Part shown: positions 1-64,000 of the stretch, in pieces
How the letters are laid out: every line of letters begins with the position of its first letter
How positions within the stretch are numbered: position 1 is the first letter of the stretch
Position numbers and translations under genes: made by a program
DNA from: a phage
Strand: one strand, 5' to 3'
Sequence record: PX880099.1
DNA length: 64,000 nucleotides
The notes under the pieces: generated by a model
Databases searched by the model: none
What the model was told of the DNA's origin: nothing
The model's input: the letters and a program-made list of their open reading frames with translations, nothing else

Positions 1-1
1 G

Positions 2-250
2 ATCGCCCAGGATGTAACAGCCTTTATTAATGCTAATCTTGCCGCTATCTCTGAGGCAATGAGCGACGGCGCAACAGCCAACCAGATCGGGAATGATTTA
101 CATTTTACCCGTAACGGTCACGGCGTAGGATTTTGGGATCGCCCTGAAATATACACCACTAACACGGCGAACCGCCTAACAAATGCAGCTAAGTTTATGC
201 CGAACGTGTCGGCTTACATTGGTGAAGATAATTTGATTTATATTGAATAA
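2..250 (+). CDS. hypothetical protein, 3' fragment (gene starts left of window)
   Basis: Frame open from window edge (codons 2-58, no stop) through ORF 59..250. Confidence 0.4.
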   Translation: MAQDVTAFINANLAAISEAMSDGATANQIGNDLHFTRNGHGVGFWDRPEIYTTNTANRLTNAAKFMPNVSAYIGEDNLIYIE

Positions 251-256
251 AAAGTA

Positions 257-284
257 TTGACACAGATCGCCAGTGTGCTAATAT
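257..284 (+). promoter_or_regulatory. sigma70-like promoter (TTGACA-16-TAATAT) followed by conserved leader CACGTAGGGCGG and hairpin 295-313
   Basis: TTGACA 257-262, TAATAT 279-284; leader hairpin GGGCGGCAATGGTGCCGCC. Confidence 0.6.
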
Positions 285-331
285 TTACCACGTAGGGCGG
301 CAATGGTGCCGCCGATAATGAGGAAAATAAA

Positions 332-631
332 ATGGAAACTATCGCTATTGTTACCGTAGAAAAACTGGTTGTTGGTGATGTGTTCGCGTTAATGGTGCCT
401 AACAGCAGCAAACTGGGCGCTTATGAAGTGATGGACCATAAAAATGAATCATTTGGCGACGGTTGCACAATGGCGGTAAAATCCTTAAAGGATGGAATCA
501 TCCGCCAGGCTAACTGGCACAAAGGGAATCAAGTCGGTTTAATATCAGCTAATTTCTTGCCAGAAGAGCAAACGTTAGACCAACTATCAGGCGGTAAGAC
601 GTTAGCCGAACTACTGGAAACAGCGATCTAA
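332..631 (+). CDS. hypothetical protein (99 aa)
   Basis: ORF with SD GAGGAAAATAAAATG downstream of promoter 257-284. Confidence 0.55.
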   Translation: METIAIVTVEKLVVGDVFALMVPNSSKLGAYEVMDHKNESFGDGCTMAVKSLKDGIIRQANWHKGNQVGLISANFLPEEQTLDQLSGGKTLAELLETAI

Positions 632-639
632 TCAACAAA

Positions 640-655
640 GGGGCGGCAACGCCCC
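640..655 (+). other. GC-rich stem-loop GGGGCGGCAACGCCCC (intergenic; no U-tract)
   Basis: Perfect 6-bp stem with GCAA loop between ORFs; near-identical copy at 922-937. Confidence 0.5.
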
Positions 656-675
656 ACATCAGAAAGGAAAAGATT

Positions 676-912
676 ATGAGTATTGCAACAGTATTAAACG
701 CCGTTAAAACCGCTGAATCATCCGGCTTGCATGTTGAGCTTATAGATCAACCAGGTGGCGATCTCCTTGTCCAGGTTTACCCGCCGAAAGTAGGGGATGA
801 TTATTATTGGGCTTATTCTGATACGTTCGAACAAGTAGACACGAAAGCGATCACGGCTTTTATTTTAAAAGCTATTGAAGAAAATAACTTTCATCATAAC
901 ATCAATCAATAA
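676..912 (+). CDS. hypothetical protein (78 aa)
   Basis: ORF with SD AGGAAAAGATTATG. Confidence 0.5.
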   Translation: MSIATVLNAVKTAESSGLHVELIDQPGGDLLVQVYPPKVGDDYYWAYSDTFEQVDTKAITAFILKAIEENNFHHNINQ

Positions 913-921
913 ACCATAAGC

Positions 922-937
922 GGGGCGGTAACGCCCC
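922..937 (+). other. GC-rich stem-loop GGGGCGGTAACGCCCC
   Basis: Second copy of hairpin family seen at 640-655. Confidence 0.5.
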
Positions 938-966
938 ATTAAACGCAATAGGAAGAGGATAGACGC

Positions 967-1257
967 ATGAAAAACATGATCGCAGTAGTTGCCCTAGTTG
1001 TTGGTATTAACGCGCCTGTACTGGCTAATGAGTTGTCAGAATCCATCACGCTAACCGATATCAACGCAATAAACCGGATCGGCGTTAATTATCGCCTATG
1101 CCTTGCCGCTAAAACTTTCCAGGACGGCACGACAGAATACCACGGATTCGAGGGTATCCGCTGCGGTGAGCTTGCACGCGACCTTAAAGAAGATCCAGAC
1201 CTTGAGGCCATACCGATGACCGTAAACGGTAAAGCTTACGTAAACCGCCAACAATGA
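967..1257 (+). CDS. hypothetical secreted protein (N-terminal signal-peptide-like segment)
   Basis: N-terminus MKNMIAVVALVVGINAPVLA is hydrophobic and signal-like. Confidence 0.5.
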   Translation: MKNMIAVVALVVGINAPVLANELSESITLTDINAINRIGVNYRLCLAAKTFQDGTTEYHGFEGIRCGELARDLKEDPDLEAIPMTVNGKAYVNRQQ

Positions 1258-1388
1258 GAAAGGTAATCATCACAATGGGGATCGTAGTAGCAACGCTGGC
1301 GCTTATCCCCTTCATGGTTGAACATGTGCTGATCAGTGTTGTCCTTGTAGTCAGTGACCTATTGGAAACGGTTGGCACCTGGTTTTAA
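1254..1388 (+). CDS. small hydrophobic membrane peptide (44 aa)
   Basis: ATGA overlap with upstream stop; translation MRKVIITMGIVVATLALIPFMVEHVLISVVLVVSD...; below ORF-track size cutoff. Confidence 0.35.
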   Translation: MRKVIITMGIVVATLALIPFMVEHVLISVVLVVSDLLETVGTWF

Positions 1389-1562
1389 GATAATAAATAG
1401 GGCTTGCAATAGTCCTATTTTTTGTTATACTTATTGAACGGGCGGCACCTGGGAGCAGGTGAAGATAATCACCGGAAGATCCCGCTATATATCGATAGCT
1501 AATACCTATCAAACAACAAAACATCAAAGAGATAAACTATCAAATCTTTACAATCCTACCTA

Positions 1563-1591
1563 TTGACACCGGATCACGCTTACATTATTAT
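1563..1591 (+). promoter_or_regulatory. sigma70-like promoter with CACGTAGGGCGG leader and hairpin
   Basis: TTGACA 1563-1568, TATTAT-like -10, then TCACGTAGGGCGGGAATGTTTCCCGCC. Confidence 0.6.
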
Positions 1592-1639
1592 TTATCACGT
1601 AGGGCGGGAATGTTTCCCGCCTGATTTAGGAGTCATATC

Positions 1640-1873
1640 ATGATCGAACAAATTAAAAGCACTAAACCAAATGTTAACGGTAATGTTTCTCACTTTATCG
1701 GGGATAATGAAAGAGGTACACCGTACGCCGCCGTAACCGTTCAACCGAACGGGGATTATTGGTTTACCGTGTACGGATCTTACTCTTTTGGACGTTCGGC
1801 ACATGATAAGATCTTGCAAGTGGTTAAGCCTACTGGGAAGAATATCACAGCAGAAAAATTTTATAAAAAATAG
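1640..1873 (+). CDS. hypothetical protein (77 aa)
   Basis: ORF with SD AGGAGTCATATCATG after promoter 1563. Confidence 0.55.
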   Translation: MIEQIKSTKPNVNGNVSHFIGDNERGTPYAAVTVQPNGDYWFTVYGSYSFGRSAHDKILQVVKPTGKNITAEKFYKK

Positions 1874-1874
1874 C

Positions 1875-1903
1875 TTGCTTTATATACCCTGTTAACTTAT
1901 AGT
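1875..1903 (+). promoter_or_regulatory. sigma70-like promoter (TTGCTT-17-TATAGT) with GCGTAGGGCG leader
   Basis: -35 1875-1880, -10 1898-1903, leader TATTGCGTAGGGCGAGC. Confidence 0.5.
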
Positions 1904-1951
1904 TATTGCGTAGGGCGAGCAATACAGCAAGCCCACAAAGAGGAAAATAAA

Positions 1952-2320
1952 ATGAGCAAATCAGCAATTAAAGCACTTGAAAAAGCACAAGAAGTGATCG
2001 CAACGTCAACCACTGGCGCAAAGGTTAATCTCGTTTGTTATCTGACAGATGAAACTATCCGTAAAAATTGGCGTAATGCTGATTTACTGGCTTGCTTATT
2101 GATTAATAGTGTCGCTAATGCTTTCCAGTGTGAAACAGCCGAGAGCCTGGAGGAAAACTTGTTTGATAATATGGATCAAGCCATTGAAACCTATATACAA
2201 TCAAACCTGGATAGCTGGAACAGTAAAACATGGCCCGACAATTTACGCGATACAACTGATCAACTGATCCGCCTTGCCCTGATGGTTGAACGCGATAACG
2301 TTTACAACAGCACAAAGTAA
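1952..2320 (+). CDS. hypothetical protein (122 aa)
   Basis: ORF with SD GAGGAAAATAAAATG. Confidence 0.55.
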   Translation: MSKSAIKALEKAQEVIATSTTGAKVNLVCYLTDETIRKNWRNADLLACLLINSVANAFQCETAESLEENLFDNMDQAIETYIQSNLDSWNSKTWPDNLRDTTDQLIRLALMVERDNVYNSTK

Positions 2321-2330
2321 GATTATACAA

Positions 2331-2356
2331 GGGCGCACTAAGCGCCCTTTAACGTA
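2331..2356 (+). terminator. intrinsic terminator-like hairpin GGGCGCACTAAGCGCCC + TTT
   Basis: 7-bp GC stem followed by short T run; sister copy at 2895. Confidence 0.5.
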
Positions 2357-2385
2357 AAGAAATGTAAATAATGCGCTATCCCCTA

Positions 2386-2414
2386 TTGACAGGGGATCGG
2401 CGTTATATTATATT
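2386..2414 (+). promoter_or_regulatory. sigma70-like promoter (TTGACA-17-TATATT)
   Basis: TTGACA 2386-2391; TATATT 2409-2414. Confidence 0.5.
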
Positions 2415-2459
2415 TAACTTACTGGCAGCAAACAACGAAACGAAACAAAGGACAACATC

Positions 2460-2879
2460 ATGAACATTAAATCAAATAATCCAGCTTACTCCTTCGATAA
2501 CGCTTTTTGTCACGGTAGCGCCGCCAAAGGCTTCGAAATCGATGGTAAATTGGTTATCGTGAACGTTGACGGGGAAGAGGTTGCAGTGTATCCGGTAAAC
2601 GATGTTAAAAGCCGTTTACAATGCCGCATGGATGTTACCGCATATCAGCTTGATCCGGTCCGTGTAGTTGCCTTGGTGTTAGAGGAAGAGATCAAAGCAA
2701 TGCATCACAGTAATAAGTTTATTGGTGACGCGCAGGATAATATGAACGTTTGCCGCCATAAAGTTAATGAAGCATTGAAAGAATGCGGTTTTAAGGATCT
2801 GATGATTAAACGTGATGAAAAATTCCGCTTTCGTAATGACCTGGCAAACCGGATCTACTCAATCTATGAAGCGTTATAA
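2460..2879 (+). CDS. hypothetical protein (139 aa)
   Basis: ORF with SD AAAGGACAACATCATG. Confidence 0.55.
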   Translation: MNIKSNNPAYSFDNAFCHGSAAKGFEIDGKLVIVNVDGEEVAVYPVNDVKSRLQCRMDVTAYQLDPVRVVALVLEEEIKAMHHSNKFIGDAQDNMNVCRHKVNEALKECGFKDLMIKRDEKFRFRNDLANRIYSIYEAL

Positions 2880-2894
2880 TTGACAACAAAACAA

Positions 2895-2920
2895 GGGCGC
2901 ACCAAGCGCCCTTTCTTTTT
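2895..2920 (+). terminator. rho-independent terminator GGGCGCACCAAGCGCCC + TTTCTTTTT
   Basis: GC stem followed by T-rich tract; closes the left gene block. Confidence 0.65.
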
Positions 2921-3505
2921 GCCCGAACAATATTGATAGCTTTCGCCTATGAAAAACCGACACAGAACAAAACTGAATAAATCGCGGTATCGAGCTAATC
3001 AACCAGCAAACGAATAACCATACCTCCCAGGGTTACAGGCTGTTAGAGAGCCATTTAGAGCGGTTAAAATCGATCAACAACCAACAACAAACCATCAAAA
3101 ACACCCTTTTACCTCCTTTCTAGTGCAATGATAACCATTATCATCTACCCATGATTATCTATGCAATATAAGCGCATAATTATAATGTTGATAATAGTTC
3201 GCAACAACTAACCAACAAACAACATAAAACAATAAGCAAACTAATCATAATCAAAGGAATAATAGCAAGATGATTGATAACGACAAACAATCAAACCATG
3301 ATGAATACTAAGCAAGATAACGATAACACGACAAAACAACCAACTAACGAACAATAACAAACGAAACCATTAAAATAATAACTATTAGCAAAATAGTGCA
3401 TGAATGAAATCATTACAAAACGAATCATTCATAGAGTCATCATTAGCACGCTATGCCGGACACATAGCGAGCTAATAATAAGCCAACTACACCCCAACAA
3501 TCATA

Positions 3506-3568
3506 ACCATCGGTGATGGTTATTTCTTGTTACTGCGTAGCTTGCAATAATTGCAAGCGTAATGACGC
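3506..3568. repeat. cluster of short inverted repeats inside the ORF-free region
   Basis: ACCATC-GGT-GATGGT (3507-3521); GCTTGCAA-TAA-TTGCAAGC (3540-3558); GCGT-AATG-ACGC (3557-3568). Confidence 0.6.
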
Positions 3569-4200
3569 TTACACTTATTGCGCTGGCTTATTATTAGCAT
3601 TATATGTAATTACCAAGATCATAACATTAGCGCAATAACAATAATCATTGTGGTAATTACGTAAGGAAACAATTAGCATGGCAATAATTATGGGGGCAAT
3701 GGGAGGATGATTATCATCATTCCGATACATTGCACACTATGCACATAATAGAATAAAAAGCAATAATTTTGGGGGCGAAATGTTACCGCCACAGGCGGGA
3801 ATGTTGAGCAAGTTCTCTTAAACGTAAATAAAATCAGAATAATCTTGATTTATTTTAGTTTTTATGTTAATAAACGTTTAAATAATAATCATTCTCATAT
3901 AAATAATAGTCTGCTTGTCATGAGCGGGATTAGTTGACAATGTTCCGTCATATGATGAGGTTGCCAAGCCATTGATAAATAAGTGTTTGTGTGATTTATA
4001 ATCAGGTGGCCCACCTTGTCGCTATGTTGGCATGAGCCTTGCATAAGTCATTGAATACGAATGATAATTATTCTCATTCGCATGATATTTGGGAATTGTC
4101 GCTGCGTGGACCTGACGGCCCGAAAATTCGCGTTAAGCACTTCTTACGTATGCACCATGATTTTTGCCATATCATATTGATTCTATTAGATATTCTTGCC

Positions 4201-4392
4201 ATGATTGCCATGAAACAGGGTGTCCCGAAATAATCTCTCCCCGTAGATATTTTGGGTTACTTTTTATACAAGAGTGGGGTGTCAAAAATAATCGGTATAT
4301 ATGGGATAATTGATAGGAATCCCCTATGATAATTCGATTGTAATTCCCTAAGATTGATCGTATGATGTTGGTGATTAATGATTGCCATGAAA
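4201..4392. repeat. direct repeats upstream of first early gene
   Basis: ATGATTGCCATGAAA at 4201 and 4378; GGGTGTC(CCG/AAA)AAATAATC at 4218 and 4277. Confidence 0.6.
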
Positions 4393-4419
4393 GATGGCTA
4401 ACGATGAGAGGAGATTATC

Positions 4420-4794
4420 ATGCAAGAGAGTAAAAATGTTCCGTTGAGCAGTGCAACATTGCTTCGCTTCTATAAAGCATGGATTGCCAACTATCCTGCA
4501 ATGAATCGCACAACGAGTGGCTTATGTGGTTGTCTGGTAGATTATGTAGATGATTTTGTTGGTGAGACAACTAGAGAAGAAGATAGAAGATGGCGTGATC
4601 ATTTGTTGGACCGTTTGAAATATGAAATGAGGAAACAATTTACATGTGCAGGGTTGGACTACAATCTTCCGTTCAATGCAGATTGCATGGATTACCTTTC
4701 AGAGTGTATAAACTTGGCGTGTCATACCAACACGTTACGTCTTCAATGGGTGAAAGACAGAATTGAAGATGCAAATAATGCTTGCATTGAATAA
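4420..4794 (+). CDS. hypothetical protein, paralog family A (member 1 of 5)
   Basis: SD GAGAGGAGATTATCATG; shares FYKAW..GLCGCL..LPF..WVKDR motifs with 9603, 12928, 16225, 17530. Confidence 0.6.
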   Translation: MQESKNVPLSSATLLRFYKAWIANYPAMNRTTSGLCGCLVDYVDDFVGETTREEDRRWRDHLLDRLKYEMRKQFTCAGLDYNLPFNADCMDYLSECINLACHTNTLRLQWVKDRIEDANNACIE

Positions 4795-4843
4795 AGATGT
4801 TTGTATAATGGATGACATAACAGATAGCCAATGAGGAGATGAA

Positions 4844-5053
4844 ATGAAGAATTTGAAAACTGTCACAATGTTCTTGACTAATCCTACACGTGTGCAAGCA
4901 CTGGCTAAAGCCAGCCGTGTAGCTGTAGAATTCCAAAACTTTAAGCCGTCCGTTGTGACAGGCAGTGAAACGTGTGTTATCGATTTCATTAACGAATACT
5001 TCCGAGGGAATCCGGTTGGTCGTTACTTTATTAAGGGTCTGAAGGATGCATAG
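4844..5053 (+). CDS. hypothetical protein (69 aa)
   Basis: ORF with SD GAGGAGATGAAATG. Confidence 0.5.
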   Translation: MKNLKTVTMFLTNPTRVQALAKASRVAVEFQNFKPSVVTGSETCVIDFINEYFRGNPVGRYFIKGLKDA

Positions 5054-5054
5054 C

Positions 5055-5276
5055 ATGAAACGCATGAAAATTCGTATTGAGAATGATGGTGGTTATAAAG
5101 GACTTACCCGTGCAAAATTCCCACTTGTGTTGGAAGCTACGGTGGAATACAGTGGGCTTGCTCATGTGCGATTCTCGAAGATGATGGAAGTGCAGGAATG
5201 GTTTTGGGACGAGATAGATGCACGAGAAGGGGAAGATTATGTTTTCTTTCCTCACGAATATGAAATTGTTTATTAA
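5055..5276 (+). CDS. hypothetical protein (73 aa)
   Basis: ATG 5055 immediately after upstream stop, SD AAGGA 9 nt upstream; track ORF starts 5046. Confidence 0.45.
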   Translation: MKRMKIRIENDGGYKGLTRAKFPLVLEATVEYSGLAHVRFSKMMEVQEWFWDEIDAREGEDYVFFPHEYEIVY

Positions 5277-5288
5277 AGGTTGTATGCA

Positions 5289-5528
5289 ATGATCACACCA
5301 CAACAAAATGAAGCAGCAATGGATCTTCTTGATAGTTTGTATTTCGATAATTGGTACTCTGAATGTGAATGGATGAATATGCAAACTCTGAAAGAGAAGA
5401 CAAAAGCGTTGATTACAGTAGATCAATTTCTTGCAGAGACGGAAAGAATGAATTATGATATGGCATCTCGCGCACGACGCGTTTCCATTTTCAATAAAAT
5501 GTTAGCATTATGGGGAGGTAGAAAATGA
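5289..5528 (+). CDS. hypothetical protein (79 aa)
   Basis: Track ORF begins at TTG 5280; first ATG at 5289 with SD AAAGG. Confidence 0.45.
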   Translation: MITPQQNEAAMDLLDSLYFDNWYSECEWMNMQTLKEKTKALITVDQFLAETERMNYDMASRARRVSIFNKMLALWGGRK

Positions 5529-5986
5529 GACAATTCACTATACTGGCAGCTTATGTGCAATGTGTTCACGATTATGTTAGTGCTCATACAGGTTTGCTGG
5601 AAGTTACCAGTAAAATTGAAGGTAATATGGGTACTGTCTGTGTGCAACATACTTTATCCAATGTGCCGTTTAAAGTGTTCACTGTTGTAGCTGCCGATTA
5701 CAATCGTGTAGATGTGCGTTTCTTGGATCATAATTTTCGTAACGCACTAGATAATATCGAAGATTATCTTCCCGTGAAACCTTTGTCATTTCCACCAAGT
5801 CGTGCAAATAATGTAGTGACAAATCTTAATGAAAGAAATGTGGCTATGCACAAAAAAGTCCGTCAACTGAAAATGCTGATGGAAATGCAAGAAGAGATTG
5901 AAAAAGAACTGAAAGAAGATTTTGGTATGCTTCCAAAAGACGCTTTGAAATGGTATGATGAACTAGGAGGAGAAAGTTATGAATAA
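5525..5986 (+). CDS. hypothetical protein (153 aa)
   Basis: SD GGGGAGGTAGAAAATG; ATGA overlap with upstream gene. Confidence 0.55.
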   Translation: MRQFTILAAYVQCVHDYVSAHTGLLEVTSKIEGNMGTVCVQHTLSNVPFKVFTVVAADYNRVDVRFLDHNFRNALDNIEDYLPVKPLSFPPSRANNVVTNLNERNVAMHKKVRQLKMLMEMQEEIEKELKEDFGMLPKDALKWYDELGGESYE

Positions 5987-6173
5987 AGGAACTACTGTAT
6001 ATTTAGTGACTAAGAACACCCCAGGTTGGAATCAGTGCACAACGACTCCATATAAGATTTGTGCAACACTGGAACTAGCACAACGTGCAGAAGCGGAAGT
6101 TGATGCTATGCGATACAGCTACGGGGAGATCATTCCTTTCACTCTGGAACAAGAAGGAGCACATAGTGTTTAA
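5979..6173 (+). CDS. hypothetical protein (64 aa)
   Basis: SD AGGAGGAGAAAGTTATG. Confidence 0.5.
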   Translation: MNKGTTVYLVTKNTPGWNQCTTTPYKICATLELAQRAEAEVDAMRYSYGEIIPFTLEQEGAHSV

Positions 6174-6621
6174 GGTAGGGTTTACTTATAAATTCAAAAG
6201 CGTTGCTGACCAAGGAGATATGGCAACACATGACAAAGCAAATATTGCTGTTTGCCAAGCGATTGGAAACGAAGTTTTCAAAGTTATGAATACAGATGAT
6301 AAGTATGGTCATGTTCTTGAGTTTTATATCAATGGTACCCTCTATACAGCAGGTGTTACCCCAGGGTTTAATTCGTATACTTATTTGATTGATAACGAAG
6401 AATTTAAATATTTTGAAGAAGTAAAGGAGGAAACAATGGGTAAAGCAGAACCACAATGGCATGTTGTGATCGTAGGATCAGAGTGTGTAGATGTTTGTTC
6501 TAGTTTTGAAAAAGCTTCTGAAGTCGCTACAAAAGCTAAGAAGGACTATCCGTCGAAGACGGTTGAGATTTACGCTCGTGTTGCAGTAGCAAACGCCACA
6601 ATCACTATTGATAAGGAGTAA
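6166..6621 (+). CDS. hypothetical protein, tandem paralog family B (member 1 of 4)
   Basis: GTG start 6166 after SD GAAGGAG; N-terminus VFKVGFTYKFKS matches the MFKVGF.Y.FKS starts of the next three genes. Confidence 0.5.
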   Translation: MFKVGFTYKFKSVADQGDMATHDKANIAVCQAIGNEVFKVMNTDDKYGHVLEFYINGTLYTAGVTPGFNSYTYLIDNEEFKYFEEVKEETMGKAEPQWHVVIVGSECVDVCSSFEKASEVATKAKKDYPSKTVEIYARVAVANATITIDKE

Positions 6622-6626
6622 AGCCA

Positions 6627-7085
6627 ATGTTCAAAGAAGGTCATGTCTACCGTTTCCAGGATGAGGATTATATGCGACTATATTCTACCTTTGATAACAG
6701 TATTGCGGCTATCATTGGAGAGAATTTTTTCGAGGTGTTGAGCACTGATGCAAATGGTAATATCTTGTCAATGGTTGTAATAGGTATGAGAGATGGTATT
6801 ATCACTGCTGGTGATGGGGATCGTTACATAATCAATTCTGCTCATATAGATTATTTTGTTGACGGTGGTGTTCGTGGTGGTCGTGGAAAACCCCAAGAAG
6901 AACCTGTTGATACGACAAAAGAAGAGTGGTATGTTGTAATGACTGATGACACCTGTATTTCTGGATTTGAAAGTTATGAAGAAGCTTTGAAAGAAGCAGC
7001 AGAGCATAAAATGGCTAATCCTACAGAAGAGGTTGAAGTTTATAAACGTCTGGTTGTTGCTACCATCGGCGTATCTTTTGTTTAA
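6627..7085 (+). CDS. hypothetical protein, paralog family B
   Basis: N-terminus MFKEGHVYRFQD; C-terminal module WYVVM..YEEALKEA..VEVYKRLVV shared with family. Confidence 0.55.
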   Translation: MFKEGHVYRFQDEDYMRLYSTFDNSIAAIIGENFFEVLSTDANGNILSMVVIGMRDGIITAGDGDRYIINSAHIDYFVDGGVRGGRGKPQEEPVDTTKEEWYVVMTDDTCISGFESYEEALKEAAEHKMANPTEEVEVYKRLVVATIGVSFV

Positions 7086-7097
7086 AAGGGGAATGTT

Positions 7098-7883
7098 ATG
7101 TTTAAAGTAGGTTTTGTTTATAATTTCAAATCGGAAGATACCAAAAAGAATTTTGGTAAAGCTAGTATTCGTAACGCTTTCTTTGTAGGTTGCATTCAAG
7201 ATAGCAAGTTTAAAGTTTTAGATGTTGATTTTCTAGGTTCTGTGTCAAAGGTGAAGGTATTAGACACAAATAAGATCATCGAAGGTAGTTCTGGGCTTTT
7301 TCCTGAAGGCTATAAGCTTGTAAGTTGTATAGATTATAGTCGTTTTGAAGAACATCCTCCTGAAGATTATGAGGATTCTCCTACAGGAGGTTGTGTCTTT
7401 GTAGAAGGTGGTGTCTATAAGTTTGCAAGTGAACAAGATCGTAAGCTTTTCGCCAATTATATTGACGGCGGACAAACGACAAACAATGTAAACCGAAAAA
7501 TTTCCGATCTTATTGGAGATGATCCTTTCGTGATCACAAAGATGGTTGGACAAGATGTAACAGCAATCCGTAGGCTTGTATGTAATACAAATCATGTAGC
7601 AGGTGAAGGTTGGTTCAAAGAAGCTTGTGCACTGCTAATCAAAAGCGATAACCCTTACTTTAAAAATATTAAAAATGCTGTTGAGCCTAAACAAGAGGAA
7701 CCCGCAGCGAATTTTAAACACTATGCTATTGTTAAAGGTATGAATGTCCAACTGGTGTCACATTCTTACGAAGAGATCGCCACAGAAGCAAAAAAGATGA
7801 AGGAAGAATACCCAATTTCTACTGTTGAGATCTATGAGCGTATTGGTGTTGTTAGTATTGAGCCTACTGCGGTAATAAAATAA
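7098..7883 (+). CDS. hypothetical protein, paralog family B (261 aa)
   Basis: N-terminus MFKVGFVYNFKS; C-terminal ..YEEIATEAKK..VEIYERIGVV. Confidence 0.55.
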   Translation: MFKVGFVYNFKSEDTKKNFGKASIRNAFFVGCIQDSKFKVLDVDFLGSVSKVKVLDTNKIIEGSSGLFPEGYKLVSCIDYSRFEEHPPEDYEDSPTGGCVFVEGGVYKFASEQDRKLFANYIDGGQTTNNVNRKISDLIGDDPFVITKMVGQDVTAIRRLVCNTNHVAGEGWFKEACALLIKSDNPYFKNIKNAVEPKQEEPAANFKHYAIVKGMNVQLVSHSYEEIATEAKKMKEEYPISTVEIYERIGVVSIEPTAVIK

Positions 7884-7892
7884 GGAGCTATT

Positions 7893-8330
7893 ATGTTCAA
7901 AGCTAATGCTGTTTACTGTTTCAAAAGTAAAGCTGCCTGTGAAGCTTTCTCTGTGATCTCGGATGAAAATTTCAAAATGGCAGCTTTGATTGAAGGGTCT
8001 TGTTTCCGCGTCGAAGATGTTAGTGAATCAGGGTCTGTTTGCTCATTGACTTTATTGGACAGCGGGGATATTATTGAAGCTGGACAGTATCCGTTCAGAA
8101 GTTGGGAGATATTGTTAGCTCGCGGAGAGCGTAACTTTTTTATGTGTGTGTCTGCGGGGGAAGTTGTGAAAGAAACTAATGATGTTTCTGTTTACAATTC
8201 TGAATTTATAAGTTATAGTGAGTATCAACATCTGGAAGGCATTGTTGGTCACTTGTTATCTCTGATTGACGTTGAATGTGACCTGCCTGAATCATTGAAA
8301 GAAGAATTGAAAGCATTAGATCTGTTATAA
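7893..8330 (+). CDS. hypothetical protein, paralog family B (N-terminal domain only)
   Basis: N-terminus MFKANAVYCFKS. Confidence 0.55.
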   Translation: MFKANAVYCFKSKAACEAFSVISDENFKMAALIEGSCFRVEDVSESGSVCSLTLLDSGDIIEAGQYPFRSWEILLARGERNFFMCVSAGEVVKETNDVSVYNSEFISYSEYQHLEGIVGHLLSLIDVECDLPESLKEELKALDLL

Positions 8331-8357
8331 TGTTTCGCACAACGAAAGGAGAATAAG

Positions 8358-8657
8358 ATGAATCTGACCGAACAGTTACGCCGTATTGCAAAAGAAACTT
8401 CCTTCAACTTCCCTGTTGAAGAAGTGATCGAGACATGTTTTGCTGAAGCACGAGCGGGAAACTTTTCAAGGAATTTCACGCCCTCTGATTTTGGTCTGGA
8501 TAATTCCCCTACCCACCCAGGGGAGATCTACAATCAGGTGAAGTGGATGGATGAAGCAGTAGCAATTCTTCGTGAGCGTGGGCTTATTGTTTATAAAGAA
8601 ATGGATCTGAATGGGGCATACGAGTGGATCACTATTGACTGGTCGGAGGTGAAATAA
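8358..8657 (+). CDS. hypothetical protein (99 aa)
   Basis: SD AAAGGAGAATAAGATG. Confidence 0.55.
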   Translation: MNLTEQLRRIAKETSFNFPVEEVIETCFAEARAGNFSRNFTPSDFGLDNSPTHPGEIYNQVKWMDEAVAILRERGLIVYKEMDLNGAYEWITIDWSEVK

Positions 8658-8866
8658 TGGTTACTATCACATTGACAGTTACACAAGAGCAAGCAGAAGA
8701 ATTACGTGATGCAGTAGCATATATGGGGCGCTCTTATTATATGCCTCATAAATCACAAGATGTTTTTGCTACAGCCGTTGAGAAAGCTTTAAACAAATAC
8801 CGAGAAACTCATGCCGTTCCTAAAGTATCAGTAGAAGAGTTTGGCACTTGGCACGAAGTTCACTAA
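8657..8866 (+). CDS. hypothetical protein (69 aa)
   Basis: ATGA-coupled to upstream gene. Confidence 0.5.
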   Translation: MVTITLTVTQEQAEELRDAVAYMGRSYYMPHKSQDVFATAVEKALNKYRETHAVPKVSVEEFGTWHEVH

Positions 8867-8876
8867 GGAGGTTTCG

Positions 8877-9110
8877 ATGAAAGGTAACAAGATGAAAGTT
8901 AATCAGGTACCGAGCGCATACACTCTGTGGCTTGCGCGAGCGTTAAACCAGACGATCAAAAATCCTAAGAAGCCAATGAAGAGTGGGAAGAAGTTTATGT
9001 CTAAGGGCAAAACAACCTTTGGCTTCACTCGTATGTCTGTTAAGATGAAAAGACTGGGGTATAAGCCAAACTACGCTCGTTACCCTTCCGAATACAACTG
9101 GTTTGATTAA
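8877..9110 (+). CDS. hypothetical basic protein (77 aa)
   Basis: ATG 8877 after SD AAGGAGG; Lys/Arg-rich. Confidence 0.5.
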   Translation: MKGNKMKVNQVPSAYTLWLARALNQTIKNPKKPMKSGKKFMSKGKTTFGFTRMSVKMKRLGYKPNYARYPSEYNWFD

Positions 9111-9125
9111 AGAGGAGAACAAAAC

Positions 9126-9410
9126 ATGAAAACATCTATTCGCGTGAAACATGATCCAAACAGCAGTTACCCATACGCGTATGTTGAACGTCATGAAGGA
9201 GACTATTACACCATAAAACGTAAAGTCCCAACTGATACAGGGTTTAACTTCGATGTTATCGCACTGGATGATCAAGGTGTTGATAATCTGGTGAACGCAT
9301 TACTCGCATTGAAGGAAGTACGACATGAAAATCAGACTAAAGGTAAAGTGGCTTTCGATTCTTGTGATCGTTTAGCCGAAGAGATTGCCGAATGGCGTGA
9401 CACTAACTAA
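9126..9410 (+). CDS. hypothetical protein (94 aa)
   Basis: SD AGAGGAGAACAAAACATG. Confidence 0.55.
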   Translation: MKTSIRVKHDPNSSYPYAYVERHEGDYYTIKRKVPTDTGFNFDVIALDDQGVDNLVNALLALKEVRHENQTKGKVAFDSCDRLAEEIAEWRDTN

Positions 9411-9425
9411 AACAGGAGAAAGATT

Positions 9426-9602
9426 ATGGCTACTTTTCAACAACTGAAAGATGTTTCACGTTTAGTAAGAAAAATCCGAGAAGCAGACGCTGCTGTGCGA
9501 AATGCACTAACGCCAGCAGAGCGTGAAGATCTTGAAGAGGAGGTGAAAACAGCCGAGAATGCTTTTGCTGCGTATCTTTCAACACTGTATACAGGAGGTT
9601 AA
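9426..9602 (+). CDS. hypothetical protein (58 aa)
   Basis: SD AGGAGAAAGATTATG; fills gap; below ORF-track cutoff. Confidence 0.45.
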   Translation: MATFQQLKDVSRLVRKIREADAAVRNALTPAEREDLEEEVKTAENAFAAYLSTLYTGG

Positions 9603-9917
9603 ATGTCAGAAGAACTTAAAGAATTTTATCAGGCATATCATAACTGGCTATTAGCTGGTGCTCCAGATAATAATCCTTTCTGGCATGATAAAGGGTTATG
9701 TAGCTGCCTATATCTTTGGTCTGGTGGTTATGATGACCTAAATTATGAAATGCAAATGCAATTCCGCGAAGCAGGTTTGTCTGAAGAATACCCGTTTGAT
9801 GATGGGGATTGGTTTAAATATGATTTTGCACAAAGAAACGGGCTGCTACATTTGAATGCTGCTCGTATAAAATGGGTAAAAGATCATGTCACACAGGAGG
9901 ATGTGCAATGCCTATAG
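9603..9917 (+). CDS. hypothetical protein, paralog family A (member 2)
   Basis: FYQAYHNWLLAGAPDNNPF..GLCSCL..IKWVKDH. Confidence 0.6.
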   Translation: MSEELKEFYQAYHNWLLAGAPDNNPFWHDKGLCSCLYLWSGGYDDLNYEMQMQFREAGLSEEYPFDDGDWFKYDFAQRNGLLHLNAARIKWVKDHVTQEDVQCL

Positions 9918-10108
9918 TGTTTGTTTTCTTGGCAATTGTTATGGTGGTTCTTTTCGCTGTATGGCTTTGGGATTTTGACCCAGGAGCCGCGCAGCAAAGA
10001 GCTACAGACTTGAAAGAACAATGTATTGTGCTCAAACATGAACGAAATGCGGAGAAATTTCTTGACCTGGAGTGTGATCGCCTTGTAAGATACAAGCAAG
10101 ATAAATAA
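9908..10108 (+). CDS. small membrane protein (66 aa)
   Basis: ATG 9908 after SD AGGAGG; TM segment IVFVFLAIVMVVLFAVWLW. Confidence 0.5.
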   Translation: MPIVFVFLAIVMVVLFAVWLWDFDPGAAQQRATDLKEQCIVLKHERNAEKFLDLECDRLVRYKQDK

Positions 10109-10122
10109 CCTTGAGGTGCAAA

Positions 10123-10311
10123 ATGGTAATTGAGATTAAACTTGAATATGCTGGGGCTGTTGCCTTGATCGCACAAATGCTTGGAGCAAAGATTGAAGAA
10201 GTGTATATCAACGCCTGGAGCGTAGAGATTGATGTTCCTATGGACAACATTGCTAATCGCTTGCTGGTGGCAGAGTGTGAACGCACCAACATAATCTACA
10301 AAGGAACATAA
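10123..10311 (+). CDS. hypothetical protein (62 aa)
   Basis: ATG 10123 after SD GAGGTG. Confidence 0.45.
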   Translation: MVIEIKLEYAGAVALIAQMLGAKIEEVYINAWSVEIDVPMDNIANRLLVAECERTNIIYKGT

Positions 10312-10312
10312 T

Positions 10313-10534
10313 ATGAAAATTAGAGTTTGTGATGTATTGGGTTATGTTGGTTTTGAGAATGTTCAGATTCCTTTTGTTGTTGAAGCACATCTTGTTAGTG
10401 AGGATATGACAACATTCTTTGTTACGATAGAAGAAATGTCCAAAGTTGAGGGATGGGAGTGGTTTGAAGAAGATGTTTGGGAAGGTTGTGATTACGTATT
10501 TTTCTCTGACGAAGTGAATGTTCTTGCGGAGTAG
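10313..10534 (+). CDS. hypothetical protein (73 aa)
   Basis: ORF directly abutting upstream stop. Confidence 0.5.
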   Translation: MKIRVCDVLGYVGFENVQIPFVVEAHLVSEDMTTFFVTIEEMSKVEGWEWFEEDVWEGCDYVFFSDEVNVLAE

Positions 10535-10536
10535 GT

Positions 10537-10743
10537 ATGTCTTGTTTTACAAAAGCAGTCTCCATATGTAAGAAACAGTATGAAAGTGATTACGGAATAT
10601 TTAATATTCCAGTAGATCATACAGTGTATTGTTCATGTGGTGGCAGAATGAAGAAAACAGTGATTTATGCGGATAATGGAGATGAACTTGTTCCAGTTAT
10701 GGTTTGCAAAGCTTGTCATTCTGTTAAAACATTAAAAGCGTAA
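10537..10743 (+). CDS. zinc-ribbon protein (68 aa)
   Basis: CSCGG...CKAC cysteine pairs. Confidence 0.5.
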   Translation: MSCFTKAVSICKKQYESDYGIFNIPVDHTVYCSCGGRMKKTVIYADNGDELVPVMVCKACHSVKTLKA

Positions 10744-10839
10744 GGAGTCGGGACACCCGACGATTGGAGCTAAAAATTTTGCGTACAACCCTTTCCGCCC
10801 AACAGGGGGCGCATCGGGTAAACAAAGAGGAGAGTTTAT

Positions 10840-11238
10840 ATGAAAAAGATTATCGTAGGTTTATTGTTACTCATTGCATCTCTTGGAACAGCGAATGCAT
10901 CTCAAGTTTATGAGTGTGTATCAGACGTAGTTGTTAAAAATCTGAAAGGTGAAGTGATTTCTGGTCCTAAGAAAATGGCTTCTGTTGTCATTAATAAAGA
11001 CAACTCCTTTATCCTTAAAAATTCGGGTGGTGCTTTGATGAGCGGTATTCTTCAAAACACAGGAGGAAAGAGTAAAGATGGAAGTTCTATGTACGGTTCA
11101 CAGCAGTTTATTGGCACTACCGAAGTTGTGATGATGCGCACAGAGTATCGAGATACTTTAGCTTGGTTTGCATTTCTAAAAAATGATAAAACAATAACGA
11201 ATGTTCTTACTCTAGAAGCTGATTGTACGCAACGATAA
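10840..11238 (+). CDS. secreted protein with signal peptide (132 aa)
   Basis: MKKIIVGLLLLIASLGTANA signal-like N-terminus; SD AGAGGAGAG. Confidence 0.55.
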   Translation: MKKIIVGLLLLIASLGTANASQVYECVSDVVVKNLKGEVISGPKKMASVVINKDNSFILKNSGGALMSGILQNTGGKSKDGSSMYGSQQFIGTTEVVMMRTEYRDTLAWFAFLKNDKTITNVLTLEADCTQR

Positions 11239-11246
11239 GGGGATTT

Positions 11247-11693
11247 ATGACTAAAGTGAGGCATTACGCTGTAAACTGCAACGATGCTTGGCGTTTGTGT
11301 CCTGATGATCCGACAGAAGGCACATTTGTAAGATATGAGGATTATAAAGAGTTATCGGATGCTGTGATCGCATTGTTAACTGATATCCGTTCACGTTATC
11401 CAGGACAAGATTTCACTTGCCCTCACATCAAACTTCTTGCTTGTCTGGTAGAAGGTGAGAAAGAAGTGGAAGATGGCTTCAAGCGTGTAGAGTATCAAGG
11501 TGAAACTTTAGAGGTTCCTGAATTTGTTAATTATATTGCAACAGATTCGAGTGGCGAGCGTTATGGCTACAGCCATAAGCCAGAGATTCCTGATTGGATT
11601 CCCGCTTGGAGATATTCCGTTAGGACCGGAGACTATATCTTCCTTGGTGTAGGTAGTAGTAAGGATTGGCGTTTCTCTTTGACAGAGGTTTAA
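11247..11693 (+). CDS. hypothetical protein (148 aa)
   Basis: ATG 11247 after SD AAGGGGA; track start is TTG 11223. Confidence 0.5.
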   Translation: MTKVRHYAVNCNDAWRLCPDDPTEGTFVRYEDYKELSDAVIALLTDIRSRYPGQDFTCPHIKLLACLVEGEKEVEDGFKRVEYQGETLEVPEFVNYIATDSSGERYGYSHKPEIPDWIPAWRYSVRTGDYIFLGVGSSKDWRFSLTEV

Positions 11694-11697
11694 TAAT

Positions 11698-11961
11698 ATG
11701 GAAGAAACATTACCAGCAGCATATCGTTTGAATGATGAGCGTATTTGGGAGTGGACCGACGTTTCTTGTTTTTACCCTGAAATAGTTCAGTATTGGCGAG
11801 CGAAAGGGTGTGTTGTAGTTATCAACCCTTGTGGACCAGTGGATGAAGATTGCTTGTATCTCGATGGAAAGTGGCACAGTTATTGTCGCTGGCCTTTTGA
11901 GTGGATGTGTAAAGAAGATCTCCCAGAGGGTTGGGAGTATCCAAAAGCAAATAGGAGATAA
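11698..11961 (+). CDS. hypothetical Cys-rich protein (87 aa)
   Basis: ORF; several Cys/Trp. Confidence 0.5.
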   Translation: MEETLPAAYRLNDERIWEWTDVSCFYPEIVQYWRAKGCVVVINPCGPVDEDCLYLDGKWHSYCRWPFEWMCKEDLPEGWEYPKANRR

Positions 11962-11962
11962 T

Positions 11963-12325
11963 ATGTCTAAAGATTTTGTTGAAGTGTTTGTCAAAGATGA
12001 AGAAACTGGTTTAGGCACGGGTTTCATTTGTGAAGAAACTTTTAAACGTGAACAAGAAAAAGCTATCCTTATGCGAAACTATGATCATGCACTAGAACAA
12101 TGGAAAAATGCAGAACAAAAATGCAAAAACCTTTATGCAGAAAATAGAAAACTACAAGATCAAATGGAGTTGTTAGCTATCAGTTTACGATCTCTCATTT
12201 TGGCTGTAGAAGATGGTTTTAAAAATCCAGATGGTTTTCCTGTGAGCGATATTGAACATGATTTGTATCTTGCTCGTGGTGCTTACTTTTATGTTAAACA
12301 GAAGTCTGTAGAAGGAGAGAAGTGA
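11963..12325 (+). CDS. hypothetical coiled-coil protein (120 aa)
   Basis: ATG 11963 after SD AGGAGATAAT. Confidence 0.5.
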   Translation: MSKDFVEVFVKDEETGLGTGFICEETFKREQEKAILMRNYDHALEQWKNAEQKCKNLYAENRKLQDQMELLAISLRSLILAVEDGFKNPDGFPVSDIEHDLYLARGAYFYVKQKSVEGEK

Positions 12326-12522
12326 TGGAAGAAAAACTGGAACGTATTATCGAGTTAGCCATGTCTATTGGCTACGACGATTGTTTTCTCCAAACTATTG
12401 GAGAAACACAGAACGATTACGACTCTTGGGTGAAAGAGTTGGAAGAACTCAAAACTTCCTTGATTGCTGACTTTGCTGAAGCAGAGGATAAAGCGGATCG
12501 TTACAACTATCTGTGTCGATAA
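12322..12522 (+). CDS. hypothetical protein (66 aa)
   Basis: ATGA-coupled. Confidence 0.5.
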   Translation: MMEEKLERIIELAMSIGYDDCFLQTIGETQNDYDSWVKELEELKTSLIADFAEAEDKADRYNYLCR

Positions 12523-12525
12523 ACC

Positions 12526-12553
12526 TTGACATTTCTTTTATGTATGGTATACA
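12526..12553 (+). promoter_or_regulatory. sigma70-like promoter (TTGACA-16-TATACA)
   Basis: TTGACA 12526-12531; TATACA 12548-12553. Confidence 0.5.
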
Positions 12554-12583
12554 TACATTATCAACACAGATAAGGAGAGAAAA

Positions 12584-12928
12584 ATGATTAAACTCTTATG
12601 TGCAGAGTCTTCTGTCGAGTTCCTTAAAGAGGGTAAGCAGTATCTAGCTTCCCAAGTTATAGATAATCCAGGTTTGTTTTATATTACAGACGAAGAAGGG
12701 GATACCCTGTGTATCTCTTTGATTATGGATTGTGGTCGGTTTCATGTAATTGAGGATGACACTATTCGTCTCTTTGAGGTTTCCTACACAAAAGACAATG
12801 GTCCTGTCCGTAAATATCAAATTCCAGCAAAATCCGCCTTTAACGCATGTGTACGATTAGGTCAAATCTACGGGGACGATAAAGATTGTCGTGAAGATGT
12901 ATTTATCAACGTGATCGAGGTAAAATAA
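12584..12928 (+). CDS. hypothetical protein (114 aa)
   Basis: SD AAGGAGAGAAAAATG. Confidence 0.55.
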   Translation: MIKLLCAESSVEFLKEGKQYLASQVIDNPGLFYITDEEGDTLCISLIMDCGRFHVIEDDTIRLFEVSYTKDNGPVRKYQIPAKSAFNACVRLGQIYGDDKDCREDVFINVIEVK

Positions 12929-13254
12929 TGAAAACAAGTAAAGATTTGATGGAGTTTTATAAAATTTATCTAGCATGGATTGATGTTGGTGCTCCTGATG
13001 GTAAACCTTTTCGGCGGGATTGTGGTTTGTGTGCCAACTTGTTCGATTATGTGCACAGAGGTAATTACAACCCCATTATAACAACCTTGTCAGATGAAAT
13101 GCACGCACAGTTTTACCATAAAGGGTTGAATCAAGGACTCCCTTTCAATGAGAACTACGATGCATATGTCTTAGAGTCAGATGCAGATGCCTGTCACCTG
13201 AACGTGGACAGAATTAATTGGGTAAGAGATCGTATTGCAGAGGAGGATGAATAA
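12928..13254 (+). CDS. hypothetical protein, paralog family A (member 3)
   Basis: FYKIYLAWIDVGAPDGKPF..GLCANL..INWVRDR. Confidence 0.6.
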   Translation: MKTSKDLMEFYKIYLAWIDVGAPDGKPFRRDCGLCANLFDYVHRGNYNPIITTLSDEMHAQFYHKGLNQGLPFNENYDAYVLESDADACHLNVDRINWVRDRIAEEDE

Positions 13255-13481
13255 TGTCGGATTATAACTGGTATGAACTTGAAGCTGTTTGTCAGTTTTA
13301 TGATTCAATAGTTCTACGTGATCCAATCTGTCAAGAATTGAGTCGCCGTGCAAGTGCATTGGCAATCCGTGTTAAAATAAATGGTTGGAACCCAGACTTG
13401 GAAAAAGAGTTGGAATTTCTCTTAGAAACAACACGTGTCTTCCACAAAGTGTTCCCTGAATGGTTTGAGATGGAAGAATGA
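13254..13481 (+). CDS. hypothetical protein (75 aa)
   Basis: Translationally coupled ORF. Confidence 0.5.
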   Translation: MSDYNWYELEAVCQFYDSIVLRDPICQELSRRASALAIRVKINGWNPDLEKELEFLLETTRVFHKVFPEWFEMEE

Positions 13482-13699
13482 TCATGTGGATTGTGCGTCT
13501 TAAGTATGATGGCCCTAATCCTTGGGTGAGAACAGTTTGCGGATGTGATACTAAAGAGTCAGCAGATAAAGCTGGAAGAATGATAAGTGCCTTTTATAAT
13601 AGTAAACCTCTTTGTTTAGAAATGTCTGGTGTGGTTTGTATGAGCATGTTCGAATACTACTCTTATGAGATCAAAGAACACCAAGGAGAATGGAAATAA
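13478..13699 (+). CDS. hypothetical protein (73 aa)
   Basis: Coupled ORF. Confidence 0.45.
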   Translation: MIMWIVRLKYDGPNPWVRTVCGCDTKESADKAGRMISAFYNSKPLCLEMSGVVCMSMFEYYSYEIKEHQGEWK

Positions 13700-13703
13700 A
13701 TCG

Positions 13704-13732
13704 TTGACAGAAGGATCTGTCTTTGTCATAAT
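13704..13732 (+). promoter_or_regulatory. sigma70-like promoter (TTGACA-17-CATAAT)
   Basis: TTGACA 13704-13709; CATAAT 13727-13732. Confidence 0.5.
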
Positions 13733-13761
13733 CATCTCATCGAAACAAAGAGGAGAAAATC

Positions 13762-14175
13762 ATGAAAAAGTTTATTTGCACCCGTTCCACTAACAGTGAT
13801 ATCCTTGTAGGTAAGGTTATCAAAGGAGAACTCTTCCATGCAAACGGTAAGAAATATATTCTGCTGAAAGATTCTTTCAACGGGGAATATCCGCGCTGCA
13901 CTTTCTTCAATTACAACACTCCGTTTGCTTTAGAAGGAGATGCTTGGGAATGGGCTGAACTCAATCCTTGTTGTGAGGAAGAAGAATCTATGTTCTTAGG
14001 TTTAAACGTTTACCGTGTAGATTACACCATGTGCGGAGCGGAACATTCTGTTCGCGTAGAAGCCGAATCCAAACTACAAGCACCTTTCAAGGCAGGATTG
14101 ACTTTGGGTCATTGTTTGGCAAACATTGAAGATGTTGTGATCCAAAGAGTTGTTTTAGAGAAAGAGGCTATTTGA
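13762..14175 (+). CDS. hypothetical protein (137 aa)
   Basis: SD AAAGAGGAGAAAATCATG. Confidence 0.55.
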   Translation: MKKFICTRSTNSDILVGKVIKGELFHANGKKYILLKDSFNGEYPRCTFFNYNTPFALEGDAWEWAELNPCCEEEESMFLGLNVYRVDYTMCGAEHSVRVEAESKLQAPFKAGLTLGHCLANIEDVVIQRVVLEKEAI

Positions 14176-14227
14176 GAGAAGACGGCACAATATTTAAATA
14201 TAAAGATTAACCACAAAGGAGATAGAT

Positions 14228-14527
14228 ATGCAAGTTGAAGACCTGATCAAAATTTTGAATGAAGCCAAAGAGAAAGGTGCTATCAAGGACTGGAAACGTG
14301 AAACAAGTGAAGACCTATCTCACTGTTGCCGAGAATTTTACATCGAAGGTATTGCTAACGATCATTATACTATTGAATGGTATATTAACTTAATGACTCT
14401 TAAACACGGTTCATTTGAGGTTTGGTTTGATGACATTGATGTAAATGGTTTTCATCCTGGCTATAAAATCGCTATGCAGTTATCTTATCGTAGAGAAGTT
14501 GTAGCACATTTGGGTTTACATAACTAA
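14228..14527 (+). CDS. hypothetical protein (99 aa)
   Basis: SD AAAGGAGATAGATATG. Confidence 0.55.
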   Translation: MQVEDLIKILNEAKEKGAIKDWKRETSEDLSHCCREFYIEGIANDHYTIEWYINLMTLKHGSFEVWFDDIDVNGFHPGYKIAMQLSYRREVVAHLGLHN

Positions 14528-14537
14528 GGAGAAAAGA

Positions 14538-14861
14538 ATGCAAGCAGTTGTTAACGAAGCTATTATGAACTTATCCTTCTTGTTAGCTGGTTTAGGAGGT
14601 GTTCTCATAGGTTTGGCTCTTATCTGGTGTATTCGTCGATTAATCGGGTACCGACAAAAAGGTGTTTCATGTTTTGTATCTTACAATTTTACAACTGCTT
14701 ACAGCAATGAGGTTGGATCTGGTAATGCTCAAGCATTTTTACCAACATATCCTCCTACGGTGGAAGATATTCGAAACTTGGAAGTAGAACTTATGGGACT
14801 AAGTGATAACTATACATCTCTCGTTATTCAAAATATTTTTCGACTAAAACAGGAGGCGTGA
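14538..14861 (+). CDS. membrane protein (107 aa)
   Basis: TM segment LSFLLAGLGGVLIGLALIWCI. Confidence 0.5.
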   Translation: MQAVVNEAIMNLSFLLAGLGGVLIGLALIWCIRRLIGYRQKGVSCFVSYNFTTAYSNEVGSGNAQAFLPTYPPTVEDIRNLEVELMGLSDNYTSLVIQNIFRLKQEA

Positions 14862-15074
14862 ATGAAGGCACATTACCCTCATCCCTTTGATCCTAAAAAC
14901 AAAGCCGTAATTCTTCGTCAGTGGCAACGGGTTTGTCGTACTAAATGTCCAATTAATAGCCAACACAATGTGGACAAGGACTATCTTGGGACATTTGTTG
15001 AATACACTTACATAGACAAAAACAAGCGTAAACAACATGTCGAGGAATACTGTTTAAGAGTAGAATGGCTGTAA
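14862..15074 (+). CDS. hypothetical protein (70 aa)
   Basis: Coupled ORF. Confidence 0.5.
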   Translation: MKAHYPHPFDPKNKAVILRQWQRVCRTKCPINSQHNVDKDYLGTFVEYTYIDKNKRKQHVEEYCLRVEWL

Positions 15075-15086
15075 ATAATAAATACC

Positions 15087-15115
15087 TTGACAAGTGTTTA
15101 TTCGTTTTGTAAAGT
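15087..15115 (+). promoter_or_regulatory. sigma70-like promoter (TTGACA-17-TAAAGT)
   Basis: TTGACA 15087-15092; TAAAGT 15110-15115. Confidence 0.5.
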
Positions 15116-15144
15116 GAGAATACAGCAATGGTTTAGGAGTGGTT

Positions 15145-15816
15145 ATGAAAAAGTTTGTTGTTTACAGTCGTCTTTCTAAACAGAAAAAAGGTGAGGCACA
15201 ATATGGTATGGAGAGCCAAGAGAATGATATCCGTTACTTCTTAGACTCTGTGCCTGATGCGGAAGTTATTGGTCAATTTTCTGAATACTATTCTGGTAAG
15301 GGCGATTGGAAGCAACGTAAGGAACTGGTTAAAGCGGTTGAAATGTGTAAAGCTACCGGAGCAACTTTATTGGTAGCTAAAGTTGACCGCTTGGGTCGTA
15401 ACAACGCCTCCGTAGCAACTCTTCTGGAGATGATCGATGTTAAGATAGCCATCATGCCAGACGCAGATAAAATGGTTATACAGCTTCTATCTGTTCTGGC
15501 TGAACAAGAAGTTAGAGGTATTGCTGATCGTATTAAAAAGGGTCTTGCTGTAGCAAAAAGTAAAGGTGTTTTATTAGGTAGTGCTAATCCTAAAACTGCC
15601 GCTGCACGTAGAAAAGGAAAAATGGAATACAACTCTGTTAAAGCAGACGCTTTTGCAGAGACATTCCGTGAACGCTTGGAGATCCTTAGAGATTTAAATA
15701 CACCTTACAAAACTATTGCTGAAAAATTCAATAGTAAGAAAATAGCAACAGCACGTGGTGGTAAATGGGATGCTAAAACTGTTTCTCGTTTGTGTGCCAG
15801 ACTTAACATTAAATAG
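15145..15816 (+). CDS. serine recombinase (resolvase/invertase family)
   Basis: N-terminal catalytic motifs VVYSRLSKQKKGE...G.ESQ and LLVAKVDRLGRN; C-terminal recombinase-like segment GGKWDAKTVSRL. Confidence 0.8.
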   Translation: MKKFVVYSRLSKQKKGEAQYGMESQENDIRYFLDSVPDAEVIGQFSEYYSGKGDWKQRKELVKAVEMCKATGATLLVAKVDRLGRNNASVATLLEMIDVKIAIMPDADKMVIQLLSVLAEQEVRGIADRIKKGLAVAKSKGVLLGSANPKTAAARRKGKMEYNSVKADAFAETFRERLEILRDLNTPYKTIAEKFNSKKIATARGGKWDAKTVSRLCARLNIK

Positions 15817-15824
15817 GAGAGGAT

Positions 15825-16235
15825 ATGAAACAAGAAAATGAATCTGTAGATCACTTAATCATGCTGTCAACCCTTTTTGCCGGATGGGACGTATTTTTTG
15901 AAAATTTGTTCAATTCTGCTACAGATGGTTCCGATTTTATGCGGCAGTTTAAACGACGAACTGTTGAGGACTATGCTTTCTATTCAGGTCGGATTGAAAA
16001 AGGTTACGAAGATACAAATACAACACTCACCATTAAAGTTTTAGATGTGATGTTTAGTGTTATAGATGCTATCGACGAAAGTCTTCCGATCCTGGACAAT
16101 TGTAATACGAAAGCCTATGTTTACAAAATAGCCCGTGCTTATGTGTCTGCAAACAGTTGTCTTCTTTCCACGCAGATTGCCGTGAACAATCTTGCCAACT
16201 TGTTCGACGAAGGAGAAACTTTTTATGACAATTGA
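15825..16235 (+). CDS. hypothetical protein (136 aa)
   Basis: SD AGGAGAGGATATG. Confidence 0.55.
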   Translation: MKQENESVDHLIMLSTLFAGWDVFFENLFNSATDGSDFMRQFKRRTVEDYAFYSGRIEKGYEDTNTTLTIKVLDVMFSVIDAIDESLPILDNCNTKAYVYKIARAYVSANSCLLSTQIAVNNLANLFDEGETFYDN

Positions 16236-16590
16236 TTTGAAGTGTAAAAGGATTCTTTTAGATTTCTATAATAATTGGTTAGAACACCTCCGTCTCTTTC
16301 CAAGAGAAAGTGGTTACGCTGATGTTGGCTTATGCCGAGGTCTACGTATGTATATAAGTGATGAATTTCGGGCCGAGCATTCTTTAGCATATTCTGTTTA
16401 TGGTATGCAATTAGCCAGTTTTGAAAACGCTGGCTTAGATACAACTTTCCCATTTAACACAGCAAAATCTTTTGAGCAAGAGTGTAAGGAAAAACGTTGC
16501 ATGTTTAATGAAAAACGTGTACAGTGGGTTAAGGATCGAGTTAAACAACTGGAACAAGAGTTGGATTTCTTCTATGATGAGGCAGAATAA
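16225..16590 (+). CDS. hypothetical protein, paralog family A (member 4)
   Basis: ATG 16225 after SD AGGAGA; LLDFYNNWL..GLCRGL..FPF..VQWVKDR. Confidence 0.55.
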   Translation: MTIDLKCKRILLDFYNNWLEHLRLFPRESGYADVGLCRGLRMYISDEFRAEHSLAYSVYGMQLASFENAGLDTTFPFNTAKSFEQECKEKRCMFNEKRVQWVKDRVKQLEQELDFFYDEAE

Positions 16591-16862
16591 TGGATAGACA
16601 AACCTTAAAAACAATGGCAGATGCCACTAATTCCCCGTACTTTGAAAAAGTAAGTAAATTGGTAGCTCAAGCCGCAGAGGAAGGATATTATAACATAAAC
16701 ATCCACAACCCAAGTCTTATACTAGAAATGCCAAGTGATAAGAAGATACAAGAAAGTATCTGTGAAGGTATTGTTAGTTACTGGCGCGAGCGTGGGTGTG
16801 GTGCAAACATGGCTTTAGACAGTGCAAACATTGTAAGATATATAAATATTTCTTGGGGGTGA
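16590..16862 (+). CDS. hypothetical protein (90 aa)
   Basis: ATGA-coupled. Confidence 0.5.
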   Translation: MDRQTLKTMADATNSPYFEKVSKLVAQAAEEGYYNINIHNPSLILEMPSDKKIQESICEGIVSYWRERGCGANMALDSANIVRYINISWG

Positions 16863-16866
16863 TTTT

Positions 16867-17478
16867 ATGATTCAATGCACTCATATCCAAATTACTTGGA
16901 GAGATGAACTTTACCATTTGGGACAATTTACTGTAGGGGAAACATACCCTATCATTAAACATAATCCTAACATCGCAAACTTTGACAGGATGGTTCTTGT
17001 TGAGGACGATCTAGGTCAAACTTATTCTTTAGATCTAAAATATCCGTTTTCTTACGGCTACGATTGGATCGTTACTTTTGAAGACGTGGAGGAAAATAAA
17101 ACAATGAACGAAAAAAATTCTTGGTATTATCGTTGTGAACTGCCGCCAGTAGGTGAAAAGGTTATCTTTGTTCCTGATTTGGAAAGATATTCTTGGGACA
17201 GTTCTTATTCTGTTCCTAAAGAAGGCACCGAAGTTGAAGTTATTGCACATCGCACAACTTCGCATGGTAACGATGTAGCAGTTGTTTTCTGGGATGATGA
17301 AGGCGCTGCTTGTGCAGGTGGCTTTGTTGCAGGTAATTTTGAACCCCTGCCAGATCCTTTGAAGGAGGCAATTTTAGGCGTAGCTTCTTTTGGACTCTCT
17401 TACACATCTGCACAGGAGATCGTAGAAGGTATTTTAAACGGTACCGTTCCAAACGAAATTTTCAAACAGATTAAATAA
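16867..17478 (+). CDS. hypothetical protein (203 aa)
   Basis: ORF with no competing frame. Confidence 0.55.
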   Translation: MIQCTHIQITWRDELYHLGQFTVGETYPIIKHNPNIANFDRMVLVEDDLGQTYSLDLKYPFSYGYDWIVTFEDVEENKTMNEKNSWYYRCELPPVGEKVIFVPDLERYSWDSSYSVPKEGTEVEVIAHRTTSHGNDVAVVFWDDEGAACAGGFVAGNFEPLPDPLKEAILGVASFGLSYTSAQEIVEGILNGTVPNEIFKQIK

Positions 17479-17484
17479 CAGTTG

Positions 17485-17510
17485 CACCCCGTTCTTCGGG
17501 GTGTTATTGT
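17485..17510 (+). terminator. hairpin CACCCCGTTCTTCGGGGTG + TTATTGT
   Basis: 7-bp stem with UUCU loop, weak U tract. Confidence 0.45.
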
Positions 17511-17529
17511 ATACGTAAAGGAGGAGATA

Positions 17530-17868
17530 ATGTATTACACTGAAGACTACATACTGTATAACTTTTTTAAAGGCTGGTTGAAATGGGCTGAACAAGCTCC
17601 TGTCGGAGATTGTGTTTTTCCTTGGGATTCTCGTCAAGGTTTGTGTCGTTGTTTGGAAGATTGGCTTATAACCACAAACTACAACTCAGAAACTAAGAAA
17701 TCTACATCACAGAGACTAAAAATGTTATTTGAAGAAGATGGTTTAGATCCGATTTATCCTTTCGGTGAGGAAAGTTTCCACAATGGTCTTTTCCTTGGCA
17801 CTCAACATTATGATAAAGATCGTGTAGATTGGGTAAAAGAAAAGGTAGCACAGTATGAATGGGGTTAA
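17530..17868 (+). CDS. hypothetical protein, paralog family A (member 5)
   Basis: ATG 17530 after SD AAGGAGGAG; FFKGWLKWAEQAP..GLCRCL..YPF..VDWVKEK. Confidence 0.55.
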   Translation: MYYTEDYILYNFFKGWLKWAEQAPVGDCVFPWDSRQGLCRCLEDWLITTNYNSETKKSTSQRLKMLFEEDGLDPIYPFGEESFHNGLFLGTQHYDKDRVDWVKEKVAQYEWG

Positions 17869-18058
17869 GAATTATCACCGCTGGTTAGAAAGCTATCTTA
17901 AGAAATGTGAACTTGGTGTTCCAGGTTATACTTACGACACGGACGAGATTCTTGATGAAATGGAAGTTTGGTTTAAAGAGCCTCGTGAACTATTGGCAAA
18001 TATTCTAATGGCTTGGGATGGTACGGCACAAAGCATCGGAGGAGGTAGAAATGAGTAA
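17855..18058 (+). CDS. hypothetical protein (67 aa)
   Basis: Overlapping coupled ORF. Confidence 0.45.
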   Translation: MNGVKNYHRWLESYLKKCELGVPGYTYDTDEILDEMEVWFKEPRELLANILMAWDGTAQSIGGGRNE

Positions 18059-18185
18059 GAAATTGTTTAATATTCGTGAGAACCGTGATGGATCGTTCTC
18101 TGTAGTCAATGAGTTTAACGTTTCGGTTGGGACTTTTATTACTAAACGTCAAGCAGAACAAGTAAGAGATACTTTAAACAAGTAA
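18051..18185 (+). CDS. hypothetical protein (44 aa)
   Basis: Strong SD GGAGGAGGTAGAAATG; below ORF-track cutoff. Confidence 0.4.
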   Translation: MSKKLFNIRENRDGSFSVVNEFNVSVGTFITKRQAEQVRDTLNK

Positions 18186-18202
18186 GTTTTTAAGGGGGAC
18201 TT

Positions 18203-18622
18203 ATGTTAGGTAACATCAAAGCTTTTTTCAAACGTATTGTTGAAGGAAGTCCAACAGAAGGTGCATTAGGAAGATCTCTAACAGGAGAACCCCTTGCCAT
18301 AATTTCTATCAGTCGGCATGGTGGATATTCCATTCGACAAACACCTTTAGGTATAGAAGGTAGTATGCTTTCTTGGACAATATCTCAAGTTGGTGATAAC
18401 AGACTTGCAGCTATAGCGTTACTTCGTGGGGAGTATGACTATTGTTTATCAGCATCTTGTAAAAAGCACCTCATAGAGCACATTAGAGACAGAGTAGAAA
18501 GAGAAGGCGGATACTTCTTCGAAACTAAGAGAAACGAACAAGGAACTCTTGACTTCACTAAGGTTTACTGGGACAATCATACTCGTCAAACTGTTGAACA
18601 ACTTCTGGAGGAAAGATGTTAA
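18203..18622 (+). CDS. hypothetical protein (139 aa)
   Basis: SD AAGGGGGACTTATG. Confidence 0.55.
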   Translation: MLGNIKAFFKRIVEGSPTEGALGRSLTGEPLAIISISRHGGYSIRQTPLGIEGSMLSWTISQVGDNRLAAIALLRGEYDYCLSASCKKHLIEHIRDRVEREGGYFFETKRNEQGTLDFTKVYWDNHTRQTVEQLLEERC

Positions 18623-18825
18623 AAGCTTTTGCTGTATACTCTACTGTAGGATTCTTTTATTGGATTATAGTTATTGTCGGATGTTGGTTAGGTTCTTGTG
18701 TTGTGATGGGAGAATGGTTAACATACAATGTATTCGAATGGGATGTAGTTTGTAGATCATTACTTGTTATATGGACTGCTATTGTTTGTTGGATAACTGT
18801 TAGTCTAACATTAGATCTATATTGA
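18616..18825 (+). CDS. small membrane protein (69 aa, 2 TM)
   Basis: Hydrophobic stretches FFYWIIVIVGCWLGSCVV and LLVIWTAIVCWITV. Confidence 0.5.
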   Translation: MLKAFAVYSTVGFFYWIIVIVGCWLGSCVVMGEWLTYNVFEWDVVCRSLLVIWTAIVCWITVSLTLDLY

Positions 18826-19118
18826 TTAATAGATGGTAGATAGATGATCATAGTTTATCTACCTTCACTTACGTTTCATACCTCACTATCGTGAGTAACA
18901 TGAAACATTATTATATAGAAATCTACTACTCGCTATCGCTCGTAAACATATGTTTAGGGTACCATACTTTTTTGAAAAAGTCAATGGTGACTCACCTATC
19001 AATTATCTGTTTAAGATAAGTCTTACCTATCAATCTAACTCTTAACTAGTATTGCACCTATAGTAAGACTATTCCTATAGTTATTAACCCTCTTCTTCTG
19101 TAGAATGTAATTAGATCC

Positions 19119-19147
19119 TTGACAAACTCACAAAACTTGTGTTACAT
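19119..19147 (+). promoter_or_regulatory. sigma70-like promoter (TTGACA-17-TTACAT)
   Basis: TTGACA 19119-19124; TTACAT 19142-19147; in AT-rich gap 18830-19185. Confidence 0.5.
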
Positions 19148-19185
19148 TGTGTCTCACAGGTGAATAATACCGAACAGGAGGAAGA

Positions 19186-19401
19186 ATGAGTTCCAATTTT
19201 CTATACAAAGCAAAAGATTCACGAGATGGAGAGAACCATTGGTGGTTGATCACAGAAGATGGTGTTATCATCCTACCGTGGGACGGAGAGACGAAAGTTC
19301 AAATATTAGAGAAAGTAAAAGGTGTTAGTTTTAATGTTAGTCATGACATAACAACTTTCAAAGCTTTTGCTGTGAATCCTAGTCTTGTTGCTGAATGGTA
19401 A
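19186..19401 (+). CDS. hypothetical protein (71 aa)
   Basis: SD CAGGAGGAAGAATG. Confidence 0.55.
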   Translation: MSSNFLYKAKDSRDGENHWWLITEDGVIILPWDGETKVQILEKVKGVSFNVSHDITTFKAFAVNPSLVAEW

Positions 19402-19414
19402 TCCAGGAGAAAAT

Positions 19415-19633
19415 ATGACTAAAATGTATGCAGCCGTTGATAAGCTGGATGGGTCTGATTCTGTTTTTATTTTGAATAAAATGGGTGTCTTAGTTTATGC
19501 CCGAACTTCTCAAAACATAGAACACCAAGTGGAAGCAGCACAAATTTTAGAGCAAATAACCCCTCCATACCTATACTCAAATGTTGAGCGTTTTAACGAT
19601 GCACTTGGTTTGACGTTAATAGCGGAATGGTAA
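19415..19633 (+). CDS. hypothetical protein (72 aa)
   Basis: ATG 19415 after SD CAGGAGAAAAT. Confidence 0.5.
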   Translation: MTKMYAAVDKLDGSDSVFILNKMGVLVYARTSQNIEHQVEAAQILEQITPPYLYSNVERFNDALGLTLIAEW

Positions 19634-19635
19634 TA

Positions 19636-19821
19636 ATGGCGAAAATGTTGGAAATTGATAATGTCGTAACAATCAACTTTACGTCCATACCTTGCCCCTA
19701 TTGTGGTGGTGCAGGATATGTTATGGCGGATGTAGGTCAAATTTACGAGTGTAACCCGTGCAAAACCACAGGCTATATCGAAATAGAATCAGAGGAGAAA
19801 CACTATGAGCCAAAACGCTAA
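19636..19821 (+). CDS. zinc-ribbon protein (61 aa)
   Basis: CPYCGG...CNPC. Confidence 0.5.
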   Translation: MAKMLEIDNVVTINFTSIPCPYCGGAGYVMADVGQIYECNPCKTTGYIEIESEEKHYEPKR

Positions 19822-20254
19822 AGAAAAAGAAGTAATCACGGTAATCCGTCAGATGGAAGGTGCCGAAAACAACGCTTTTGTTACTAAGATTCTTCTTAAT
19901 ATCTTTGAAGATATTATTTTAAACAATCCTGGTCATAAAGATTATCAGTATGATGTTATGATGGGTGCTTTGCTTGAGATTAACAAAAACACTTTTGCTG
20001 AATATGAGCAACACATGCTTTTACCAGAGGAAGATCAGGATTATTTGTTATCTGGTGCTTTAAGTGCACAAGAAAATTTCTACCACGTTCTTAATATGGC
20101 TTATGCAGATGAACTTGCTGTTTCCCTTGAAGAGCGTATTCAAATGGTTCGTGATGTGATGAATGAACAAATCCAAGAAGTTGAAGACTTGGTAGCAGAA
20201 CCTTTAGCAGAAATTCGTGCAGCTATTGAAAAACAAAAAGGAACTCAATCATGA
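19805..20254 (+). CDS. hypothetical protein (149 aa)
   Basis: SD GAGGAGAAACACTATG. Confidence 0.55.
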   Translation: MSQNAKEKEVITVIRQMEGAENNAFVTKILLNIFEDIILNNPGHKDYQYDVMMGALLEINKNTFAEYEQHMLLPEEDQDYLLSGALSAQENFYHVLNMAYADELAVSLEERIQMVRDVMNEQIQEVEDLVAEPLAEIRAAIEKQKGTQS

Positions 20255-20418
20255 TGCAAGTAGGTGATGTGGTTTGCCTTAAAGGTGCAAACAAACAAAT
20301 GACAGTAATAGAAAGTTATGGTGAATCTTGTAAAGTAACTTGGTTCGATGAAAACGGGGAATTGCAACACGCCATATTCGATCAAAAAGCTTTGAGGAAG
20401 GTTGAAGAAAAAGAATGA
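20251..20418 (+). CDS. hypothetical protein (55 aa)
   Basis: ATGA overlap at both ends; fills coding gap; below ORF-track cutoff. Confidence 0.45.
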   Translation: MMQVGDVVCLKGANKQMTVIESYGESCKVTWFDENGELQHAIFDQKALRKVEEKE

Positions 20419-20678
20419 GCCATCCGTCAATATTTTTCTGTTTTGTAGATCTTGAAAACGAGTCTTTAATCGTTGATAGTGAGGGTTACTTCACTTATTG
20501 GGAATCCGAGCACGAAACTATAAGTGTAGTGAAAGAAATTATGCAAACCAATCCAAGCCTACCAGCGCATAAGTACGGTATTGCAAAAGTGTTTGTTACT
20601 AAAACAGAGTACACAAAAGAGCGAAGCACTTTGTACCATAATATTGAAGTGATTCACTATTTCAAAGATGTTATTTAG
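20415..20678 (+). CDS. hypothetical protein (87 aa)
   Basis: ATGA-coupled. Confidence 0.5.
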   Translation: MSHPSIFFCFVDLENESLIVDSEGYFTYWESEHETISVVKEIMQTNPSLPAHKYGIAKVFVTKTEYTKERSTLYHNIEVIHYFKDVI

Positions 20679-20686
20679 GAGGTTAT

Positions 20687-21295
20687 ATGGAAGAGAAGAT
20701 TTGGGATGGTAAAGATCCTTTAGAAGTTGGACACGTAGCGCGTGTCAAAAAATCTACTACGGGTCCTGGTTTTTCTGGTTTGTATCATATACCAGAAGAA
20801 GGTCAGCACGTTACAATTTTGGCTCGTGACAAACAAAACGGAGCAACGCCTGTGTGGATTGTTCGTTGGTATGACAAAGATCTTAACATTTGCTTGTCAC
20901 CTATTATGGCTCATTTGCTGGAAGCCCCTTGCTCTGAAGAAGCTCTCATTTTTGTTTCTGCTTTTCAGAAAGCCACAGGTTTAACATTAGATGCAAAAGA
21001 TGTGCAAAAAGCACTTGACATTATTGAGGAAGACAACGATACTACATCTAACGACGAACTGGTTGAAGTTACAATATTATCTTCAGCAGATATCCGAGAG
21101 ATTGAGAATTGTGATTTTCCAATCACATTTAAAATGTCGCAGAAAGACGTGCAGTCATCTGGAAGTTGTTTTGGCATACCTCGTTGGTTTTTTGATTCTA
21201 TCAAAAATTCTACTACAGAGGGATCAGACTATGATCAAGATGACATGCTTTGGTTCTTAAAAAACCGAGAGATTGTTCTCTCACCACTTAAGTAA
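20687..21295 (+). CDS. hypothetical protein (202 aa)
   Basis: SD AGGAGGTTATATG. Confidence 0.55.
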   Translation: MEEKIWDGKDPLEVGHVARVKKSTTGPGFSGLYHIPEEGQHVTILARDKQNGATPVWIVRWYDKDLNICLSPIMAHLLEAPCSEEALIFVSAFQKATGLTLDAKDVQKALDIIEEDNDTTSNDELVEVTILSSADIREIENCDFPITFKMSQKDVQSSGSCFGIPRWFFDSIKNSTTEGSDYDQDDMLWFLKNREIVLSPLK

Positions 21296-21304
21296 GGAGA
21301 AATA

Positions 21305-21406
21305 ATGGTTTCATTTATCGTAGGTGTAGTTGTAGGCTATCTTATTAACAAATATCAAGACGTTATCACGGCAAAAGTAAAAGACATTTTAGACTCATCT
21401 AAATAA
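21305..21406 (+). CDS. small membrane peptide (33 aa)
   Basis: SD AAGGAGAAATAATG; MVSFIVGVVVGYLI hydrophobic. Confidence 0.3.
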   Translation: MVSFIVGVVVGYLINKYQDVITAKVKDILDSSK

Positions 21407-21458
21407 TCTATCAAAGCTGCATCTTCAATAGGTGCAGCCTTTTAAAAGGAGATATGGC

Positions 21459-21632
21459 ATGACTAAACGCACTGATTTTAAATGTATGCATTGTGGGAAA
21501 TCTTTTGGGGATCATCAAGCTCGCACATTCAACTGTCCACGTAAAGGTCGCGGAAATTTTAAAGGTTTTAATCCCGCACATGTTTATTCTCCAGATTACG
21601 ATAAGCCAGAAGAAGAAAAATTTGTTATTTAA
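21459..21632 (+). CDS. zinc-binding protein (57 aa)
   Basis: ATG 21459 after SD AAAAGGAGA; CMHCGK...NCPRKG. Confidence 0.5.
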   Translation: MTKRTDFKCMHCGKSFGDHQARTFNCPRKGRGNFKGFNPAHVYSPDYDKPEEEKFVI

Positions 21633-21644
21633 TAAGGAGGTCAT

Positions 21645-21926
21645 ATGGAACTCGTTCAAGAATTGTATAATGCTTTAGGAGCAAAAGGAAAAGATTGGCC
21701 CGAACATGCGCTTATTGCTATAAGAGACTCCGATGGTGAGATTAAGTTTTCAAGCGTAAGTAAAGAGCACATCGTAGAAACAAAACTGGGTATTTACATG
21801 CGTGGAACTTATTGCTTATTCAACACCAGAATGGTAGAAGCCCCTGTTATCGAGGATGGAACAAAAGGTTGCCCCACAATCGTAACAAAATCTGAATATG
21901 AGAAGTTTTTCTACGCTAAGGCTTGA
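21645..21926 (+). CDS. hypothetical protein (93 aa)
   Basis: SD AAGGAGGTCATATG. Confidence 0.55.
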   Translation: MELVQELYNALGAKGKDWPEHALIAIRDSDGEIKFSSVSKEHIVETKLGIYMRGTYCLFNTRMVEAPVIEDGTKGCPTIVTKSEYEKFFYAKA

Positions 21927-21951
21927 CACAGAAACAATACTATAGGATAGT
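21923..21951 (+). promoter_or_regulatory. sigma70-like promoter (TTGACA-17-GATAGT) just upstream of a terminator hairpin
   Basis: TTGACA 21923-21928; GTAGCAATAG repeated at 21961 and 21999. Confidence 0.4.
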
Positions 21952-21970
21952 GATCCTATCGTAGCAATAG

Positions 21971-21992
21971 AACCCGCTTCGGCGGGTTTTTT
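21971..21992 (+). terminator. rho-independent terminator AACCCGCTTCGGCGGGTT + TTTTT
   Basis: UUCG tetraloop hairpin followed by T6. Confidence 0.7.
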
Positions 21993-22017
21993 CATATCTG
22001 TAGCAATAGGAGGTCGT

Positions 22018-22248
22018 GTGTTAAATAAAATCGAAGAAGGTTGTATGGCATTTTTGGTAGATAACCCGTTTCCCTTTATGGTTAAGGTCCATGTAGGAGA
22101 GTATTTAGGTTATGACGAATGGGATTGTAGTATCAATAGTGAAATGCACCACTACCAACCAACAATACTTAAGACGGATCAAATGGCGCGTATTACAGTA
22201 GAGGATGAATTGATCATTGAGTTATACGAGAGAGCACTACACAAGTAA
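22018..22248 (+). CDS. hypothetical protein (76 aa, GTG start)
   Basis: SD AGGAGG then GTG 22018. Confidence 0.45.
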   Translation: MLNKIEEGCMAFLVDNPFPFMVKVHVGEYLGYDEWDCSINSEMHHYQPTILKTDQMARITVEDELIIELYERALHK

Positions 22249-22293
22249 GCTAGAACCCACCTAAATCGAACAGAGACGCTCTAAAATAGAAAA

Positions 22294-22319
22294 GGCACCC
22301 ACTTGGGTGCCTTTGTTTT
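22294..22319 (+). terminator. terminator GGCACCCACTTGGGTGCC + TTTGTTTTA at the rightward/leftward block boundary
   Basis: 7-bp stem, T-rich tail; convergent transcription point. Confidence 0.7.
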
Positions 22320-22590
22320 ATTCTTCGTTAGATTGCGTCTCAGACGCGTTAAATTCGGTTTCAGTACAACTTGCTAGGTAACTTATATTTTGCATCACTA
22401 CGACTACAGGTGTTTGAAGTTTATCTTCTAGCCCCGCAGCCACTTGAGCCAAGGCATTATCAATATTTGATTTCCTAACGCCTGTTCCATGTCCTGTTGC
22501 CAAGTAAAGATTACCTTCCCCTTTTTGTGTAGCATTAGCAAAGTAGTAAACGTAATGTGCAAGGTAGTAATCACGGATTTCTTCAGTCAT
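22318..22590 (-). CDS. hypothetical protein (90 aa)
   Basis: ORF with SD AGGAG (reverse strand). Confidence 0.5.
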   Translation of the reverse strand: MTEEIRDYYLAHYVYYFANATQKGEGNLYLATGHGTGVRKSNIDNALAQVAAGLEDKLQTPVVVVMQNISYLASCTETEFNASETQSNEE

Positions 22591-22609
22591 TTTATTCTCC
22601 TAATAAGAA

Positions 22610-22625
22610 AGGGGCCGAAGCCCCT
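22610..22625 (-). other. conserved hairpin AGGGGCCGAAGCCCCT (copy 1 of 3)
   Basis: Identical 16-mer at 34715 and 40883; gives a UUCG-loop hairpin in leftward RNA. Confidence 0.6.
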
Positions 22626-22633
22626 TGAGTGGT

Positions 22634-23449
22634 TTATTTGTTTAAGTGGTCTTCGACCATTTTAATGAAACCTTCATTGCTGAAGGCTGTTGCAGCTTTT
22701 TCTCGGTAAACAAAAACTCCACGATCTTCATAGAGAAGTGTTTCTTCGTAATTAACTCCAGGGTTAACTACAACCATTTTTGTACCCATACTAAGCGCAG
22801 GGAATAATTCCCAATTAAAATTGATAACTTGGTTTGAACATCCTACTACTACAACCAAATCTTGCATGGTCAAAGTATCGAACAAGTGAGCCATATCTGC
22901 ATACAAAGGTGCAGCCTCACCAAAAAATACAACATTAGGCTTCACCCAGTTATAATCATCTATGTTTATACTATTGTAACCAATATCTACCAGTGTTTTG
23001 TAATCTCCAGGATGCATACGGTAAACTACTTCAGGAAGATATCCGTGCACGTGAATAACAGAATCTCTGTCTACACCTGCTCGCTCTAATAGATCATCAA
23101 CGTTTGTCGTCAAGTTTACTACTTGGTTAGGATATTCCTTAAACCACTTTGCTATTTGAATATGTGCAGCATTAGGTTGTACATCTTTAAGCTCAACACG
23201 TCTTTTGTTATAAAATTCGTGTGTTTTGGCATACAAATCCATACCGTTCTCGTCTACACCACCGACCACTGGAAGATCTGGAGATGTTCTAACACGATAA
23301 CCTGCTTGGAAAGCTCCAATATCGCAGACCTCTTCTAAATCATATTCTTCCCATAAGGCACGACCACTATCGGTGTCTGTTCGGAATGTTCTAATCCCAC
23401 TATCTGCACTTAAACCTGCACCGCTTACAAAAATCACTCGTCTTGGCAT
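22634..23449 (-). CDS. Sir2-family (sirtuin-like) protein
   Basis: VIFVSGAGLSADSGIRTFR (GAG..SGI.TFR), TTNVDDLLERAG (TQN.D.LHERAG-like), VIHVHG; no internal Zn-ribbon cysteines seen. Confidence 0.65.
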   Translation of the reverse strand: MPRRVIFVSGAGLSADSGIRTFRTDTDSGRALWEEYDLEEVCDIGAFQAGYRVRTSPDLPVVGGVDENGMDLYAKTHEFYNKRRVELKDVQPNAAHIQIAKWFKEYPNQVVNLTTNVDDLLERAGVDRDSVIHVHGYLPEVVYRMHPGDYKTLVDIGYNSINIDDYNWVKPNVVFFGEAAPLYADMAHLFDTLTMQDLVVVVGCSNQVINFNWELFPALSMGTKMVVVNPGVNYEETLLYEDRGVFVYREKAATAFSNEGFIKMVEDHLNK

Positions 23450-23925
23450 TCTTCCTCCTCATAATCATCATAATCTTCGTCATCCAAATCGTACACTTCG
23501 TCTTGAGAATAACTCACTTCAAAGTAAATATCAAACTCCGCAAACAAACGTAGAATGTTGGACATGCTATAATAATTATCGTAGGCAGATTCAGCTTCAT
23601 AGTAAACATAAAGCAAATGGTTAGCCTTATCATCTTCCAAATATTTCCCGTCTGCATACGCATAGTCTGCATATGCTTTACCTGCATCTTCCACAAGAGA
23701 ACGATCAAGCAGAGTAGGAAATGGTTTCTCTTTTTCTTTTAGTTTGCTCACCAACCAGTGTGCAATATCATGCCAATCTGCATCCTCTCCGCTGAAGCAG
23801 CTTGCGATTTCGCCAAACTTGGCATCTCCTAAGTCTCCGCTAATAGTGATCATGGTTGAACTATTGTAACCACAAGTTTCGCAATTTGAACAACTGTTGT
23901 GCACATGAATTTCTACTTGAAACAT
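23434..23925 (-). CDS. hypothetical protein with N-terminal Cys cluster and acidic C-terminal tail
   Basis: HNSCSNCETCGY near N-terminus; C-terminus DLDDEDYDDYEEEECQDE; stop overlaps Sir2-like start. Confidence 0.5.
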   Translation of the reverse strand: MFQVEIHVHNSCSNCETCGYNSSTMITISGDLGDAKFGEIASCFSGEDADWHDIAHWLVSKLKEKEKPFPTLLDRSLVEDAGKAYADYAYADGKYLEDDKANHLLYVYYEAESAYDNYYSMSNILRLFAEFDIYFEVSYSQDEVYDLDDEDYDDYEEEECQDE

Positions 23926-23936
23926 ATTCCCTCCTA

Positions 23937-23965
23937 TAAAAGAAAAGCCCCCTGAAACAGGAGGC
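23937..23965 (-). terminator. hairpin + U-tract on leftward strand
   Basis: Stem GCCCCCTG/CAGGAGGC (1 mismatch), followed on reverse strand by TTTTCTTTTA. Confidence 0.45.
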
Positions 23966-23983
23966 TTTGTTCAGATATCGGCA

Positions 23984-24637
23984 CTATACCAGACTTTCAA
24001 GGTATTTGTCAAGGGCTTCTTGATCACCTTGACAAACATAGCAACGGAAGTCTTGAGCCGAAGGTTGTTTATTTTCATCCCAGTCCCAATAAACATTACC
24101 CTTATAACGTGAACCAGGAAACTCAAAAGAGGCTGTATGTGTAATGTATCCTGGGCCACCAGTGAAATCACAGAATGAGAATTGGGGGTATGCCGCCTTT
24201 ACTGCCTCAATAAACCAAGCTTTACGATCTAAAGCTTCATTGATGCTATACGCATGTCTCTCCATTTCTTCCCACGTTTTCCAGACACTTCTTTCATCAG
24301 GAGAAAAGACAAGCCATTCTGGAAGGTAGAGAGTGTCATAGTAATCATCATATTCGATCTCGGAGGCGCACGAGGCTGACTCCTCCAGTCTTGAGTAATC
24401 AAAAGCAGAATATACCCACCAACCATCTTCCAGTAAGGCTTTGATAGGGACGAAGCCTTTATCAGCATATTGATCGAATTGTTTGACACGGTGGCTTGTG
24501 CAGTCTTCAAACTCACATTCTAAACGATATGACCCTTTTCGACGAGCCTCAAGACCGTGTGTACTGAAAATAACAACACTTCCTTCACCATCATTACGAT
24601 CTACTTGATAAGCAACTACTGGTTTTGAATTTGACAT
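23984..24637 (-). CDS. hypothetical protein (217 aa)
   Basis: ORF, last gene of leftward operon 23984-26651. Confidence 0.55.
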   Translation of the reverse strand: MSNSKPVVAYQVDRNDGEGSVVIFSTHGLEARRKGSYRLECEFEDCTSHRVKQFDQYADKGFVPIKALLEDGWWVYSAFDYSRLEESASCASEIEYDDYYDTLYLPEWLVFSPDERSVWKTWEEMERHAYSINEALDRKAWFIEAVKAAYPQFSFCDFTGGPGYITHTASFEFPGSRYKGNVYWDWDENKQPSAQDFRCYVCQGDQEALDKYLESLV

Positions 24638-25320
24638 TATTTCTCCTTATCTAGAAGATTATTAGACAAAAACACTGCACGGGCAAAACCACGTGCTGTT
24701 AGTGATCTAAGTTGTTTTGTTTTTGCACTAGCTCCACCTAAGCTTTTCCAACCCCAGAAGCAGCCTATATGATCTACTGGTTTCTTCACTGGTTGAACAA
24801 AACCATTGCCGTGCCAAATACAAGTTTTCTTTGTATACCCATCACGGGTAGGCATTTTAGGATGAAAGCTTCCTTCCTCTTCAAACAAATACCCACCATA
24901 CTCATAAGGATCAAAGTAAAAATCGGGTTTACGCCATAAGGTTGAAAGTTTACCTACTGGGTTCTCAATCATCCAAGGAACATTATATTTGTTACCCAAA
25001 GCTTCCACTACACGAATATTAGCTAAAGCTTCATCTAATTCCTCTGTGCTACGTTCGTGTTTGCTACCACTACCTGCTAACATAGTGCAAGGTGGAAATC
25101 CAAAAATAATATCGGGTTTAGGTATCCCATAATCTTCAGGGTTGAATGTAGAATCTATCCAGGCATTCACATAGGTTATGTTTGGGTGCTCCATCCTAAC
25201 CTCGTATTTACCGTGATCCCCTTCATCAGCGTTTACACAAAAACACTTGTGACCTGCTTCGGCATAACGTAACACCATGATCCCAGATCCGTCAAACATA
25301 GACAAAACTGTTTTACTCAT
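24637..25320 (-). CDS. C5-cytosine methyltransferase-like protein (short, about 228 aa)
   Basis: Motif I-like LSMFDGSG, motif IV-like FGFPPC, motif VI-like ENPVG; start moved to ATG 25320 (SD GGAGG). Confidence 0.45.
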   Translation of the reverse strand: MSKTVLSMFDGSGIMVLRYAEAGHKCFCVNADEGDHGKYEVRMEHPNITYVNAWIDSTFNPEDYGIPKPDIIFGFPPCTMLAGSGSKHERSTEELDEALANIRVVEALGNKYNVPWMIENPVGKLSTLWRKPDFYFDPYEYGGYLFEEEGSFHPKMPTRDGYTKKTCIWHGNGFVQPVKKPVDHIGCFWGWKSLGGASAKTKQLRSLTARGFARAVFLSNNLLDKEK

Positions 25321-25708
25321 TACCCCTCCATTCAAGACAAGCCATAACTTTACGCCAATCACTTTCTGTAAGAAAAATCTCGTTTGCTTTCTTCCACAAA
25401 TCTAAATCGTGAAGGGTTGGAATACGATATGTTAGTTCACAGAATCTATGCTCTTCTTCTGTAATATAACCAAAATGCAGAGCCACATCGTGAAACCAAC
25501 ACCAACCATGCATCTCTCGAACAACATGGTCATGTTGAGACATTGTTTTATGCCGTAAACCTAACCAACAAGGAACGGATACTTTAGTAGTCTTTAATCT
25601 GTGATCAACAGTATTAGAGTATTCAATAATAGCTGTCAGTTTCAATCGTGCTTTTTCTAAATCCTCATGCGTCACTTTGAAATAACTTTCTGAAAGATAT
25701 CCACACAT
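25313..25708 (-). CDS. hypothetical protein (131 aa)
   Basis: ATG 25708 with SD AAGGAGG 8 nt upstream; track start is TTG 25726. Confidence 0.5.
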   Translation of the reverse strand: MCGYLSESYFKVTHEDLEKARLKLTAIIEYSNTVDHRLKTTKVSVPCWLGLRHKTMSQHDHVVREMHGWCWFHDVALHFGYITEEEHRFCELTYRIPTLHDLDLWKKANEIFLTESDWRKVMACLEWRGNE

Positions 25709-25709
25709 A

Positions 25710-26651
25710 TTAATAACCTCCTTCAAAAGGCTTTACTACATGTTGATTAGCTTTAAAACGTTCAACATAGTCGTTTTCACCCATGTTTTCATATAGTTTA
25801 GTAACAACATAAAAGTTTTCCCAAGCATATTCCCTAAACCAACCACTAGTGATGGATGTGCAGACTTTAGATAAAGCCATTATAAAACTTTGCTTAGGGG
25901 TTGGACCTCCGATCTCTTCACCGAAAGGAATTTGTGAACGTTCCAAAGCCAAAACACACGCTTCTTCATAAACACCTAACAGGCGCACATGTTTTGGTTG
26001 AGCAAAAAACTTTTCTTTGCTGGTCATAACTTCACTTCCATCTTTCATATAAGATTTATATGCTGGAGCATCCATTACCGCGATTGCTTCATGGATAGAA
26101 TCATGATCATAAACATACGGAACCTCATCACCTTTAAAGAAGTCTTTACTTTTTACGTTTAAGTTTGGATGAGAGTAAGTGTATGTTTCTTTCTCACGCA
26201 ACTCATAAATACTCTTAAGATTTTCTGGGATCTTTGCGCCCAGTGATCGCATGAAATGAATATCTTTCATAGTTTTAAAGAAGTGAGGACTATCCTTTTT
26301 AAAACGATGACTCATTTTAAGAAGGTAGAGCACATCTAAAGGAGCAACAACGTGTCCAGCGTAAGTTCGACGAATATCATCAGAGTCTTCACAATAACTA
26401 ATCAAAGCTTCTGTGCTATCTCCTTGAGAAGCAATATCGTATTCCAAATGTGCACCAGCTATCATTTTGACATGGCCTTTGTTCCCTTTACGTTCTACAA
26501 GTTCAACAAACTCATCTTGAGAGAACATTTTTGATAATTCTTCCCACTCTTGTTCTGTACACAGGTAATCTAGATCTACACAAGGGCGATACAAGTCTTT
26601 TCCCATGTCCATAGCATGAATTTGTAATGCACGGCTACCAATTAACACCAT
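25710..26651 (-). CDS. hypothetical protein, possible nucleotidyltransferase-like N-terminus
   Basis: LIGSRAL...VDLD resembles GS...DxD; weak. Confidence 0.5.
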   Translation of the reverse strand: MVLIGSRALQIHAMDMGKDLYRPCVDLDYLCTEQEWEELSKMFSQDEFVELVERKGNKGHVKMIAGAHLEYDIASQGDSTEALISYCEDSDDIRRTYAGHVVAPLDVLYLLKMSHRFKKDSPHFFKTMKDIHFMRSLGAKIPENLKSIYELREKETYTYSHPNLNVKSKDFFKGDEVPYVYDHDSIHEAIAVMDAPAYKSYMKDGSEVMTSKEKFFAQPKHVRLLGVYEEACVLALERSQIPFGEEIGGPTPKQSFIMALSKVCTSITSGWFREYAWENFYVVTKLYENMGENDYVERFKANQHVVKPFEGGY

Positions 26652-26681
26652 AATATTTCTCCTCTATTGGTTGATAGGTTA

Positions 26682-26710
26682 AGTTTATCAAGCTTCCAGA
26701 TTCCTGTCAA
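26682..26710 (-). promoter_or_regulatory. leftward sigma70-like promoter (TTGACA-17-TAAACT)
   Basis: Reverse complement of 26705-26710 is TTGACA; of 26682-26687 is TAAACT. Confidence 0.5.
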
Positions 26711-26715
26711 TAAAA

Positions 26716-26733
26716 AACCCGCCGAAGCGGGTT
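26716..26733 (-). terminator. leftward terminator AACCCGC-UUCG-GCGGGUU + U5
   Basis: Hairpin with T-run on reverse strand (plus-strand AAAAA 26712-26716). Confidence 0.65.
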
Positions 26734-26741
26734 ATTATTTA

Positions 26742-27014
26742 CTAACACATTGAGGAAGAAGAGATCCAAACACCTCTTGTGGTTAAACCATTTTCATCCA
26801 ACTCTACACCATAATCTTCACAAATGAAATCAATATAGTGATCTGCGGCTGGCGTTCCTGTAGGGTAATAAGTTTCTCCGTTACCGTAGTCACCTATCCA
26901 AGCTTGTTCCTGGAACTGTTCACAAAGTTCTTCAATTTCCTTACGAAACTTTCTTTGTGCTTGTTCCATCTCTTTAACTTTCTTTTTTATCAGCAGTTCG
27001 CCTTCAGATTCCAC
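26742..27014 (-). CDS. small protein with C-terminal W-x-SSSS-x-C tail (family C, member 1)
   Basis: C-terminus TRGVWISSSSMC. Confidence 0.5.
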   Translation of the reverse strand: MESEGELLIKKKVKEMEQAQRKFRKEIEELCEQFQEQAWIGDYGNGETYYPTGTPAADHYIDFICEDYGVELDENGLTTRGVWISSSSMC

Positions 27015-27023
27015 AATCTCTCC

Positions 27024-27284
27024 TTAACAGCTACTACTGTGCCAAACGCCTTGAGAATTAACGACGAAACCATCATCACCTTCACCATAACAAGAAGAGG
27101 ATTGCCAATCTTCAAAACAGATTGCGTCATTTTCTAAACTAAGACCAAAACCAGCATCTTCAGCTTCTTTTGTAAGTTCGTCCACTAAAGCCATAATAGC
27201 TTGGGCTTTTTCAGTTAATTCTTCAACATTACGATCACTCATTAGTATTTCTCCTCCGGTTGGAAAACTGAACGACAAGCCCAC
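27024..27284 (-). CDS. small protein with C-terminal WHSSSC tail (family C, member 2)
   Basis: C-terminus SQGVWHSSSC plus internal EDWQSSSCYGEGDDGF. Confidence 0.5.
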   Translation of the reverse strand: MGLSFSFPTGGEILMSDRNVEELTEKAQAIMALVDELTKEAEDAGFGLSLENDAICFEDWQSSSCYGEGDDGFVVNSQGVWHSSSC

Positions 27285-27556
27285 ATACTAGCTTCTTTTA
27301 AATGTTTAATAGCACAACGGATTTGATCAATACGTTCGTATGCAAGATCTAATTCTTTTTCTGTGCCGTCAAAAGACCCATGATATGCTTCACAATACTC
27401 TTCCTCTAAAGCTTTGAAGATTAAACCTAAACGCTCTTCTGCATCTTTAATAGCGTTAACCTTGCCAATCTTATCGTCAGTATGCGCCTTATAACCTTTG
27501 ATATCTTCGATTCCCACTTTACCTCCTATTAACAACTTAAAGAAGATGGATGCCAA
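27242..27556 (-). CDS. hypothetical protein (104 aa)
   Basis: ORF. Confidence 0.45.
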   Translation of the reverse strand: MASIFFKLLIGGKVGIEDIKGYKAHTDDKIGKVNAIKDAEERLGLIFKALEEEYCEAYHGSFDGTEKELDLAYERIDQIRCAIKHLKEASMWACRSVFQPEEKY

Positions 27557-27726
27557 TTTGTTCCAGTATTCTCATTTTCATCTTCTGGATCATAATAACC
27601 ACCCATCCCATATTCAGGGGAGAAACGGAAACCTTTACCAGTCTCATCTGCTAACTGCTCTGCTTCCGCTAAAGCCTCATAAGCTGCTTTTACGGCTTCT
27701 TCTACTGTTTTAAACTTGGTCGTCAT
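27529..27726 (-). CDS. small protein with C-terminal WHPSSLSC tail (family C, member 3)
   Basis: C-terminus TGTNWHPSSLSC. Confidence 0.5.
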   Translation of the reverse strand: MTTKFKTVEEAVKAAYEALAEAEQLADETGKGFRFSPEYGMGGYYDPEDENENTGTNWHPSSLSC

Positions 27727-28000
27727 AAAATTTCTCCTCTCCTAAAGACATGTTGACATGAAATGCACGATATGTAAATTCGTTGTCCGTTGTGTTTGAA
27801 TAAAACTCAAATTGAACAACACCGTCTTGAGAAGACAGATACATGCCAATTTGAACTGTTCCTTCTGGTACCAGGTAAGCATACTCTGGACGTAGTGTTA
27901 CATTGTAAAAATAAAGTTCCCCAACACCCATTTCATCCCAAGCTTCCCAAGCGGTAACGAAGTTACTTTCAAAACTTGTTACTGATCCGAACTCTGCCAT
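27710..28000 (-). CDS. hypothetical protein (96 aa)
   Basis: ORF. Confidence 0.5.
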   Translation of the reverse strand: MAEFGSVTSFESNFVTAWEAWDEMGVGELYFYNVTLRPEYAYLVPEGTVQIGMYLSSQDGVVQFEFYSNTTDNEFTYRAFHVNMSLGEEKFYDDQV

Positions 28001-28491
28001 AAAACCTCCTCAATCTTGTAGTTTGACTCCATCTCCAACACATTTCCACGAACGTCTCTCCGAAGAAAGGCATAAGCTTTATTAGGTATTGTAGACTCAT
28101 ATTTAACCATATCTGGCACAGCAAAAGATACTACTACTCCTGCTGGGCTTCTGTCAAGAGCCTTATTAATATTTCTAAGGATATCGTTAGCCAAGATTTC
28201 TGCCAATTCTCCAAGAACAGTTTCGGTTATATCTTTATATCCCATTAAGTATTTGTTGATATCTTTCATCTCTGTATTGTTCAGAGTATAGTCCAAAGGA
28301 TAGAAATTCAAAGCGGAGTCACTTTTATGTGTCCACATGAAATGCACCCGATCCGAGCAGAATCGTAACCCTCTGTGAAGAATATCTTCTACAACAGGGA
28401 GAATTTCTTTTGTCACATCATTAACCATGTTGTAATCTAAGATTTCTGCCAAGTTTGTTCTTTGTTCACCACGTTTACGTTTAGGAATCAC
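27979..28491 (-). CDS. hypothetical protein (170 aa)
   Basis: ORF. Confidence 0.5.
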   Translation of the reverse strand: MIPKRKRGEQRTNLAEILDYNMVNDVTKEILPVVEDILHRGLRFCSDRVHFMWTHKSDSALNFYPLDYTLNNTEMKDINKYLMGYKDITETVLGELAEILANDILRNINKALDRSPAGVVVSFAVPDMVKYESTIPNKAYAFLRRDVRGNVLEMESNYKIEEVLWQSSDQ

Positions 28492-29062
28492 TTGTTATTG
28501 CCCTCATTACCAAAGGTCGTAGAAAATCGTAAATCTCTTGTTTTGTTTTCCCACGAATGTTTAAACAAGGAACATTATTGGCTTTAGCTATCTTCCAAGC
28601 CGTAGCTGTTCCACCTTTTGCATCTCCATGTTTATCAGTATTAGCACAAGCCAACAAGAAACATGATGGAGCAGGATTCTCCAAATCTCTACCTAACACT
28701 TGATGCACATTACGTTGGTGCAATTTTCTAGCACCCTGCTTAAGCTTTTCATAGGCTGGGTGAACATCTTTGATCCATTGCACAGAGATAGCATAGTTCA
28801 TTGTATCTGGTTTTGCAAGAACAATAACATCCCCTGGAATCTGATTACCTTTGAAATTTTCCCAAGGAACATAAATCTCCTTGTTAGTAGGATTTTCAGA
28901 CTCTTGGACACCTGTTTCAAAAGCAGAATCACTACCCTCTGCCTTCCCAGACCTTAATTTAAACCCAAGGTTTGAAAGCCATTTCCCTATGCCTACCATC
29001 AAAGCCCACTCTTCTTCGGATATGTCTCTACTTCCAACTCCCGTATAGAACAGTTCTGCCAT
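28481..29062 (-). CDS. DprA/Smf-like (SLOG-type Rossmann fold) protein
   Basis: FYTGVGSRD ... RSGKAEGSDSAFETG resembles the GxR ... SGGAxGxDxxA pattern; start at ATG 29062 (SD GAGGTG). Confidence 0.4.
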   Translation of the reverse strand: MAELFYTGVGSRDISEEEWALMVGIGKWLSNLGFKLRSGKAEGSDSAFETGVQESENPTNKEIYVPWENFKGNQIPGDVIVLAKPDTMNYAISVQWIKDVHPAYEKLKQGARKLHQRNVHQVLGRDLENPAPSCFLLACANTDKHGDAKGGTATAWKIAKANNVPCLNIRGKTKQEIYDFLRPLVMRAITSDS

Positions 29063-29069
29063 AATCACC

Positions 29070-29378
29070 TCAACAAGTAATTTCAAAAGGTGTATAGGGT
29101 TCCGTATTTCTCATGATCCAAGGACTGCTAGGATTGCTCGGATCATAAGGACCGAAAGGTTTTATGGTAGGTTGTGTTTCTTTCTTCTGAATCTCTTCAA
29201 AAATACGACGAAGTTCAGAATATTCTTGATCCACCATAAGATTCGGTGCATCTGATTCTACAGCTTGCAGGTTATTTTCCTTAAAAACAACCTCACGAAC
29301 AAGATTAACATCCTCTGTTTCTAAGATAACTTCTTTACGGATATTACCTACACTTTGAATAATTGTAATCTTATACAT
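29070..29378 (-). CDS. hypothetical protein (102 aa)
   Basis: ORF. Confidence 0.5.
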   Translation of the reverse strand: MYKITIIQSVGNIRKEVILETEDVNLVREVVFKENNLQAVESDAPNLMVDQEYSELRRIFEEIQKKETQPTIKPFGPYDPSNPSSPWIMRNTEPYTPFEITC

Positions 29379-30121
29379 TAATCCTCCTCAAGAGTTGAAT
29401 AAAATTGAAGACCACCGTCCATATCGAAATAAGCAAATGTTAAGTTATTATTGAACACAGATCCAGTATCCATATAAACACGATTCGCATTGATAATAGG
29501 TGTTTTTACATAAGAGTGTCCATGAAACACATAATCCACACCCATCACAACAGGAAGTTTCATTCCCTCTTTAGCACAGTCTACCATGTCTCTGTCCCAC
29601 ATAAGTGCTTCAGCAAAACGGTTTTCCTGTGTTTTTGTCATCTTCAAAATGTATTCTGGAATATCTGTTACAGGGAGATATTCCAAAGAAGATGGATACC
29701 CACCATGAATAAACGCAAGTTTCATGCCTCTGTAGTTAACAATGAGAACAACAGGTAAATCTTCTGTCATCATTGCTAAGGCTGTAGCTCCTTCTTCACC
29801 ACATTCTTCAAGGACCGTATATCCTCCATTTTGATACCAACACTCGAAGTAGCTACGATCTCCTTCCAGCATACCTTTAATCATCATATCTTCATGATTT
29901 CCACGAACAGCGTAGCGATTGTGTTTACGAGTAAATTCTAAAACACAACGAAAGTTTTGCTTTCCACGGTCAGTAAGATCTCCTAAAGATACAACTACAT
30001 CTGTATCTCGGATACCTAACTTTGCCTTTCCTTTTTCATACAAATTATAACAACCGTGTAGATCTCCAATTATAAAAAGATCTTGATCGCTTTTAACAGT
30101 AATTTCTCTGTGTATGATCAC
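29378..30121 (-). CDS. Ser/Thr protein phosphatase (calcineurin-like metallophosphoesterase)
   Basis: GDLHG, GDLTDRG, GNHE motifs. Confidence 0.85.
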   Translation of the reverse strand: MIIHREITVKSDQDLFIIGDLHGCYNLYEKGKAKLGIRDTDVVVSLGDLTDRGKQNFRCVLEFTRKHNRYAVRGNHEDMMIKGMLEGDRSYFECWYQNGGYTVLEECGEEGATALAMMTEDLPVVLIVNYRGMKLAFIHGGYPSSLEYLPVTDIPEYILKMTKTQENRFAEALMWDRDMVDCAKEGMKLPVVMGVDYVFHGHSYVKTPIINANRVYMDTGSVFNNNLTFAYFDMDGGLQFYSTLEED

Positions 30122-30447
30122 TTATCCTCCTCAAAATCTAAGAAAATAAAAATATTTACCTTTCCTTCAATCTCTTGTTCTAAAACAAGATCGGCAAATT
30201 CTGCATAAGCTTTCTCTTCAACTTTTTCAATATGTTCTGCGGCATCTTTAAAAGGTGTATCCCCATCCACCTTTACTAATAAGAAAAGAGATCGCATTTC
30301 GACGCTTTTACTGTTACGAGGAAGGAAATCTACAGCTTCAACAATTCTCCAACCCAAATAGCCAGGGGTTTTATGAATCTCCCCTAAATACTTTTCTAAG
30401 ATTTTACGACCCTCGTCGATAAGGGCTTGTTCTGTAGTAATTTCCAT
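30118..30447 (-). CDS. hypothetical protein (109 aa)
   Basis: ATGA-coupled ORF. Confidence 0.5.
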   Translation of the reverse strand: MEITTEQALIDEGRKILEKYLGEIHKTPGYLGWRIVEAVDFLPRNSKSVEMRSLFLLVKVDGDTPFKDAAEHIEKVEEKAYAEFADLVLEQEIEGKVNIFIFLDFEEDK

Positions 30448-30457
30448 TCCTTCCTCC

Positions 30458-31048
30458 TCAAATTATTAACGAAACCGCATGACTAAATCTTGGTTCAGAT
30501 ATAACCTCTGCTACAGTCACATATGTATCGTGCAGCCAAAAAGATTCTACTCTACAAACACAAATACCGTTGATAATGAAATCTACACAGGATTTATTAT
30601 TTTCGCACACCTGTTGACTATAAACAACCCCTAAAGAGTCATAAAGTGATCTCACTGTTGCTATCATTTCATCTGTTTCGTCTTCCTGTGAAACAAAGAA
30701 AACGAATACAGACAAGTTATTAGCGAAAGTATTGCTATTCTCTACTTCAACCGACTTACAAGGTAAAAAGGAGTAATATTTACCGCTAGGTATCAATTTC
30801 GCCTCAACCTGGTTAAGTATGCTTTGAGATGGTTTTGTTACATAAAAAAGATTTTCTGTTGGGTTTTCAACATTACTCCTTACTATGCAACGAGTGGGGT
30901 TCGAAGGATCAAAAACATGATCGAAATCGACACACACAGGTAAGTTAACAACTTTAAACTTTTTGCTAAGAATGCTTACTGCTGTAAAAATCAAACCAGC
31001 ATTTATTTTGCCAGTGAAAGTTGAACGCATAACTACTCCTCGGATCAT
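30458..31048 (-). CDS. hypothetical protein (196 aa)
   Basis: ORF. Confidence 0.5.
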   Translation of the reverse strand: MIRGVVMRSTFTGKINAGLIFTAVSILSKKFKVVNLPVCVDFDHVFDPSNPTRCIVRSNVENPTENLFYVTKPSQSILNQVEAKLIPSGKYYSFLPCKSVEVENSNTFANNLSVFVFFVSQEDETDEMIATVRSLYDSLGVVYSQQVCENNKSCVDFIINGICVCRVESFWLHDTYVTVAEVISEPRFSHAVSLII

Positions 31049-31239
31049 TCTACCAAAGAGAATTCCGCCTCTTCCAGGTAGATTACAGACCTTGTTGCAT
31101 GATATTTAACGCTCCAGAAATTACCTTCGCGCCGTAAAAGTATCTCATTCACATCAAGATTGCTTAGAAAAACCATATAACTTAAAGCTTGTTGACGCGT
31201 TGAGAATTGTTTCTCTAAAAGTTCTTCTCCGCTCTGCAT
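31045..31239 (-). CDS. hypothetical protein (64 aa)
   Basis: Coupled ORF. Confidence 0.45.
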   Translation of the reverse strand: MQSGEELLEKQFSTRQQALSYMVFLSNLDVNEILLRREGNFWSVKYHATRSVIYLEEAEFSLVE

Positions 31240-31284
31240 AATCCCTCCTTAAAATACTCCCTCCGAAAAGGGAGTATAAGTATA

Positions 31285-31488
31285 TCACGTAGTTGTTATG
31301 TTGTCTTCTTGGATACTAGAATCCACTTCTGCAAACATATCTTCTGCACTGTAATTATTTCCAGTCCAGCGTGATAAAAGGACAGCACCAATCTCTTTTG
31401 CATGAGATTCGGACTCCGCATAAACGTTAGTCCCAGTGTCACCTTTTTTCTTTTCATGTGCATAAATGCAGTAATAATTGTAAGCCAT
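31285..31488 (-). CDS. hypothetical protein (67 aa)
   Basis: ORF. Confidence 0.45.
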   Translation of the reverse strand: MAYNYYCIYAHEKKKGDTGTNVYAESESHAKEIGAVLLSRWTGNNYSAEDMFAEVDSSIQEDNITTT

Positions 31489-31724
31489 TAGTCTTCCCAG
31501 TCATTGTCCTCGGTAGAGTGAACCAAAGCTCGCACGATACCACCGTAATCTACTGCCTGATTTGCAGCATGTTCGGCATAAACTTCAATGGCTTTTTTGA
31601 AGAAAAGAGCAGTAGCTGCTTCAATATTATCCATTTCGCCATCTACATCAGTAGAAAGTGAAAGGTTGAGGCTTTCATCTACTTCATCAAAATCAATAGC
31701 CACTGTCATAATTAGTTTACCCAT
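31488..31724 (-). CDS. hypothetical acidic protein (78 aa)
   Basis: ORF. Confidence 0.45.
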   Translation of the reverse strand: MGKLIMTVAIDFDEVDESLNLSLSTDVDGEMDNIEAATALFFKKAIEVYAEHAANQAVDYGGIVRALVHSTEDNDWED

Positions 31725-31736
31725 AGTTCACACTCC

Positions 31737-32246
31737 TTAAACAAAATAAAATGGTTGAGAGAGGCCCAAACGATTCTTTGGGTCGTATACATACCAAGCG
31801 TATGCTGTCTTATCTGTTCCACCTGCAACAAACGAAGGCCGTTCTGAAAGGACTATAAGGTTCGTTGGTGGATTCTTTTGATGGAACTCTCGTCGTTTCT
31901 TTGACTCCAAGAAGCCCAACCGAAGAAGATAAATACAAACATCCGCCTCTTTTAAGCTCTTTTCCAAGAACTCCATTGCTAACTTGAATGGAGGATTTGT
32001 GATTATAATGTCGGGACGATTTTCCCATTCATGACTAAAATAATCTTTACCTTCTTCAAGTTCACAATATTCTGAACCTTCAGGAAAATGGCGATAAATC
32101 GCTTCAGCTTCACCTCTACAAGGTTCTGCAAAAACCCAACCTTCTTCCTTTAGATTTTTGAAATCTATAACACTAAACAAACTATTGATTGCTTTTTGCG
32201 GTGTCGGATAATAATCGCTCGTTGGGCGATCATAATCTAATGCCAT
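31737..32246 (-). CDS. putative DNA methyltransferase (NPPF motif, N6A/N4C class)
   Basis: DIIITNPPF (motif IV-like). Confidence 0.4.
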   Translation of the reverse strand: MALDYDRPTSDYYPTPQKAINSLFSVIDFKNLKEEGWVFAEPCRGEAEAIYRHFPEGSEYCELEEGKDYFSHEWENRPDIIITNPPFKLAMEFLEKSLKEADVCIYLLRLGFLESKKRREFHQKNPPTNLIVLSERPSFVAGGTDKTAYAWYVYDPKNRLGLSQPFYFV

Positions 32247-32664
32247 CTAAAATCTCCTCTTTTGTAATATTATCCAACTCTTTAAAGGATGAAATCTCAT
32301 TTAATAATCCTATTTGATCAGCCTCTAGAGGATAAGTGTTTTTATCTGTTTTTCTAGACAGAATATCTTCAACAAACTTATCAATAGCCAAAGAAGAATC
32401 ATAAAATTTTAAAAGTTGGTAATCCATAGGAGATATTTTGTCATCTCTTAGAAATATTTCTAACATGTTTTCAGGAGTATCGTGGTTTAGTTTATGTTCA
32501 CCAAAAATATTAACTTCGTAAACATCTTTGCCAAACCAACGTTTTTTCTTTTCAACAGTATAGGTTTTTGCCACCAGACCATCTAAACAGTTTCTTGCCC
32601 TCTTACATGTTTGACGGTAAGAGTGGATAGCGCCTTCAACAAACTTAGCAGGAACTTGTAACAT
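32230..32664 (-). CDS. hypothetical protein (144 aa)
   Basis: ORF. Confidence 0.5.
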   Translation of the reverse strand: MLQVPAKFVEGAIHSYRQTCKRARNCLDGLVAKTYTVEKKKRWFGKDVYEVNIFGEHKLNHDTPENMLEIFLRDDKISPMDYQLLKFYDSSLAIDKFVEDILSRKTDKNTYPLEADQIGLLNEISSFKELDNITKEEILDGIRL

Positions 32665-32709
32665 TATTAATCTCCTATGTTTAAGAAATGCCCCCGAAGG
32701 GGCAGTTTG

Positions 32710-33402
32710 TTAAATAGCGGTTCCTTCGAAATCCGCCACATTTACGAGATTAATATTTTCAGATTTAGAAGTCAAGTTGTTTTCTGCAACAGATTTTTCT
32801 TCAGTATCCGCCTCGTTACCTGCCACGTTACGAGGTTCTTCTTCACCGTAGGGATTACCGAATTTCAAAAGATTGATTAATTCTTCTTTGGAGAAGTTTT
32901 CTAAATCATCGTCTGTTAATTCAATAATCTCGTCTTGTTCTTCAATAAATGTTTCACCACCAGAAAAAGCATCTCGCTTTTTAGCTACTTCCATAGCCTG
33001 TTCTGGTGTTGCCCCTGCATCAAGAGCAGCTAAAGCAAAGTCTGACCCACTCCCCACTGCATAATATTCTTCATCAATCGGATATGCACGTGTTGGGTTG
33101 TTACCTTCGTGCAGGAAAATACGTCCGTCTGGATGAACAACAAGTGCAATAAACTCTTCATCTTCTTTGTCTGGATCAGAATGAATCATCAAACCAGGGA
33201 CAGCATCGCGTGCTGCTTCGCACTGTAGATTTTGTTCAAACCATTGAAAGAAAGAAAGCACGGAGGTCAGACGACCAGCACCACCTACAAGGTAATCTCC
33301 AATTTTTCGGACCTTTTTGAAATTAATAGAATCTACACGTCCACCAAAAGTTACCTTACCATCACTCAAAATCTTATTTTTGGTTGCAATAATTGTCGTC
33401 AC
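32710..33402 (-). CDS. HslV-like Ntn-hydrolase peptidase (proteasome beta-type) with acidic C-terminal extension
   Basis: MTTIIATKN (Thr right after Met), GGAG, AVGSGSDFALAAL resemble HslV TTIV...GFAGG...AIGSGG..A.AAA. Confidence 0.6.
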   Translation of the reverse strand: MTTIIATKNKILSDGKVTFGGRVDSINFKKVRKIGDYLVGGAGRLTSVLSFFQWFEQNLQCEAARDAVPGLMIHSDPDKEDEEFIALVVHPDGRIFLHEGNNPTRAYPIDEEYYAVGSGSDFALAALDAGATPEQAMEVAKKRDAFSGGETFIEEQDEIIELTDDDLENFSKEELINLLKFGNPYGEEEPRNVAGNEADTEEKSVAENNLTSKSENINLVNVADFEGTAI

Positions 33403-33905
33403 TATTCTTCCTCCTCTGTTAATGTTTTAAGAACCGCTTTCCCGCCATTCACATATTTGCAGATGTATTCTATCGCACGTAGTGTCTCTTTGTCAACAAA
33501 AATTTGATCAGACGTTGCGAGCGGGTTATTAAGAAGATCACTGCAATCACGAACAAGCAGTGCTTTCTTATTAAACAAATTACTTAAGAACAGTAACTTC
33601 GCCTCTTCTTCTGTTATATGCAGAAGGCTAGGATCGGAGCCAGCTATTCCTATTATACAATCAAACAAGCTTTCTTTACTATCAGAAAGTTCTTGAAAAT
33701 GGTTTAAAAGCCAATCTTCTCCTAGACACCAACATTTAAACATTTCCAGTTTATCTCGGAGGGTCATATTCTCTAAAGTAAGAGCAATCTCTTTTTCAAT
33801 ATGGTTTACACAAATTTGACGAAATTCGTTAGGTTTTACGAGTCCCGTTTGATAGCACTCATCTATACCGCTTCTTCCGATAGCTATTGTTGCTACACCC
33901 ATCAA
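33402..33905 (-). CDS. hypothetical protein (167 aa) upstream of HslV-like gene
   Basis: ATGA-coupled to HslV-like ORF. Confidence 0.5.
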   Translation of the reverse strand: MMGVATIAIGRSGIDECYQTGLVKPNEFRQICVNHIEKEIALTLENMTLRDKLEMFKCWCLGEDWLLNHFQELSDSKESLFDCIIGIAGSDPSLLHITEEEAKLLFLSNLFNKKALLVRDCSDLLNNPLATSDQIFVDKETLRAIEYICKYVNGGKAVLKTLTEEEE

Positions 33906-33937
33906 TCCTCCTTATAAATGGCTTCCCTGCCATGTTA

Positions 33938-34696
33938 TTAAATAAACACTTCAGTAATCAGTTTAGACAAACGTCCACGTTTATTATCGTCCGTTGTCAG
34001 TTCAACGTATCCAATAAAATCTACAATTGGCTCACGAACACCTTCTTCATTTTCTGGATACAAAAGTTCCAAAATTTGATGCAGACCATTGCTACGTTTT
34101 TTAATTGCATATGTCTGGCGAACATCGCCTAATACAATAACATGCGTATTAATACCTGCACGTTCAATAAGAAGTTTAAGTGTTTCTGTTGACATAAGTT
34201 GTGCTTCGTCAATAATGACGATTGTATTATCCAGGGTAGCCCCCAACAAATAGTTAGGAATATTCAATTCGATCTTACCTGATCCAATATCGTTTTCCAA
34301 TTTGTTGGCTGTCATGAATTGCTGGAAAATACGTTTTGTAGATTCATAGTGTGCTGCTAGTTTATCTGTTTTATCCCCAGACAAGAAACCAATCTGGTCA
34401 TCTCCGACTTCAGTAGGGTTCTTAATAAAAAGTAGTTTACGGAAGTCTCCTGAACGAAGCATCTGCAAAGCTTTCCATAAAGCAACAGAGGTTTTACCAG
34501 TCCCTGCCGGAGCATTTACAACAGTCAGATCATTCCAAATCATACTTTGAACAATCTTATTTTGGTCCCCTTCAGGCATAAATTCATCTAAACGGTAATC
34601 GTCATTACCTACCGCTTTTGCTGCATAACGGCTTTCAATCTTTGCTGAATTAGCCAGTTTCTGCCGTTGTGTTTTAGCTGCGGTTTTATTTCCCAT
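33938..34696 (-). CDS. phoH: PhoH-like ATPase
   Basis: Walker A NAPAGTGKT; Walker B IIDEAQ; start taken at ATG 34696 (MGNKTAAK). Confidence 0.85.
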   Translation of the reverse strand: MGNKTAAKTQRQKLANSAKIESRYAAKAVGNDDYRLDEFMPEGDQNKIVQSMIWNDLTVVNAPAGTGKTSVALWKALQMLRSGDFRKLLFIKNPTEVGDDQIGFLSGDKTDKLAAHYESTKRIFQQFMTANKLENDIGSGKIELNIPNYLLGATLDNTIVIIDEAQLMSTETLKLLIERAGINTHVIVLGDVRQTYAIKKRSNGLHQILELLYPENEEGVREPIVDFIGYVELTTDDNKRGRLSKLITEVFI

Positions 34697-34714
34697 AGTA
34701 GCACTCCTTTTAGA

Positions 34715-34730
34715 AGGGGCCGAAGCCCCT
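34715..34730 (-). other. conserved hairpin AGGGGCCGAAGCCCCT (copy 2 of 3)
   Basis: Between lysozyme stop and phoH start. Confidence 0.6.
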
Positions 34731-34733
34731 TTA

Positions 34734-35234
34734 TTAGTTGTAAGCATCTAAAGTTCCAGAAGTCAGAACTTTAATTACTCGTTCAGCACGGTTTGGCGTC
34801 TGGCTATACCATCGGCTTTTACGCATGTTTTTACCTGCTTGAGTATAATATGCATTGCTGATTAAAGTCAAGCTATTTTGAAACCCTTCAGCACCTTTTA
34901 ACCCCAACTGGAAAACCATGTTGATTATTCCCAATTTACGAGTATCACTAACCTTATCATAGATTGGTGATAAGATAGTACTGTTTTTTATGTCTCTCTT
35001 CACTTTTGCAACATCGTCAGCAAAGATTTGACGGGCTTCTTTTTCTGTGATAACTCCATTAGTCTTACGACCAAGAAGATTATCTAAGATTTGAATAGCC
35101 TTTGCTTTATCTTTTATTTTAGTCAGAAGGTGTCCTATGCCGACTGTCCAATAACCAAGATGGTCTTGATAAACAGTAAGCTTCAGTCCTTCATCGACTC
35201 GTAGCATATCAAACTCATCTACTACTTTAGCCAT
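34734..35234 (-). CDS. T4-type lysozyme (endolysin, GH24)
   Basis: LRVDEGLKLTVYQDHLGYWTVGIGHLLTK and C-terminal RWYSQTPNRAERVI closely match T4 lysozyme. Confidence 0.95.
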   Translation of the reverse strand: MAKVVDEFDMLRVDEGLKLTVYQDHLGYWTVGIGHLLTKIKDKAKAIQILDNLLGRKTNGVITEKEARQIFADDVAKVKRDIKNSTILSPIYDKVSDTRKLGIINMVFQLGLKGAEGFQNSLTLISNAYYTQAGKNMRKSRWYSQTPNRAERVIKVLTSGTLDAYN

Positions 35235-35241
35235 TTACTTC

Positions 35242-35391
35242 CTATTCGTCGTCTCCTACTCCGTGATCCAACTCGTTAAACAACAGATGTTCTGGAGAAG
35301 TTTCACGTTTTGGTTTCGTTTTCTTTATGTTGGACTTCAGCTCATTTGCCAAAGCACGAGAAAAGATCTTACGTTTCTGTTTACTTTTCAT
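35242..35391 (-). CDS. small basic protein (49 aa)
   Basis: MKSKQKRKIFSRALANELKSNIKKTKPKRE...; below ORF-track cutoff. Confidence 0.3.
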   Translation of the reverse strand: MKSKQKRKIFSRALANELKSNIKKTKPKRETSPEHLLFNELDHGVGDDE

Positions 35392-35396
35392 AATTG

Positions 35397-35657
35397 TTAC
35401 TCCGCAATTTGAGCCATGAGATCACGCAGTTCGGTAAAACCGCCTACGTATGTTACCTCCCCGTTCACTTCAGACAGAATTTGTGGAAATGTGCGTGGAG
35501 GAACTCCGGTAAGATCAACAACTGTTTTAGTCATTGATTCTAAATCATAGTCTTGGTCAAGACTTAAATATTCAAACTGTTTATTGCGCATAGTCAATAG
35601 TTGTTTTGACATTTCACAAAATTGACAGTTAGGTTTACCAAAAATTACAAATTCCAT
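35397..35657 (-). CDS. glutaredoxin (thioredoxin-fold)
   Basis: FGKPNCQFCEMSK CxxC active-site-like; 86 aa; adjacent to rml and nrd genes. Confidence 0.7.
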   Translation of the reverse strand: MEFVIFGKPNCQFCEMSKQLLTMRNKQFEYLSLDQDYDLESMTKTVVDLTGVPPRTFPQILSEVNGEVTYVGGFTELRDLMAQIAE

Positions 35658-36499
35658 TACCTCTCCTTATTAAGTAATACTGCTAAAGACTGTTCAATAC
35701 CTTTATTTAAATCTGATTTTGTAAGATAGTGACTGGTTACTAGTTGTGACTTCACCGGACGTGCTGCTGGAGCATTATAGGTTGAAGCTGATACCGCCGA
35801 TATCTTAACAGGTTCTGGCATCTGTGTCAAGATCTTTTCCGCAAACTCCGCCCAAGAAATAAGATGGCTTCCTGCAAAATGGTAAGTCTTAACAGACCTT
35901 GACCAACCTGTTTTTAATACTTCAAAAATAGCTTCTGCTAAATCTGGAGCATATGTTGGACAAGAGAACTGATCAGCAACAATAATAAAATCACGTTGTC
36001 CATCATTATAGCGAGACAACATGGTTTTTAGAAAGTTATTTCCAAATTCGCTATATACCGAGGCTGTTCGAATAATATATGCATTTGGGTTAACTCCTCG
36101 CACCATTTTTTCACCAAGTTCTTTCGTATACCCATAATTGTTTATTGGGTTAGGTGTAGTATCTTCAAAAATAGGATGAGAATAATTAAAAATATAGTCT
36201 GTGGAAATATGCACAAAATCAATTTTAAGTTTGCTGCACACTGCCGCAATATTTGCAGGGCCATAAGCATTAACAGCCAAAGCAGTAGCAAAATCTTGTT
36301 CGGCTTTATCTACAGCCGTATAAGCGGCGCAATTAATAACACCATCTACATAATCTTCAATAATAGCGTTTCGCACAGCTTCAAAATTTGTAATATCTAC
36401 ACGTTCTTTAGGATAAATTAAAGATACATTTGCAGGGGCAACTTTACGTAAAGCTTGTCCCAGTTGTCCATTACCACCCAATACCAAATATGTTAGCAT
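35657..36499 (-). CDS. rmlD: dTDP-4-dehydrorhamnose reductase
   Basis: N-terminal YLVLGGNGQLG Rossmann motif; 280 aa; ATGA-coupled to rmlC. Confidence 0.8.
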   Translation of the reverse strand: MLTYLVLGGNGQLGQALRKVAPANVSLIYPKERVDITNFEAVRNAIIEDYVDGVINCAAYTAVDKAEQDFATALAVNAYGPANIAAVCSKLKIDFVHISTDYIFNYSHPIFEDTTPNPINNYGYTKELGEKMVRGVNPNAYIIRTASVYSEFGNNFLKTMLSRYNDGQRDFIIVADQFSCPTYAPDLAEAIFEVLKTGWSRSVKTYHFAGSHLISWAEFAEKILTQMPEPVKISAVSASTYNAPAARPVKSQLVTSHYLTKSDLNKGIEQSLAVLLNKER

Positions 36500-37059
36500 A
36501 CACCCTCGCTACGTAACTGTTGAAAAGATTTAGCCATTGCATCTTTTGTTGATAGGATAGGTTTAAAACCTTCATCAAAAATCATATCGAAGCCCCAATC
36601 GATCCCTATATCAGGATCATCCCAACGTAAACTTTGTTCACTAGAAGGGTCGTATGGAGTTGTGCATTTGTATTCAAAGATAGCATCCATACTCAAAACT
36701 ATAAAACCATGTGCCAAACCAGGTGGAAGCCAAAACTGCGTATGGTGTCGTGCACGAAGAACAACACCGTCCCAAGCACCGTAAGTAGGACTATCTTTAC
36801 GTAAGTCTACAGCGAAATCCAATACTTCACCACTTACACAACGAACAAGCTTACCTTGCGGATTATTTGTTTGAAAGTGCATTCCTCGCAAAACACCGAA
36901 GTTTGATTTAGACATGTTATCTTGAACGAAAGTTTGTCTACCAATAATATCTTCGTATTTTTGTTCATTATATGTTTCTAAAAAGAAACCACGGTCATCT
37001 TTATAAACGTCTGGTTTGATAATTACCGCACCTTCAATTTTTGTTTTTTCTACTTTCAT
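36493..37059 (-). CDS. rmlC: dTDP-4-dehydrorhamnose 3,5-epimerase
   Basis: [25 protein letters not shown]; start at ATG 37059 overlapping rmlA stop. Confidence 0.85.
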
Positions 37060-37934
37060 TTTCCCTCCGCTAATTTGAGTAGGTATTGCCCGTACTCTGT
37101 TTTCTTCAGTGAGTTTCCATGATAGACCAAAGTCTCTAAAGAAATCCACCCTTTTTTGAAAGCAATTTCTTCCAGGCACGCAATCTTCAATCCTTGACAG
37201 TTCTCAATAGTCTGCACGAATTGACCAGCTTCCATCAGACTGGCGTGTGTTCCTGTGTCAAGCCAAGTAAATCCTCGTCCGAGAACTTCTACTTGTAACT
37301 TCCTGTCTTCGAGGTAGCTGCGATTGATATCGGTGATCTCCAGTTCTCCACGCGCGGAAGGGGTTACTTCTAATGCACGTTGAATAACAGAGTTATCATA
37401 GAAATACAAACCTGTGACAGCATAATCTGATTTAGGATTTTCAGGTTTCTCTTCAATAGAAATAACTTGACGATTACTCCCAAATTCAACCACACCGAAT
37501 CGTTCAGGATCTTTCACCAAACACCCGAAGATACAAGCTCCGCCCCAAACATCTACCATCTCACTAGCGTTAATCAGTAGTTTACCAAAGCTTTGTCCGA
37601 AGAACAGGTTGTCACCTAAAATAAGAGCAACAGAGTCTTCTCCGATAAAATCTTTACCGATGATGAAAGCGTCCGCAAGACCTCGTGGCTCGGATTGGAT
37701 TGCGTAAGTGAGTTTTATCCCAAACATAGACCCATCTCCAAGAAGATGCTCAAAGTCTTCCTGATCGCCTGGTGTGGTGATGATTAAGATATCCTTAATG
37801 TCAGCCAACATCAATACCGATAAAGGGTAGTAGATCATGGGTTTGTCATACACAGGGAGCAATTGCTTGCTCACACTGCGTGTTACCGGATGAAGGCGGG
37901 TTCCACTTCCTCCCGCCAAAATAATACCTTTCAT
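37056..37934 (-). CDS. rmlA: glucose-1-phosphate thymidylyltransferase
   Basis: [39 protein letters not shown]. Confidence 0.9.
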
Positions 37935-37942
37935 AACCCTCC

Positions 37943-38935
37943 TTAAATCTTCTCACTCCACCATTGAGGGTTGTTTAAGTACCATTCAATCGTTGAGTAG
38001 AGATCTTGTTCAAATGTAGAGTTTGCACTCCAACCCAGTTCAGACTCTATTTTAGAAGGATTGATTTCATAACGCAAGTCATGTCCTTTACGATCTTCAA
38101 CAAAAGTTATCAAGTTGGAAGAAGGGTAGGTTCCTGCTTCTGGATGTACAGCATCCATGTAGTCACAAACCATATAGATGATCTCCATATTGGTTTTGGG
38201 ATTACGTGTTCCAACATTATACGTTTGACCTGGTTCTCCACCTGTTGCCACTTGAAGAATAGCTCGCGCATGATCCTCAACAAAAAGCCAGTCTCGCACC
38301 TGATCGCCTTTACCATACACCGGAATCTCTTTATTCGTCAAGATACTTGTGATGATTTTTGGGATCAGCTTTTCTGGATGTTGATAAGGTCCAAAGTTAT
38401 TGGAGCAGTTGGTTATCACAACAGGTAAACCGTAGGTACGGTACCAAGCTTTCACAAGATGGTCAGATGCTGCCTTAGACGCACTGTACGGGCTTGAAGG
38501 GGCATAAGCTGTCTCTTCGGTAAAGGGAACGCCAGAGTCTGCCATATCGCCGTACACTTCGTCTGTGGAGACGTGTACGAACATCTTCAGTTTATTTTTT
38601 GGGAGGAGCCTTGCAGCTTCCAATAAATTGTATGTGCCAATAATATTGGAGTCGATGAAAACTCGTGGATTCTTGATAGAATTATCCACATGACTCTCTG
38701 CCGCTAAGTGAATGATGAAATCGGGATTGCACTCTACTACTAAACTTTTGACCTGGGTTTCGTTTGCCAAATCTGTTATGCTTAGTTTAACGTGAGTGAT
38801 ATCGCCTACATTCTCAATATCTGCTGCATAGCCCATCTTATCAACGACAAAAACTTCGTTATTGGGATCTTGACAAAGAGAGCGCACCACGGCACTCCCA
38901 ATAAAACCAAGACCACCTGTTACCAGATAGCGCAT
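37943..38935 (-). CDS. rmlB: dTDP-glucose 4,6-dehydratase
   Basis: [30 protein letters not shown] (YxxxK), HVSTDEVYG. Confidence 0.9.
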
Positions 38936-38944
38936 CAGTTCTCC

Positions 38945-39271
38945 TTACCAGACATGTTGAGAAATAATAGTTTCCGTTTTAATGTTATATTTTTCAAGTA
39001 GCTTTGCATAGGCTTCTTTTGCATTCTCATTCAATTGCTCAAGATCTACAGCTATGCTTCCTTCTCCGCCTTCTAAATCAAGGCCATATATGCAATAAGA
39101 CTCATCCGCATCGTAGAAAGGAGAGATGCGGCTTAAGTCAAGACCTTCTTGTAAGAACCAGTTAAAATCTCCGTCAAATTCTTCTTCAATTCTAGGATCT
39201 TCTCCTACAGCCTCTTCCCACTTATTAAAAGGTGCACCCTGTAACATACGCCATTCGATATCAATACCCAT
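38945..39271 (-). CDS. hypothetical acidic protein (108 aa)
   Basis: ORF. Confidence 0.5.
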   Translation of the reverse strand: MGIDIEWRMLQGAPFNKWEEAVGEDPRIEEEFDGDFNWFLQEGLDLSRISPFYDADESYCIYGLDLEGGEGSIAVDLEQLNENAKEAYAKLLEKYNIKTETIISQHVW

Positions 39272-39425
39272 TTTTCATCTCCTCCTCTTCTTGAGCAGCT
39301 TTAATAATTGCTTCATAAATATCGTAAGCAATGCCTCCACAACATCTAGCTTCGAAAGCTATTGCTTCTGCAATGTGATCTGTTAATTCTCGTGGAATGC
39401 GAACATACTCTTTTTCACTCTCCAT
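39261..39425 (-). CDS. small hypothetical protein (54 aa)
   Basis: MESEKEYVRIPRELTDHIAEAIAFEARCCGG...; below ORF-track cutoff. Confidence 0.3.
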   Translation of the reverse strand: MESEKEYVRIPRELTDHIAEAIAFEARCCGGIAYDIYEAIIKAAQEEEEMKNGY

Positions 39426-39567
39426 CTTCTACCTCCAACCCTTCTTTTTCAAAGACTACTACTCGTCCCTCACCATGACAATTCAGGCAAGGAAATGTTA
39501 CCATAATTTCCACTTCCATCTGTCCCGTCCCACCGCACACAGGACAAAAAATAAGTTTTTCAGCCAC
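39415..39567 (-). CDS. small zinc-ribbon protein (50 aa, GTG start)
   Basis: SD AGGAGG then GTG; CPVCGG...CLNCHG. Confidence 0.35.
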   Translation of the reverse strand: MAEKLIFCPVCGGTGQMEVEIMVTFPCLNCHGEGRVVVFEKEGLEVEDGE

Positions 39568-39776
39568 TATTCCTCCTTAATTATTTCAAATTTGGCAACA
39601 CCATTTACAATAATATGACCACAAGACATAACTCCTAGCCAAGGATCGCCGTTTTTCTTCAGGCGTTTACCGAATACATCACAAAAACCATTCTTCATTT
39701 CAGAGGCTTCATAAGAAGCCCCTTTATCAAAAACGTCTTTGAATGTGTCAATTATACCAACACATTTCAAAATCAT
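39567..39776 (-). CDS. hypothetical protein (69 aa)
   Basis: ATGA-coupled to nrdB. Confidence 0.5.
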   Translation of the reverse strand: MILKCVGIIDTFKDVFDKGASYEASEMKNGFCDVFGKRLKKNGDPWLGVMSCGHIIVNGVAKFEIIKEE

Positions 39777-40861
39777 TCGAAGTCAAGCTCCTCATCATCA
39801 GAGAGATCTTTGTTAGCTGAATTCAATTTGTAGTTAGTTAACTGAATCTCTTGGGCTGCTGACTGAATCAAATCAGGATTCAACCATTTTTCCATCCAAG
39901 CTAAAGGGCTATGTTTAGGTGCTTTAAACTTGGCTTTCATTTTCAATCGACGATAAATAGGAGCAGCATTGAAATAAACCCACTGTTTAGACAATTCGGC
40001 GTTAAGACCTACAATAAAACGACCTTCACTAAACAGGTAGTCACACCACTGTTCCTCTTGTTCAACAACAGTGTCGAGGATCAAAGTCAACTCTTCAATA
40101 TTGTCTTCGTAAATTTTACGCCAAATTGGGTCATGCATCAATGCATCAATTACAGCATAATCCATCTTAACATGCAAGATTTCATCTAGCATAATTTTCT
40201 GGATCAGTTTACAAGCCCCAACAAACAGTTGTTGTTCTGCCATAGCAAAAGTAGCAGAGAAGGAAGATATAAACTGAATACCTTCTAATCCAATTAGGGC
40301 TACCATCCCTTTAAGAATCAGCAATCGAAGTTCATCGTTAGCTTCAATCAATCCTAGAGCATACTTATGACCAGCTTCTTCCAACTGACCCATGATATCA
40401 GCAATGATACCCATACGATTGAAAATTTTATCATTAATCATAATCTGATTGATGACTTCGATTGGATCTGGAGTACATTGACGGATTATTTCAGAATACG
40501 TTAACGCATGGAGAACTTCCATTTCACTCTGCTTCATCATCATAGCACAGGCTTCATTGTTACTCAAGAATGGAGAGAACAAAGTGATGATTGATTTTGC
40601 AAGAGAATCATTTTCCCATTGGAACGATAAGTTTTTAATCATAACATCATAGTTGTTTTTAGAACAAGCTACGAAATCTTTACGTGTCTGATCCAGATTG
40701 ACTTCATTCTCATCCCAATCTTGTGCTTTTTGAAGTTTGTAGAGTTTGTGCATCTCTGGATAAGTTACGTTAACAGAATCAAAGATCCCTAATTGTTCCC
40801 CTAAAAATACTGGATATTTTCCTGTTTTGTAAACTTCATTGTGTAAATTAATTGCTGCCAT
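39773..40861 (-). CDS. nrdB: ribonucleotide reductase small (beta) subunit, class I
   Basis: LIGLEGIQFISSFSATFAMAE, acidic C-terminal tail DDEELDFE. Confidence 0.85.
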   Translation of the reverse strand: MAAINLHNEVYKTGKYPVFLGEQLGIFDSVNVTYPEMHKLYKLQKAQDWDENEVNLDQTRKDFVACSKNNYDVMIKNLSFQWENDSLAKSIITLFSPFLSNNEACAMMMKQSEMEVLHALTYSEIIRQCTPDPIEVINQIMINDKIFNRMGIIADIMGQLEEAGHKYALGLIEANDELRLLILKGMVALIGLEGIQFISSFSATFAMAEQQLFVGACKLIQKIMLDEILHVKMDYAVIDALMHDPIWRKIYEDNIEELTLILDTVVEQEEQWCDYLFSEGRFIVGLNAELSKQWVYFNAAPIYRRLKMKAKFKAPKHSPLAWMEKWLNPDLIQSAAQEIQLTNYKLNSANKDLSDDEELDFE

Positions 40862-40882
40862 TTAAAATTCTCCTCAATAAAA

Positions 40883-40898
40883 AGGGGCCGAAGCCCCT
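40883..40898 (-). other. conserved hairpin AGGGGCCGAAGCCCCT (copy 3 of 3)
   Basis: Between nrdA stop and nrdB start. Confidence 0.6.
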
Positions 40899-40905
40899 AG
40901 TTTCA

Positions 40906-43146
40906 TCACATCTTGCAAGCTTCACAACCACCATCAGAATCTTCTTGTGCTAAAGAGTCTGCTGATTTTGTTCTACTATTAAGGTAATACAATGATTTGC
41001 CACCCAGTCTAGCAAAATTCAGAATAAACTGCATCTCAGCTTTCACGGATAAACGTCCACCTACCAATTTAGAATAATCTAGCCAAGAATCACAAGAAAT
41101 TCCTTGGTCAGTAAACTTGGTAAAGATACCATACATTTCTGCAAGATCTTTAGCCGGAGTATCCCAGGCGGATTGGTAGAACATTTTCAGTTTTTCGTAG
41201 TCTGGAACAATAAATAATACACTACCTTTCTGACTCTGTTTATACATAATAGTATCACGAACAGGATACAAAGAGTTAGTAGTATTGCTTACCAAACTGC
41301 TGGACTCATTAGGTGCAATAGCAGCCAATACACTGTTACGGATACCACCTTGTTCAATGATTTCAGCACGTAAGCCTTCCCAGTCCATTTTAAGATCAAA
41401 ATTACCGATACTATCTACTGTTTTAGCATAGGTGTCAATTGGTAGCCAACCTTGAGGCCATTTGGTCTTATCGATCCATTCCGCATTACCTTTTTCCTTA
41501 GCCAGACGCAGAGAGGCTTTTGCCAACCAAAAGTAATGACGTTCTGCAAGTTCATGCATTAATTTTTTAGCATAAGCATCTGAATAATTTACAAAATTAC
41601 TTGCCAAGTAATGCGCTAAGTTTGTAATACCTACACCAATAGATCTACGTGCTTTAGCAGTTATTTCGTTATGTTTAAATGGATAATCCATTGTTTCAAT
41701 AACGTTGTCAATTGTCAATACAGTGTAGTATGCAACATCCTCATATTCTTCAGGTAATACACGACCAGCAACAATAGAAGATAAGAAGCATAAAGCCAAT
41801 TCTTGATCTTCTGTATTCTCACCAGTAAAGAGATCCGGCATACTGTGGAAAGCTTTAGTTGGCAAGAAGATCTCTTGACACAGGTTTGATTGATACACCG
41901 TATCCAGGAAAGGTGTATGGTTGTTAACGTTGTCAGCAAAGAACATGTAAATACGTCCTGTTTCTGCACGTTGAACAATAATCTCTGTCAGAAGATCACG
42001 AGCCTTAACAAATTTTTTCTTAATGCGTCGTCTACTTACTTTGTCATAAACTGCATCAAACTCTTCTTCACTTTTATATAAAGCTTCATAAAGTTCAGGA
42101 GCATCATCACAACTAACTAACATCCAGTCTTCGTTTTTTGCTGCTCGACGCAAGAACGAACGGTTAACAACAATAGAATAATCTAGTTTATCCACTCGTT
42201 TATCTATAGGTGTTGTTGGATTCTTCAGTCGAATCAGATCGTCGAAGTCTGGTTCAAGTATGGTAAAGGTAACTGTAGCACTACCTCCACGGCTTGCTTG
42301 CTTTGAAGCTCCAACACTATCTTCCATCCATTTCAGATACGGAAGAAGACCACCGTGAATAATACGATTATTCTTAACACCTTGACCTGTGGCACGAGTT
42401 TGAAGATTAACACCAATACCTGCGTTATTCAACGTATACTCATGAGCTAAGTAATTAGCAATGGCTAAAGATTCTGCCGTATCGTCTGCACGGAATAAAC
42501 AACAAGACGCACTTCCTTTGATTGGAGTTCGTAGAGTTGTCAGATACGGCGATGGCAGATTAATCTTAAGATCGCTAACATAAGTATAAAGTTTTTTAAT
42601 ATCTTCTATACGGCGTTCTTTTGGTTGGATCTCCATAACCTTCATTGCGACACCAATGAAAAGAAACTGTGGAGACTCATGCACCACATCGTTTACTGCA
42701 TCTCGAATAAGATATTTATCCACCATTTGACGTAAAACAGAATAACCATAAGTTAGATTTTTATTATGCTTTACAATCTTACCGATTTCTTTGATCTCTT
42801 CATCAGTATAATCCATTTTAGCCCAATGACCACGTTCTACCATATCATGATAAAAGGTATTCAGTGAAGGGATACTGTGGTATCCCCCATGAGCCTGTTT
42901 GTAAATCATACCTAGAAGAAGTCTTCCTGCCATATCACTGTAAGCTTGTGTTTTCTTGTCAATACACGCTGCAATCATTGCTTTATGCAGATCACGTGTA
43001 GACACACCGTCATAACACCGCTTCACAGCTTCTAATTCAATTTCAGACCAGTTTAGTTTACCTGCTGCAAATTCCGACCACTTGCGAAGTTTTTCTGGGT
43101 TAAACTCCTCTGTCTTACCATTAGATTTAGTTACAAAACGAATCAA
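40906..43146 (-). CDS. nrdA: ribonucleoside-diphosphate reductase large (alpha) subunit
   Basis: 746 aa; SNLCQEIFLPT active-site region; C-terminal CEACKM. Confidence 0.9.
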   Translation of the reverse strand: MIRFVTKSNGKTEEFNPEKLRKWSEFAAGKLNWSEIELEAVKRCYDGVSTRDLHKAMIAACIDKKTQAYSDMAGRLLLGMIYKQAHGGYHSIPSLNTFYHDMVERGHWAKMDYTDEEIKEIGKIVKHNKNLTYGYSVLRQMVDKYLIRDAVNDVVHESPQFLFIGVAMKVMEIQPKERRIEDIKKLYTYVSDLKINLPSPYLTTLRTPIKGSASCCLFRADDTAESLAIANYLAHEYTLNNAGIGVNLQTRATGQGVKNNRIIHGGLLPYLKWMEDSVGASKQASRGGSATVTFTILEPDFDDLIRLKNPTTPIDKRVDKLDYSIVVNRSFLRRAAKNEDWMLVSCDDAPELYEALYKSEEEFDAVYDKVSRRRIKKKFVKARDLLTEIIVQRAETGRIYMFFADNVNNHTPFLDTVYQSNLCQEIFLPTKAFHSMPDLFTGENTEDQELALCFLSSIVAGRVLPEEYEDVAYYTVLTIDNVIETMDYPFKHNEITAKARRSIGVGITNLAHYLASNFVNYSDAYAKKLMHELAERHYFWLAKASLRLAKEKGNAEWIDKTKWPQGWLPIDTYAKTVDSIGNFDLKMDWEGLRAEIIEQGGIRNSVLAAIAPNESSSLVSNTTNSLYPVRDTIMYKQSQKGSVLFIVPDYEKLKMFYQSAWDTPAKDLAEMYGIFTKFTDQGISCDSWLDYSKLVGGRLSVKAEMQFILNFARLGGKSLYYLNSRTKSADSLAQEDSDGGCEACKM

Positions 43147-43162
43147 CTTCTCCTCCCTATTA

Positions 43163-43417
43163 TTAATGCATATTCAAAACATCTACATCATAACCGAACT
43201 TCATTTCATTAAAAAGTCCATTAGCATATAGAAAACCTTCAAAATGAGTTATGTCATCAAACCCTTTTGCTTTTGCTCGACGATCTGCTTCTTGTCTTTT
43301 AGGAGATAAACGTTTTGAAGTGTCTAGAATTACAGTTACATTACAACCAATAGTTTCATCAAAATAGACTTCGATTTCACAGCCTTCATATTTATTATCA
43401 GTCATTGTCCCTCTCAT
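43163..43417 (-). CDS. hypothetical protein (84 aa)
   Basis: ORF. Confidence 0.5.
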   Translation of the reverse strand: MRGTMTDNKYEGCEIEVYFDETIGCNVTVILDTSKRLSPKRQEADRRAKAKGFDDITHFEGFLYANGLFNEMKFGYDVDVLNMH

Positions 43418-43857
43418 TGATTAGTATCATCTGCTTTCGCAGGATCATAAGAGTTACCGAAATCATCCATCTTAATATGTGACGCACCCCAACCTGTAAA
43501 TTCTTCATCACCAAAATGAAAAATATCATTTTCTTGATAGATTCGTTTAAAACCACAATTAGGTGAAACAGGGAAAGTGAAAAGCGTTGTATTTGCAAAC
43601 ACTACTCGCTTATCGTTATTGCTTCGGATATTCACATTACGCTCAACAGAGTAGTGTGAATCTTCAGCCATACCCAGCATTACAAGCGACGCTCTAATAA
43701 CAGCATTTTGTTTCTCGTGTGGGATATTGCCATTGTGTTTATTTGATTCTAGTTTCCAGATAGGGGTAGACATTACAGTAGACATGCTTACGGTAGCCCA
43801 AGTTGTAGTATTTACTAATGACATATTTTCTCCTTCGTTTTGAATGGGAGGACTCAC
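43414..43857 (-). CDS. hypothetical protein (147 aa)
   Basis: ORF. Confidence 0.5.
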   Translation of the reverse strand: MSPPIQNEGENMSLVNTTTWATVSMSTVMSTPIWKLESNKHNGNIPHEKQNAVIRASLVMLGMAEDSHYSVERNVNIRSNNDKRVVFANTTLFTFPVSPNCGFKRIYQENDIFHFGDEEFTGWGASHIKMDDFGNSYDPAKADDTNQ

Positions 43858-43922
43858 CTCCTCCCAGTATTGTGCTATATTATACTAAAACTAATACTAA
43901 AGTCAATAACTATTTAAACAGA

Positions 43923-44921
43923 TCACCATTTAGTATGATTTGTTAAAAGTTGACGATGTTGAATCCAACCTTTGAAATTGCCAGACCAAAACTTACCATT
44001 ACGATCTACATGGGTAATACCTGGTTCCCAAGAGTTAAAATCCCAAGGAGCATTGATAAACAAATCTTCAAAACAGTTCTCTCCGTATTGTTCGCATGTT
44101 TCTTGCATTGGGGTGGCTTGATGTTCAAACGGAGAAGCATGAACCTTGCGCCCAGTCAGCAAACGACCATAGATATCTAAAGCTTTATCTTTAGTTGCAT
44201 TTAAACGACGATAGCTAACCTGTGCACAACACGAAGCTGAAATAGCTTTGGCTTCTTCCAAAGTAAGCACGACAACTTCTCCAGATTCATCTTGAACGTA
44301 GTATCCACCAAAAACAAAATGATCGTCACCTTCTGTGCCAATATTATCATAGAAATGGTCTACATAAGGTGTGTGCCATTGCCCTGGTTTCAGCACTTCT
44401 GGTGTAGATTCTTCATACTCTTTGTGCATCTCTTTAGCCAAAGCTTCGATAGTAGGATCGGCTTCTTTGTCATCACGTAGCCACCAGAAATTTTCATATT
44501 CTGTTGCTGTCAGAACTGTTTTAATTCGTTGGAAAGGTTCCAGAAGACGGTTTGCAACTTGTTTGTGGTACCCTGCCAAAGAGAATTCTTCTGCAAAACG
44601 TGCTGCACTAAGCGCGGCAAGATCCCACCACTCTTGAGCAGTATAACCTGCATCAATAAGAGCGTCATGATCAACACCTTTATCCTGCATACCAGGTTGG
44701 TTAGCCCCAAAACGATAAGGACGAGCAGGCTGATTTCGCACCATTTCGATCAGTGTTTTAACAGGTATAGCACGGCTAGAAGCAGCGTTACGACTGAATA
44801 GGCGGTGAGTCATCAGTTCTGAATGAATAATACGTGGATATTCAAGTTCGAAAGTTACAATCTCTTTTCCGTCTTCAGTGATGGAATGTGCAATAATACT
44901 AGCCGAAATCTGTTTTGTCAT
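43923..44921 (-). CDS. thyX: flavin-dependent thymidylate synthase
   Basis: ThyX motif THRLFSRNAASSRA (RHR...S...S.R). Confidence 0.8.
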   Translation of the reverse strand: MTKQISASIIAHSITEDGKEIVTFELEYPRIIHSELMTHRLFSRNAASSRAIPVKTLIEMVRNQPARPYRFGANQPGMQDKGVDHDALIDAGYTAQEWWDLAALSAARFAEEFSLAGYHKQVANRLLEPFQRIKTVLTATEYENFWWLRDDKEADPTIEALAKEMHKEYEESTPEVLKPGQWHTPYVDHFYDNIGTEGDDHFVFGGYYVQDESGEVVVLTLEEAKAISASCCAQVSYRRLNATKDKALDIYGRLLTGRKVHASPFEHQATPMQETCEQYGENCFEDLFINAPWDFNSWEPGITHVDRNGKFWSGNFKGWIQHRQLLTNHTKW

Positions 44922-44930
44922 TTTTTCTCC

Positions 44931-45539
44931 TTAGTTTTTAAAATTGTTCAAAGTGTTAAAAACATCCAAACATGTTAGCCACTGATCTTCTAAACCTGTG
45001 ATCACAACATTTGGTTTTTTCTTTAGTTCTTCTAGATGGTTATCTTTATAAGGCGTATTAAAATATATTTTAACCACTTCATCTGGAAAATATAGTAGGT
45101 TATCAGCCCTGTCATCTATTGCTATATCACAAGGCAATAAATATTTTTCTTTCGTAGCAAAAAAGCCGTTACCAGATCCTTTGCTAAAATCAATCGTATC
45201 TAATGTTCTTAAAACATGCTTATGTTTAGAACTTAAGTGACCACCTTTTGTCACACTTGCGATCAAAAGATTGCTACCTTTCCTTGAAACATACTTTAAG
45301 AAATCTGGCATACCTGGAACAAAACCCATTGTATCATAGAGATGAGGATTATCCAGAAATCCGTAAGGATCTATATTGAACTCCTCCCTGAAACCAGGAA
45401 AGTAGTTGGTAAGATCATAGTCTGCATTTTTTGTGAATGTGTCTATCTTAACACCAAGTCCACTAATCTTATTCAACCATTCTAACCAAGCAACATCTAA
45501 TGGAGCCACAACTAAATCCCAATCACATACTATCTGCAT
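44931..45539 (-). CDS. HAD-like 5'(3')-deoxyribonucleotidase (putative)
   Basis: N-terminal IVCDWDLVVAPLD resembles the D-x-D-x-V-[LV]-A HAD motif I; about 200 aa. Confidence 0.4.
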   Translation of the reverse strand: MQIVCDWDLVVAPLDVAWLEWLNKISGLGVKIDTFTKNADYDLTNYFPGFREEFNIDPYGFLDNPHLYDTMGFVPGMPDFLKYVSRKGSNLLIASVTKGGHLSSKHKHVLRTLDTIDFSKGSGNGFFATKEKYLLPCDIAIDDRADNLLYFPDEVVKIYFNTPYKDNHLEELKKKPNVVITGLEDQWLTCLDVFNTLNNFKN

Positions 45540-45575
45540 AAAACCTCCTCTCTCTTTTAGTATAGTTATCTTATA

Positions 45576-46151
45576 CTAACTTTCAATTTCCTGCAATAGG
45601 ATTTTGACTATTTGTTTGCGGCGTTTTGCTACTGTGCTTTCAGGTTCTATTTTACGCTTCTTCAACCAAGCTTTATCTTTCTTAGCTCTACACAAAGCTA
45701 TCGCTTCTTTTTCAGCTTTTGCTTCTTCAAAAGATATGCCTTGCTTGTCTGCATAAGCAAGAATAGAGTTGCACAATTTACAAACCATTCGCAAATCTTC
45801 TTCTTTCACATAGATTAAACGGAAAACAAAAAGAGGAATATCATCAAAACATTGAAGTTGTTTTGCTGCGTGAATATGATCCACTTGGAAGTCTTTCATT
45901 CCTCCTCTATGTCCACATATTTCGCACTCACAATTCCAAACTTGTTTTGGTTTTCCAGTTTTCTTATCTATCATTACATTGCCGTCTTTATCTACACGAT
46001 CAACTTTAAAACGCCTTGCATTGATAACCTTAATTTTATTAGGGTGTCTCATCCATGCTTTTCTAAAGCATCCCCTAAGATAAGTATAAAATTCAGCTTG
46101 TGTTTTCCAGGGTGTTCCTTCACCCCACATTATTTTTGGTTCACCTGCCAA
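45576..46151 (-). CDS. HNH-endonuclease-like protein (putative)
   Basis: CECEICGH...VDHIHA...KLCN; basic C-terminus. Confidence 0.4.
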   Translation of the reverse strand: MAGEPKIMWGEGTPWKTQAEFYTYLRGCFRKAWMRHPNKIKVINARRFKVDRVDKDGNVMIDKKTGKPKQVWNCECEICGHRGGMKDFQVDHIHAAKQLQCFDDIPLFVFRLIYVKEEDLRMVCKLCNSILAYADKQGISFEEAKAEKEAIALCRAKKDKAWLKKRKIEPESTVAKRRKQIVKILLQEIES

Positions 46152-46318
46152 TATTGCTCACCTTTTTAGCTGTATATTCCCCTGGTGGGATATTATGTTT
46201 AAAAAACAAAAGGCGGTCTAACCCCGCCTTGCACATTGTTTCTGGAATAGTCAAAGTTAGTAAAAGTTTATCACCTTTTCGGTTGAATATTTTATAAACT
46301 TCTCCTGCTCCATATTGT

Positions 46319-46720
46319 TTAGTATTGCTCGCCACTAATACGTTCCTTAAGTTGTTTAATAGCTTCGATTGCATCTACATAAGAAGAGTTATACATGTGT
46401 TTCAGTGCCACTCGTATTAAAGGATCTTTTGTGAAGAAATCAATAAGAAGCATAGCTTGATCATGTTTAGCTGCATTTGTCATAGATGGATAATTTTCAC
46501 GAACCATATACGTGTTATTTTGCATAAGGGTTCTTTCTAGTTCAATACAATGGATAGCTTTATCTAGGTTAATCTGACGTTCACCTTTAATACGTGTTGC
46601 GTATTTTGCCAATTTGCAAAAACAAGGTGTGCCACCAACCAAATAAGCTAGTTCAATAGGTTGCATTGCCATTTTTGTGTAGTGATCACCGTCAACCTGA
46701 TTATCAAAAGCATTAGACAT
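46319..46720 (-). CDS. hypothetical protein (133 aa)
   Basis: ORF. Confidence 0.5.
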   Translation of the reverse strand: MSNAFDNQVDGDHYTKMAMQPIELAYLVGGTPCFCKLAKYATRIKGERQINLDKAIHCIELERTLMQNNTYMVRENYPSMTNAAKHDQAMLLIDFFTKDPLIRVALKHMYNSSYVDAIEAIKQLKERISGEQY

Positions 46721-46976
46721 AATTTTCCTCCTGAATTCCTACTGCGCCTTCTTCTGGGTAGTCTGTATAATAAGCTACCCTACCTTGATAGATAACATCA
46801 CCATCATTATTGTAGATTGCTGTATCTTCTTGAATTGTTATTTCAACATCAAGTAAATCTGGGTCTTTCTCGATGGTATAGTTCAAACCTAACATTTCAA
46901 ACAGTTCGAAAATTTCGTTACCTGTTAATGTAATGCTCATATTTCCTCCTTTTATTGTGGTTAGCAGAGTATACAC
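46713..46976 (-). CDS. hypothetical protein (87 aa)
   Basis: ORF. Confidence 0.5.
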   Translation of the reverse strand: MYTLLTTIKGGNMSITLTGNEIFELFEMLGLNYTIEKDPDLLDVEITIQEDTAIYNNDGDVIYQGRVAYYTDYPEEGAVGIQEENYV

Positions 46977-47026
46977 TAATATAAAATTTTTGTCAATAAA
47001 AAAGGGAGCAATAAGCTCCCTGATTA

Positions 47027-47986
47027 TTAGATTCCAATAATAGTTGCTGCTCGTTTATCCTTGGATCTGGTGTTTGCTCTACTACGTGACAAACCTCCGC
47101 AAGATTCACAACGAATGATATCGAAAGAACTTACCGCAGTGTGGTATTGTTTACCAGTAACAACGTGAACGTGATCACTGCCACAACGAGAACAACGGAC
47201 CTTCTCATCTGGGTAATAAGCGGATAAGTTAGGATGCTGTGGAATCCACGGAAGGATTTTCATATACAAATCACGGAGTGAAACAACATCGCCATCATTG
47301 TAAATCTGCATACGTTCAAAAGCATCACGATCACCTTCACAACATGCTTTCCATAAAGGGAACCCCTCGTTATCCAGTTTTTCACTTTCTGTTTCGAAAT
47401 ATGCTCCCATTTCTTTAAGGGAGTTGGAAGGAAGTGCAAATTGTTTCTTAGCTGCCTTCAATGTATCAACAACTACATAATTAGAAGGAGGAGCCATATC
47501 GTGATATGCAAATCGTTGGTTAATGTATGCACGGTCAAACTTATACCCGTTGTGTGCCACAACTACATCTGCCTCATTCAGAAGGTTCCAAAGATCTTGG
47601 CAAAGCTCCCAATCATCTGTATGATCGATATCGAAAAGAGGATAAGAAGATAAGTTCTTACCTTCTACTTCACCTGTATACAAATCAGCAGAAGAGTAAG
47701 ATAACAAATAACCCCTACGAATTACCTGGTCTGGAGAAATGAAGGCTTTGAATCGACGGAAAGTATATGCAATCTCTGGTGCAGTTTCAACATCAATAAT
47801 TTTAATAACTGGTTGTTTCTTTTTAACTGGCTCTTGTTTACTTGCACCGAAACGTGCAAGGAAATCATTTACTGTGCTTTTTCTTGTTGGACTACCTAAA
47901 ACAATTGCTGCAATATTGCGAGAAGACATACCCTCTGCACTCATACTAAGGATATCTGCTTTCTGCTCTTCTGTTAATCTGCTCAC
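47027..47986 (-). CDS. DEDD-type 3'-5' exonuclease with N-terminal HTH-like region and C-terminal Cys cluster
   Basis: IIDVETAP (Exo I), VVAHNGYKFD (Exo II); RCSRCGS...CESCGG. Confidence 0.55.
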   Translation of the reverse strand: MSRLTEEQKADILSMSAEGMSSRNIAAIVLGSPTRKSTVNDFLARFGASKQEPVKKKQPVIKIIDVETAPEIAYTFRRFKAFISPDQVIRRGYLLSYSSADLYTGEVEGKNLSSYPLFDIDHTDDWELCQDLWNLLNEADVVVAHNGYKFDRAYINQRFAYHDMAPPSNYVVVDTLKAAKKQFALPSNSLKEMGAYFETESEKLDNEGFPLWKACCEGDRDAFERMQIYNDGDVVSLRDLYMKILPWIPQHPNLSAYYPDEKVRCSRCGSDHVHVVTGKQYHTAVSSFDIIRCESCGGLSRSRANTRSKDKRAATIIGI

Positions 47987-49101
47987 TCTGCCTCCTGTTG
48001 TGAGATGTATGACTGAAGCATACTCTCAAATGTTGTATCGTCATTATCCCAGCGTTTCATATATACCAACTGGAAAATTGTTTCTATCCATTCATCTGTT
48101 GTCATATGGACTTCTTCTCCATCCCAAGAAGTAAAATTAACACCATCTGGGAACCACGAGTAGTAAGTATCTTTAACTGTTTGGAAAAGCTCTGCTTGAG
48201 TTTTACAAGCTGAAAGAAGATTAAAACAAGTAATATCTCCAAACTTAATATCAAAATCTTGATAAGGTCGGATACTATCTGTTTTATCTCCCATTAGCAT
48301 CTGATAGGCTAACCAATAACTTCCCCAACCTTTAACTTCTTTCTTTTTACCTTTATCTACGATCCATATGTCGCCAATAGACTCGTCAATAAGAATTATA
48401 TCTGGATTTTTAAATACTCCATCCTCTTTGTAGAAATTAAAAAGGATACTAGGAGTATGTAAACTATCTTTATCTATAGACACTACGATATAAGAAAATT
48501 TACCCGTCCTTTTATAATCTTTATAACCTTGGAAACCATACTTCTCTAACTCATCGTCAGCCTCTATTACAGTAACAACATCACCATTGTGGAACTCCAC
48601 AAGATAATCTTTGGTTTCTGAAAGCTGAAGTGGTTTGATATCTAATCGTTCAGATTTATATTCTACAGGCATTTTGAAGGCGTGTCTGAAAGTTTTTCCT
48701 ACGCCAATAACTCCGCAATATTTTTCTAAACGTAGATGTTTTAGAATACCTAAGACTTTTGTTTTAGCTGCTTGGAAGGTGTGTCCGATATCTTCTGGCG
48801 GGTATTGCTTATCAATGATTTCGAACTCTTCCTTTGTGAAGGGACGTTTGTTTTTGGAGGCTCTTTCTGCATTTGTATCTCCTAGCCAACCTCCAATTTT
48901 AGTCTTGCTTTTACCCCAAAACTCTGTCTTATTTTTAAATTCCTTTTGAGCACCTGAAGGGATGTGCTTCGCAATGATTGTTCTTTTCTCTAATGCAGAC
49001 GCTGCTTGGAAAGCAATCTGATCATAATCAATTGCAGCTATTGTTTCTTCGTTGACATATAAATGAAGATCTTCAGGTTTAATTAAAATATAACCGCTAA
49101 T
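47983..49101 (-). CDS. T4 RNase H-like 5'-3' exonuclease / flap endonuclease (putative); start codon uncertain (possibly AUU)
   Basis: IAAIDYDQIAF, IEADDE, LIDESIGD and MLMGDKTDS resemble T4 RNase H acidic motifs; frame is open 143 codons upstream of the first ATG (48672) with no ATG/GTG/TTG; ATT at 49101 sits 5 nt after AGGGGGG. Confidence 0.45.
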   Translation of the reverse strand: MSGYILIKPEDLHLYVNEETIAAIDYDQIAFQAASALEKRTIIAKHIPSGAQKEFKNKTEFWGKSKTKIGGWLGDTNAERASKNKRPFTKEEFEIIDKQYPPEDIGHTFQAAKTKVLGILKHLRLEKYCGVIGVGKTFRHAFKMPVEYKSERLDIKPLQLSETKDYLVEFHNGDVVTVIEADDELEKYGFQGYKDYKRTGKFSYIVVSIDKDSLHTPSILFNFYKEDGVFKNPDIILIDESIGDIWIVDKGKKKEVKGWGSYWLAYQMLMGDKTDSIRPYQDFDIKFGDITCFNLLSACKTQAELFQTVKDTYYSWFPDGVNFTSWDGEEVHMTTDEWIETIFQLVYMKRWDNDDTTFESMLQSYISQQEAE

Positions 49102-49114
49102 ATTTCCCCCCTAA

Positions 49115-49324
49115 TTATTCATCGTCATCCTCTGTTGAGAATGTTTTAGTATACGGACATTGACGACTTTTCGGGATTGCTATAACTTCATCTTGGTTAG
49201 CGTTAGAATAGTAGCAATATTTTGTGTTGCCATTAACTTCAGAATCAGACAAGATTAAAGTAATTTGACCTGCTGCTACTGTGAAACTAAAAGCTAAAAG
49301 AACGACTGTCAGAATCTTTTTCAT
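49115..49324 (-). CDS. small secreted protein (signal peptide)
   Basis: MKKILTVVLLAFSFTVAAGQ. Confidence 0.5.
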   Translation of the reverse strand: MKKILTVVLLAFSFTVAAGQITLILSDSEVNGNTKYCYYSNANQDEVIAIPKSRQCPYTKTFSTEDDDE

Positions 49325-49396
49325 AACGCCTCCTAAAAAGCCTACCTCATTAAGTAGGTAGGCATAATATCATAACTAATCCCGCAAGTCAAGAAC

Positions 49397-50275
49397 TTAT
49401 TTAAGGATTGTTGCTTTGGTTAAATCTTCCATCAGACCTCGAATCTCATTGAAGCACAGAAGGACTGAAGCTTCAATACTACCTTCTTCGTCTGCAAAAT
49501 ATTTCGGAAAACGTAGTTTAGAAAGTTTAAACTCTTTATCCACTACAAAATCTACAACACCGTCATATTCAAGACCGATTGCAACCACATCTTTACCATC
49601 TTCTTTTAGTTCGACAGCTTTAGACTCGTATAGGGATTCTTTACTCCAAACAACAACGCCCTCGCTATCCTCCATTTTGATATAATTTCCGAGAGTAATA
49701 CGATCTGCTTCGTGATTCTCCAGCAATTCACCAAAACCTTTTACAATAGCTTCTTCGTGCACACTAAAACCTACCGAAGGGAAAGTCCCCAGAACGGAAC
49801 GGAGGAAAGAAGTAATCTCTTCTGCAACCTTTTTACTTCCATTAAGAACATAAAGAAGATTCGTAGTTTTATCCAAGACAACATAGTTAAAGAAATCTTC
49901 AGGTTCTGTTTCAGGCAATAGTGCAAATTCAATATCTTCCTTCATTGCTTTGACTACTTCTTTATCAACATAAAACTCTTTACCTTCGCTCTCCATGTCC
50001 TGACGCATTTCTTCTAGACGTTCATTCAGAATACGTTTAACTTTCTTTTTATCTACCTTCTTCACAGATTGACCTACATTAAGCAGTTCAAGATCTGAAA
50101 ACTCTTTTACAAATTTAGAGTCATCTTCGAAACGAACAAGACCGATAGTGTGTGACTGGGAGCCTTCTGCTGTTACAAACTCCAGAGGAATATCTGTAAT
50201 GCTGTTAAGGGATGCTACAGAAGCATTGTCACCAACAACCATAGGCAGAGCGGATTTAAAAGATTTTACAAACAT
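49397..50275 (-). CDS. RdgC-like recombination-associated protein
   Basis: Central segment KEVVKAMKEDIEFALLPE...LLYVLNGSKKVAEEITSFLRSVLGTFPSVGF aligns by eye with E. coli RdgC; about 300 aa. Confidence 0.5.
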   Translation of the reverse strand: MFVKSFKSALPMVVGDNASVASLNSITDIPLEFVTAEGSQSHTIGLVRFEDDSKFVKEFSDLELLNVGQSVKKVDKKKVKRILNERLEEMRQDMESEGKEFYVDKEVVKAMKEDIEFALLPETEPEDFFNYVVLDKTTNLLYVLNGSKKVAEEITSFLRSVLGTFPSVGFSVHEEAIVKGFGELLENHEADRITLGNYIKMEDSEGVVVWSKESLYESKAVELKEDGKDVVAIGLEYDGVVDFVVDKEFKLSKLRFPKYFADEEGSIEASVLLCFNEIRGLMEDLTKATILK

Positions 50276-50331
50276 GTTTCCTCCTATTTAATACATCTCA
50301 CATTACCGCCCATAAGGGGCGGCTTACAACA

Positions 50332-51057
50332 TTACTTATTAATAATACCTGCAATATTAGGTTTGACAAAGGTCGATGGTTTCATGATCTTACCTTTATC
50401 ATCAAAGAACACATACACTTTCTGTTTTTCATTATAAACAGCATGAACACCAGTGTATGCTCCTTCTGGACGATTGGCATTTCGTTCTTCAATTGCAGTG
50501 CATTCTTGTGCAATGGCTGAATCGATATCTGAAGTTTTCCAAGTTTTCAGCAACTGTTGTTTAGTTGGATACTTGGAATCATTACTTTTCAATACCTCTT
50601 TAATAATTTTCTTTTCTGGATATTTTGAACGGATTAGAGTGTCACGAGACATACGCATAATACCAGCAGCCATTAGTGCCATTTGAACTGGTTCTGTAAA
50701 TGTTTGTTCCAAAGCATCAAAATCAGTATACACAGTTGGAGTAAAAACATCGCCTACAGCATAGTCCAAGAAATTCATCGTATGTTCTTCACCAAAGAAC
50801 ATGTAAGTCAGATAACTGGATACTACAAAAATATCCGCTGCTGCATCCAAGAGTTCTACATGATCGTTTACTTTCGCGGCTGTTTCATACTCTTTAAGCT
50901 CTTCACGAACGAACCCGATTTGGGACATAAATAGCTCTTGAGTGAATTCAGGTTGTTCACCACCTCGTGCTTTGGCATTCCAATCAATCACGTGCTTTGC
51001 TGCATTTTTGAAAAATTCAGTATCGAATTTAATATCTTTAAAAAAATTCTCGATCAT
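50332..51057 (-). CDS. hypothetical protein, possible MazG-like nucleotide pyrophosphohydrolase
   Basis: VREELKEYETAAK...VELLDAAADI resembles the EExxE...D all-alpha pattern; weak. Confidence 0.35.
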   Translation of the reverse strand: MIENFFKDIKFDTEFFKNAAKHVIDWNAKARGGEQPEFTQELFMSQIGFVREELKEYETAAKVNDHVELLDAAADIFVVSSYLTYMFFGEEHTMNFLDYAVGDVFTPTVYTDFDALEQTFTEPVQMALMAAGIMRMSRDTLIRSKYPEKKIIKEVLKSNDSKYPTKQQLLKTWKTSDIDSAIAQECTAIEERNANRPEGAYTGVHAVYNEKQKVYVFFDDKGKIMKPSTFVKPNIAGIINK

Positions 51058-51066
51058 TATAACTCC

Positions 51067-51249
51067 TTATTTAAAATAGCTTTCTAGAAAGTTGCTAATA
51101 TTTACTACAGTCTCACCCATGTAAATTCCTGCGAAACCGAAAACAAGCATACGTGGAATATTGAAATACCATTTATCCGCCGGAAAAGATGCCAGAATTA
51201 CAATAGCAATTGCTATCAACATCATAAGAATTGTTGCTAAAATTATCAT
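51067..51249 (-). CDS. small membrane protein (60 aa)
   Basis: ATG 51249 overlaps upstream stop (ATGA); MIILATILMMLIAIAIVILASF. Confidence 0.45.
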   Translation of the reverse strand: MIILATILMMLIAIAIVILASFPADKWYFNIPRMLVFGFAGIYMGETVVNISNFLESYFK

Positions 51250-51440
51250 AAAAATGCCTCCAGGTATTTTGCACAATGATAAGCTAAGAAACAAGAAACT
51301 ACCGCATACCCAACTCCAGACATACATGAATCAATCGCAACACATATGGTTCTTTTCTTTGAATTCTTAGGAAAGTTTTCAGAAGCATTCATACAATAAA
51401 AAGAAAGCACACTGAAAACGATTAAAATGGCTAAGAACAT
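51246..51440 (-). CDS. small membrane protein (64 aa)
   Basis: MFLAILIVFSVLSFY hydrophobic N-terminus. Confidence 0.45.
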   Translation of the reverse strand: MFLAILIVFSVLSFYCMNASENFPKNSKKRTICVAIDSCMSGVGYAVVSCFLAYHCAKYLEAFL

Positions 51441-51449
51441 TTTTCCTCC

Positions 51450-52577
51450 TTATTCTGCTGGTTCCCAAGTGCCTGGGATCATTTCTCGGATACGAACACC
51501 AACAGGTTTTGTTGGAATACCTTCATCTGAAAATTCTTCATACTCTATTTCAACGAACTGATTAATCAAGGTAGAAGCATTCTCTGCTTTACGATAATTG
51601 ATAGTCTCATGAGCATCTTTACGCATTAAGAATTCGACTACTTTACCATTTTCCATCTCACCTGTCAACACTCCATCGCCATTTTTATCACTTTTTGAAT
51701 TTGTTACTTTAACTTCAAGGGTGTGGCGAGGCTTACGTTTAATAACGTCATAAGAACGTTTATCAAATTCGTAAACTCCGTGAGCATTACGATATACTAC
51801 ACCTTCAGCTTTCTCAAGTAAAGCTTTTTCATAGAAAGCATCAAACTGTTCTTGGTTTTCAATATACTCTGTATGAACTACACAAATAAGCTCATCAAGA
51901 CCATAATCCTCCACTACTGCCTTAAGAGCAGTAAGAACATCAACACGTTTTTCAAACGGTAGATCTGGAACTGGAATATCGTATACGTAATAATTCAGCA
52001 AAGGCGTATTTGCATTATGCTTCTTCCAGGCACTGTTAATTTGTTGCAGACTAAGGACACCTAACCCAGCAAACACTTCACCATCAAGAGGATGACCAAC
52101 AACTTCACTAATAAAGTTTGGAATACCTTTCCAATGAGGTGGCAGGTTATACACTTCTCCAGCTTTTGATAAACACTCCCCTTTCATGTTAATCATAGAA
52201 CGTAACCCGTTCAGTTTGTATTGTGCATAACCAGGGAACACAACCCTTTCAGGATAATCTTTATAATCCTGGCATTTCATTGGTGTAGAAGGAACATGGT
52301 TTTCAGCTTCTTCTTTTGTTTTATAATAGCCATTCTTTAACTGTTTTGTCCATTTGGCAAAAGCTTCAAGTTCAGCTTGTTCTTCCGGTGTTGTTTCATT
52401 GGAACGACCAATGTTTTTTGCTTCTGCTGTATAAGATTTTTCTGTGATTTTTCCACCTACCCTTCCATGAGCTACAGTAACAACTGCACCATCTGTATAC
52501 ACTGTCCACTGTTTAAGTTTTCCTTTTGAATCTTTACCGTACAGCGTTTGATTTGTTTGTTGCATTAGTCCTCCCAT
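51450..52577 (-). CDS. ATP-dependent DNA ligase (nucleotidyltransferase superfamily)
   Basis: Motif I YKLNGLR (KxDG-like), motif III HPLDGEVF, motif IV EGVVYR, motif V VIKRK. Confidence 0.55.
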   Translation of the reverse strand: MGGLMQQTNQTLYGKDSKGKLKQWTVYTDGAVVTVAHGRVGGKITEKSYTAEAKNIGRSNETTPEEQAELEAFAKWTKQLKNGYYKTKEEAENHVPSTPMKCQDYKDYPERVVFPGYAQYKLNGLRSMINMKGECLSKAGEVYNLPPHWKGIPNFISEVVGHPLDGEVFAGLGVLSLQQINSAWKKHNANTPLLNYYVYDIPVPDLPFEKRVDVLTALKAVVEDYGLDELICVVHTEYIENQEQFDAFYEKALLEKAEGVVYRNAHGVYEFDKRSYDVIKRKPRHTLEVKVTNSKSDKNGDGVLTGEMENGKVVEFLMRKDAHETINYRKAENASTLINQFVEIEYEEFSDEGIPTKPVGVRIREMIPGTWEPAE

Positions 52578-52786
52578 TTAAAAACTGAAATTTTCAATCT
52601 GTTACACACTTCATCCAAATCTGCGTCGAGTAACGTTGTAGATGTTGCCAACATATAATCAATGCTTGTGAAACCTTGCCCTTTGGCATAGTCAAGCATA
52701 TCTTCATACATATCTTCAAGATCACCGTCATCAAAAGTAGCTAGAAAATCCTCGTCCCCGCTACGAACATAAAATGCAGTACTCAT
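52565..52786 (-). CDS. hypothetical acidic protein (73 aa)
   Basis: ORF. Confidence 0.45.
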   Translation of the reverse strand: MSTAFYVRSGDEDFLATFDDGDLEDMYEDMLDYAKGQGFTSIDYMLATSTTLLDADLDEVCNRLKISVFKWED

Positions 52787-52974
52787 TCTTCTTCATCCCA
52801 AGATTCAAAAGCACAACAATCATCGGTTTCTATAATACCAACACGTCCGCAGGTATTGCAAGTGATTTTATCCCCGTAGAATAAATAATTTTTATCACCC
52901 TTTGTGTTTACAGTTATGTCATTACTACCACAAGGGCAAGTCAGCCAACCAACAACAACGATATCTTTTTTCAT
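52783..52974 (-). CDS. zinc-ribbon protein (63 aa)
   Basis: CPCGS...CNTCGR...CC. Confidence 0.5.
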   Translation of the reverse strand: MKKDIVVVGWLTCPCGSNDITVNTKGDKNYLFYGDKITCNTCGRVGIIETDDCCAFESWDEEE

Positions 52975-52983
52975 AATCCCTCC

Positions 52984-53310
52984 TTAAGCGTTCAGTTCGT
53001 TGTTGAGTTCGTAAATCTCTTCTTGAAGAGCATCAATCTCTTCCTCCAAACGGGAGATCTCTTCTTTTAGATATACCATTTCGGATTCTTTCTCTTCTAA
53101 TTCATTTTCAAATTTTACTTTATTAGCCTCATTTTCATAATGCAGTTCAGCGTAATCATCACGCATTTGTTCAATAAGATGAATCAGAGACAAGATATAA
53201 TTGTCTCCCGTTTCATCACGCCACTCTTCACCGTGACGGAGAACGGTAATTCGTCCAGTATCTTCATCTAAAATTGTCTCATATTTACGATCATCTGTAT
53301 AAATCTGCAT
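52984..53310 (-). CDS. coiled-coil protein (108 aa)
   Basis: Heptad-like LEEKESEMVYLKEEISRLEEEIDALQEEIYELNNEL. Confidence 0.5.
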   Translation of the reverse strand: MQIYTDDRKYETILDEDTGRITVLRHGEEWRDETGDNYILSLIHLIEQMRDDYAELHYENEANKVKFENELEEKESEMVYLKEEISRLEEEIDALQEEIYELNNELNA

Positions 53311-53319
53311 TATTTCTCC

Positions 53320-53724
53320 TTATTGAAGTTTAAGTGAACCACGAAGACGTTTCTCTTGCTGATCACGGATATATTGTGGAACATCGTGAATTGAATCATT
53401 ACCGTGCCTATTTTCAACAACTAAAGAGATAACTTGATAACCAAACTCTTCAGCAAGAGCTAGATAAGGTTTAAGTTCTTTCTCTGTGGTTGAAGTATTA
53501 GAAACAATAATCTTGTTAAGATTAGATGCCATAGCATCACGAACAATACCCTGACACCATGCGTGTGCTTTACCTACATTTTCTGGCTTCCAGTCGTAAA
53601 CACCACTTTCTGTGTAATGATATTGATCTGCCTCACAGATAGGCCAATAACCTTCAGAAATAATTTCTGCTACTGTAGATTTACCAGCACCTGAAACGCC
53701 ACGTAAAATGATAAGTTGTTTCAT
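53320..53724 (-). CDS. P-loop kinase (polynucleotide/nucleotide kinase-like)
   Basis: Walker A ILRGVSGAGKST; 134 aa; abuts RNA ligase gene. Confidence 0.55.
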   Translation of the reverse strand: MKQLIILRGVSGAGKSTVAEIISEGYWPICEADQYHYTESGVYDWKPENVGKAHAWCQGIVRDAMASNLNKIIVSNTSTTEKELKPYLALAEEFGYQVISLVVENRHGNDSIHDVPQYIRDQQEKRLRGSLKLQ

Positions 53725-54657
53725 TTATCCTCCAAAAAAGTTTTCGATTTTTTCACGTCGCTCTTGCTGATTTAAAGCAGCCCATTGAGTCTTCGTAAAA
53801 TTATTTCGAATCCATTCTAACAAAGCGTAATATTCTTCGTCAACCATTTGTTTGGCATTTTTTGGATTATCCCAAATCAGATCCCACTTTTTATCTCCAC
53901 CGCGCATAAGAAACTTCTTAGTAAGATAGTGTGGTGATTTAATTTTTAAAAGTAAGTTGAACGGATAGTTTGTTTCACGAACTACAAACCCTTCGTGTTT
54001 ACAATGTTTAGACATTTCAACAACATCTGAAAACTTAACCATTGGATGAACTTCAGGACGCTTAAATTTGGTGACAGAAGCAATTCCATCAAGAGCACCT
54101 TCAGGTAACATAAAACTTGTCCCATCAGGATTTTGAATTCTGGCACCAATTAAGTATGCACCTGGTTCTTCTTCGACAATATGCGGATCAGAAGGATCAC
54201 AGATTTCAAAAAGAAAAGTTGCTTTTGCACTCTCTGTCCATTTAATGAAATGTTCTATGTCATCACACTCTGAAACAATATGATTCTTTGCAATACTTGC
54301 AAAATCTGATTCAAGGCTTCCTGTTGTCGATACAATAAGTTGACCTTTATATACACCTACAGAGGCCATAAAACCATTTACTTTACGAACCACATCTACA
54401 AGTTCATCCGCTGGTAGATCTGTGCCATTCTCAAAACGATTAAAAATCTTAGTGAAAGGCCAAATAACAACATTGTCATCAGCATCAACAACAATTCCGC
54501 GACATTCTAGAAGACGAGAATCAATGCTCCATAAGTTATCCCAGAAAACTTTGTTCTTATACTTAAGAACAGATAGACCAGAATACTCTCCTTCTCTATA
54601 TGTTTTCTTATGAACTAAACCTTTTTCAACCAAATCGTCGCAATTAAATTTAGCCAC
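53725..54657 (-). CDS. RNA ligase, T4 Rnl1-like
   Basis: LLECRGIVV (T4 Rnl1 LECRGIMF), motif I RKVNGFM, motif IV EGFVVR, motif V LLKIKSPHY. Confidence 0.6.
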   Translation of the reverse strand: MAKFNCDDLVEKGLVHKKTYREGEYSGLSVLKYKNKVFWDNLWSIDSRLLECRGIVVDADDNVVIWPFTKIFNRFENGTDLPADELVDVVRKVNGFMASVGVYKGQLIVSTTGSLESDFASIAKNHIVSECDDIEHFIKWTESAKATFLFEICDPSDPHIVEEEPGAYLIGARIQNPDGTSFMLPEGALDGIASVTKFKRPEVHPMVKFSDVVEMSKHCKHEGFVVRETNYPFNLLLKIKSPHYLTKKFLMRGGDKKWDLIWDNPKNAKQMVDEEYYALLEWIRNNFTKTQWAALNQQERREKIENFFGG

Positions 54658-54658
54658 A

Positions 54659-55210
54659 TTACTCTCCTTTGATTATTTTGTGATGGTCTACAGTCACGAT
54701 ATCTCGTTTACTCATCATAGAAATTATCTCATCAAAATGCAAGATTTTTCCGTGTGCATCCCAACCCACATCTAACATTTTACCATAAGCTTCATCAGGG
54801 AAAGATCCGTGGGAATGCCCGTGTAGCATGATTGATCCACGACCTTGTTTATTCCAGGAGGCCATAGGGTAATGGCTTAAGACGAAGAACAGCTTCTGAT
54901 ATTTCACTTCGTCATAATACACCACTTCTCCATACTCTGCAAGCACTTCTCGGTGTTTGCTGTAGTCATGGTTCCCAACACAGTAGGTGATATCTCCTTG
55001 GAGACGGGAAGCAATTTTACGGGTATCTTCTTCTGTCCCAAAACAGAAATCGCCTAAATGCCACATCTTGACACCAGGACTCGTAGCACATTTATTCCAT
55101 GCTTCGATCAGTGCTTCTGTCATGTGGTCCATATCCTCCCACGGTCGATATTCAGGAGCAAACTCTCGTATACGTTTGTGCATAAAATGCAAATCACTTG
55201 TAATAAACAT
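54659..55210 (-). CDS. calcineurin-like metallophosphoesterase
   Basis: SDLHFMH, LGDFCFG, VGNHD, LHGHSH. Confidence 0.7.
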   Translation of the reverse strand: MFITSDLHFMHKRIREFAPEYRPWEDMDHMTEALIEAWNKCATSPGVKMWHLGDFCFGTEEDTRKIASRLQGDITYCVGNHDYSKHREVLAEYGEVVYYDEVKYQKLFFVLSHYPMASWNKQGRGSIMLHGHSHGSFPDEAYGKMLDVGWDAHGKILHFDEIISMMSKRDIVTVDHHKIIKGE

Positions 55211-55566
55211 TAGTATAATCCCTCGCTAAATAGGTCACGATCATGACCATTACGTTCGTAGTCAATCTGGTCTGCGTGTTTTGCAATGATGTATGCATCT
55301 TCACGACTCCACCAATTGTAATACTGATCAATAAAACCTTGATTGTTTGGAAGACAGTGTATTTTATCAAGCACACCTGCTTCTTTCAATACATTCAATT
55401 GTGCAGATAATACAGGATTTGCATGTCGAACACAAGGAATAATTAACTCTTCACCATTATTCAAAATATACTTATTCGCAGCACAAACAATAACACGTTG
55501 CGCATAATGTCCCTCACCGATCCAAGTGAGAGGTTGGTAACAAATGTTCTGACCAATACTGCTCAT
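55210..55566 (-). CDS. hypothetical protein (118 aa)
   Basis: ATGA-coupled to phosphoesterase. Confidence 0.5.
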   Translation of the reverse strand: MSSIGQNICYQPLTWIGEGHYAQRVIVCAANKYILNNGEELIIPCVRHANPVLSAQLNVLKEAGVLDKIHCLPNNQGFIDQYYNWWSREDAYIIAKHADQIDYERNGHDRDLFSEGLY

Positions 55567-55577
55567 TAAGTTTCTCC

Positions 55578-55922
55578 TTAATAGTGAACACGCTTCATTT
55601 GAATACCATAACGCAGCATGGATTCTTTTGCAAGCATGAATTTATCCCCAGCGGCGGGATTAGAAGTATGCACGAAAATGGTAGGTGAACCAAAACAAGG
55701 TTTACCAAACGCCAGAAGTTCTTCCAGGTGCAGGAAAACATCATACCCATCTTGGTCTGACTCCATACCTAAATCATTGTCAAAAGACCACTCGGTTACT
55801 CTTCGATACAGTTTAGCAGGATCATTGAGAAAGGCCATAGCTTCTTGTGACGTTTTAAACCAAATTGCATCTTCCTGTCCATAGTCGGCTGGGTTCCGCA
55901 TATCATCTATCCAAACTTTCAT
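55578..55922 (-). CDS. hypothetical protein (114 aa), receiver-like N-terminus
   Basis: MKVWIDDMRNP...WSFDNDLG pattern; family not confidently recognised. Confidence 0.45.
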   Translation of the reverse strand: MKVWIDDMRNPADYGQEDAIWFKTSQEAMAFLNDPAKLYRRVTEWSFDNDLGMESDQDGYDVFLHLEELLAFGKPCFGSPTIFVHTSNPAAGDKFMLAKESMLRYGIQMKRVHY

Positions 55923-55932
55923 ATAACCTCCT

Positions 55933-56403
55933 TTAAGCTGGCATGATTAAAAAAGAACTTTCCACTTCAAAATGCCAATCATCAACAAGCCCTGATTCCC
56001 AATCCTTCTCTTCATGGAAAGAGCAAATCCAACGATACATACCTGGCGGTGTATTCTCAACATCTTCTGGCAACCCATAATCCAAAGCTGTCTTACCGTT
56101 CTCTGTAAAACTAGGATGGAGATTAGGAGCTTTCAATACAGAAACCCTGCCTCCAACATCTACAGCCACAATCCACTCTGTCATGTATGGGCTGTCATAT
56201 TGAGGCTCATCAGAACCTACCTCAACAGCCTCTGTGCGTAAGATGATAATAGCCTGCTCTGTGATTGGGGCTTTGACAATATAACCGTGGTCCTCAAAAA
56301 GATCGATAACCTCGAACTCATCGCCGTTTTCGACACCATAACTCTTATTCAAAGAGATAAACTTCGGGTTATCATCGTAAGCTTTAGTTACTTTAATTCT
56401 CAT
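55933..56403 (-). CDS. hypothetical protein (156 aa)
   Basis: ORF. Confidence 0.5.
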   Translation of the reverse strand: MRIKVTKAYDDNPKFISLNKSYGVENGDEFEVIDLFEDHGYIVKAPITEQAIIILRTEAVEVGSDEPQYDSPYMTEWIVAVDVGGRVSVLKAPNLHPSFTENGKTALDYGLPEDVENTPPGMYRWICSFHEEKDWESGLVDDWHFEVESSFLIMPA

Positions 56404-56624
56404 TTTTCCTCCTTCACTTTAACCTCAAATTCTACAGGCTTACCCTCAATGTAAAAACACTGATACTCTGCCTTATCATCCTCGTCACGAGGCCAAGTTA
56501 CCAAGGAGTTATAGCAATCTTCTGGTGCTTTGAAGATGGTTTTAGTCTCCACAGTAACATTCCCATTAAGTGTTGCCAATACCACCCACCCAGCTACAGT
56601 GATCATAGTGCCTCCACTTTCCAA
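56400..56624 (-). CDS. hypothetical protein (74 aa)
   Basis: ATGA-coupled. Confidence 0.45.
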   Translation of the reverse strand: MESGGTMITVAGWVVLATLNGNVTVETKTIFKAPEDCYNSLVTWPRDEDDKAEYQCFYIEGKPVEFEVKVKEEK

Positions 56625-56785
56625 GTTTTACCATTATCAACCAAGGTCTTTGCTACAGCATACTCCTTCCCATTAACAAAGAAACAATAAACGATAAAAG
56701 ATTTCCCTATTGTTACTGTCCTAGTAACCTCTACGCGTTTAACACCTTGCATGTATTTTGCCTTACCGGAATAGAGCAAAATCAT
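56603..56785 (-). CDS. hypothetical protein (60 aa)
   Basis: ORF. Confidence 0.4.
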   Translation of the reverse strand: MILLYSGKAKYMQGVKRVEVTRTVTIGKSFIVYCFFVNGKEYAVAKTLVDNGKTWKVEAL

Positions 56786-57063
56786 TTTGCATTCCTCTTG
56801 TTGTTGATAACATCCATAGCAGTATATGGTTTATTAGTGCCATGATACTCCAGAATCATTGGAGAGCCTTCTTGCACCACTTCAAAGATACCATAGACAG
56901 AGCTTTCAGCAAATACCATTTGCTTCGTGCCTTCATCGTTTACAACGAGAGAAAACTTCTTGCCTGTCCCGTTGAGGATCTCATATTTCTTGCCAACAGT
57001 GAATAATCCAGAGTACCACTCACTATCTGTTGCTTTTACACACTTCAGGAAAGTCTTGATCAT
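56782..57063 (-). CDS. hypothetical protein (93 aa)
   Basis: ATGA-coupled. Confidence 0.5.
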   Translation of the reverse strand: MIKTFLKCVKATDSEWYSGLFTVGKKYEILNGTGKKFSLVVNDEGTKQMVFAESSVYGIFEVVQEGSPMILEYHGTNKPYTAMDVINNKRNAK

Positions 57064-57413
57064 TTCTTTTTGCTCCTCTTCTTAGATTTATCATACAAAC
57101 CTAACACAGCAGCCTCTTTTGCACAAGTAGGGACTGAAGTCATTCCTCTTCGCTTTGCATCGGGCAGGTTGAGCGTCCACCATCCGAACCAGTAGATTTG
57201 GTCTTCCGTGAGTGGTTCAGCCATTGGATCTGCCTCCTGCTCCTCAAGACGTTGCAACGCTTCTTCAATCTTCTCAATTGGTGTGTCAAAGACGAATGCC
57301 TCCGTATCAAACTTATCTTTCTTAGGAACTGATTTGGCTACTTTGAGAACCTCGTTTTTCGGTTTCTTAGTAACGTTCTTTGGCTTTGATAACTTCTTCG
57401 GTGTTTTCGCCAC
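57060..57413 (-). CDS. lysine-rich basic protein (117 aa)
   Basis: N-terminus AKTPKKLSKPKNVTKKPK; C-terminus KSKKRSKKK. Confidence 0.5.
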   Translation of the reverse strand: MAKTPKKLSKPKNVTKKPKNEVLKVAKSVPKKDKFDTEAFVFDTPIEKIEEALQRLEEQEADPMAEPLTEDQIYWFGWWTLNLPDAKRRGMTSVPTCAKEAAVLGLYDKSKKRSKKK

Positions 57414-57606
57414 TTACTACCTCCATGCGATCTAAAAAGTCATTCACAAATCTCCAATAACGTTGACCTGTTCTAAGATCTTCATAGATAACAACAGGAT
57501 CAAACACTTTAGATATTCCGGCAGGTTTTGGAAATTCCACGACCGTATATAAGCCACCTTTCGATACACAAGAATAGGTTACACCTGTAATTGGATATTT
57601 GCTCAT
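57367..57606 (-). CDS. hypothetical protein (79 aa)
   Basis: ORF. Confidence 0.45.
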   Translation of the reverse strand: MSKYPITGVTYSCVSKGGLYTVVEFPKPAGISKVFDPVVIYEDLRTGQRYWRFVNDFLDRMEVVSGENTEEVIKAKERY

Positions 57607-57797
57607 TTCTTTACGTACTCCATGATTGGGGTATGGTCGCCAGTGAGCGTCACACGGTTGTAGGAAACGTTTTGTGTCTTCAACGTCTCAACCCATTCCA
57701 GGAAATGTTCTTTCGCTTCTGTGTAGTTCTGGGTGCCTTTAACAACATGAATATCATCCAGGGTGACACGGAATACCATTTGAATAACGTCTTTCAT
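57603..57797 (-). CDS. hypothetical protein (64 aa)
   Basis: ATGA-coupled. Confidence 0.45.
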   Translation of the reverse strand: MKDVIQMVFRVTLDDIHVVKGTQNYTEAKEHFLEWVETLKTQNVSYNRVTLTGDHTPIMEYVKK

Positions 57798-57893
57798 TTC
57801 TTACCTCCTTTGTTGTCAAAATAGCTTACCAGAACATCGTGAACCACACAAATGGCGAAAATCAGAACAATTGTTGCCAGGACTGGGTGCTCA

Positions 57894-58217
57894 CTAATTA
57901 GTGCTATCATCTTTAACTACCTCCAGTTGCCTTTCGAGTTTAACTTTGTTTGAGAACTGATAATGACACAGCTTACAATCAATGTCAACAATCTGATCGT
58001 GATTTAACCCTACAATTTTAACTTCCTTTGCACCATCCCACTCTAAGTATTCGAAGTCTGATAAACAACTACTCTTACTTAAAATAAAATCCACCTGTTT
58101 CCACTCCACCTGCATATCATCGATATGATAAGCTGCACAGAATACATCATGGTAGTAAAATGCTATCATAACCATCTTTTCATCAACAGCAACTACTTCC
58201 CGCCTTGTAAATCTCAT
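57894..58217 (-). CDS. hypothetical protein (107 aa), first gene of leftward block
   Basis: SD AGGAGG before ATG on reverse strand. Confidence 0.55.
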   Translation of the reverse strand: MRFTRREVVAVDEKMVMIAFYYHDVFCAAYHIDDMQVEWKQVDFILSKSSCLSDFEYLEWDGAKEVKIVGLNHDQIVDIDCKLCHYQFSNKVKLERQLEVVKDDSTN

Positions 58218-58470
58218 TCTAGCCTCCTAAACGCGTCTCTGACGCACTTTTTATATATAAGATGATAAATCACCTTACCTCATAAGTAAACTTGCTCCAC
58301 GAGCCTCTTATGAAGCTTACGTCATAGGTTATACTATTGCTACCTATTTAAGCAAGTTTTTGCACACAGAAAATAATTTTTAATAAAACTCTTGACTTTT
58401 GTGTTCGAAGTATGCTACCCTAGAAATCTATTAACGAGCGCAGCGAGTTAAGGTTTTAGGTTGTTGATGT

Positions 58471-58505
58471 AGTACTCTGTACTCAAGTACTGTACTCCGT
58501 ACTAG
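58471..58505. repeat. tandem GTACT-containing iterons
   Basis: AGTACTCTGTACTCAAGTACTGTACTCCGTACTAG; further GTACAG copies at 58562-58585 and 58659-58668. Confidence 0.6.
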
Positions 58506-58506
58506 A

Positions 58507-58546
58507 TTAATAATTATTAAATATTCATAATAAATAATTATTAGAT
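58507..58546. repeat. AT-rich block with AATAATTATT direct repeats
   Basis: AATAATTATT at 58509 and 58535. Confidence 0.5.
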
Positions 58547-58636
58547 CTAACAAATAGGTACAGTGTATCAGAACTGGTATGTACAGATCAACTTCTATCA
58601 ATTAAAAATAAAATAATAAATTATTATAAATAATAC

Positions 58637-58665
58637 TTGATTTATAGATTAGTATGAAGTACAGT
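58637..58665 (+). promoter_or_regulatory. rightward sigma70-like promoter (TTGATT-17-TACAGT)
   Basis: TTGATT 58637-58642; TACAGT 58660-58665; 33 nt before ATG 58698. Confidence 0.4.
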
Positions 58666-58697
58666 ACGAAACATCTTAACAAGAATGGAGGTGTGCA

Positions 58698-58883
58698 ATG
58701 ATTAGTGAGAATCCGTGCAAATGGCATCATGTGCCTATTAAAGATTGTATGTCTTGTAATCCACGTTCTATTTATAACATTGCATCTTATGACGATGACA
58801 ATGTGTTAGACGATGATGAAGGCTGGGAGGATTTAGATTGGACTGGTTATGAAACCAAAAAGGATAAAATTATTCCTAGTTGA
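58698..58883 (+). CDS. hypothetical Cys-containing acidic protein (61 aa)
   Basis: SD GGAGGTGTGCAATG. Confidence 0.5.
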   Translation: MISENPCKWHHVPIKDCMSCNPRSIYNIASYDDDNVLDDDEGWEDLDWTGYETKKDKIIPS

Positions 58884-58920
58884 CTTAAGATATCCTTCGT
58901 GCTAAACTAGAAGTGAGGAG

Positions 58921-59172
58921 ATGCCGATCACTCCCCATTTGGGGTTCGAAGGATATATGCAAAATAGCTTTTATTTTAGGTGCCGTGCTTGTAATAGGCA
59001 TTTGACAAACCACTCCAGACGTGATAAAAATGGAGTCATCAAGGAATCAGACCTCTGTTCTATTTGCACAGGTTTGGCTTTTGATGATAGTCCCGAAAGG
59101 GTTTATCAGCATCAATGTATAACAGACGTTCTCGTGTCAAACTTGGTAGAGGACGAACAACTAACAGATTAG
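58921..59172 (+). CDS. zinc-finger protein (83 aa)
   Basis: CRACNRH...CSICTG; SD GAGGAGATG. Confidence 0.5.
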   Translation: MPITPHLGFEGYMQNSFYFRCRACNRHLTNHSRRDKNGVIKESDLCSICTGLAFDDSPERVYQHQCITDVLVSNLVEDEQLTD

Positions 59173-59180
59173 GAGGAACA

Positions 59181-59429
59181 ATGTCTCTATTAGAAAAACA
59201 CGTGTTTGAAGATGGTAACGGCAATGCAGTTTTTCTTTTCCATCCAGAAAAATACACATCTGAAAACAATGGTACAACTTCTATTGTAATCACTAAAGAT
59301 GTTAAAGTTATTGATTTCTTGGCTCTGATGCGAGAGATGGATCTTGAAATTAATACTTTTAACGCAGAAGCTTTGGTTGTTGCTCTTCTGGAAAAGAAAG
59401 ATAGTGAAGAAGTAGCAGAATATGCTTAA
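59181..59429 (+). CDS. hypothetical protein (82 aa)
   Basis: ATG 59181 after SD AGGAGG. Confidence 0.5.
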   Translation: MSLLEKHVFEDGNGNAVFLFHPEKYTSENNGTTSIVITKDVKVIDFLALMREMDLEINTFNAEALVVALLEKKDSEEVAEYA

Positions 59430-59436
59430 ATAACTA

Positions 59437-59466
59437 TTGACAAACGTATCCTTCATATGTTAGGAT
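59437..59466 (+). promoter_or_regulatory. promoter, tRNA-cluster type (TTGACA-N11-ATGTTAGGAT)
   Basis: TTGACA 59437-59442; shares ATGTTAG(R) downstream element with promoters at 60025 and 61189. Confidence 0.5.
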
Positions 59467-59479
59467 ACGTTCATCAAGT

Positions 59480-59670
59480 GTGGTAACAGGGTCGTTGACT
59501 TTTGTTAAGAGGGGCTTGCACTGCGGATAGTGTTAGAGACTACTTCTTCAGAGGTTAGCTACCAAAGAGGAAAAGGAATAGTCTCGGCTCAAGAACTTTT
59601 ACGCTGAAAGTTGGGCTTGGTCTTAGAGAATGTAGCGGTTCTCTACAATCGTCAGCGTCTCTGTTACCAC
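59480..59670 (+). ncRNA. candidate structured small RNA / tRNA precursor leader
   Basis: GTGGTAACAG (59480-59489) is the exact reverse complement of CTGTTACCAC (59661-59670); internal stem GAGACTA/TAGTCTC (59536/59579); no ORF; sits between promoter 59437 and tRNA-Met. Confidence 0.35.
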
Positions 59671-59676
59671 ATTTAT

Positions 59677-59751
59677 GGCCCTGTAGCTCAATGGGAGAGC
59701 TGTCGGCTCATAACCGATAGGTAGCTGGATCGAAACCAGCCAGGGCCACCA
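59677..59751 (+). tRNA. tRNA-Met (CAT), elongator type or Ile-lysidine
   Basis: Hand-folded cloverleaf: acceptor GGCCCTG/CAGGGCC, anticodon loop CTCATAA, T-arm GCTGG-ATCGAAA-CCAGC, CCA encoded. Confidence 0.75.
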
Positions 59752-59753
59752 AC

Positions 59754-59828
59754 GTCTTTATGGTGTAATGGATAGCACAGGAGTCTTCTAAACTCTTAGT
59801 CAAGGTTCGATTCCTTGTAAAGACACCA
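59754..59828 (+). tRNA. tRNA-Arg (TCT)
   Basis: Acceptor GTCTTTA/TAAAGAC, anticodon loop CTTCTAA, T-arm CAAGG-TTCGATT-CCTTG, CCA encoded. Confidence 0.75.
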
Positions 59829-60024
59829 GAACATTTTAACATGAATTAGCTCAAGTGATTTGAACCCACTACTGATCATGGTGGCAGAGAATGAGGCAAG
59901 TATGTCAGAAATTATAAACAAAGGCCACGGTTATATTAGAAGACATAAATGCTCGAAGAGCACCGTTCGTGGAGAACGGGGGTTGGTGGAGTCACCATTC
60001 ATGGTAAAATGTTTTAAAAAACTA

Positions 60025-60059
60025 TTGACAACAAACATTATTTTATGTTAGATTATAAG
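60025..60059 (+). promoter_or_regulatory. promoter, tRNA-cluster type (TTGACA-N11-ATGTTAGATT)
   Basis: TTGACA 60025-60030; ATGTTAGAT 60045-60053. Confidence 0.5.
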
Positions 60060-60062
60060 TAT

Positions 60063-60153
60063 GGAAGGGCAAATCGACGTGGCGACGAAAACGGTCTTGA
60101 AAACCGCCGAGCTTGAAAGAGCCTTGGGAGTTCGACTCTCCCTCCTTCCGCCA
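60063..60153 (+). tRNA. tRNA-Ser (TGA), long variable arm, atypical D-arm
   Basis: Acceptor GGAAGGG/TCCTTCC, discriminator G, anticodon arm ACGGT-CTTGAAA-ACCGC like E. coli Ser-UGA, T-arm GGGAG-TTCGACT-CTCCC; D-stem could not be paired by hand. Confidence 0.55.
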
Positions 60154-60158
60154 GATTA

Positions 60159-60244
60159 GGTAGATTGGTGAAATGGTAGCCACAACAGTTTGCTAAACTG
60201 TAGTCGGAAACGGCGTGTAGGTTCGAGTCCTACATCTACCGCCA
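60159..60244 (+). tRNA. tRNA-Ser (GCT), type II
   Basis: Acceptor GGTAGAT/ATCTACC, anticodon loop TTGCTAA, long variable arm, T-arm GTAGG-TTCGAGT-CCTAC. Confidence 0.75.
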
Positions 60245-60415
60245 AGTTATCTTTAATGTAGCTTGTTGCTCTTAGTTGCTTGGTGTAACTTTTTGGAAGG
60301 ATGGCTGCAACCATCTTACTTTAATAGAGTAAACTTTCGGCAGATGGCCCCCACCATCTTACCGATACCTCATAGTCAGTGGTGCGAACACTGGCTATTT
60401 TAAAGATAATTTTAT

Positions 60416-60490
60416 ACATCGTTAGCCAAGCGGTAAGGCACTTGACTTTTAATCAAGGGAGCGAAGGTTCGAATCCTTCACGATGTACCA
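60416..60490 (+). tRNA. tRNA-Lys (TTT)
   Basis: Acceptor ACATCGT/ACGATGT, anticodon arm CTTGA-CTTTTAA-TCAAG, T-arm GAAGG-TTCGAAT-CCTTC. Confidence 0.7.
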
Positions 60491-60495
60491 AACAC

Positions 60496-60582
60496 GTAGG
60501 TATCGCATAGCGGCAATTGCTGGAGACTGTAAATCTCCTGCCCTTCGGGGCTTCGTTGGTTCGAGTCCAACTACCTGCACCA
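60496..60582 (+). tRNA. tRNA-Tyr (GTA), type II
   Basis: Acceptor GTAGGTA/TACCTGC, anticodon arm GGAGA-CTGTAAA-TCTCC, long variable arm, T-arm GTTGG-TTCGAGT-CCAAC. Confidence 0.75.
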
Positions 60583-60589
60583 AATTAAA

Positions 60590-60674
60590 GATGGATTGGC
60601 CTAGTGGTTGGGCGACGGACTGTTAATCCGTGAACGAAAGTTCTAGCAAGGTTCAAATCCTTGATCCATCGCCA
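60590..60674 (+). tRNA. unusual type II tRNA with anticodon GTT (Asn codons) on a Ser/Tyr-like scaffold
   Basis: Perfect acceptor GATGGAT/ATCCATC, discriminator G, 3-bp D-stem GCC/GGC, anticodon arm ACGGA-CTGTTAA-TCCGT, 15-nt extra arm GAACGAAAGTTCTAG, T-arm CAAGG-TTCAAAT-CCTTG. Confidence 0.6.
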
Positions 60675-60753
60675 AATAGTGCTTGTAGAGTTAATAGAAA
60701 CCTCTAGAATTTTCTAGAATTGTAGATATCAAATCCTACCAAGCAAATATTTT

Positions 60754-60828
60754 GCTCCTATCGTATAACGGCTATTACGGTTGCCTTGTAAGCAACTTAT
60801 CAGGGTTCGAGTCCTTGTGGGAGCACCA
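60754..60828 (+). tRNA. tRNA-Thr (TGT)
   Basis: Acceptor GCTCCTA/TGGGAGC, anticodon arm GTTGC-CTTGTAA-GCAAC, T-loop TTCGAGT. Confidence 0.7.
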
Positions 60829-60850
60829 ATTTAACTCTAAAGGAGTGTAT

Positions 60851-61174
60851 GTGACAGAAAAAGAGTTAGAGAAATATTTTAATATCAATGTTTTCGATGG
60901 TTTTGATGATATTGAAGATGTTGAAAGATATTATGAAGTAGAGTTAGATAAGGATAACATTGTAATTCTTTCTGCCACTTATGATTGTGCATATTATGAA
61001 GGTGAATCTCACGTTTATTTCTATGATATGAAAACATCTTTGTTTTATGAAGTACACGCATATCATTGTTCTTGTTATGGCTTAGAAGGTCAGTGGGAAC
61101 CTGAAGAAATAGGTGATTTGAGCTTTACGGTTGCATATCTAAACAGACGTGGTGCATCTACTATTTTAAAATAA
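60851..61174 (+). CDS. hypothetical protein inside tRNA cluster (107 aa, GTG start)
   Basis: SD TAAAGGAG then GTG 60851; track ORF (from TTG 60752) trimmed because it overlaps tRNA-Thr. Confidence 0.5.
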   Translation: MTEKELEKYFNINVFDGFDDIEDVERYYEVELDKDNIVILSATYDCAYYEGESHVYFYDMKTSLFYEVHAYHCSCYGLEGQWEPEEIGDLSFTVAYLNRRGASTILK

Positions 61175-61188
61175 ATATTAAAAGCCTC

Positions 61189-61218
61189 TTGACAAAGGGG
61201 CTAATAATATGTTAGAGT
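61189..61218 (+). promoter_or_regulatory. promoter, tRNA-cluster type (TTGACA-N11-ATGTTAGAGT)
   Basis: TTGACA 61189-61194; ATGTTAGAG 61209-61217. Confidence 0.5.
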
Positions 61219-61229
61219 AATATTGTTAA

Positions 61230-61304
61230 GCGGGTATAGTGTTAATGGTAGCATATGAGGTTTCCACCCTCCAGGTGCAGGTTCAAGTCCTGTTACTCGC
61301 TCCA
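61230..61304 (+). tRNA. tRNA-Gly (TCC)
   Basis: Acceptor GCGGGTA/TACTCGC, discriminator T, anticodon loop TTTCCAC, T-loop TTCAAGT. Confidence 0.7.
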
Positions 61305-61404
61305 AGATTATTTAAATGGAATCGCTAGAGAAAATTTCTCTTTTCGCTCATGGTTTTCTCCTTCAAACTCTAGCGGTTCTTTTTAAGTGATTTTTTAGTT
61401 TTAT

Positions 61405-61479
61405 TGGAGATTAGCCTAGTGGGAAGGCAACGGCCTTTGAAGTCGTGATGACTAGGTTCGATTCCTAGATCTCCAGCCA
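61405..61479 (+). tRNA. tRNA-Gln (TTG)
   Basis: Acceptor TGGAGAT/ATCTCCA (U1-A72 as in E. coli Gln), discriminator G, anticodon loop CTTTGAA, T-arm CTAGG-TTCGATT-CCTAG. Confidence 0.7.
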
Positions 61480-61486
61480 ATATTTA

Positions 61487-61562
61487 CAGTGCGTAGCGCA
61501 GTTGGTAGCGTGGGAGCTTTGGACGCTTCAGGTCGCAGGTTCGAGTCCTGCCGCACTGACCA
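61487..61562 (+). tRNA. tRNA-Pro (TGG)
   Basis: Acceptor CAGTGCG/CGCACTG (C1-G72), anticodon arm GGAGC-TTTGGAC-GCTTC, T-arm GCAGG-TTCGAGT-CCTGC. Confidence 0.75.
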
Positions 61563-61567
61563 AATTT

Positions 61568-61642
61568 GCAGAGATAGCTGAGACGGATTAGTGCTACCCT
61601 GAAAAGGTAGAAAGGATGGATCGTTACCATCTCTCTGCACCA
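61568..61642 (+). tRNA. tRNA-Phe (GAA), non-canonical T-loop
   Basis: Acceptor GCAGAGA/TCTCTGC, anticodon arm CTACC-CTGAAAA-GGTAG, T-arm GATGG-ATCGTTA-CCATC. Confidence 0.6.
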
Positions 61643-61719
61643 AATAACACCATCCAAGGAGTAGACTTGGTTAACTGTCAATAGCACATTGAGGCTTCTT
61701 ACAGTGGTGTACTTATTAT

Positions 61720-61804
61720 GGCTAAGTGGTGGAATGGTATACACGATACGCTTAGAACGTATTGCCCCAAGGGATTGTGAGTTCGAGTCTCACCTTAGCT
61801 ACCA
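61720..61804 (+). tRNA. tRNA-Leu (TAG), type II
   Basis: Acceptor GGCTAAG/CTTAGCT, discriminator A, anticodon arm ATACG-CTTAGAA-CGTAT, long variable arm, T-arm GTGAG-TTCGAGT-CTCAC. Confidence 0.7.
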
Positions 61805-61819
61805 AATTATTAGATGTTT

Positions 61820-61898
61820 CGCGGGATAGAGGAGTCTGGTCGTCCTCGCCAGTTTCATATGCTGGAGATCGTTGGTTCAAATCCAACTCCCGTTACCA
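61820..61898 (+). tRNA. initiator-like tRNA-fMet (CAT)
   Basis: 5' CGCGGGA like E. coli initiator CGCGGGG; 1:72 mismatch (C/U); A11:U24 in D-stem; anticodon loop TTCATAT; T-arm GTTGG-TTCAAAT-CCAAC. Confidence 0.55.
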
Positions 61899-61917
61899 AA
61901 TTTTGCAAGGAGATAAA

Positions 61918-62331
61918 GTGACAGCCAAGAAATCAGCCCAGTTGGGAATGAACGTAAGTACCGCTACGGGCAGGTTAACAAAAGATATAATGTGGCGACT
62001 GATCGTTCAGACAAATCAGAACATGTGCTTTCATTGCGGTAAAGAAATGACGAGAGAAGACTTCTCCATCGAGCACAAAGTTCCTTGGTTGGATAGTGAA
62101 AACCCACAAGACTTATTTTTTGACTTGGACAATATTGCTTTCAGTCACTTATCCTGTAATGTTGCCGCAGCACGTAAGCCGAACAAAGGTATTATTCCTC
62201 ATGGAACATCATCAGGATATGATACTCACAAATGTAGGTGTGATGCATGCAAAGCAGCAAAAGCTGCAAGACGTAAAAAAGAATACACACCAGAAAAGCG
62301 CAGAGCAACTTACGAGCGTACTGGTAAATAG
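61918..62331 (+). CDS. HNH homing-endonuclease-like protein inside tRNA cluster
   Basis: CFHCGKEM...IEHKVPW...NIAFSHLSCN; GTG 61918 after SD AGGAG; track ORF (from 61762) trimmed because it overlaps tRNA genes. Confidence 0.65.
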   Translation: MTAKKSAQLGMNVSTATGRLTKDIMWRLIVQTNQNMCFHCGKEMTREDFSIEHKVPWLDSENPQDLFFDLDNIAFSHLSCNVAAARKPNKGIIPHGTSSGYDTHKCRCDACKAAKAARRKKEYTPEKRRATYERTGK

Positions 62332-62336
62332 ATAAT

Positions 62337-62419
62337 AGCCGGGTAGATTTAAAAGAGTATGGTACTCAATATGGCTCCAAACCATAGATCAGGGGGTTCG
62401 ATTCCTCACCTTGCTGCCA
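62337..62419 (+). tRNA. tRNA-Trp (CCA)-like, irregular (possible pseudo-tRNA)
   Basis: Anticodon arm TATGG-CTCCAAA-CCATA matches E. coli Trp loop; T-arm GGGGG-TTCGATT-CCTCA; acceptor AGCCGGG/CCTTGCT has 1 mismatch; extra nt between acceptor and D-stem. Confidence 0.35.
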
Positions 62420-62424
62420 ATTAT

Positions 62425-62500
62425 TGTGGTATCGTACAGATGGTTAGTACACTCGACCGATAATCGAGAAACAACGGTTCGACTCCGTTTACCACGACCA
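62425..62500 (+). tRNA. tRNA-Ile (GAT), C33 in anticodon loop
   Basis: Acceptor TGTGGTA/TACCACG, D-arm GTAC-AGATGGTTA-GTAC, anticodon arm CTCGA-CCGATAA-TCGAG, T-arm AACGG-TTCGACT-CCGTT. Confidence 0.55.
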
Positions 62501-62614
62501 AACTCCGTGCCAGCGGTGTCTTCGAAGAACAAGCCTAGTTCCTTCTAAGATGGAGGGGTGCGACTCCTTAACGCACAATCATAATAAAGCATTTCAAATT
62601 AACAGTATTTATTG

Positions 62615-62636
62615 GCCTCCTTATTGGAGGCTTTTT
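62615..62636 (+). terminator. rho-independent terminator GCCTCC-TTATTG-GAGGC + TTTTT
   Basis: Hairpin plus T5 immediately after tRNA cluster. Confidence 0.7.
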
Positions 62637-62705
62637 GCTATCTATTGAATAAAACTTGACTTATTATTTTTTATATGTTAAGATAAAGTTTAGGAGGATT
62701 TTATT

Positions 62706-63002
62706 ATGCCTAAACTAAAACGTGGTCGTGGAAGACCAACAGCCGAAATGCAACAGATTTACGCAATGGATGCGGCGCAAGCAAGTGTAAAAGAATTATT
62801 TGCAGAGCATTATTTAGAAGCTATGCGGTATATTGTTGAACTTGTTAATGATAAGGATGCAGCAAAACCTCTCCGCTTCCAAGCAGCTAAAGCTATTAAA
62901 GAGCAAGTAGAAGAATGGTTAGAAGAACATTATGAAGCTATGGAAGAAGAAACCCCTGCCGTGCAGAATACAGATGACGTTCCTAAAAAGATCGTAATCT
63001 AA
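62706..63002 (+). CDS. hypothetical protein with N-terminal AT-hook-like KRGRGRP
   Basis: SD TAGGAGGATTTTATTATG. Confidence 0.55.
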   Translation: MPKLKRGRGRPTAEMQQIYAMDAAQASVKELFAEHYLEAMRYIVELVNDKDAAKPLRFQAAKAIKEQVEEWLEEHYEAMEEETPAVQNTDDVPKKIVI

Positions 63003-63017
63003 TCCCTCTCCTCTCTT

Positions 63018-63086
63018 GGGGCTTTGCCCCCTCCTCCTTGTTATTTTTAACACCCCTCTCCGAAAGGTTAGGGGCTTTTTATTTTT
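63018..63086 (+). terminator. tandem terminators (GGGGCTTTGCCCC...; CCCCT...AGGGGC + TTTTTATTTTT)
   Basis: Two GC hairpins each followed by T-rich tract. Confidence 0.65.
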
Positions 63087-63091
63087 AATGC

Positions 63092-63121
63092 TTGCAATTG
63101 TATATCCTTTTGTGATAAGAT
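63092..63121 (+). promoter_or_regulatory. sigma70-like promoter (TTGCAA-17/18-TAAGAT)
   Basis: TTGCAA 63092-63097; GATAAGAT 63114-63121. Confidence 0.4.
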
Positions 63122-63142
63122 CAGATATGAGGAGGATAAAAT

Positions 63143-63313
63143 ATGCGCAATTTTGTAGTTAAAAATGATTTTAACCGTTCTTCTTATCATAAAGATAAAA
63201 AGAATGATTACACACGGGCTTGGAACTTGGAGGAAGAACTTTATGATGACAGAGAAGACGTGGGAAGAGATCCTAGCGGAGGCTCAACCAATGGAAGTGA
63301 AGAAGATAGTTAA
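63143..63313 (+). CDS. hypothetical acidic protein (56 aa)
   Basis: Strong SD GAGGAGG 6-7 nt before ATG 63143; below ORF-track cutoff. Confidence 0.4.
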   Translation: MRNFVVKNDFNRSSYHKDKKNDYTRAWNLEEELYDDREDVGRDPSGGSTNGSEEDS

Positions 63314-63380
63314 TAATGCCCCTTCTCTTCCTAAAATAAAATTTTATGAGGAAGCAGAAGATAATGAATCTAAAGACTAA
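63243..63380 (+). CDS. hypothetical protein (45 aa), alternative/overlapping frame
   Basis: SD GGAGGAAG 9 nt before ATGATG 63243; part of track ORF 63165..63380; overlaps 63143-63313. Confidence 0.3.
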   Translation: MMTEKTWEEILAEAQPMEVKKIVNNAPSLPKIKFYEEAEDNESKD

Positions 63381-63756
63381 AACTGTATTAGGTTTTGTTT
63401 TAATTGTTGTTCTTATTCTTACCGGAATGTTTGCTTATAACAAGATACGTGAGTCTGGCTACAAAGATGGTGTTGCCTATCAAACGCAATTATATCAAGC
63501 AGCCCAAGCAAAAGCAAAACAGGATTTTGATGTTCTTCAAAAAAGAGCCGATGAAGAAAGAGCATTATTAAATACTCAAATAAACAACTTGTCTAAAAAC
63601 AATGCACAATTAAAAGCAGATTTAGAGAAGAAGAAACAAACGATCAATGAGGATACAACGAATTATGCAAAAACTAATTCTGGCAGTATGTCTTGCTTTG
63701 CCCCTAATGATGACGGGTTGTTCATCATCAACAAAAGTTTCCCCAGTTCTTATTGA
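63346..63756 (+). CDS. i-spanin (Rz-like: N-terminal TM anchor + coiled coil)
   Basis: TM segment TVLGFVLIVVLILTGMFAY then charged coiled-coil region; the o-spanin gene is embedded in its 3' part; alternative start ATG 63364. Confidence 0.6.
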   Translation: MRKQKIMNLKTKTVLGFVLIVVLILTGMFAYNKIRESGYKDGVAYQTQLYQAAQAKAKQDFDVLQKRADEERALLNTQINNLSKNNAQLKADLEKKKQTINEDTTNYAKTNSGSMSCFAPNDDGLFIINKSFPSSY

Positions 63757-63991
63757 TGAGTGTAAGGCCGTAGCAATAGAAAAGGTTAGAGGTCCAGATT
63801 CTGATCTGATGGATAAAGTATCGACACCTGTGCCATACACTAAAAATCAAATTGCAAAAGGGGTTAGTAGATCTGAAGTTGTTAACAACCAAACTCAAAA
63901 CAATGCTCTTTGGGAGCAAGATAGACGAAAGGTTTTAGGTTTACAAACATATATTAAAACACTGCAAGAAAAAGGTATTATTGCTGAATAA
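63647..63991 (+). CDS. o-spanin (Rz1-like outer-membrane lipoprotein)
   Basis: Lipobox LAVCLALPLMMTGC; overlaps i-spanin 3' end in another frame; alternative start ATG 63665. Confidence 0.6.
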   Translation: MRIQRIMQKLILAVCLALPLMMTGCSSSTKVSPVLIDECKAVAIEKVRGPDSDLMDKVSTPVPYTKNQIAKGVSRSEVVNNQTQNNALWEQDRRKVLGLQTYIKTLQEKGIIAE

Positions 63992-64000
63992 GGAGGGAAT

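Follow-up and report, generated by a model that had tools for sequence, protein, structure and literature searches.

The gene described here lies within a window of 64,000 nt, the whole stretch of DNA that was analysed, which comes from a Phapecoctavirus, a myovirus of E. coli. The frame runs over 582 nt, from the ATG at 29062-29060 to a stop codon ending at 28481, and lies exactly where the preliminary description had placed it; a ribosome-binding site precedes it. Both peptides quoted there, MAELFYTGVGSRD and LRSGKAEGSDSAFETG, occur in the 193-aa product, as residues 1-13 and 36-51, respectively. Conservation was read from an alignment of 51 homologues, and the quoted residues G10, R12, R37, G39, A41, G43, D45, A47 and G51 all fall on invariant columns. 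Since the same CDS is annotated in GenBank records, homologues are many and the quoted residues coincide with invariant columns, the frame is confirmed as a genuine gene and not a chance ORF; its product has a fully identical counterpart (100%) in nepoznato gp207, which is annotated as 'DprA-like DNA recombination-mediator protein'. The gene and the ORFs on either side of it (Table 1) look translationally coupled, because the GAGG motif overlaps the TGA stop of the upstream ORF and the GTG start of the downstream ORF, at 28491, lies 11 nt ahead of the stop of the gene. As had been described, the gene sits in a leftward block, a long co-directional run of minus-strand genes.

Table 1. Features at the locus of the DprA-like gene, with positions in the window and the evidence used for each.
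Feature	Position	Strand	Evidence
Gene under study: CDS, 193 aa, single-domain DprA-clade SLOG (Rossmannoid) protein, phrog_768	28481..29062	-	ORF and ribosome-binding site, PHROG, AF2, Foldseek
Ribosome-binding site GAGG at 5 nt from the ATG; overlaps the TGA stop codon of the upstream ORF	29068..29071	-	read from sequence
Upstream ORF, 102 aa, phrog_15301, apparently translationally coupled to the gene	29070..29378	-	ORF list, profile search
Calcineurin-like metallophosphoesterase ('NinI-like phosphatase'), two genes upstream	29378..30121	-	Pfam Metallophos, E 4.7e-13
Downstream ORF, 170 aa, phrog_8569; GTG start overlaps the 3' end of the gene	27979..28491	-	ORF list, profile search
Acb2/Tad1 hairpin-domain protein, 0.9 kb downstream, same putative transcription unit	27242..27556	-	Pfam PF24729, E 2e-16 (cut-off 27 bits)
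G10-S11-R12 codons, loop after strand 1; matches DprA 'G-S/T/A-R' ssDNA-binding motif (HpDprA R52)	29027..29035	-	alignments
R37-S-G-K-A-E-G-S-D-S-A-F-E-T-G51 codons, loop/helix after strand 2; equivalent to DprA 'SGlArGID'	28910..28954	-	alignments
P66-W67 codons, loop after strand 3; family-specific invariant Trp	28862..28867	-	alignment and model
L114-H-Q-R-N-V-H-Q-V-L-G124 codons, helix before strand 4; fits DprA 'F/L/Y-x-x-R-N/D' pattern	28691..28723	-	pattern
K149-G-G-T-A-T-A155 codons, glycine loop that follows strand 4; cf. DprA 'SGSLvTA'	28598..28618	-	by-eye comparison with Smf consensus

The long block also carries genes of DNA metabolism, among them a ligase, exonucleases, RdgC, an RNR and ThyX. 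Terminator-like hairpins on the minus strand, at 32704-32689 and 26733-26716, bracket a putative transcription unit that includes the gene and the Acb2/Tad1-type gene; proteins of the Acb2/Tad1 hairpin-domain family are anti-CBASS/Thoeris nucleotide sponges. Modification genes had been noted nearby and are indeed present, as DNA methyltransferases at 31740-32246 and 24640-25320, closer to the gene than those for RNA repair. The latter, an RNA ligase, a PNK-like gene and a phosphoesterase, are on the same strand, but they lie at 53.3-55.9 kb, 24-27 kb off, and are nearby only in a loose sense. The suggested functional link with RNA repair finds no support here: besides the distance, no gene of RNA repair recurs beside the family in 46 lineages. 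Locally built profiles for NADAR, Macro, DUF4326, phrog_2072 and phrog_9995 found no such domain in the 64-kb window, and a Macro protein of the same family as that of the relatives is encoded in this phage genus elsewhere in the genome (nepoznato gp077, 41% identical).

At the sequence level, the protein is matched over its full length by PHROG 768, 'DprA-like DNA recombination-mediator protein' (E 2e-62, 211 bits, residues 2-182 on positions 2-180 of a profile of 191). By tblastn, 1,443 phage records (~3% of the 50,697 in the search) contain homologues, and a profile search retrieved 5,985 clusters (50% identity, E<=1e-3), that is about 6,000, the metagenomic clusters being in the thousands. 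The Pfam DprA profile, PF02481, gave 12.7 bits (E 0.073) on residues 9-52 only, below its gathering threshold of 29.6 bits. The same profile matched 35 of the 51 homologues at E<0.01, the best at 2.6e-7; only P0120 (30.5 bits) passed the cut-off among the seven homologues whose scores were examined. The family profile matched the DprA structure 3maj weakly (E 0.018), and a PDB search with the single sequence returned only noise (selenide water dikinase, E 0.94). By hhalign, the probability of the family against Smf was 49-60%, and enterobacterial Smf could be aligned reliably only over some 45 residues at the N terminus, also when the template was cropped and mact relaxed. The profiles PF06908 (YpsA) and PF10686 (YAcAr) were unmatched by the protein and by all 51 homologues, and there was no Pfam match to the LOG profile PF03641 in the protein. 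The expected resemblance to DprA/SLOG profiles was borne out with significance by PHROG 768, by the PF02481 matches of the homologues and by 3maj, but the protein alone stays under the PF02481 cut-off and shows the likeness over some 45 residues.

The AlphaFold (AF2) model was confident (pLDDT 95.5, pTM 0.91), with a predicted beta-alpha-beta-alpha-beta core in which strand 3 would span residues 61-65, a helix residues 109-123 and strand 4 residues 136-139; this Rossmannoid fold, as modelled, places the protein in the SLOG superfamily (Pfam clan CL0349), whose mark is a three-layer alpha/beta sandwich with parallel sheet and a loop behind strand 1 that contacts the nucleotide. In a Foldseek search of the PDB, the best matches were chains of HpDprA (E 1.5e-5 to 2.4e-4, TM ~0.54) and then ShosA (8zva, E 8.1e-4), with the SLOG domain of ThsA, MCP, LOG and YpsA ranking below both (YpsA 2nx2 at E 6.9e-3, LOG structures only at E of 1.7e-2 and above). 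Nearly all the significant matches were SLOG proteins, these being DprA, ShosA, ThsA, MCP, LOG, YpsA, PpnN and the N-terminal domain of TRPM, and YspA-type viral proteins in BFVD were distant (TM ~0.4). The structure search, leading from DprA to ShosA and then to other SLOG proteins, supports the DprA/SLOG Rossmann signature that had been read from the two peptides; the protein is only a distant relative of DprA.

Two ssDNA-binding signatures have been described in DprA, a bacterial protein of DNA uptake, namely G-S/T/A-R (G50-R52 of HpDprA, essential for ssDNA binding) and F/L/Y-x-x-R-N/D (F140-N144) (PMC3950713). The first is present here as GSR, which was aligned to the GSR of DprA in three independent alignments (HMM, hhalign), G10 and R12 being invariant and S11 conserved in at least 90% of the homologues. 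Similarly, the R37-G51 stretch aligns to SGLARGID of DprA 3maj and 3uqz and of E. coli Smf. For the second signature, L114-N118 and F140-N144 share pattern and topology only, and hhalign left the region unaligned to FPRRN of Smf; H115, R117, N118, Q121 and G124 are invariant, as are G150, G151, T152 and T154 in the glycine loop. Conserved basic residues (R12, R37, R112, K113, R117, K144 and K149) surround these motifs. The protein has a pI of ~7.7 and resembles the Rossmann domain of DprA/Smf in both pI and size; net charge and pI do not separate ssDNA from small-molecule ligands. The loop that follows strand 3 holds an invariant W67, and P66 beside it is conserved in at least 90% of the homologues. 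TIR, DrHyd and SLOG domains carry active-site residues at this loop (PMC9503650), and W67 may occupy the SLOG/TIR active-site position. Extra helices at ~88-108 and the invariant residues W67, H101, H115 and Q121 are specific to the family, and these residues, together with E62, could equally well suit an enzyme or a small-molecule ligand. The LOG motif PGGxGTxxE, with its catalytic Glu (PMC3950713), has no full counterpart, the phage protein reading K149-GGTATAW-K157 with Lys at the position of the Glu.

The best structural match is the Rossmann domain of DprA/Smf (PF02481; 4LJL/4LJR from H. pylori, 3UQZ from S. pneumoniae, 3MAJ from R. palustris): G-S-R and SG.A.G.D are aligned, and the L-x-x-R-N pattern and the GG/SGS..TA loop keep their order in the topology. 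Unlike DprA, the protein is a single domain with neither SAM nor DML1/winged-helix domain, and is phage-encoded with no link to competence genes; in the homologues of E. coli Smf, PF02481 is accompanied by PF17782 and PF25317. Such accessory domains are not universal among DprA proteins, as HpDprA has no SAM domain (PMC3950713). ShosA (8ZVA), which serves as a DprA-like antitoxin in ShosTA, a system of anti-phage defence, shares with our protein the DprA-clade SLOG domain, takes part in phage-host conflict and binds ssDNA via equivalent arginines (PMC12961424). However, it also carries SAM and one further helix at its C terminus, with the PRTase ShosT as its partner toxin, whereas the single-domain phage protein lacks SAM and is flanked by the metallophosphoesterase and ORFs of unknown function, with no adjacent PRTase, and does not qualify as a ShosTA component.

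The name of the family would suggest a classical recombination mediator, which binds phage ssDNA and loads host RecA (or displaces SSB) for recombination-dependent replication or repair. In fact, DprA and ShosA, the nearest characterised relatives, bind both ssDNA and RecA (PMC3950713, PMC12961424), the DprA ssDNA motifs are kept, the second as a pattern, and a role of phage DprA/Smf as an extra ssDNA-binding protein was suggested by Iyer et al. 2021. The long DNA-metabolism block of this phage fits too, as do the ligase or replication genes that adjoin a family member in a T5-like vibriophage. However, besides the missing accessory domains, the regions for dimerisation and RecA contact have no counterpart at the sequence level, no recombinase, SSB or annealase was found among the fusions or recurrent neighbours of the family, and members occur in T4-like phages and in the early regions of N4-like phages. 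T4-like phages carry their own UvsX/UvsY mediator system. Moreover, a related genome has no annotated recombinase yet encodes RdgC, an antagonist of RecA in E. coli, and poor RecA interaction was predicted by others for a different phage SLOG, DruSM1 ORF83. We consider a mediator distinctly improbable, and a RecA-loader role less likely than that of a binder with a nucleotide/ssDNA pocket.

Family members of at least 225 aa were surveyed for fused domains. P0264 and P0343 carry NADAR, as do P0241/P0242, multi-SLOG proteins of 1.5 kaa; in P0317 and Zuri gp15 the partner is DUF4326, and in P0119 and P0338 it is the macro-fold domain phrog_2072. The model of phrog_2072 (pLDDT 93.3) matches macrodomains only, those of DarG (DarTG), TARG1 and Mtb DarG ranking high; for its putative assignment to a DarG/TARG1-like subclass the E-values, from 1.7e-3 upwards, are weak. 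In P0346/P0351 the N-terminal domain is phrog_9995, and P0350, P0357 and P0276 carry extensions; fusion to a recombination domain was not seen among these long members. Fusions of viral SLOG domains to Macro, NADAR and DUF4326 were independently reported by Iyer et al. 2022 (PMC9503650); the family has been published, as have its contexts, and our protein is a member of an annotated family.

Among the 46 lineages, a gene for Macro, phrog_2072, NADAR or DUF4326 lies within 6 kb in 13, often no more than 0.5 kb upstream, NAMPT is near in seven and PRS in five, while ~70% have no ADP-ribose-linked neighbour; ThyX, PhoH, RNR or a nucleotide kinase is adjacent or overlapping in 15 and a calcineurin-like metallophosphoesterase recurs in five, all these being raw counts taken without a background rate and inflated by conserved synteny among related phages. 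Acb2-like genes were rejected as regular neighbours (2/46 lineages only). Clustering of 5,296 ORFs from 93 loci gave no universal partner gene, and the immediate flanking ORFs of eight phage lineages had no detectable mutual similarity. As a whole, the contexts speak for conflict linked to ADP-ribose/NAD, and for DNA metabolism, rather than for RNA repair. The adjoining nucleotide genes, as in phage O4, where the family gene lies between thymidylate synthase and PhoH, would be expected of a LOG-like nucleotide N-glycosidase, or another enzyme of nucleotide metabolism, that adjusts the (d)NMP pool to phage DNA synthesis, and LOG, PpnN and YgdH are among the weaker fold matches. This role is very unlikely in our opinion: K157 replaces the catalytic Glu, the LOG profile is unmatched, LOG-type structures rank below those of DprA, ShosA, ThsA and MCP, and the fusion partners are ADP-ribose-related and not nucleotide-biosynthetic.

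ADP-ribose counter-defence is favoured over recombination because of the fusion partners found in the relatives, NADAR, DUF4326 and the DarG/TARG1-like macro domain. NADAR and DarG are reported to free the guanine and thymine of ssDNA from ADP-ribose, and phage NADARs to neutralise DarTG1 (PMC11543638, PMC11125620, PMC11825919). The Macro, NADAR, DUF4326, NAMPT and PRS genes near the family, the Macro gene of this phage genus and the Acb2/Tad1-type gene of the putative unit count in its favour too; against it count the window itself, which has no gene for Macro, NADAR or DUF4326, and the ~70% of lineages without ADP-ribose-linked neighbours. Thus, the reading that we prefer, tentatively and at somewhat short of even chances, is that of a binder with a nucleotide/ssDNA pocket in ADP-ribose-centred counter-defence. 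The protein would be a stand-alone single-domain DprA-clade SLOG, non-catalytic or at most weakly catalytic, with a conserved pocket, made up of GSR, SG.A.G.D, L-H-x-R-N and GGT.TA, in which a nucleotide moiety would be held, and its likeliest ligand would be an unpaired base and phosphate of ssDNA, as in DprA and ShosA. Acting in early or middle infection, within a phage ADP-ribose/NAD-centred counter-defence, it could target, recognise or shield phage ssDNA that has been ADP-ribosylated by host toxins, e.g. DarT-type enzymes, and catalysis might be supplied by Macro, NADAR or phosphoesterase partners, fused in relatives and separately encoded in this phage. The ligand, a lack of catalysis and a connection with DNA ADP-ribosylation are what we infer, and so is the binding of nucleotides or of processed DNA or RNA ends that was proposed at first.

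The same fusions and neighbours, i.e. NADAR, Macro, DUF4326, NAMPT and PRS, fit equally well a protein that binds, sequesters or, as an N-glycosidase, cleaves soluble molecules derived from ADP-ribose (cADPR isomers, gcADPR, ADPr-1''P and the like) produced by host immunity such as Thoeris, a role predicted for most viral SLOG domains by Iyer, Burroughs, Anantharaman and Aravind (PMC9503650). The invariant W67, H101, H115 and E62, at or after the strand-3 loop where SLOG and TIR domains have their catalytic position, would be in keeping with it, and so would the sponge gene of the Acb2/Tad1 type in the same putative unit, with another one two genes from the family member in lineage L017. The structural matches include SLOG domains of ThsA that bind 3'cADPR (8wc0, E 8.6e-4; 7uxs). 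The SLOG of this Thoeris effector, a sensor of cADPR isomers, shares the fold (Foldseek E 8.6e-4 to 2.5e-2) and has an ADP-ribose-derived ligand, but, unlike our protein, is host-encoded and fused to SIR2, with TM ~0.4 and no sequence-profile match. On the other hand, the ssDNA binders DprA and ShosA are better matches than ThsA in both sequence and fold, the YpsA/YAcAr profiles do not match the protein, the BFVD YspA-type proteins are distant, the catalytic Glu of LOG is absent, and partners such as NADAR and DarG-type macro domains have turned out to act on adducts of DNA. We regard a soluble ligand as rather unlikely.

The viral SLOGs of the NAD+/ADP-ribose network (Iyer et al., Viruses 2022, PMC9503650) are mostly stand-alone, with sporadic NADAR/Macro/DUF4326 fusions and NAD-salvage neighbours, which is the pattern of our family; most of them were placed in a YpsA-like clade, with soluble ADP-ribose ligands predicted for them, whereas this family matches DprA best and not YpsA/YAcAr. 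A second group of phage SLOGs, YAcAr/YspA (PF10686), comprises small stand-alone proteins annotated as 'Smf/DprA-like' and reported to inactivate a defence system (anti-Avs type III). DruSM1 ORF83 is probably one of them, by its presumed correspondence to CAjan gp82. The latter matches YAcAr at 2e-18, and the profile of our family finds nothing in CAjan, which marks a different SLOG family. DruSM1 ORF83, the anti-Avs 'Smf-like' protein, was considered as a direct precedent and rejected, the SLOG of the related Seuratvirus CAjan being of the YAcAr type.

For this window, the result is an ordinary one, a correctly recognised member of an annotated family. If the ADP-ribose-linked fusions and neighbours reflect the real role, the name 'DNA recombination-mediator' is misleading. 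Extended to the whole family, phage 'DprA-like' proteins would be, instead of recombination mediators, a module for recognition of ssDNA or ADP-ribosyl bases directed against DNA ADP-ribosylating toxins (DarT1, DarT2 and relatives), either as a shield or reader by themselves or in concert with the NADAR, DarG-like macro or DUF4326 domains to which some phages fuse them, a speculative generalisation that we think unlikely to hold. If the contexts do reflect the role, the family would be a new component of phage counter-defence versus DNA ADP-ribosylation or NAD-derived signalling, and its role would matter for host range and for the choice of therapeutic phages.

The open reading frame assigned to the target by the preliminary description was confirmed as a minus-strand frame of 193 codons running from an ATG to a stop, and both peptides quoted in that description were found in its translation. 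The DNA belongs to the Phapecoctavirus group (Stephanstirmvirinae), E. coli myoviruses of ~150 kb, and a 4-kb query around the target was 99.3% identical to several of them. In the related Escherichia phage nepoznato the target protein has a 100% identical counterpart, gp207, which is labelled 'DprA-like DNA recombination-mediator protein'. The coordinates of all the features discussed are collected in the table.

Features of the window and of the compared phage records
Feature	Record	Position	Strand	Details
Target ORF (phrog_768)	window	28481-29062	-	
GAGG	window	5 nt upstream of target ATG	-	
170-aa ORF	window	GTG start at 28491	-	
Terminator-like hairpin	window	32704-32689	-	
Terminator-like hairpin	window	26733-26716	-	
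Putative transcription unit	window	between the two hairpins	-	~6 kb
Acb2/Tad1 hairpin-domain gene	window	27242-27556	-	104 aa; PF24729, E 2e-16, 60 bits (cut-off 27)
90-aa ORF	window	26742-27014	-	
86-aa ORF	window	27024-27284	-	
65-aa ORF	window	27529-27726	-	
196-aa ORF	window	30458-31048	-	public label 'histidyl tRNA synthetase' via phrog_4806
Sir2-family gene	window	22637-23449	-	
RdgC homologue	window	49400-50275	-	Pfam E 7.5e-22; also encoded by nepoznato
RNA-repair cluster	window	53323-55916	-	RNA ligase, PNK-like ATPase, phosphoesterase, second RNA-ligase-like gene
nepoznato gp078-gp077	L098	39491-40806	+	outside window; ComF-like PRTase (PF15610, E 2e-41) directly upstream of Macro gene
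Ruegeria phage vB_RpoP-V12 gp47	L011	3615-4004	+	phrog_2072
Escherichia phage CAjan gp82	L005	6867-7259	+	YAcAr/YspA SLOG, PF10686 E 2e-18; annotated 'GTP-binding domain'

The assignment to the DprA/SLOG fold was borne out by both profile and structure searches. In the PHROG library the target matched phrog_768 over its full length (E 2e-62). The best Pfam match was PF02481 (DprA), over residues 9-52, with 12.7 bits vs a cut-off of 29.6, so that formal membership was not reached. In an alignment of 51 diverse homologues, 35 matched PF02481 at E<0.01, those matches examined all falling on the N-terminal stretch, and a single protein (P0120) among 7 homologues checked individually passed the gathering score. 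The profile of this alignment retrieved the DprA structures 3MAJ (E 0.018) and 3UQZ (E 0.36) from the PDB sequences, and hhalign against the Smf alignment gave 49-60% probability, dependable only over the first ~45 residues. The AlphaFold2 model built on the same alignment (pLDDT 95.5, pTM 0.91) was best matched by Foldseek in the PDB, ranked by E-value, to H. pylori DprA chains (E 1.5e-5 to 2.4e-4, TM ~0.54), followed by ShosA (E 8.1e-4) and, more weakly, by the SLOG domain of ThsA, the Moco carrier protein, S. pneumoniae DprA, TM1055/LOG and YpsA. In the viral structure library it matched many phage 'DprA-like' proteins at TM 0.7-0.8, the YspA/YAcAr-type SLOG proteins being remote (TM ~0.4). 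The predicted SLOG fold is therefore solid, DprA is supported as the nearest clade, and DprA and ShosA are the nearest characterised relatives.

The columns invariant in the alignment are G10, R12, R37, G39, A41, G43, D45, A47, G51 and W67 in the N-terminal half, and H115, R117, N118, Q121, G124, S133, G150, G151, T152, T154 and A159 in the remainder. For DprA domains that bind ssDNA, a first signature motif, G-S/T/A-R, has been described behind core strand 1 (in HpDprA, R52), and a second, F/L/Y-x-x-R-N/D, in helix alpha-6 (F140-N144) (Wang et al., PMC3950713). In the target G10-S11-R12 and the SG.A.G.D loop were aligned to DprA by every method, and the protein is a real, conserved, single-domain SLOG protein with intact N-terminal nucleotide-contact motifs. 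From its pattern and the topology, L114-H-Q-R117-N118, in the helix before strand 4, may be equivalent to the second motif; the profile alignments did not place the Smf FPRRN opposite it. The LOG catalytic sequence PGGxGTxxE is absent and its Glu position is occupied by K157, and the absence of this catalytic residue makes a LOG-like nucleotide hydrolase very improbable. Catalysis of some kind is possible, since the family-specific conserved residues W67, H101, H115, Q121 and E62 are found in the strand-3 loop and beyond it, the region that holds active-site residues in SLOG/TIR enzymes (PMC9503650).

The GAGG preceding the target overlaps the TGA of a 102-aa ORF and the GTG of the downstream 170-aa ORF lies within the last codons of the target, so that the three ORFs look translationally coupled. 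Two strong, GC-rich, terminator-like hairpins followed by T-runs, identified as consensus pattern matches, would delimit a putative transcription unit containing a DNA methyltransferase, a metallophosphoesterase, the target and, ~0.9 kb downstream of it, an Acb2/Tad1-type gene. A TTGACA-type promoter match comes after the second hairpin. The Acb2/Tad1-type ORF, named hypothetical in GenBank records, has the fold known from the sponges with which phages bind the signalling nucleotides of CBASS/Thoeris, and in another locus (L017) an Acb2-type gene is found two genes from the DprA-like gene. The ORFs of 90, 86 and 65 aa that flank it have an acidic helical N-terminus each and share alike C-terminal motifs (GVWISSSSMC, GVWHSSSC and NWHPSSLSC), and look like tandem paralogues. 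For the 196-aa ORF, Pfam gave no support for any synthetase domain and thus its public name is probably wrong; in the related nepoznato genome a second gene elsewhere bears the same label. The Sir2-family protein is 66% identical to its nepoznato counterpart, vs 98-100% for most of the other genes compared, pointing to an allele that may have diverged locally or been exchanged.

The family is widespread: tblastn found it in 1,443 of 50,697 phage records, from hosts including Klebsiella, Pseudomonas, Escherichia, Aeromonas, Vibrio and Acinetobacter and in T4-like, T5-like, N4-like, Pakpunavirus, Felix-O1-like and jumbo phages. When 1.84 billion representatives were searched with a profile, 5,985 clusters were obtained at E<=1e-3 (2,025 at E<=1e-30), mostly stand-alone proteins of 170-210 aa.

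To compare gene neighbourhoods, 93 loci were oriented on the target and grouped into 46 lineages (60% target identity), and their 5,296 ORFs were clustered. Among these ORFs there was no neighbour universal to the 46 lineages, and the small ORFs immediately flanking the target were unrelated from lineage to lineage. The link to RNA repair proposed in the preliminary description was not supported, as the genes it referred to are 24-27 kb from the target and no RNA-repair gene was a recurrent neighbour in the 46 lineages. The recurrent neighbours found mainly upstream were PhoH (9 lineages, mostly directly upstream), NAMPT (7, median ~1.1 kb), a Macro-domain protein of phrog_335, labelled 'phosphatase' (7, at ~0.35-0.75 kb in most loci), and, as in the window, a metallophosphoesterase (5, mostly within ~0.4 kb). 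Class I RNR (7), PRPP synthetase (5), ThyX (5), DUF4326 (2) and NADAR (1) occurred within 6 kb, and phrog_2072 was adjacent in 3. A gene for an ADP-ribose-processing domain lies within 6 kb in 13 of the 46 lineages, and PhoH, RNR or ThyX are present in 15, both being raw counts with no background rate and inflated by shared synteny.

Locally built profiles detected no Macro, NADAR or DUF4326 gene within the window. Elsewhere in its genome, nepoznato encodes a Macro-domain protein, gp077, which scores 23.0 bits in Pfam (cut-off 22) and shares 41% identity with the Macro-domain neighbour found in Pakpunavirus; the phage's genes for TerC and 'tellurite resistance' lie near the gp078-gp077 pair.

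Fusion partners were sought among those listed family members that are 225 aa or longer. NADAR is at the N-terminus of P0264 and P0343 and at the C-terminus of the metagenomic P0241 (1,488 aa) and P0242 (1,475 aa), which combine it with 2-3 DprA-like SLOG copies, YAcAr and LDcluster4 (SLOG cluster 4) and are similar to polyvalent counter-defence proteins known from phages. DUF4326 is fused in P0317 and in Pseudomonas phage Zuri gp15, P0119 and P0338 carry phrog_2072 at their C-termini, and phrog_9995 is fused in P0346 and P0351; a few other extensions also occur. All fused members keep the invariant motifs, with the exception of a Gln at the H115 position of P0317. For phrog_2072, which has the motif VFGSN..G.HGAGAA, there was no Pfam match. 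The hits to its AlphaFold model (pLDDT 93.3) were almost exclusively macrodomains, headed by the DarG domain of T. africanus DarTG (E 1.7e-3), with TARG1 and M. tuberculosis DarG ranking shortly after it. As modelled, phrog_2072 is an unrecognised macro family with a fold closest to DarG and TARG1, found beside or fused to the DprA-like domain.

The database name implies a recombination mediator, and an additional ssDNA-binding role in recombination has been predicted for phage SLOG/DprA-like proteins (Iyer et al. 2021, PMC7824862). A mediator role is unlikely, as the accessory domains are missing and no recombination partner was found: the listed members of at least 225 aa show no fusions to SAM, winged-helix, recombinase or SSB domains, and the nepoznato genome annotation has no RecA/UvsX, annealase or SSB. 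Moreover, the family is also present in T4-like phages, which possess their own UvsX/UvsY mediator system.

Public records already carry an annotation for the gene, and the family and its contexts have been described before, so that novelty is low. We found no published experiment on phrog_768 and no publications linking DprA-type domains to NADAR or DarG. Inactivation of Avs type III has been reported for DruSM1 ORF83, a phage protein called 'Smf-like', and CAjan gp82 is its likely counterpart. ORF83 was not counted as a precedent, because the only SLOG protein of the related phage CAjan is of the YAcAr type, and the phrog_768-family profile found nothing there.

From fusions of this kind, with Macro, NADAR and DUF4326 as partners, it has been predicted that phage SLOG proteins process or sense soluble ADP-ribose derivatives (Iyer et al. 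2022, PMC9503650); this fits the fusions and neighbours equally and is ranked second, with rather low confidence. In ssDNA, NADAR and DarG macrodomains strip guanine and thymine of ADP-ribose, and phage NADARs neutralise DarTG1 (PMC11543638, PMC11125620, PMC11825919). ShosA is a DprA-like antitoxin whose partners are ssDNA and RecA (PMC12961424). Since the closest relatives of the target bind ssDNA and its family's fusion partners belong to DNA de-ADP-ribosylating enzyme families, we tentatively rank first, for its ligand and role, a pocket-type binder of ssDNA or of a nucleotide, which may work in ADP-ribose-centred counter-defence.

Follow-up and report, generated by a model that had tools for sequence, protein, structure and literature searches.

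Enterobacterial rml genes are ordered B-D-A-C. Enterobacterial hosts all make dTDP-4-keto-6-deoxyglucose through RffH and RffG of the enterobacterial common antigen (ECA) pathway, and RmlC and RmlD are present in only some serotypes. Giant viruses encode sugar pathways of their own: Mimivirus synthesizes UDP-L-rhamnose and the capsid glycans of chlorovirus PBCV-1 are made by A064R. These are eukaryotic viruses that use UDP- or GDP-sugar routes, and we know of no sequence-level relationship between their pathways and phage rml genes. Virion O-glycosylation cassettes have been described in mycobacteriophages (Freeman et al. 2023, as cited in PMC12363180 and PMC11256854), and the passage of PMC12363180 that cites this work calls Che8 gp110 and Corndog gp38 essential for capsid glycosylation. 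A phage rml cluster has been annotated since phAPEC8 (2012); it was called "peculiar", and the idea that it serves DNA glycosylation appeared in print in 2020-2021 (PMC7552041; PMC8594841). The purpose of the cluster has been a puzzle for more than 10 years, and the published DNA-glycosylation guess conflicts with restriction data.

Here, we analyzed a window of 64,000 nucleotides from a phage (the whole stretch under record PX880099.1), in which rmlB-rmlA-rmlC-rmlD form four consecutive minus-strand ORFs. The source phage is a Phapecoctavirus, a phAPEC8-like virulent E. coli myophage of the Stephanstirmvirinae, and the same DNA is present in 71 GenBank phage records. A preliminary description had placed the cluster at 35657-38935, which is right to the base, and in a virulent phage, which is also right. 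It had also presented the cluster as novel, a claim that falls with the annotation and the published proposal cited above: the cluster itself is already known, a textbook pathway without discovery value. New here are the records that keep only rmlC and rmlD, the four glycosyltransferases (GTs) of close relatives, and a related GT module at the head genes of temperate phages. Based on these, we propose, with a probability of roughly 45%, that the rml cluster provides the sugar donor for a glycan made by the phage, the most likely carriers being virion proteins.

The rml genes and their putative transcription unit

The identities of the Rml proteins were judged against NCBIfam equivalog cut-offs. 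The accessory half of the cluster consists of rmlB (37943..38935, minus strand; 330 aa), encoding a dTDP-glucose 4,6-dehydratase, and rmlA (37056..37934, minus strand; 292 aa), encoding a short-form glucose-1-phosphate thymidylyltransferase. RmlB matched TIGR01181 with 429.8 bits (cut-off 365.1) as well as PF16363/PF01370, and the motifs GGLGFIG (GxxGxxG), TDE, and YSASK (YxxxK) are intact in its translation. RmlA matched TIGR01207 with 461 bits (cut-off 360.65) as well as PF00483, and its translation has an intact G-G-x-G-T-R-L loop, GGSGTRL, at residues 8-14. The conserved core comprises rmlC (36493..37059, minus strand; 188 aa), for dTDP-4-dehydrorhamnose 3,5-epimerase, and rmlD (35657..36499, minus strand; 280 aa), for dTDP-4-dehydrorhamnose reductase. 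RmlC scored 225 bits with TIGR01221 (cut-off 155.75) and aligned with Salmonella enterica RmlC (1DZR) at E 4e-56; the catalytic His/Lys/Tyr/Asp residues are conserved, and the segments GMHFQ, QGKLVRC, FEYK, and STKDA are shared in the alignment. RmlD matched PF04321 with 247.7 bits and Bacillus anthracis RfbD (3SC6) at E 4e-44, with STDY and YGYTK conserved. Because it passed the TIGR01214 cut-off only narrowly (237.7 bits against 224.05), its product could be the C4 epimer, dTDP-6-deoxy-L-talose.

Chance does not account for four equivalog-level matches (E 1e-67 to 1e-139) to ORFs that are adjacent and translationally coupled. The rmlA stop and the rmlC start overlap as ATGA, rmlC runs 7 nt into rmlD, and the stop codon of rmlD in turn shares bases with the start of a glutaredoxin gene. 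The start of rmlC is the ATG at 37059, with a GGAGGG Shine-Dalgarno sequence 5 nt ahead; the mechanical ORF list begins the gene at an upstream GTG, and the length of 188 aa is counted from the ATG. These scores and overlaps uphold the gene identities, order, and coupling given in the preliminary description. Judging by sequence, the products of the four genes are predicted to convert glucose-1-phosphate and dTTP all the way to dTDP-L-rhamnose. The GC3 of rmlB is 0.40, compared to 0.23-0.34 in rmlC, rmlD, and the neighboring genes.

The glutaredoxin gene (35397..35657, minus strand; PF00462, E 1.8e-9) lies next to rmlD in Justusliebigvirus PaulScherrer and Klebsiella phage KP2025 as well, and since its start overlaps the rmlD stop we placed it in the same putative transcription unit. 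Directly upstream of the cluster, 38945..39271 on the minus strand encodes an acidic protein of 108 aa without a Pfam match. This protein is 92.6% identical in PaulScherrer, far above the Rml proteins. In relatives without rmlB and rmlA, such as phage anhysbys, its gene adjoins rmlC directly, marking the indel boundary. Farther along, Pfam identified NrdB (39773-40861), NrdA (40906-43146), and a ThyX-like protein (43923-44921; Thy1, a partial match at 35 bits against a cut-off of 24.8), and the block also holds an NT5C-like nucleotidase. The neighbors named earlier, glutaredoxin, NrdAB, and ThyX, were thus recovered, the last as a partial match. Between nrdA and nrdB lies a terminator-like G+C-rich hairpin (40883..40898, minus strand; AGGGGCTTCGGCCCCT then TTTTATTGAG). 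A scan of the minus strand from there down to 35397 gave no second site of this kind, with a stem rich in G+C. This hairpin is likely the upstream limit of an nrdB ... rmlBACD-grx transcription unit. The view that the rml genes belong to the nucleotide-metabolism block agrees with their position between grx and nrdB, with no G+C-rich-stem terminator intervening.

Distribution of the rml genes and glycosyltransferases

All four rml genes are present in 46 of the 71 related records, and about 25 match only rmlD and rmlC, with a clean deletion of rmlB/rmlA. The two genes are lost together in ESCO37, anhysbys, ZCKP1, and others, an absence also evident from PMC10269720; KP2025 likewise has rmlCD only. 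By tblastn, RmlD was found in 157 phage records, including every Phapecoctavirus record searched as well as Justusliebigvirus and Klebsiella relatives, and rmlC stands beside rmlD in all annotated records among the matches listed. Synteny of the cluster extends to Justusliebigvirus, the sister genus (54-71% amino-acid identity), and its position in the core genome is fixed across genera. Since about one-third of Phapecoctavirus records are rmlCD-only, the phage appears to need the end product rather than pool drainage. The best explanation is that rmlC and rmlD are the indispensable part and rmlA and rmlB a dispensable booster.

The nucleotide identity of the cluster to any of 5426 complete E. 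coli genomes is 60-80%, over part of the cluster only. All of these genomes carry DNA of such identity to the rmlB/rmlA part, presumably the universal rffG and rffH genes. This host identity and the synteny in Justusliebigvirus argue against a recent host origin and support the earlier judgment that the cluster is not an O-antigen moron. A virulent phage, a conserved core position, and GTs without transmembrane-like segments also do not fit a moron for lysogenic conversion.

No GT or TET/JBP family match was found in the approximately 34 window ORFs scanned (the larger ORFs and the small ones beside the cluster), and tblastn of the window with the GTs of relatives returned nothing. The preliminary description was correct that the window contains no recognizable GT. 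The genome-wide search that it had recommended was positive: relatives whose rml region is 99% identical have four GTs about 75 kb away. In EF1-1 (rml region 99.1% identical), these genes lie at 112301-115445, outside the window, and encode a pair of GT-B paralogues together with two small proteins of the GT-A type (gp189-gp192), none of which has transmembrane-like segments, so they are soluble. They adjoin a primase/helicase gene, with DNA polymerase I and an N6-adenine methyltransferase nearby, and Justusliebigvirus has the same four-gene cluster with the same neighbors. Structural neighbors of the GTs include PglA/PglH, WaaG, WaaB, WbnH, and PimA, with AGT and BGT only mid-list.

The rml genes and the GT cluster co-occur across the whole subfamily. 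In tblastn searches with RmlD and the GT-A protein gp191, identity was at least 95% to both proteins in 65 records. It was 60-80% (RmlD) and 80-90% (gp191) in six records of the phiWec179 type, and 54% and about 75%, respectively, in about 56 records of Justusliebigvirus. Each of the two lists has 107 Escherichia-named records, and 133 records have a major capsid protein of at least 80% identity. Phages with a Vequintavirus-type capsid (about 42% identity) were not among the matches listed for RmlD or gp191. Co-occurrence within one lineage is a single evolutionary event, and the functional link from the rml genes to the GTs is a putative one.

A module resembling gp192/gp191/gp190 was found in other phages, between lysis genes and HNH/terminase genes in Enterobacter, Serratia, and Pseudomonas phages and lambdoid prophages, and also immediately upstream of TerL. 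Two unrelated types of phage (L044 and L049) have it in the interval from the major capsid gene to the head-tail connector genes. Temperate phages carry the module downstream of the lysis genes, in the late operon, and at least two of these copies follow a Q-type antiterminator. Among phages whose capsids are 57-69% identical, some have this module ahead of the same HNH-TerS-TerL block, some have a pair of GTs of 485 and 196 aa there, and some have nothing. The 196-aa GT (E. coli phage LMessi) is 34% identical to Che8 gp110 (E 1e-23) and 33% identical to Corndog gp38, and the 485-aa GT aligns from end to end with GTs of cluster F mycobacteriophages at 43-44% identity. In hhalign, the family of gp191 matched that of the 485-aa GT (SG4 gp102 among its members) at 99.2% (E 1.1e-19, 197 columns), the full length of gp191 aligning with the N-terminal domain only. 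No similarity was found between gp189-gp192 and Che8 gp110 or Corndog gp38, and the A1 and A2 profiles gave no score with Che8 or Corndog proteins. The Corndog GT cassette lies directly upstream of its head gene. In Burkholderia and Trinickia, a gp190 homologue follows an invasin-type adhesin gene, which hints at protein acceptors.

Possible acceptors of the phage-made sugar

It was the location of the rml and GT genes among DNA-metabolism genes that first suggested a role on DNA: the former share a block with grx, nrdAB, and the genes for the ThyX-like protein and the NT5C-like nucleotidase, and the latter stand beside primase/helicase, DNA polymerase I, and N6-adenine methyltransferase genes. 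The GTs would then place rhamnose on a modified base, much as T4 glucosylates hydroxymethylcytosine, to evade restriction or CRISPR; this is the hypothesis published by Olsen et al. 2020 and proposed in PMC7552041. A weak match of gp191 to PF20691, the TET-associated glycosyltransferase family (E 1e-3; 19.4 bits, below the cut-off of 27.5), points the same way, but the match is shared with the 485-aa GT of the Che8-type cassette and so probably reflects generic GT-A similarity. Neither a ThyA-type hydroxymethylase nor TET/JBP was found in the scanned window ORFs or, for the rest of the genome, in the annotation of EF1-1 or ESCO13, and homologous GT modules inside the head-gene clusters of temperate phages would be odd for DNA-modification genes. 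Furthermore, PMC8594841 describes phi92-like phages, which share this machinery, as "exceptionally susceptible" to restriction-modification systems, and HincII cut all isolates but ESCO10, ESCO47, and ESCO58 (PMC10269720); ESCO47 and ESCO58 are Tevenvirinae, and that study placed none of the three in Phapecoctavirus or Justusliebigvirus. This published restriction sensitivity makes DNA hypermodification, one of the roles originally offered, quite improbable. We regard as very improbable another of those roles, the draining of host dTDP-sugar pools, and with it any service of the pathway as a sink or regulator for dTTP or host dTDP-sugars, for example to starve host O-antigen or ECA synthesis, with no glycan made. 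RmlA does consume dTTP, and the rml genes lie beside nrdB and grx and are probably co-transcribed with them. However, such a sink needs RmlA, yet the roughly 25 of 71 records without rmlA and rmlB always retain rmlC and rmlD; a phage that invests in NrdAB, NrdDG, and ThyX for dTTP is unlikely to waste it, and the strict co-occurrence with four GTs would be left unexplained.

The sugar could instead be added to envelope glycans of the host (LPS core, ECA, or undecaprenyl-phosphate O-antigen intermediates) or to a host protein, whether to block superinfection, to reduce the sticking of progeny to debris, or to hijack host physiology. LPS and O-antigens are built by enzymes of these classes, GT-B of the GT4 type and GT-A of the GT2 type. 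Both clusters are set among genes of replication and nucleotide metabolism, whose expression typically falls in the early or middle phase of infection. In addition, relatives reportedly use ECA or core LPS as receptors (PMC8594841), and the Burkholderia homologues adjoin the gene of a bacterial surface adhesin. Against this, the annotation lists neither an initiating transferase nor a flippase, a polymerase, or a membrane-anchored protein of the Gtr type, and the GTs are soluble. In temperate phages, the module follows the lysis genes and, in at least two cases, a Q-type antiterminator, a late position that would keep it silent in lysogens and so rule out classical seroconversion in them. Where it is inserted between capsid and connector genes, its position points to the virion, and we consider host remodeling unlikely.

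We favor a glycan on virion proteins, to which the module between capsid and connector genes points. In any E. coli host, the phage would make dTDP-L-rhamnose itself, RmlC and RmlD converting host-made dTDP-4-keto-6-deoxyglucose and RmlA and RmlB boosting the supply. The four soluble phage GTs would consume this donor and build a rhamnose-containing glycan on an acceptor chosen by the phage. This acceptor is most likely at least one virion protein, giving a glycan coat like that of glycosylated mycobacteriophages. Virion glycosylation had been among the roles suggested earlier, and the position and homology of the GT module lend it indirect support, but the capsid, tube, sheath, and decoration proteins of EF1-1 have no obvious Ser/Thr-rich tails and a gp110/gp38 homologue is missing. 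In addition, neither cluster of Stephanstirmvirinae is close to structural genes: nrdAB, grx, and thyX accompany the rml genes, and replication genes accompany the GTs. The connection with the mycobacteriophage system, which is proven, runs over two steps, as gp191 matches only one domain of the GT that is paired with the gp110 homologue.

If this proposal is true, coliphages of therapy cocktails, in which Phapecoctaviruses are common, would carry a self-made glycan coat, with consequences for antibody evasion and the pharmacokinetics of therapeutic phages; the glycan coat of mycobacteriophages reduces antibody binding. There would also be a family of mobile virion-glycosylation modules in Enterobacteria and Pseudomonas phages, and glycan-coated virions would be widespread in proteobacterial phages. 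Somewhat tentatively, we suggest that this rml-fed, four-enzyme pathway may be the first virion glycosylation system among phages of Gram-negative bacteria, with the module and the Che8-type cassette of HK97-like coliphages such as LMessi indicating a wide spread.

Comparison with known systems

The phage cluster encodes the same four families as the bacterial RmlABCD (RfbBDAC) of E. coli and Salmonella O-antigen synthesis, at equivalog level and with the checked catalytic residues intact. It differs from the enterobacterial O-antigen clusters in its gene order, B-A-C-D, in its location between grx and nrdB rather than in a polysaccharide cluster, and in having rmlB/rmlA as an optional module. 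The phage RmlD is also nearer to Firmicute structures (E 4e-44) than to Salmonella RmlD (E 2e-29). With the O-antigen morons of temperate phages, Gtr-type and others, the phage cluster shares the phage-borne glycosylation genes and the kind of sugar, as these act on rhamnose-containing O-antigens among others. Those morons, however, are membrane proteins expressed from prophages, whereas here the phage is virulent and the GTs are soluble, and the homologous modules of temperate phages sit in the late operon.

T4-type DNA glucosylation likewise involves a virulent myophage with GT-fold enzymes among DNA-metabolism genes (a comparison made in PMC7552041). Unlike in the T4 system, with its hmC and alpha/beta-glucosyltransferase, and the TET systems, no hydroxymethylase or TET was found, and according to the literature on relatives, restriction systems cut the DNA in vivo and HincII digests it in vitro. 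As donor, the phage would use a dTDP-6-deoxyhexose rather than UDP-glucose.

The mycobacteriophage cassettes (Che8 gp108-110, Corndog gp35-38) are, like the GT cluster of Stephanstirmvirinae, sets of soluble phage-encoded GTs. They lie beside head genes, whereas the Stephanstirmvirinae GTs, whose role in virion glycosylation is putative, lie among replication genes and include no gp110/gp38 homologue. Nevertheless, gp191 is homologous over its whole length to the N-terminal domain found in the large cluster F-type GT, and in temperate proteobacterial phages the gp192/gp191/gp190 module occupies slots of true homologues of the mycobacteriophage cassettes. Compared with those cassettes, the Stephanstirmvirinae set has two added GT-B enzymes and a nucleotide sugar that the phage itself would supply.

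The rml genes and their neighbours

The preliminary description had read the minus-strand genes at 35657-38935 as a complete dTDP-L-rhamnose pathway, and all four products scored above the curated cut-offs of the corresponding NCBIfam equivalog models: RmlB (38935..37943, 330 aa) with 429.8 bits to TIGR01181 (cut-off 365), RmlA (37934..37056, 292 aa) with 461 bits to TIGR01207 (361), RmlC (37059..36493, 188 aa) with 225 bits to TIGR01221 (156), and RmlD (36499..35657, 280 aa) with 237.7 bits to TIGR01214 (224). The Pfam domains of all four were consistent with these assignments. By alignment, the catalytic His, Lys, Tyr, and Asp residues of RmlC match those of the Salmonella enterica enzyme (1DZR) and the STDY and YxxxK motifs of RmlD match Bacillus anthracis RfbD (3SC6), while the signature motifs of RmlB and RmlA are readable in the translations. 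The true start of rmlC is the ATG at 37059, with GGAGGG five bases before it, and not the upstream GTG used in the mechanical ORF list; the rmlA stop and rmlC start thus overlap as ATGA, rmlC and rmlD share 7 nt, and the stop of rmlD and the start of the glutaredoxin gene overlap likewise. The cluster is a real and intact dTDP-L-rhamnose pathway that, judged from its sequence, is almost certainly functional. Because RmlD clears the TIGR01214 cut-off narrowly, the product may instead be 6-deoxy-L-talose.

Pfam searches also recovered the neighbours named earlier, glutaredoxin, NrdB, NrdA, and a ThyX-like protein, the last as a partial match. The ThyX-like protein (43923-44921, minus strand) is long, at 332 aa, and scores 35 bits to Pfam Thy1 over its C-terminal two thirds only; the adjoining gene (44931-45539, minus strand) encodes an NT5C-type 5'-deoxynucleotidase. 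Further genes of the window, at 22634-23449 (minus strand), 25710-26651 (minus), 15139-15816 (plus), and 32710-33402 (minus), encode a SIR2-family protein, a protein with a 254-bit match to DUF7277/DUF7275, a serine resolvase, and a product annotated in relatives as an HslV-family peptidase.

The rml segment matches 71 phage records, nine of them with at least 99% identity (best, TSP7_1, 99.9%). Essentially all belong to Phapecoctavirus (Stephanstirmvirinae), the phAPEC8-like virulent Escherichia coli myophages, and nearly all name the four rml genes in their annotation. Olsen et al. called the presence of rml genes in the DNA-metabolism region "peculiar" and proposed rhamnose glycosylation of hydroxymethylated nucleotides (PMC7552041), so that the cluster and its interpretation as DNA-glycosylation machinery have both been published previously. 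No study testing what these genes do in Phapecoctavirus, Justusliebigvirus, or phi92 came up in our literature searches. A second rmlA/rmlB pair in ESCO5, suspected from locus tags in PMC10269720, proved to be the same locus and was rejected; the point made there on rmlA/rmlB is their absence from ESCO37. Among the records examined, "Campylobacter phage" B15, A145, and A110a (MG065650, MG065645, and MG065689) and "Acinetobacter phage" ABPW7 (OP562383) either share 97-99% identity with E. coli Phapecoctavirus in these genes or match Justusliebigvirus there, and their host labels look like contamination or misassignment. "Pseudomonas phage" PsgM04F (OR584014) is more distant, at 87%, and its host label may be genuine.

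Age and composition of the cluster

The order nrdB, small ORFs, rmlB-rmlA-rmlC-rmlD, grx, lysozyme, and phoH is syntenic in PaulScherrer, a member of the sister genus Justusliebigvirus. Between the two genera, the Rml proteins are 54-71% identical and glutaredoxin 56%; lysozyme, PhoH, the HslV-like peptidase, and a methyltransferase are 76-85% identical. An acidic protein of 108 aa that matches no family (38945-39271, minus strand) is 92.6% identical between the genera, the flanking proteins being 54-85% identical. Across 5426 complete E. coli genomes, nucleotide identity to the cluster was 60-80% and confined to the rmlB/rmlA/rmlC part. The synteny and this low identity mark the cluster as an old resident of the phage lineage and contradict a recent host origin, in line with the earlier view that it is not an O-antigen moron.

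The two halves of the cluster differ in their distribution. The whole rml query is matched by 46 of the 71 records, while about 25 match positions 1-1412 only, which correspond to rmlD and rmlC; the latter include ESCO37, Mt1B1_P17, nepoznato, anhysbys, ZCKP1, and SF1-1. In anhysbys, the gene directly after rmlC is the one for the 108-aa protein, which in the window precedes rmlB, and the more distant Klebsiella phage KP2025 carries rmlC-rmlD alone at the conserved locus. On this evidence from gene content, rmlC-rmlD is the core of the cluster and rmlB-rmlA is optional. A separate history of the optional half would fit its GC3, which is 0.40-0.41 in rmlB/rmlA (37056-38935), against 0.23-0.25 in rmlC/rmlD (35657-37059) and 0.27-0.34 in the neighbours.

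All Enterobacterales make dTDP-4-keto-6-deoxyglucose through RffH and RffG for the enterobacterial common antigen, and RmlC and RmlD are confined to serotypes with rhamnose-containing O-antigens. The rmlB/rmlA part was matched in every E. coli genome, which fits this background. Since the hosts already make the intermediate, a phage that is to have dTDP-L-rhamnose in every host must supply RmlC and RmlD itself, whereas the other two enzymes are optional. This pattern bears on the earlier suggestion that the genes drain host dTDP-sugar pools: RmlA would be the enzyme most needed to drain dTTP or dTDP-sugars, yet it is rmlC and rmlD that are retained, so that the end product appears to matter and manipulation of pools becomes highly improbable.

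Glycosyltransferases of relatives and candidate acceptors

The absence of a glycosyltransferase (GT) from the window was borne out: tblastn with the GTs of relatives returned nothing, and a Pfam scan of approximately 34 ORFs gave no GT match. The window, however, spans the early region to the terminase gene and is only part of the genome. The search of the remainder that the preliminary description had called for was made through the relative EF1-1 (99.1% identity in the rml region), and it uncovered four adjacent GT-annotated genes at 112301-115445, flanked by primase/helicase and endolysin genes. gp189 and gp190 (314-315 aa) show weak GT-B/Glyco_trans_1 matches and are paralogues, 36-39% identical by comparison with shared homologues; gp191 (227 aa) has invariant FxFDDD and YGxED motifs, and gp192 (187 aa) has a DxD motif. 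All four are without transmembrane-like segments. The same genes, with order and neighbours kept, occur in Justusliebigvirus and in a dozen IMG/VR contigs. KP2025 carries in its early region an extra stand-alone gp191-like GT of 34.7% identity (L045 6205-6837; PP919962 94204-94836).

When the records returned by tblastn for RmlD and for gp191 were compared, 65 records matched both with at least 95% identity, six records of a phiWec179-type class matched RmlD at 60-80% and gp191 at 80-90%, and approximately 56 formed a Justusliebigvirus class; 107 Escherichia-named records were common to the two lists. These classes agree with the major capsid protein, which is at least 80% identical in 133 records, and phages with Vequintavirus-type capsids (~42% identity) were absent from the matches listed for RmlD or gp191. 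The coincidence of the classes indicates that sugar supply and transferases travel together, although within a single lineage this co-occurrence is one evolutionary event.

We favor, with a probability of roughly 45%, a reading in which the rml cluster makes the donor used by a four-GT cluster of the phage itself and the acceptor is virion proteins. A target in the host envelope or among host proteins is unlikely. Rhamnose modification of the phage DNA, also proposed in the preliminary description, we consider quite doubtful. In vivo, restriction-modification acts strongly on phi92-like phages that carry the same genes, these being "exceptionally susceptible" "despite ... a putative dTDP glycosylation machinery" in the words of Maffei et al. 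2021 (PMC8594841). HincII was resisted by three of 42 phages, two of them stated to be Tevenvirinae and none Phapecoctavirus or Justusliebigvirus (PMC10269720). Neither a hydroxymethylase nor a TET/JBP protein was detected in the annotation of relatives or among the roughly 34 window ORFs scanned, which gave no TET/JBP Pfam match. The one lead toward DNA was a sub-threshold match (E 1e-3) of gp191 to the TET-associated glycosyltransferase family (PF20691) over 37 residues around the DxD motif; the 485-aa GT of the Che8 type gives the same match, which is therefore generic, and the lead was rejected. A sparse modification of the DNA at specific sequences may nevertheless exist.

Structure did not separate the acceptors. 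The models of gp191 and gp190 were good, but their folds did not distinguish among protein, DNA, and lipid; gp190 (pLDDT 94.5) adopts a generic GT4-like GT-B fold whose structural neighbours include PglA/H, PimA, BshA, GtfA, and, further down the list, the T4 DNA glucosyltransferases. Sequence searches of the PDB with gp191, gp190, and the family profiles returned nothing meaningful.

The GT module and mycobacteriophage virion-glycosylation cassettes

More can be learned about the acceptor from gene neighbourhoods in other genomes. Among 5.8 billion proteins, the gp191 family is narrow (17 clusters) and that of gp190 larger (209 clusters), and those of their members that are nominally bacterial belong to prophages. 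Enterobacter huaxiensis has the order Q, lysis, gp192-like, RmlB-like SDR, gp191-like, gp190-like, HNH, TerS, TerL, protease/capsid, and portal, and Serratia sp. M24T3 has the same arrangement without the SDR. In Pseudomonas silvicola and relatives, the gp191/gp190-like pair precedes TerS, TerL, portal, and capsid; in a lambdoid contig, it lies between lysis genes and HNH-terminase, and in a myovirus type directly upstream of TerL. Two unrelated phage types, a Pseudomonas alliivorans prophage and an HK97-like contig, carry the three-gene module between major capsid and head-tail connector genes. One divergent myovirus contig has an RmlB-like SDR within the module, beside a primase/helicase gene. 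An SDR inside the module ties sugar-nucleotide enzymes to it.

Outside phages, gp190 homologues of 41-45% identity occur in Burkholderia dolosa (L011 3025-8440) and Trinickia symbiotica (L013 3742-10026), where they follow the gene for an inverse autotransporter of the invasin/intimin type and a gene for a conserved 555-571-aa protein with no Pfam match. This context hints at protein acceptors, and the locus may serve to glycosylate an adhesin. In the P. silvicola prophage, the gene directly ahead of the GT pair (L008 8871-9302) encodes a 143-aa protein with what appears by eye to be an Ig-like (Big_2-type) segment, and with Thr/Ala-rich stretches; with homologues in L027 and L028, it is present in three related Pseudomonas prophages and could be a candidate acceptor. 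Ser/Thr-rich C-terminal tails were rejected as acceptor sites, as they track lineage and not GT presence in the capsid-anchored scan. Several module-bearing phages have such tails (ANTTT, ANPTT, TSSSTT, SGSGPTT, and KGSFSSGS), but the P. silvicola and L034 types lack them; L122 and L123 carry the tail without a GT. EF1-1 is marginal (KLTTA), with no obvious Ser/Thr-rich tails in its structural proteins; the motifs elsewhere are anecdotal, being confounded by lineage.

IMG/VR was scanned for relatives of two capsids from module-bearing phages, and in many siblings the slot is occupied by another pair, which consists of a soluble 485-aa GT (GT485) and a 196-aa GT (GT196). Phages with 57-69% identical capsids carry the gp192/191/190-type module, this pair, or nothing upstream of HNH-TerS-TerL; in one, the pair lies between capsid and portal genes. 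The cultured E. coli phage LMessi (L173, PP925823) has the order lysis, GT485, GT196, HNH, terminase, portal, protease, and HK97-like capsid. The GT485-GT196 cassette is located at L173 34962-36991, L052 3288-5329, L069 3244-5303, L071 10017-12137, and L135 1223-3252, all HK97-like temperate phages of E. coli and relatives, between lysis genes and HNH/terminase or directly after the capsid gene.

Along its entire length, GT485 shares 43-44% identity with the large GT of cluster F mycobacteriophages, and 568 Mycobacterium phage records match it; GT196 is 34% identical to Che8 gp110 (E 1e-23) and 33% to Corndog gp38 (E 3e-18). PMC12363180, citing Freeman et al. 2023, describes these two proteins as essential for capsid glycosylation; for coliphages, we came across no account of glycosylated virions. 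From end to end, the gp191 family can be aligned with the N-terminal domain of GT485/SG4 gp102 (hhalign 99.2%, E 1e-19), a homology visible solely through the 485-aa GT of the SG4/LMessi type: when searched directly with the gp191 and gp190 family profiles, the GTs of Che8 and Corndog did not score. The Stephanstirmvirinae genes also differ from the mycobacteriophage cassette in that gp192 has no similarity to gp110, and in that they lie among replication genes and not head genes. The Corndog cassette, like the modules of the temperate phages, is found just ahead of a head gene. The homology of gp191 to GT485 and the shared slot make the Stephanstirmvirinae module kin to the virion-glycosylation cassette and its alternate in position; a role in glycosylating virion proteins would follow from this by analogy, at a distance of two homology steps.
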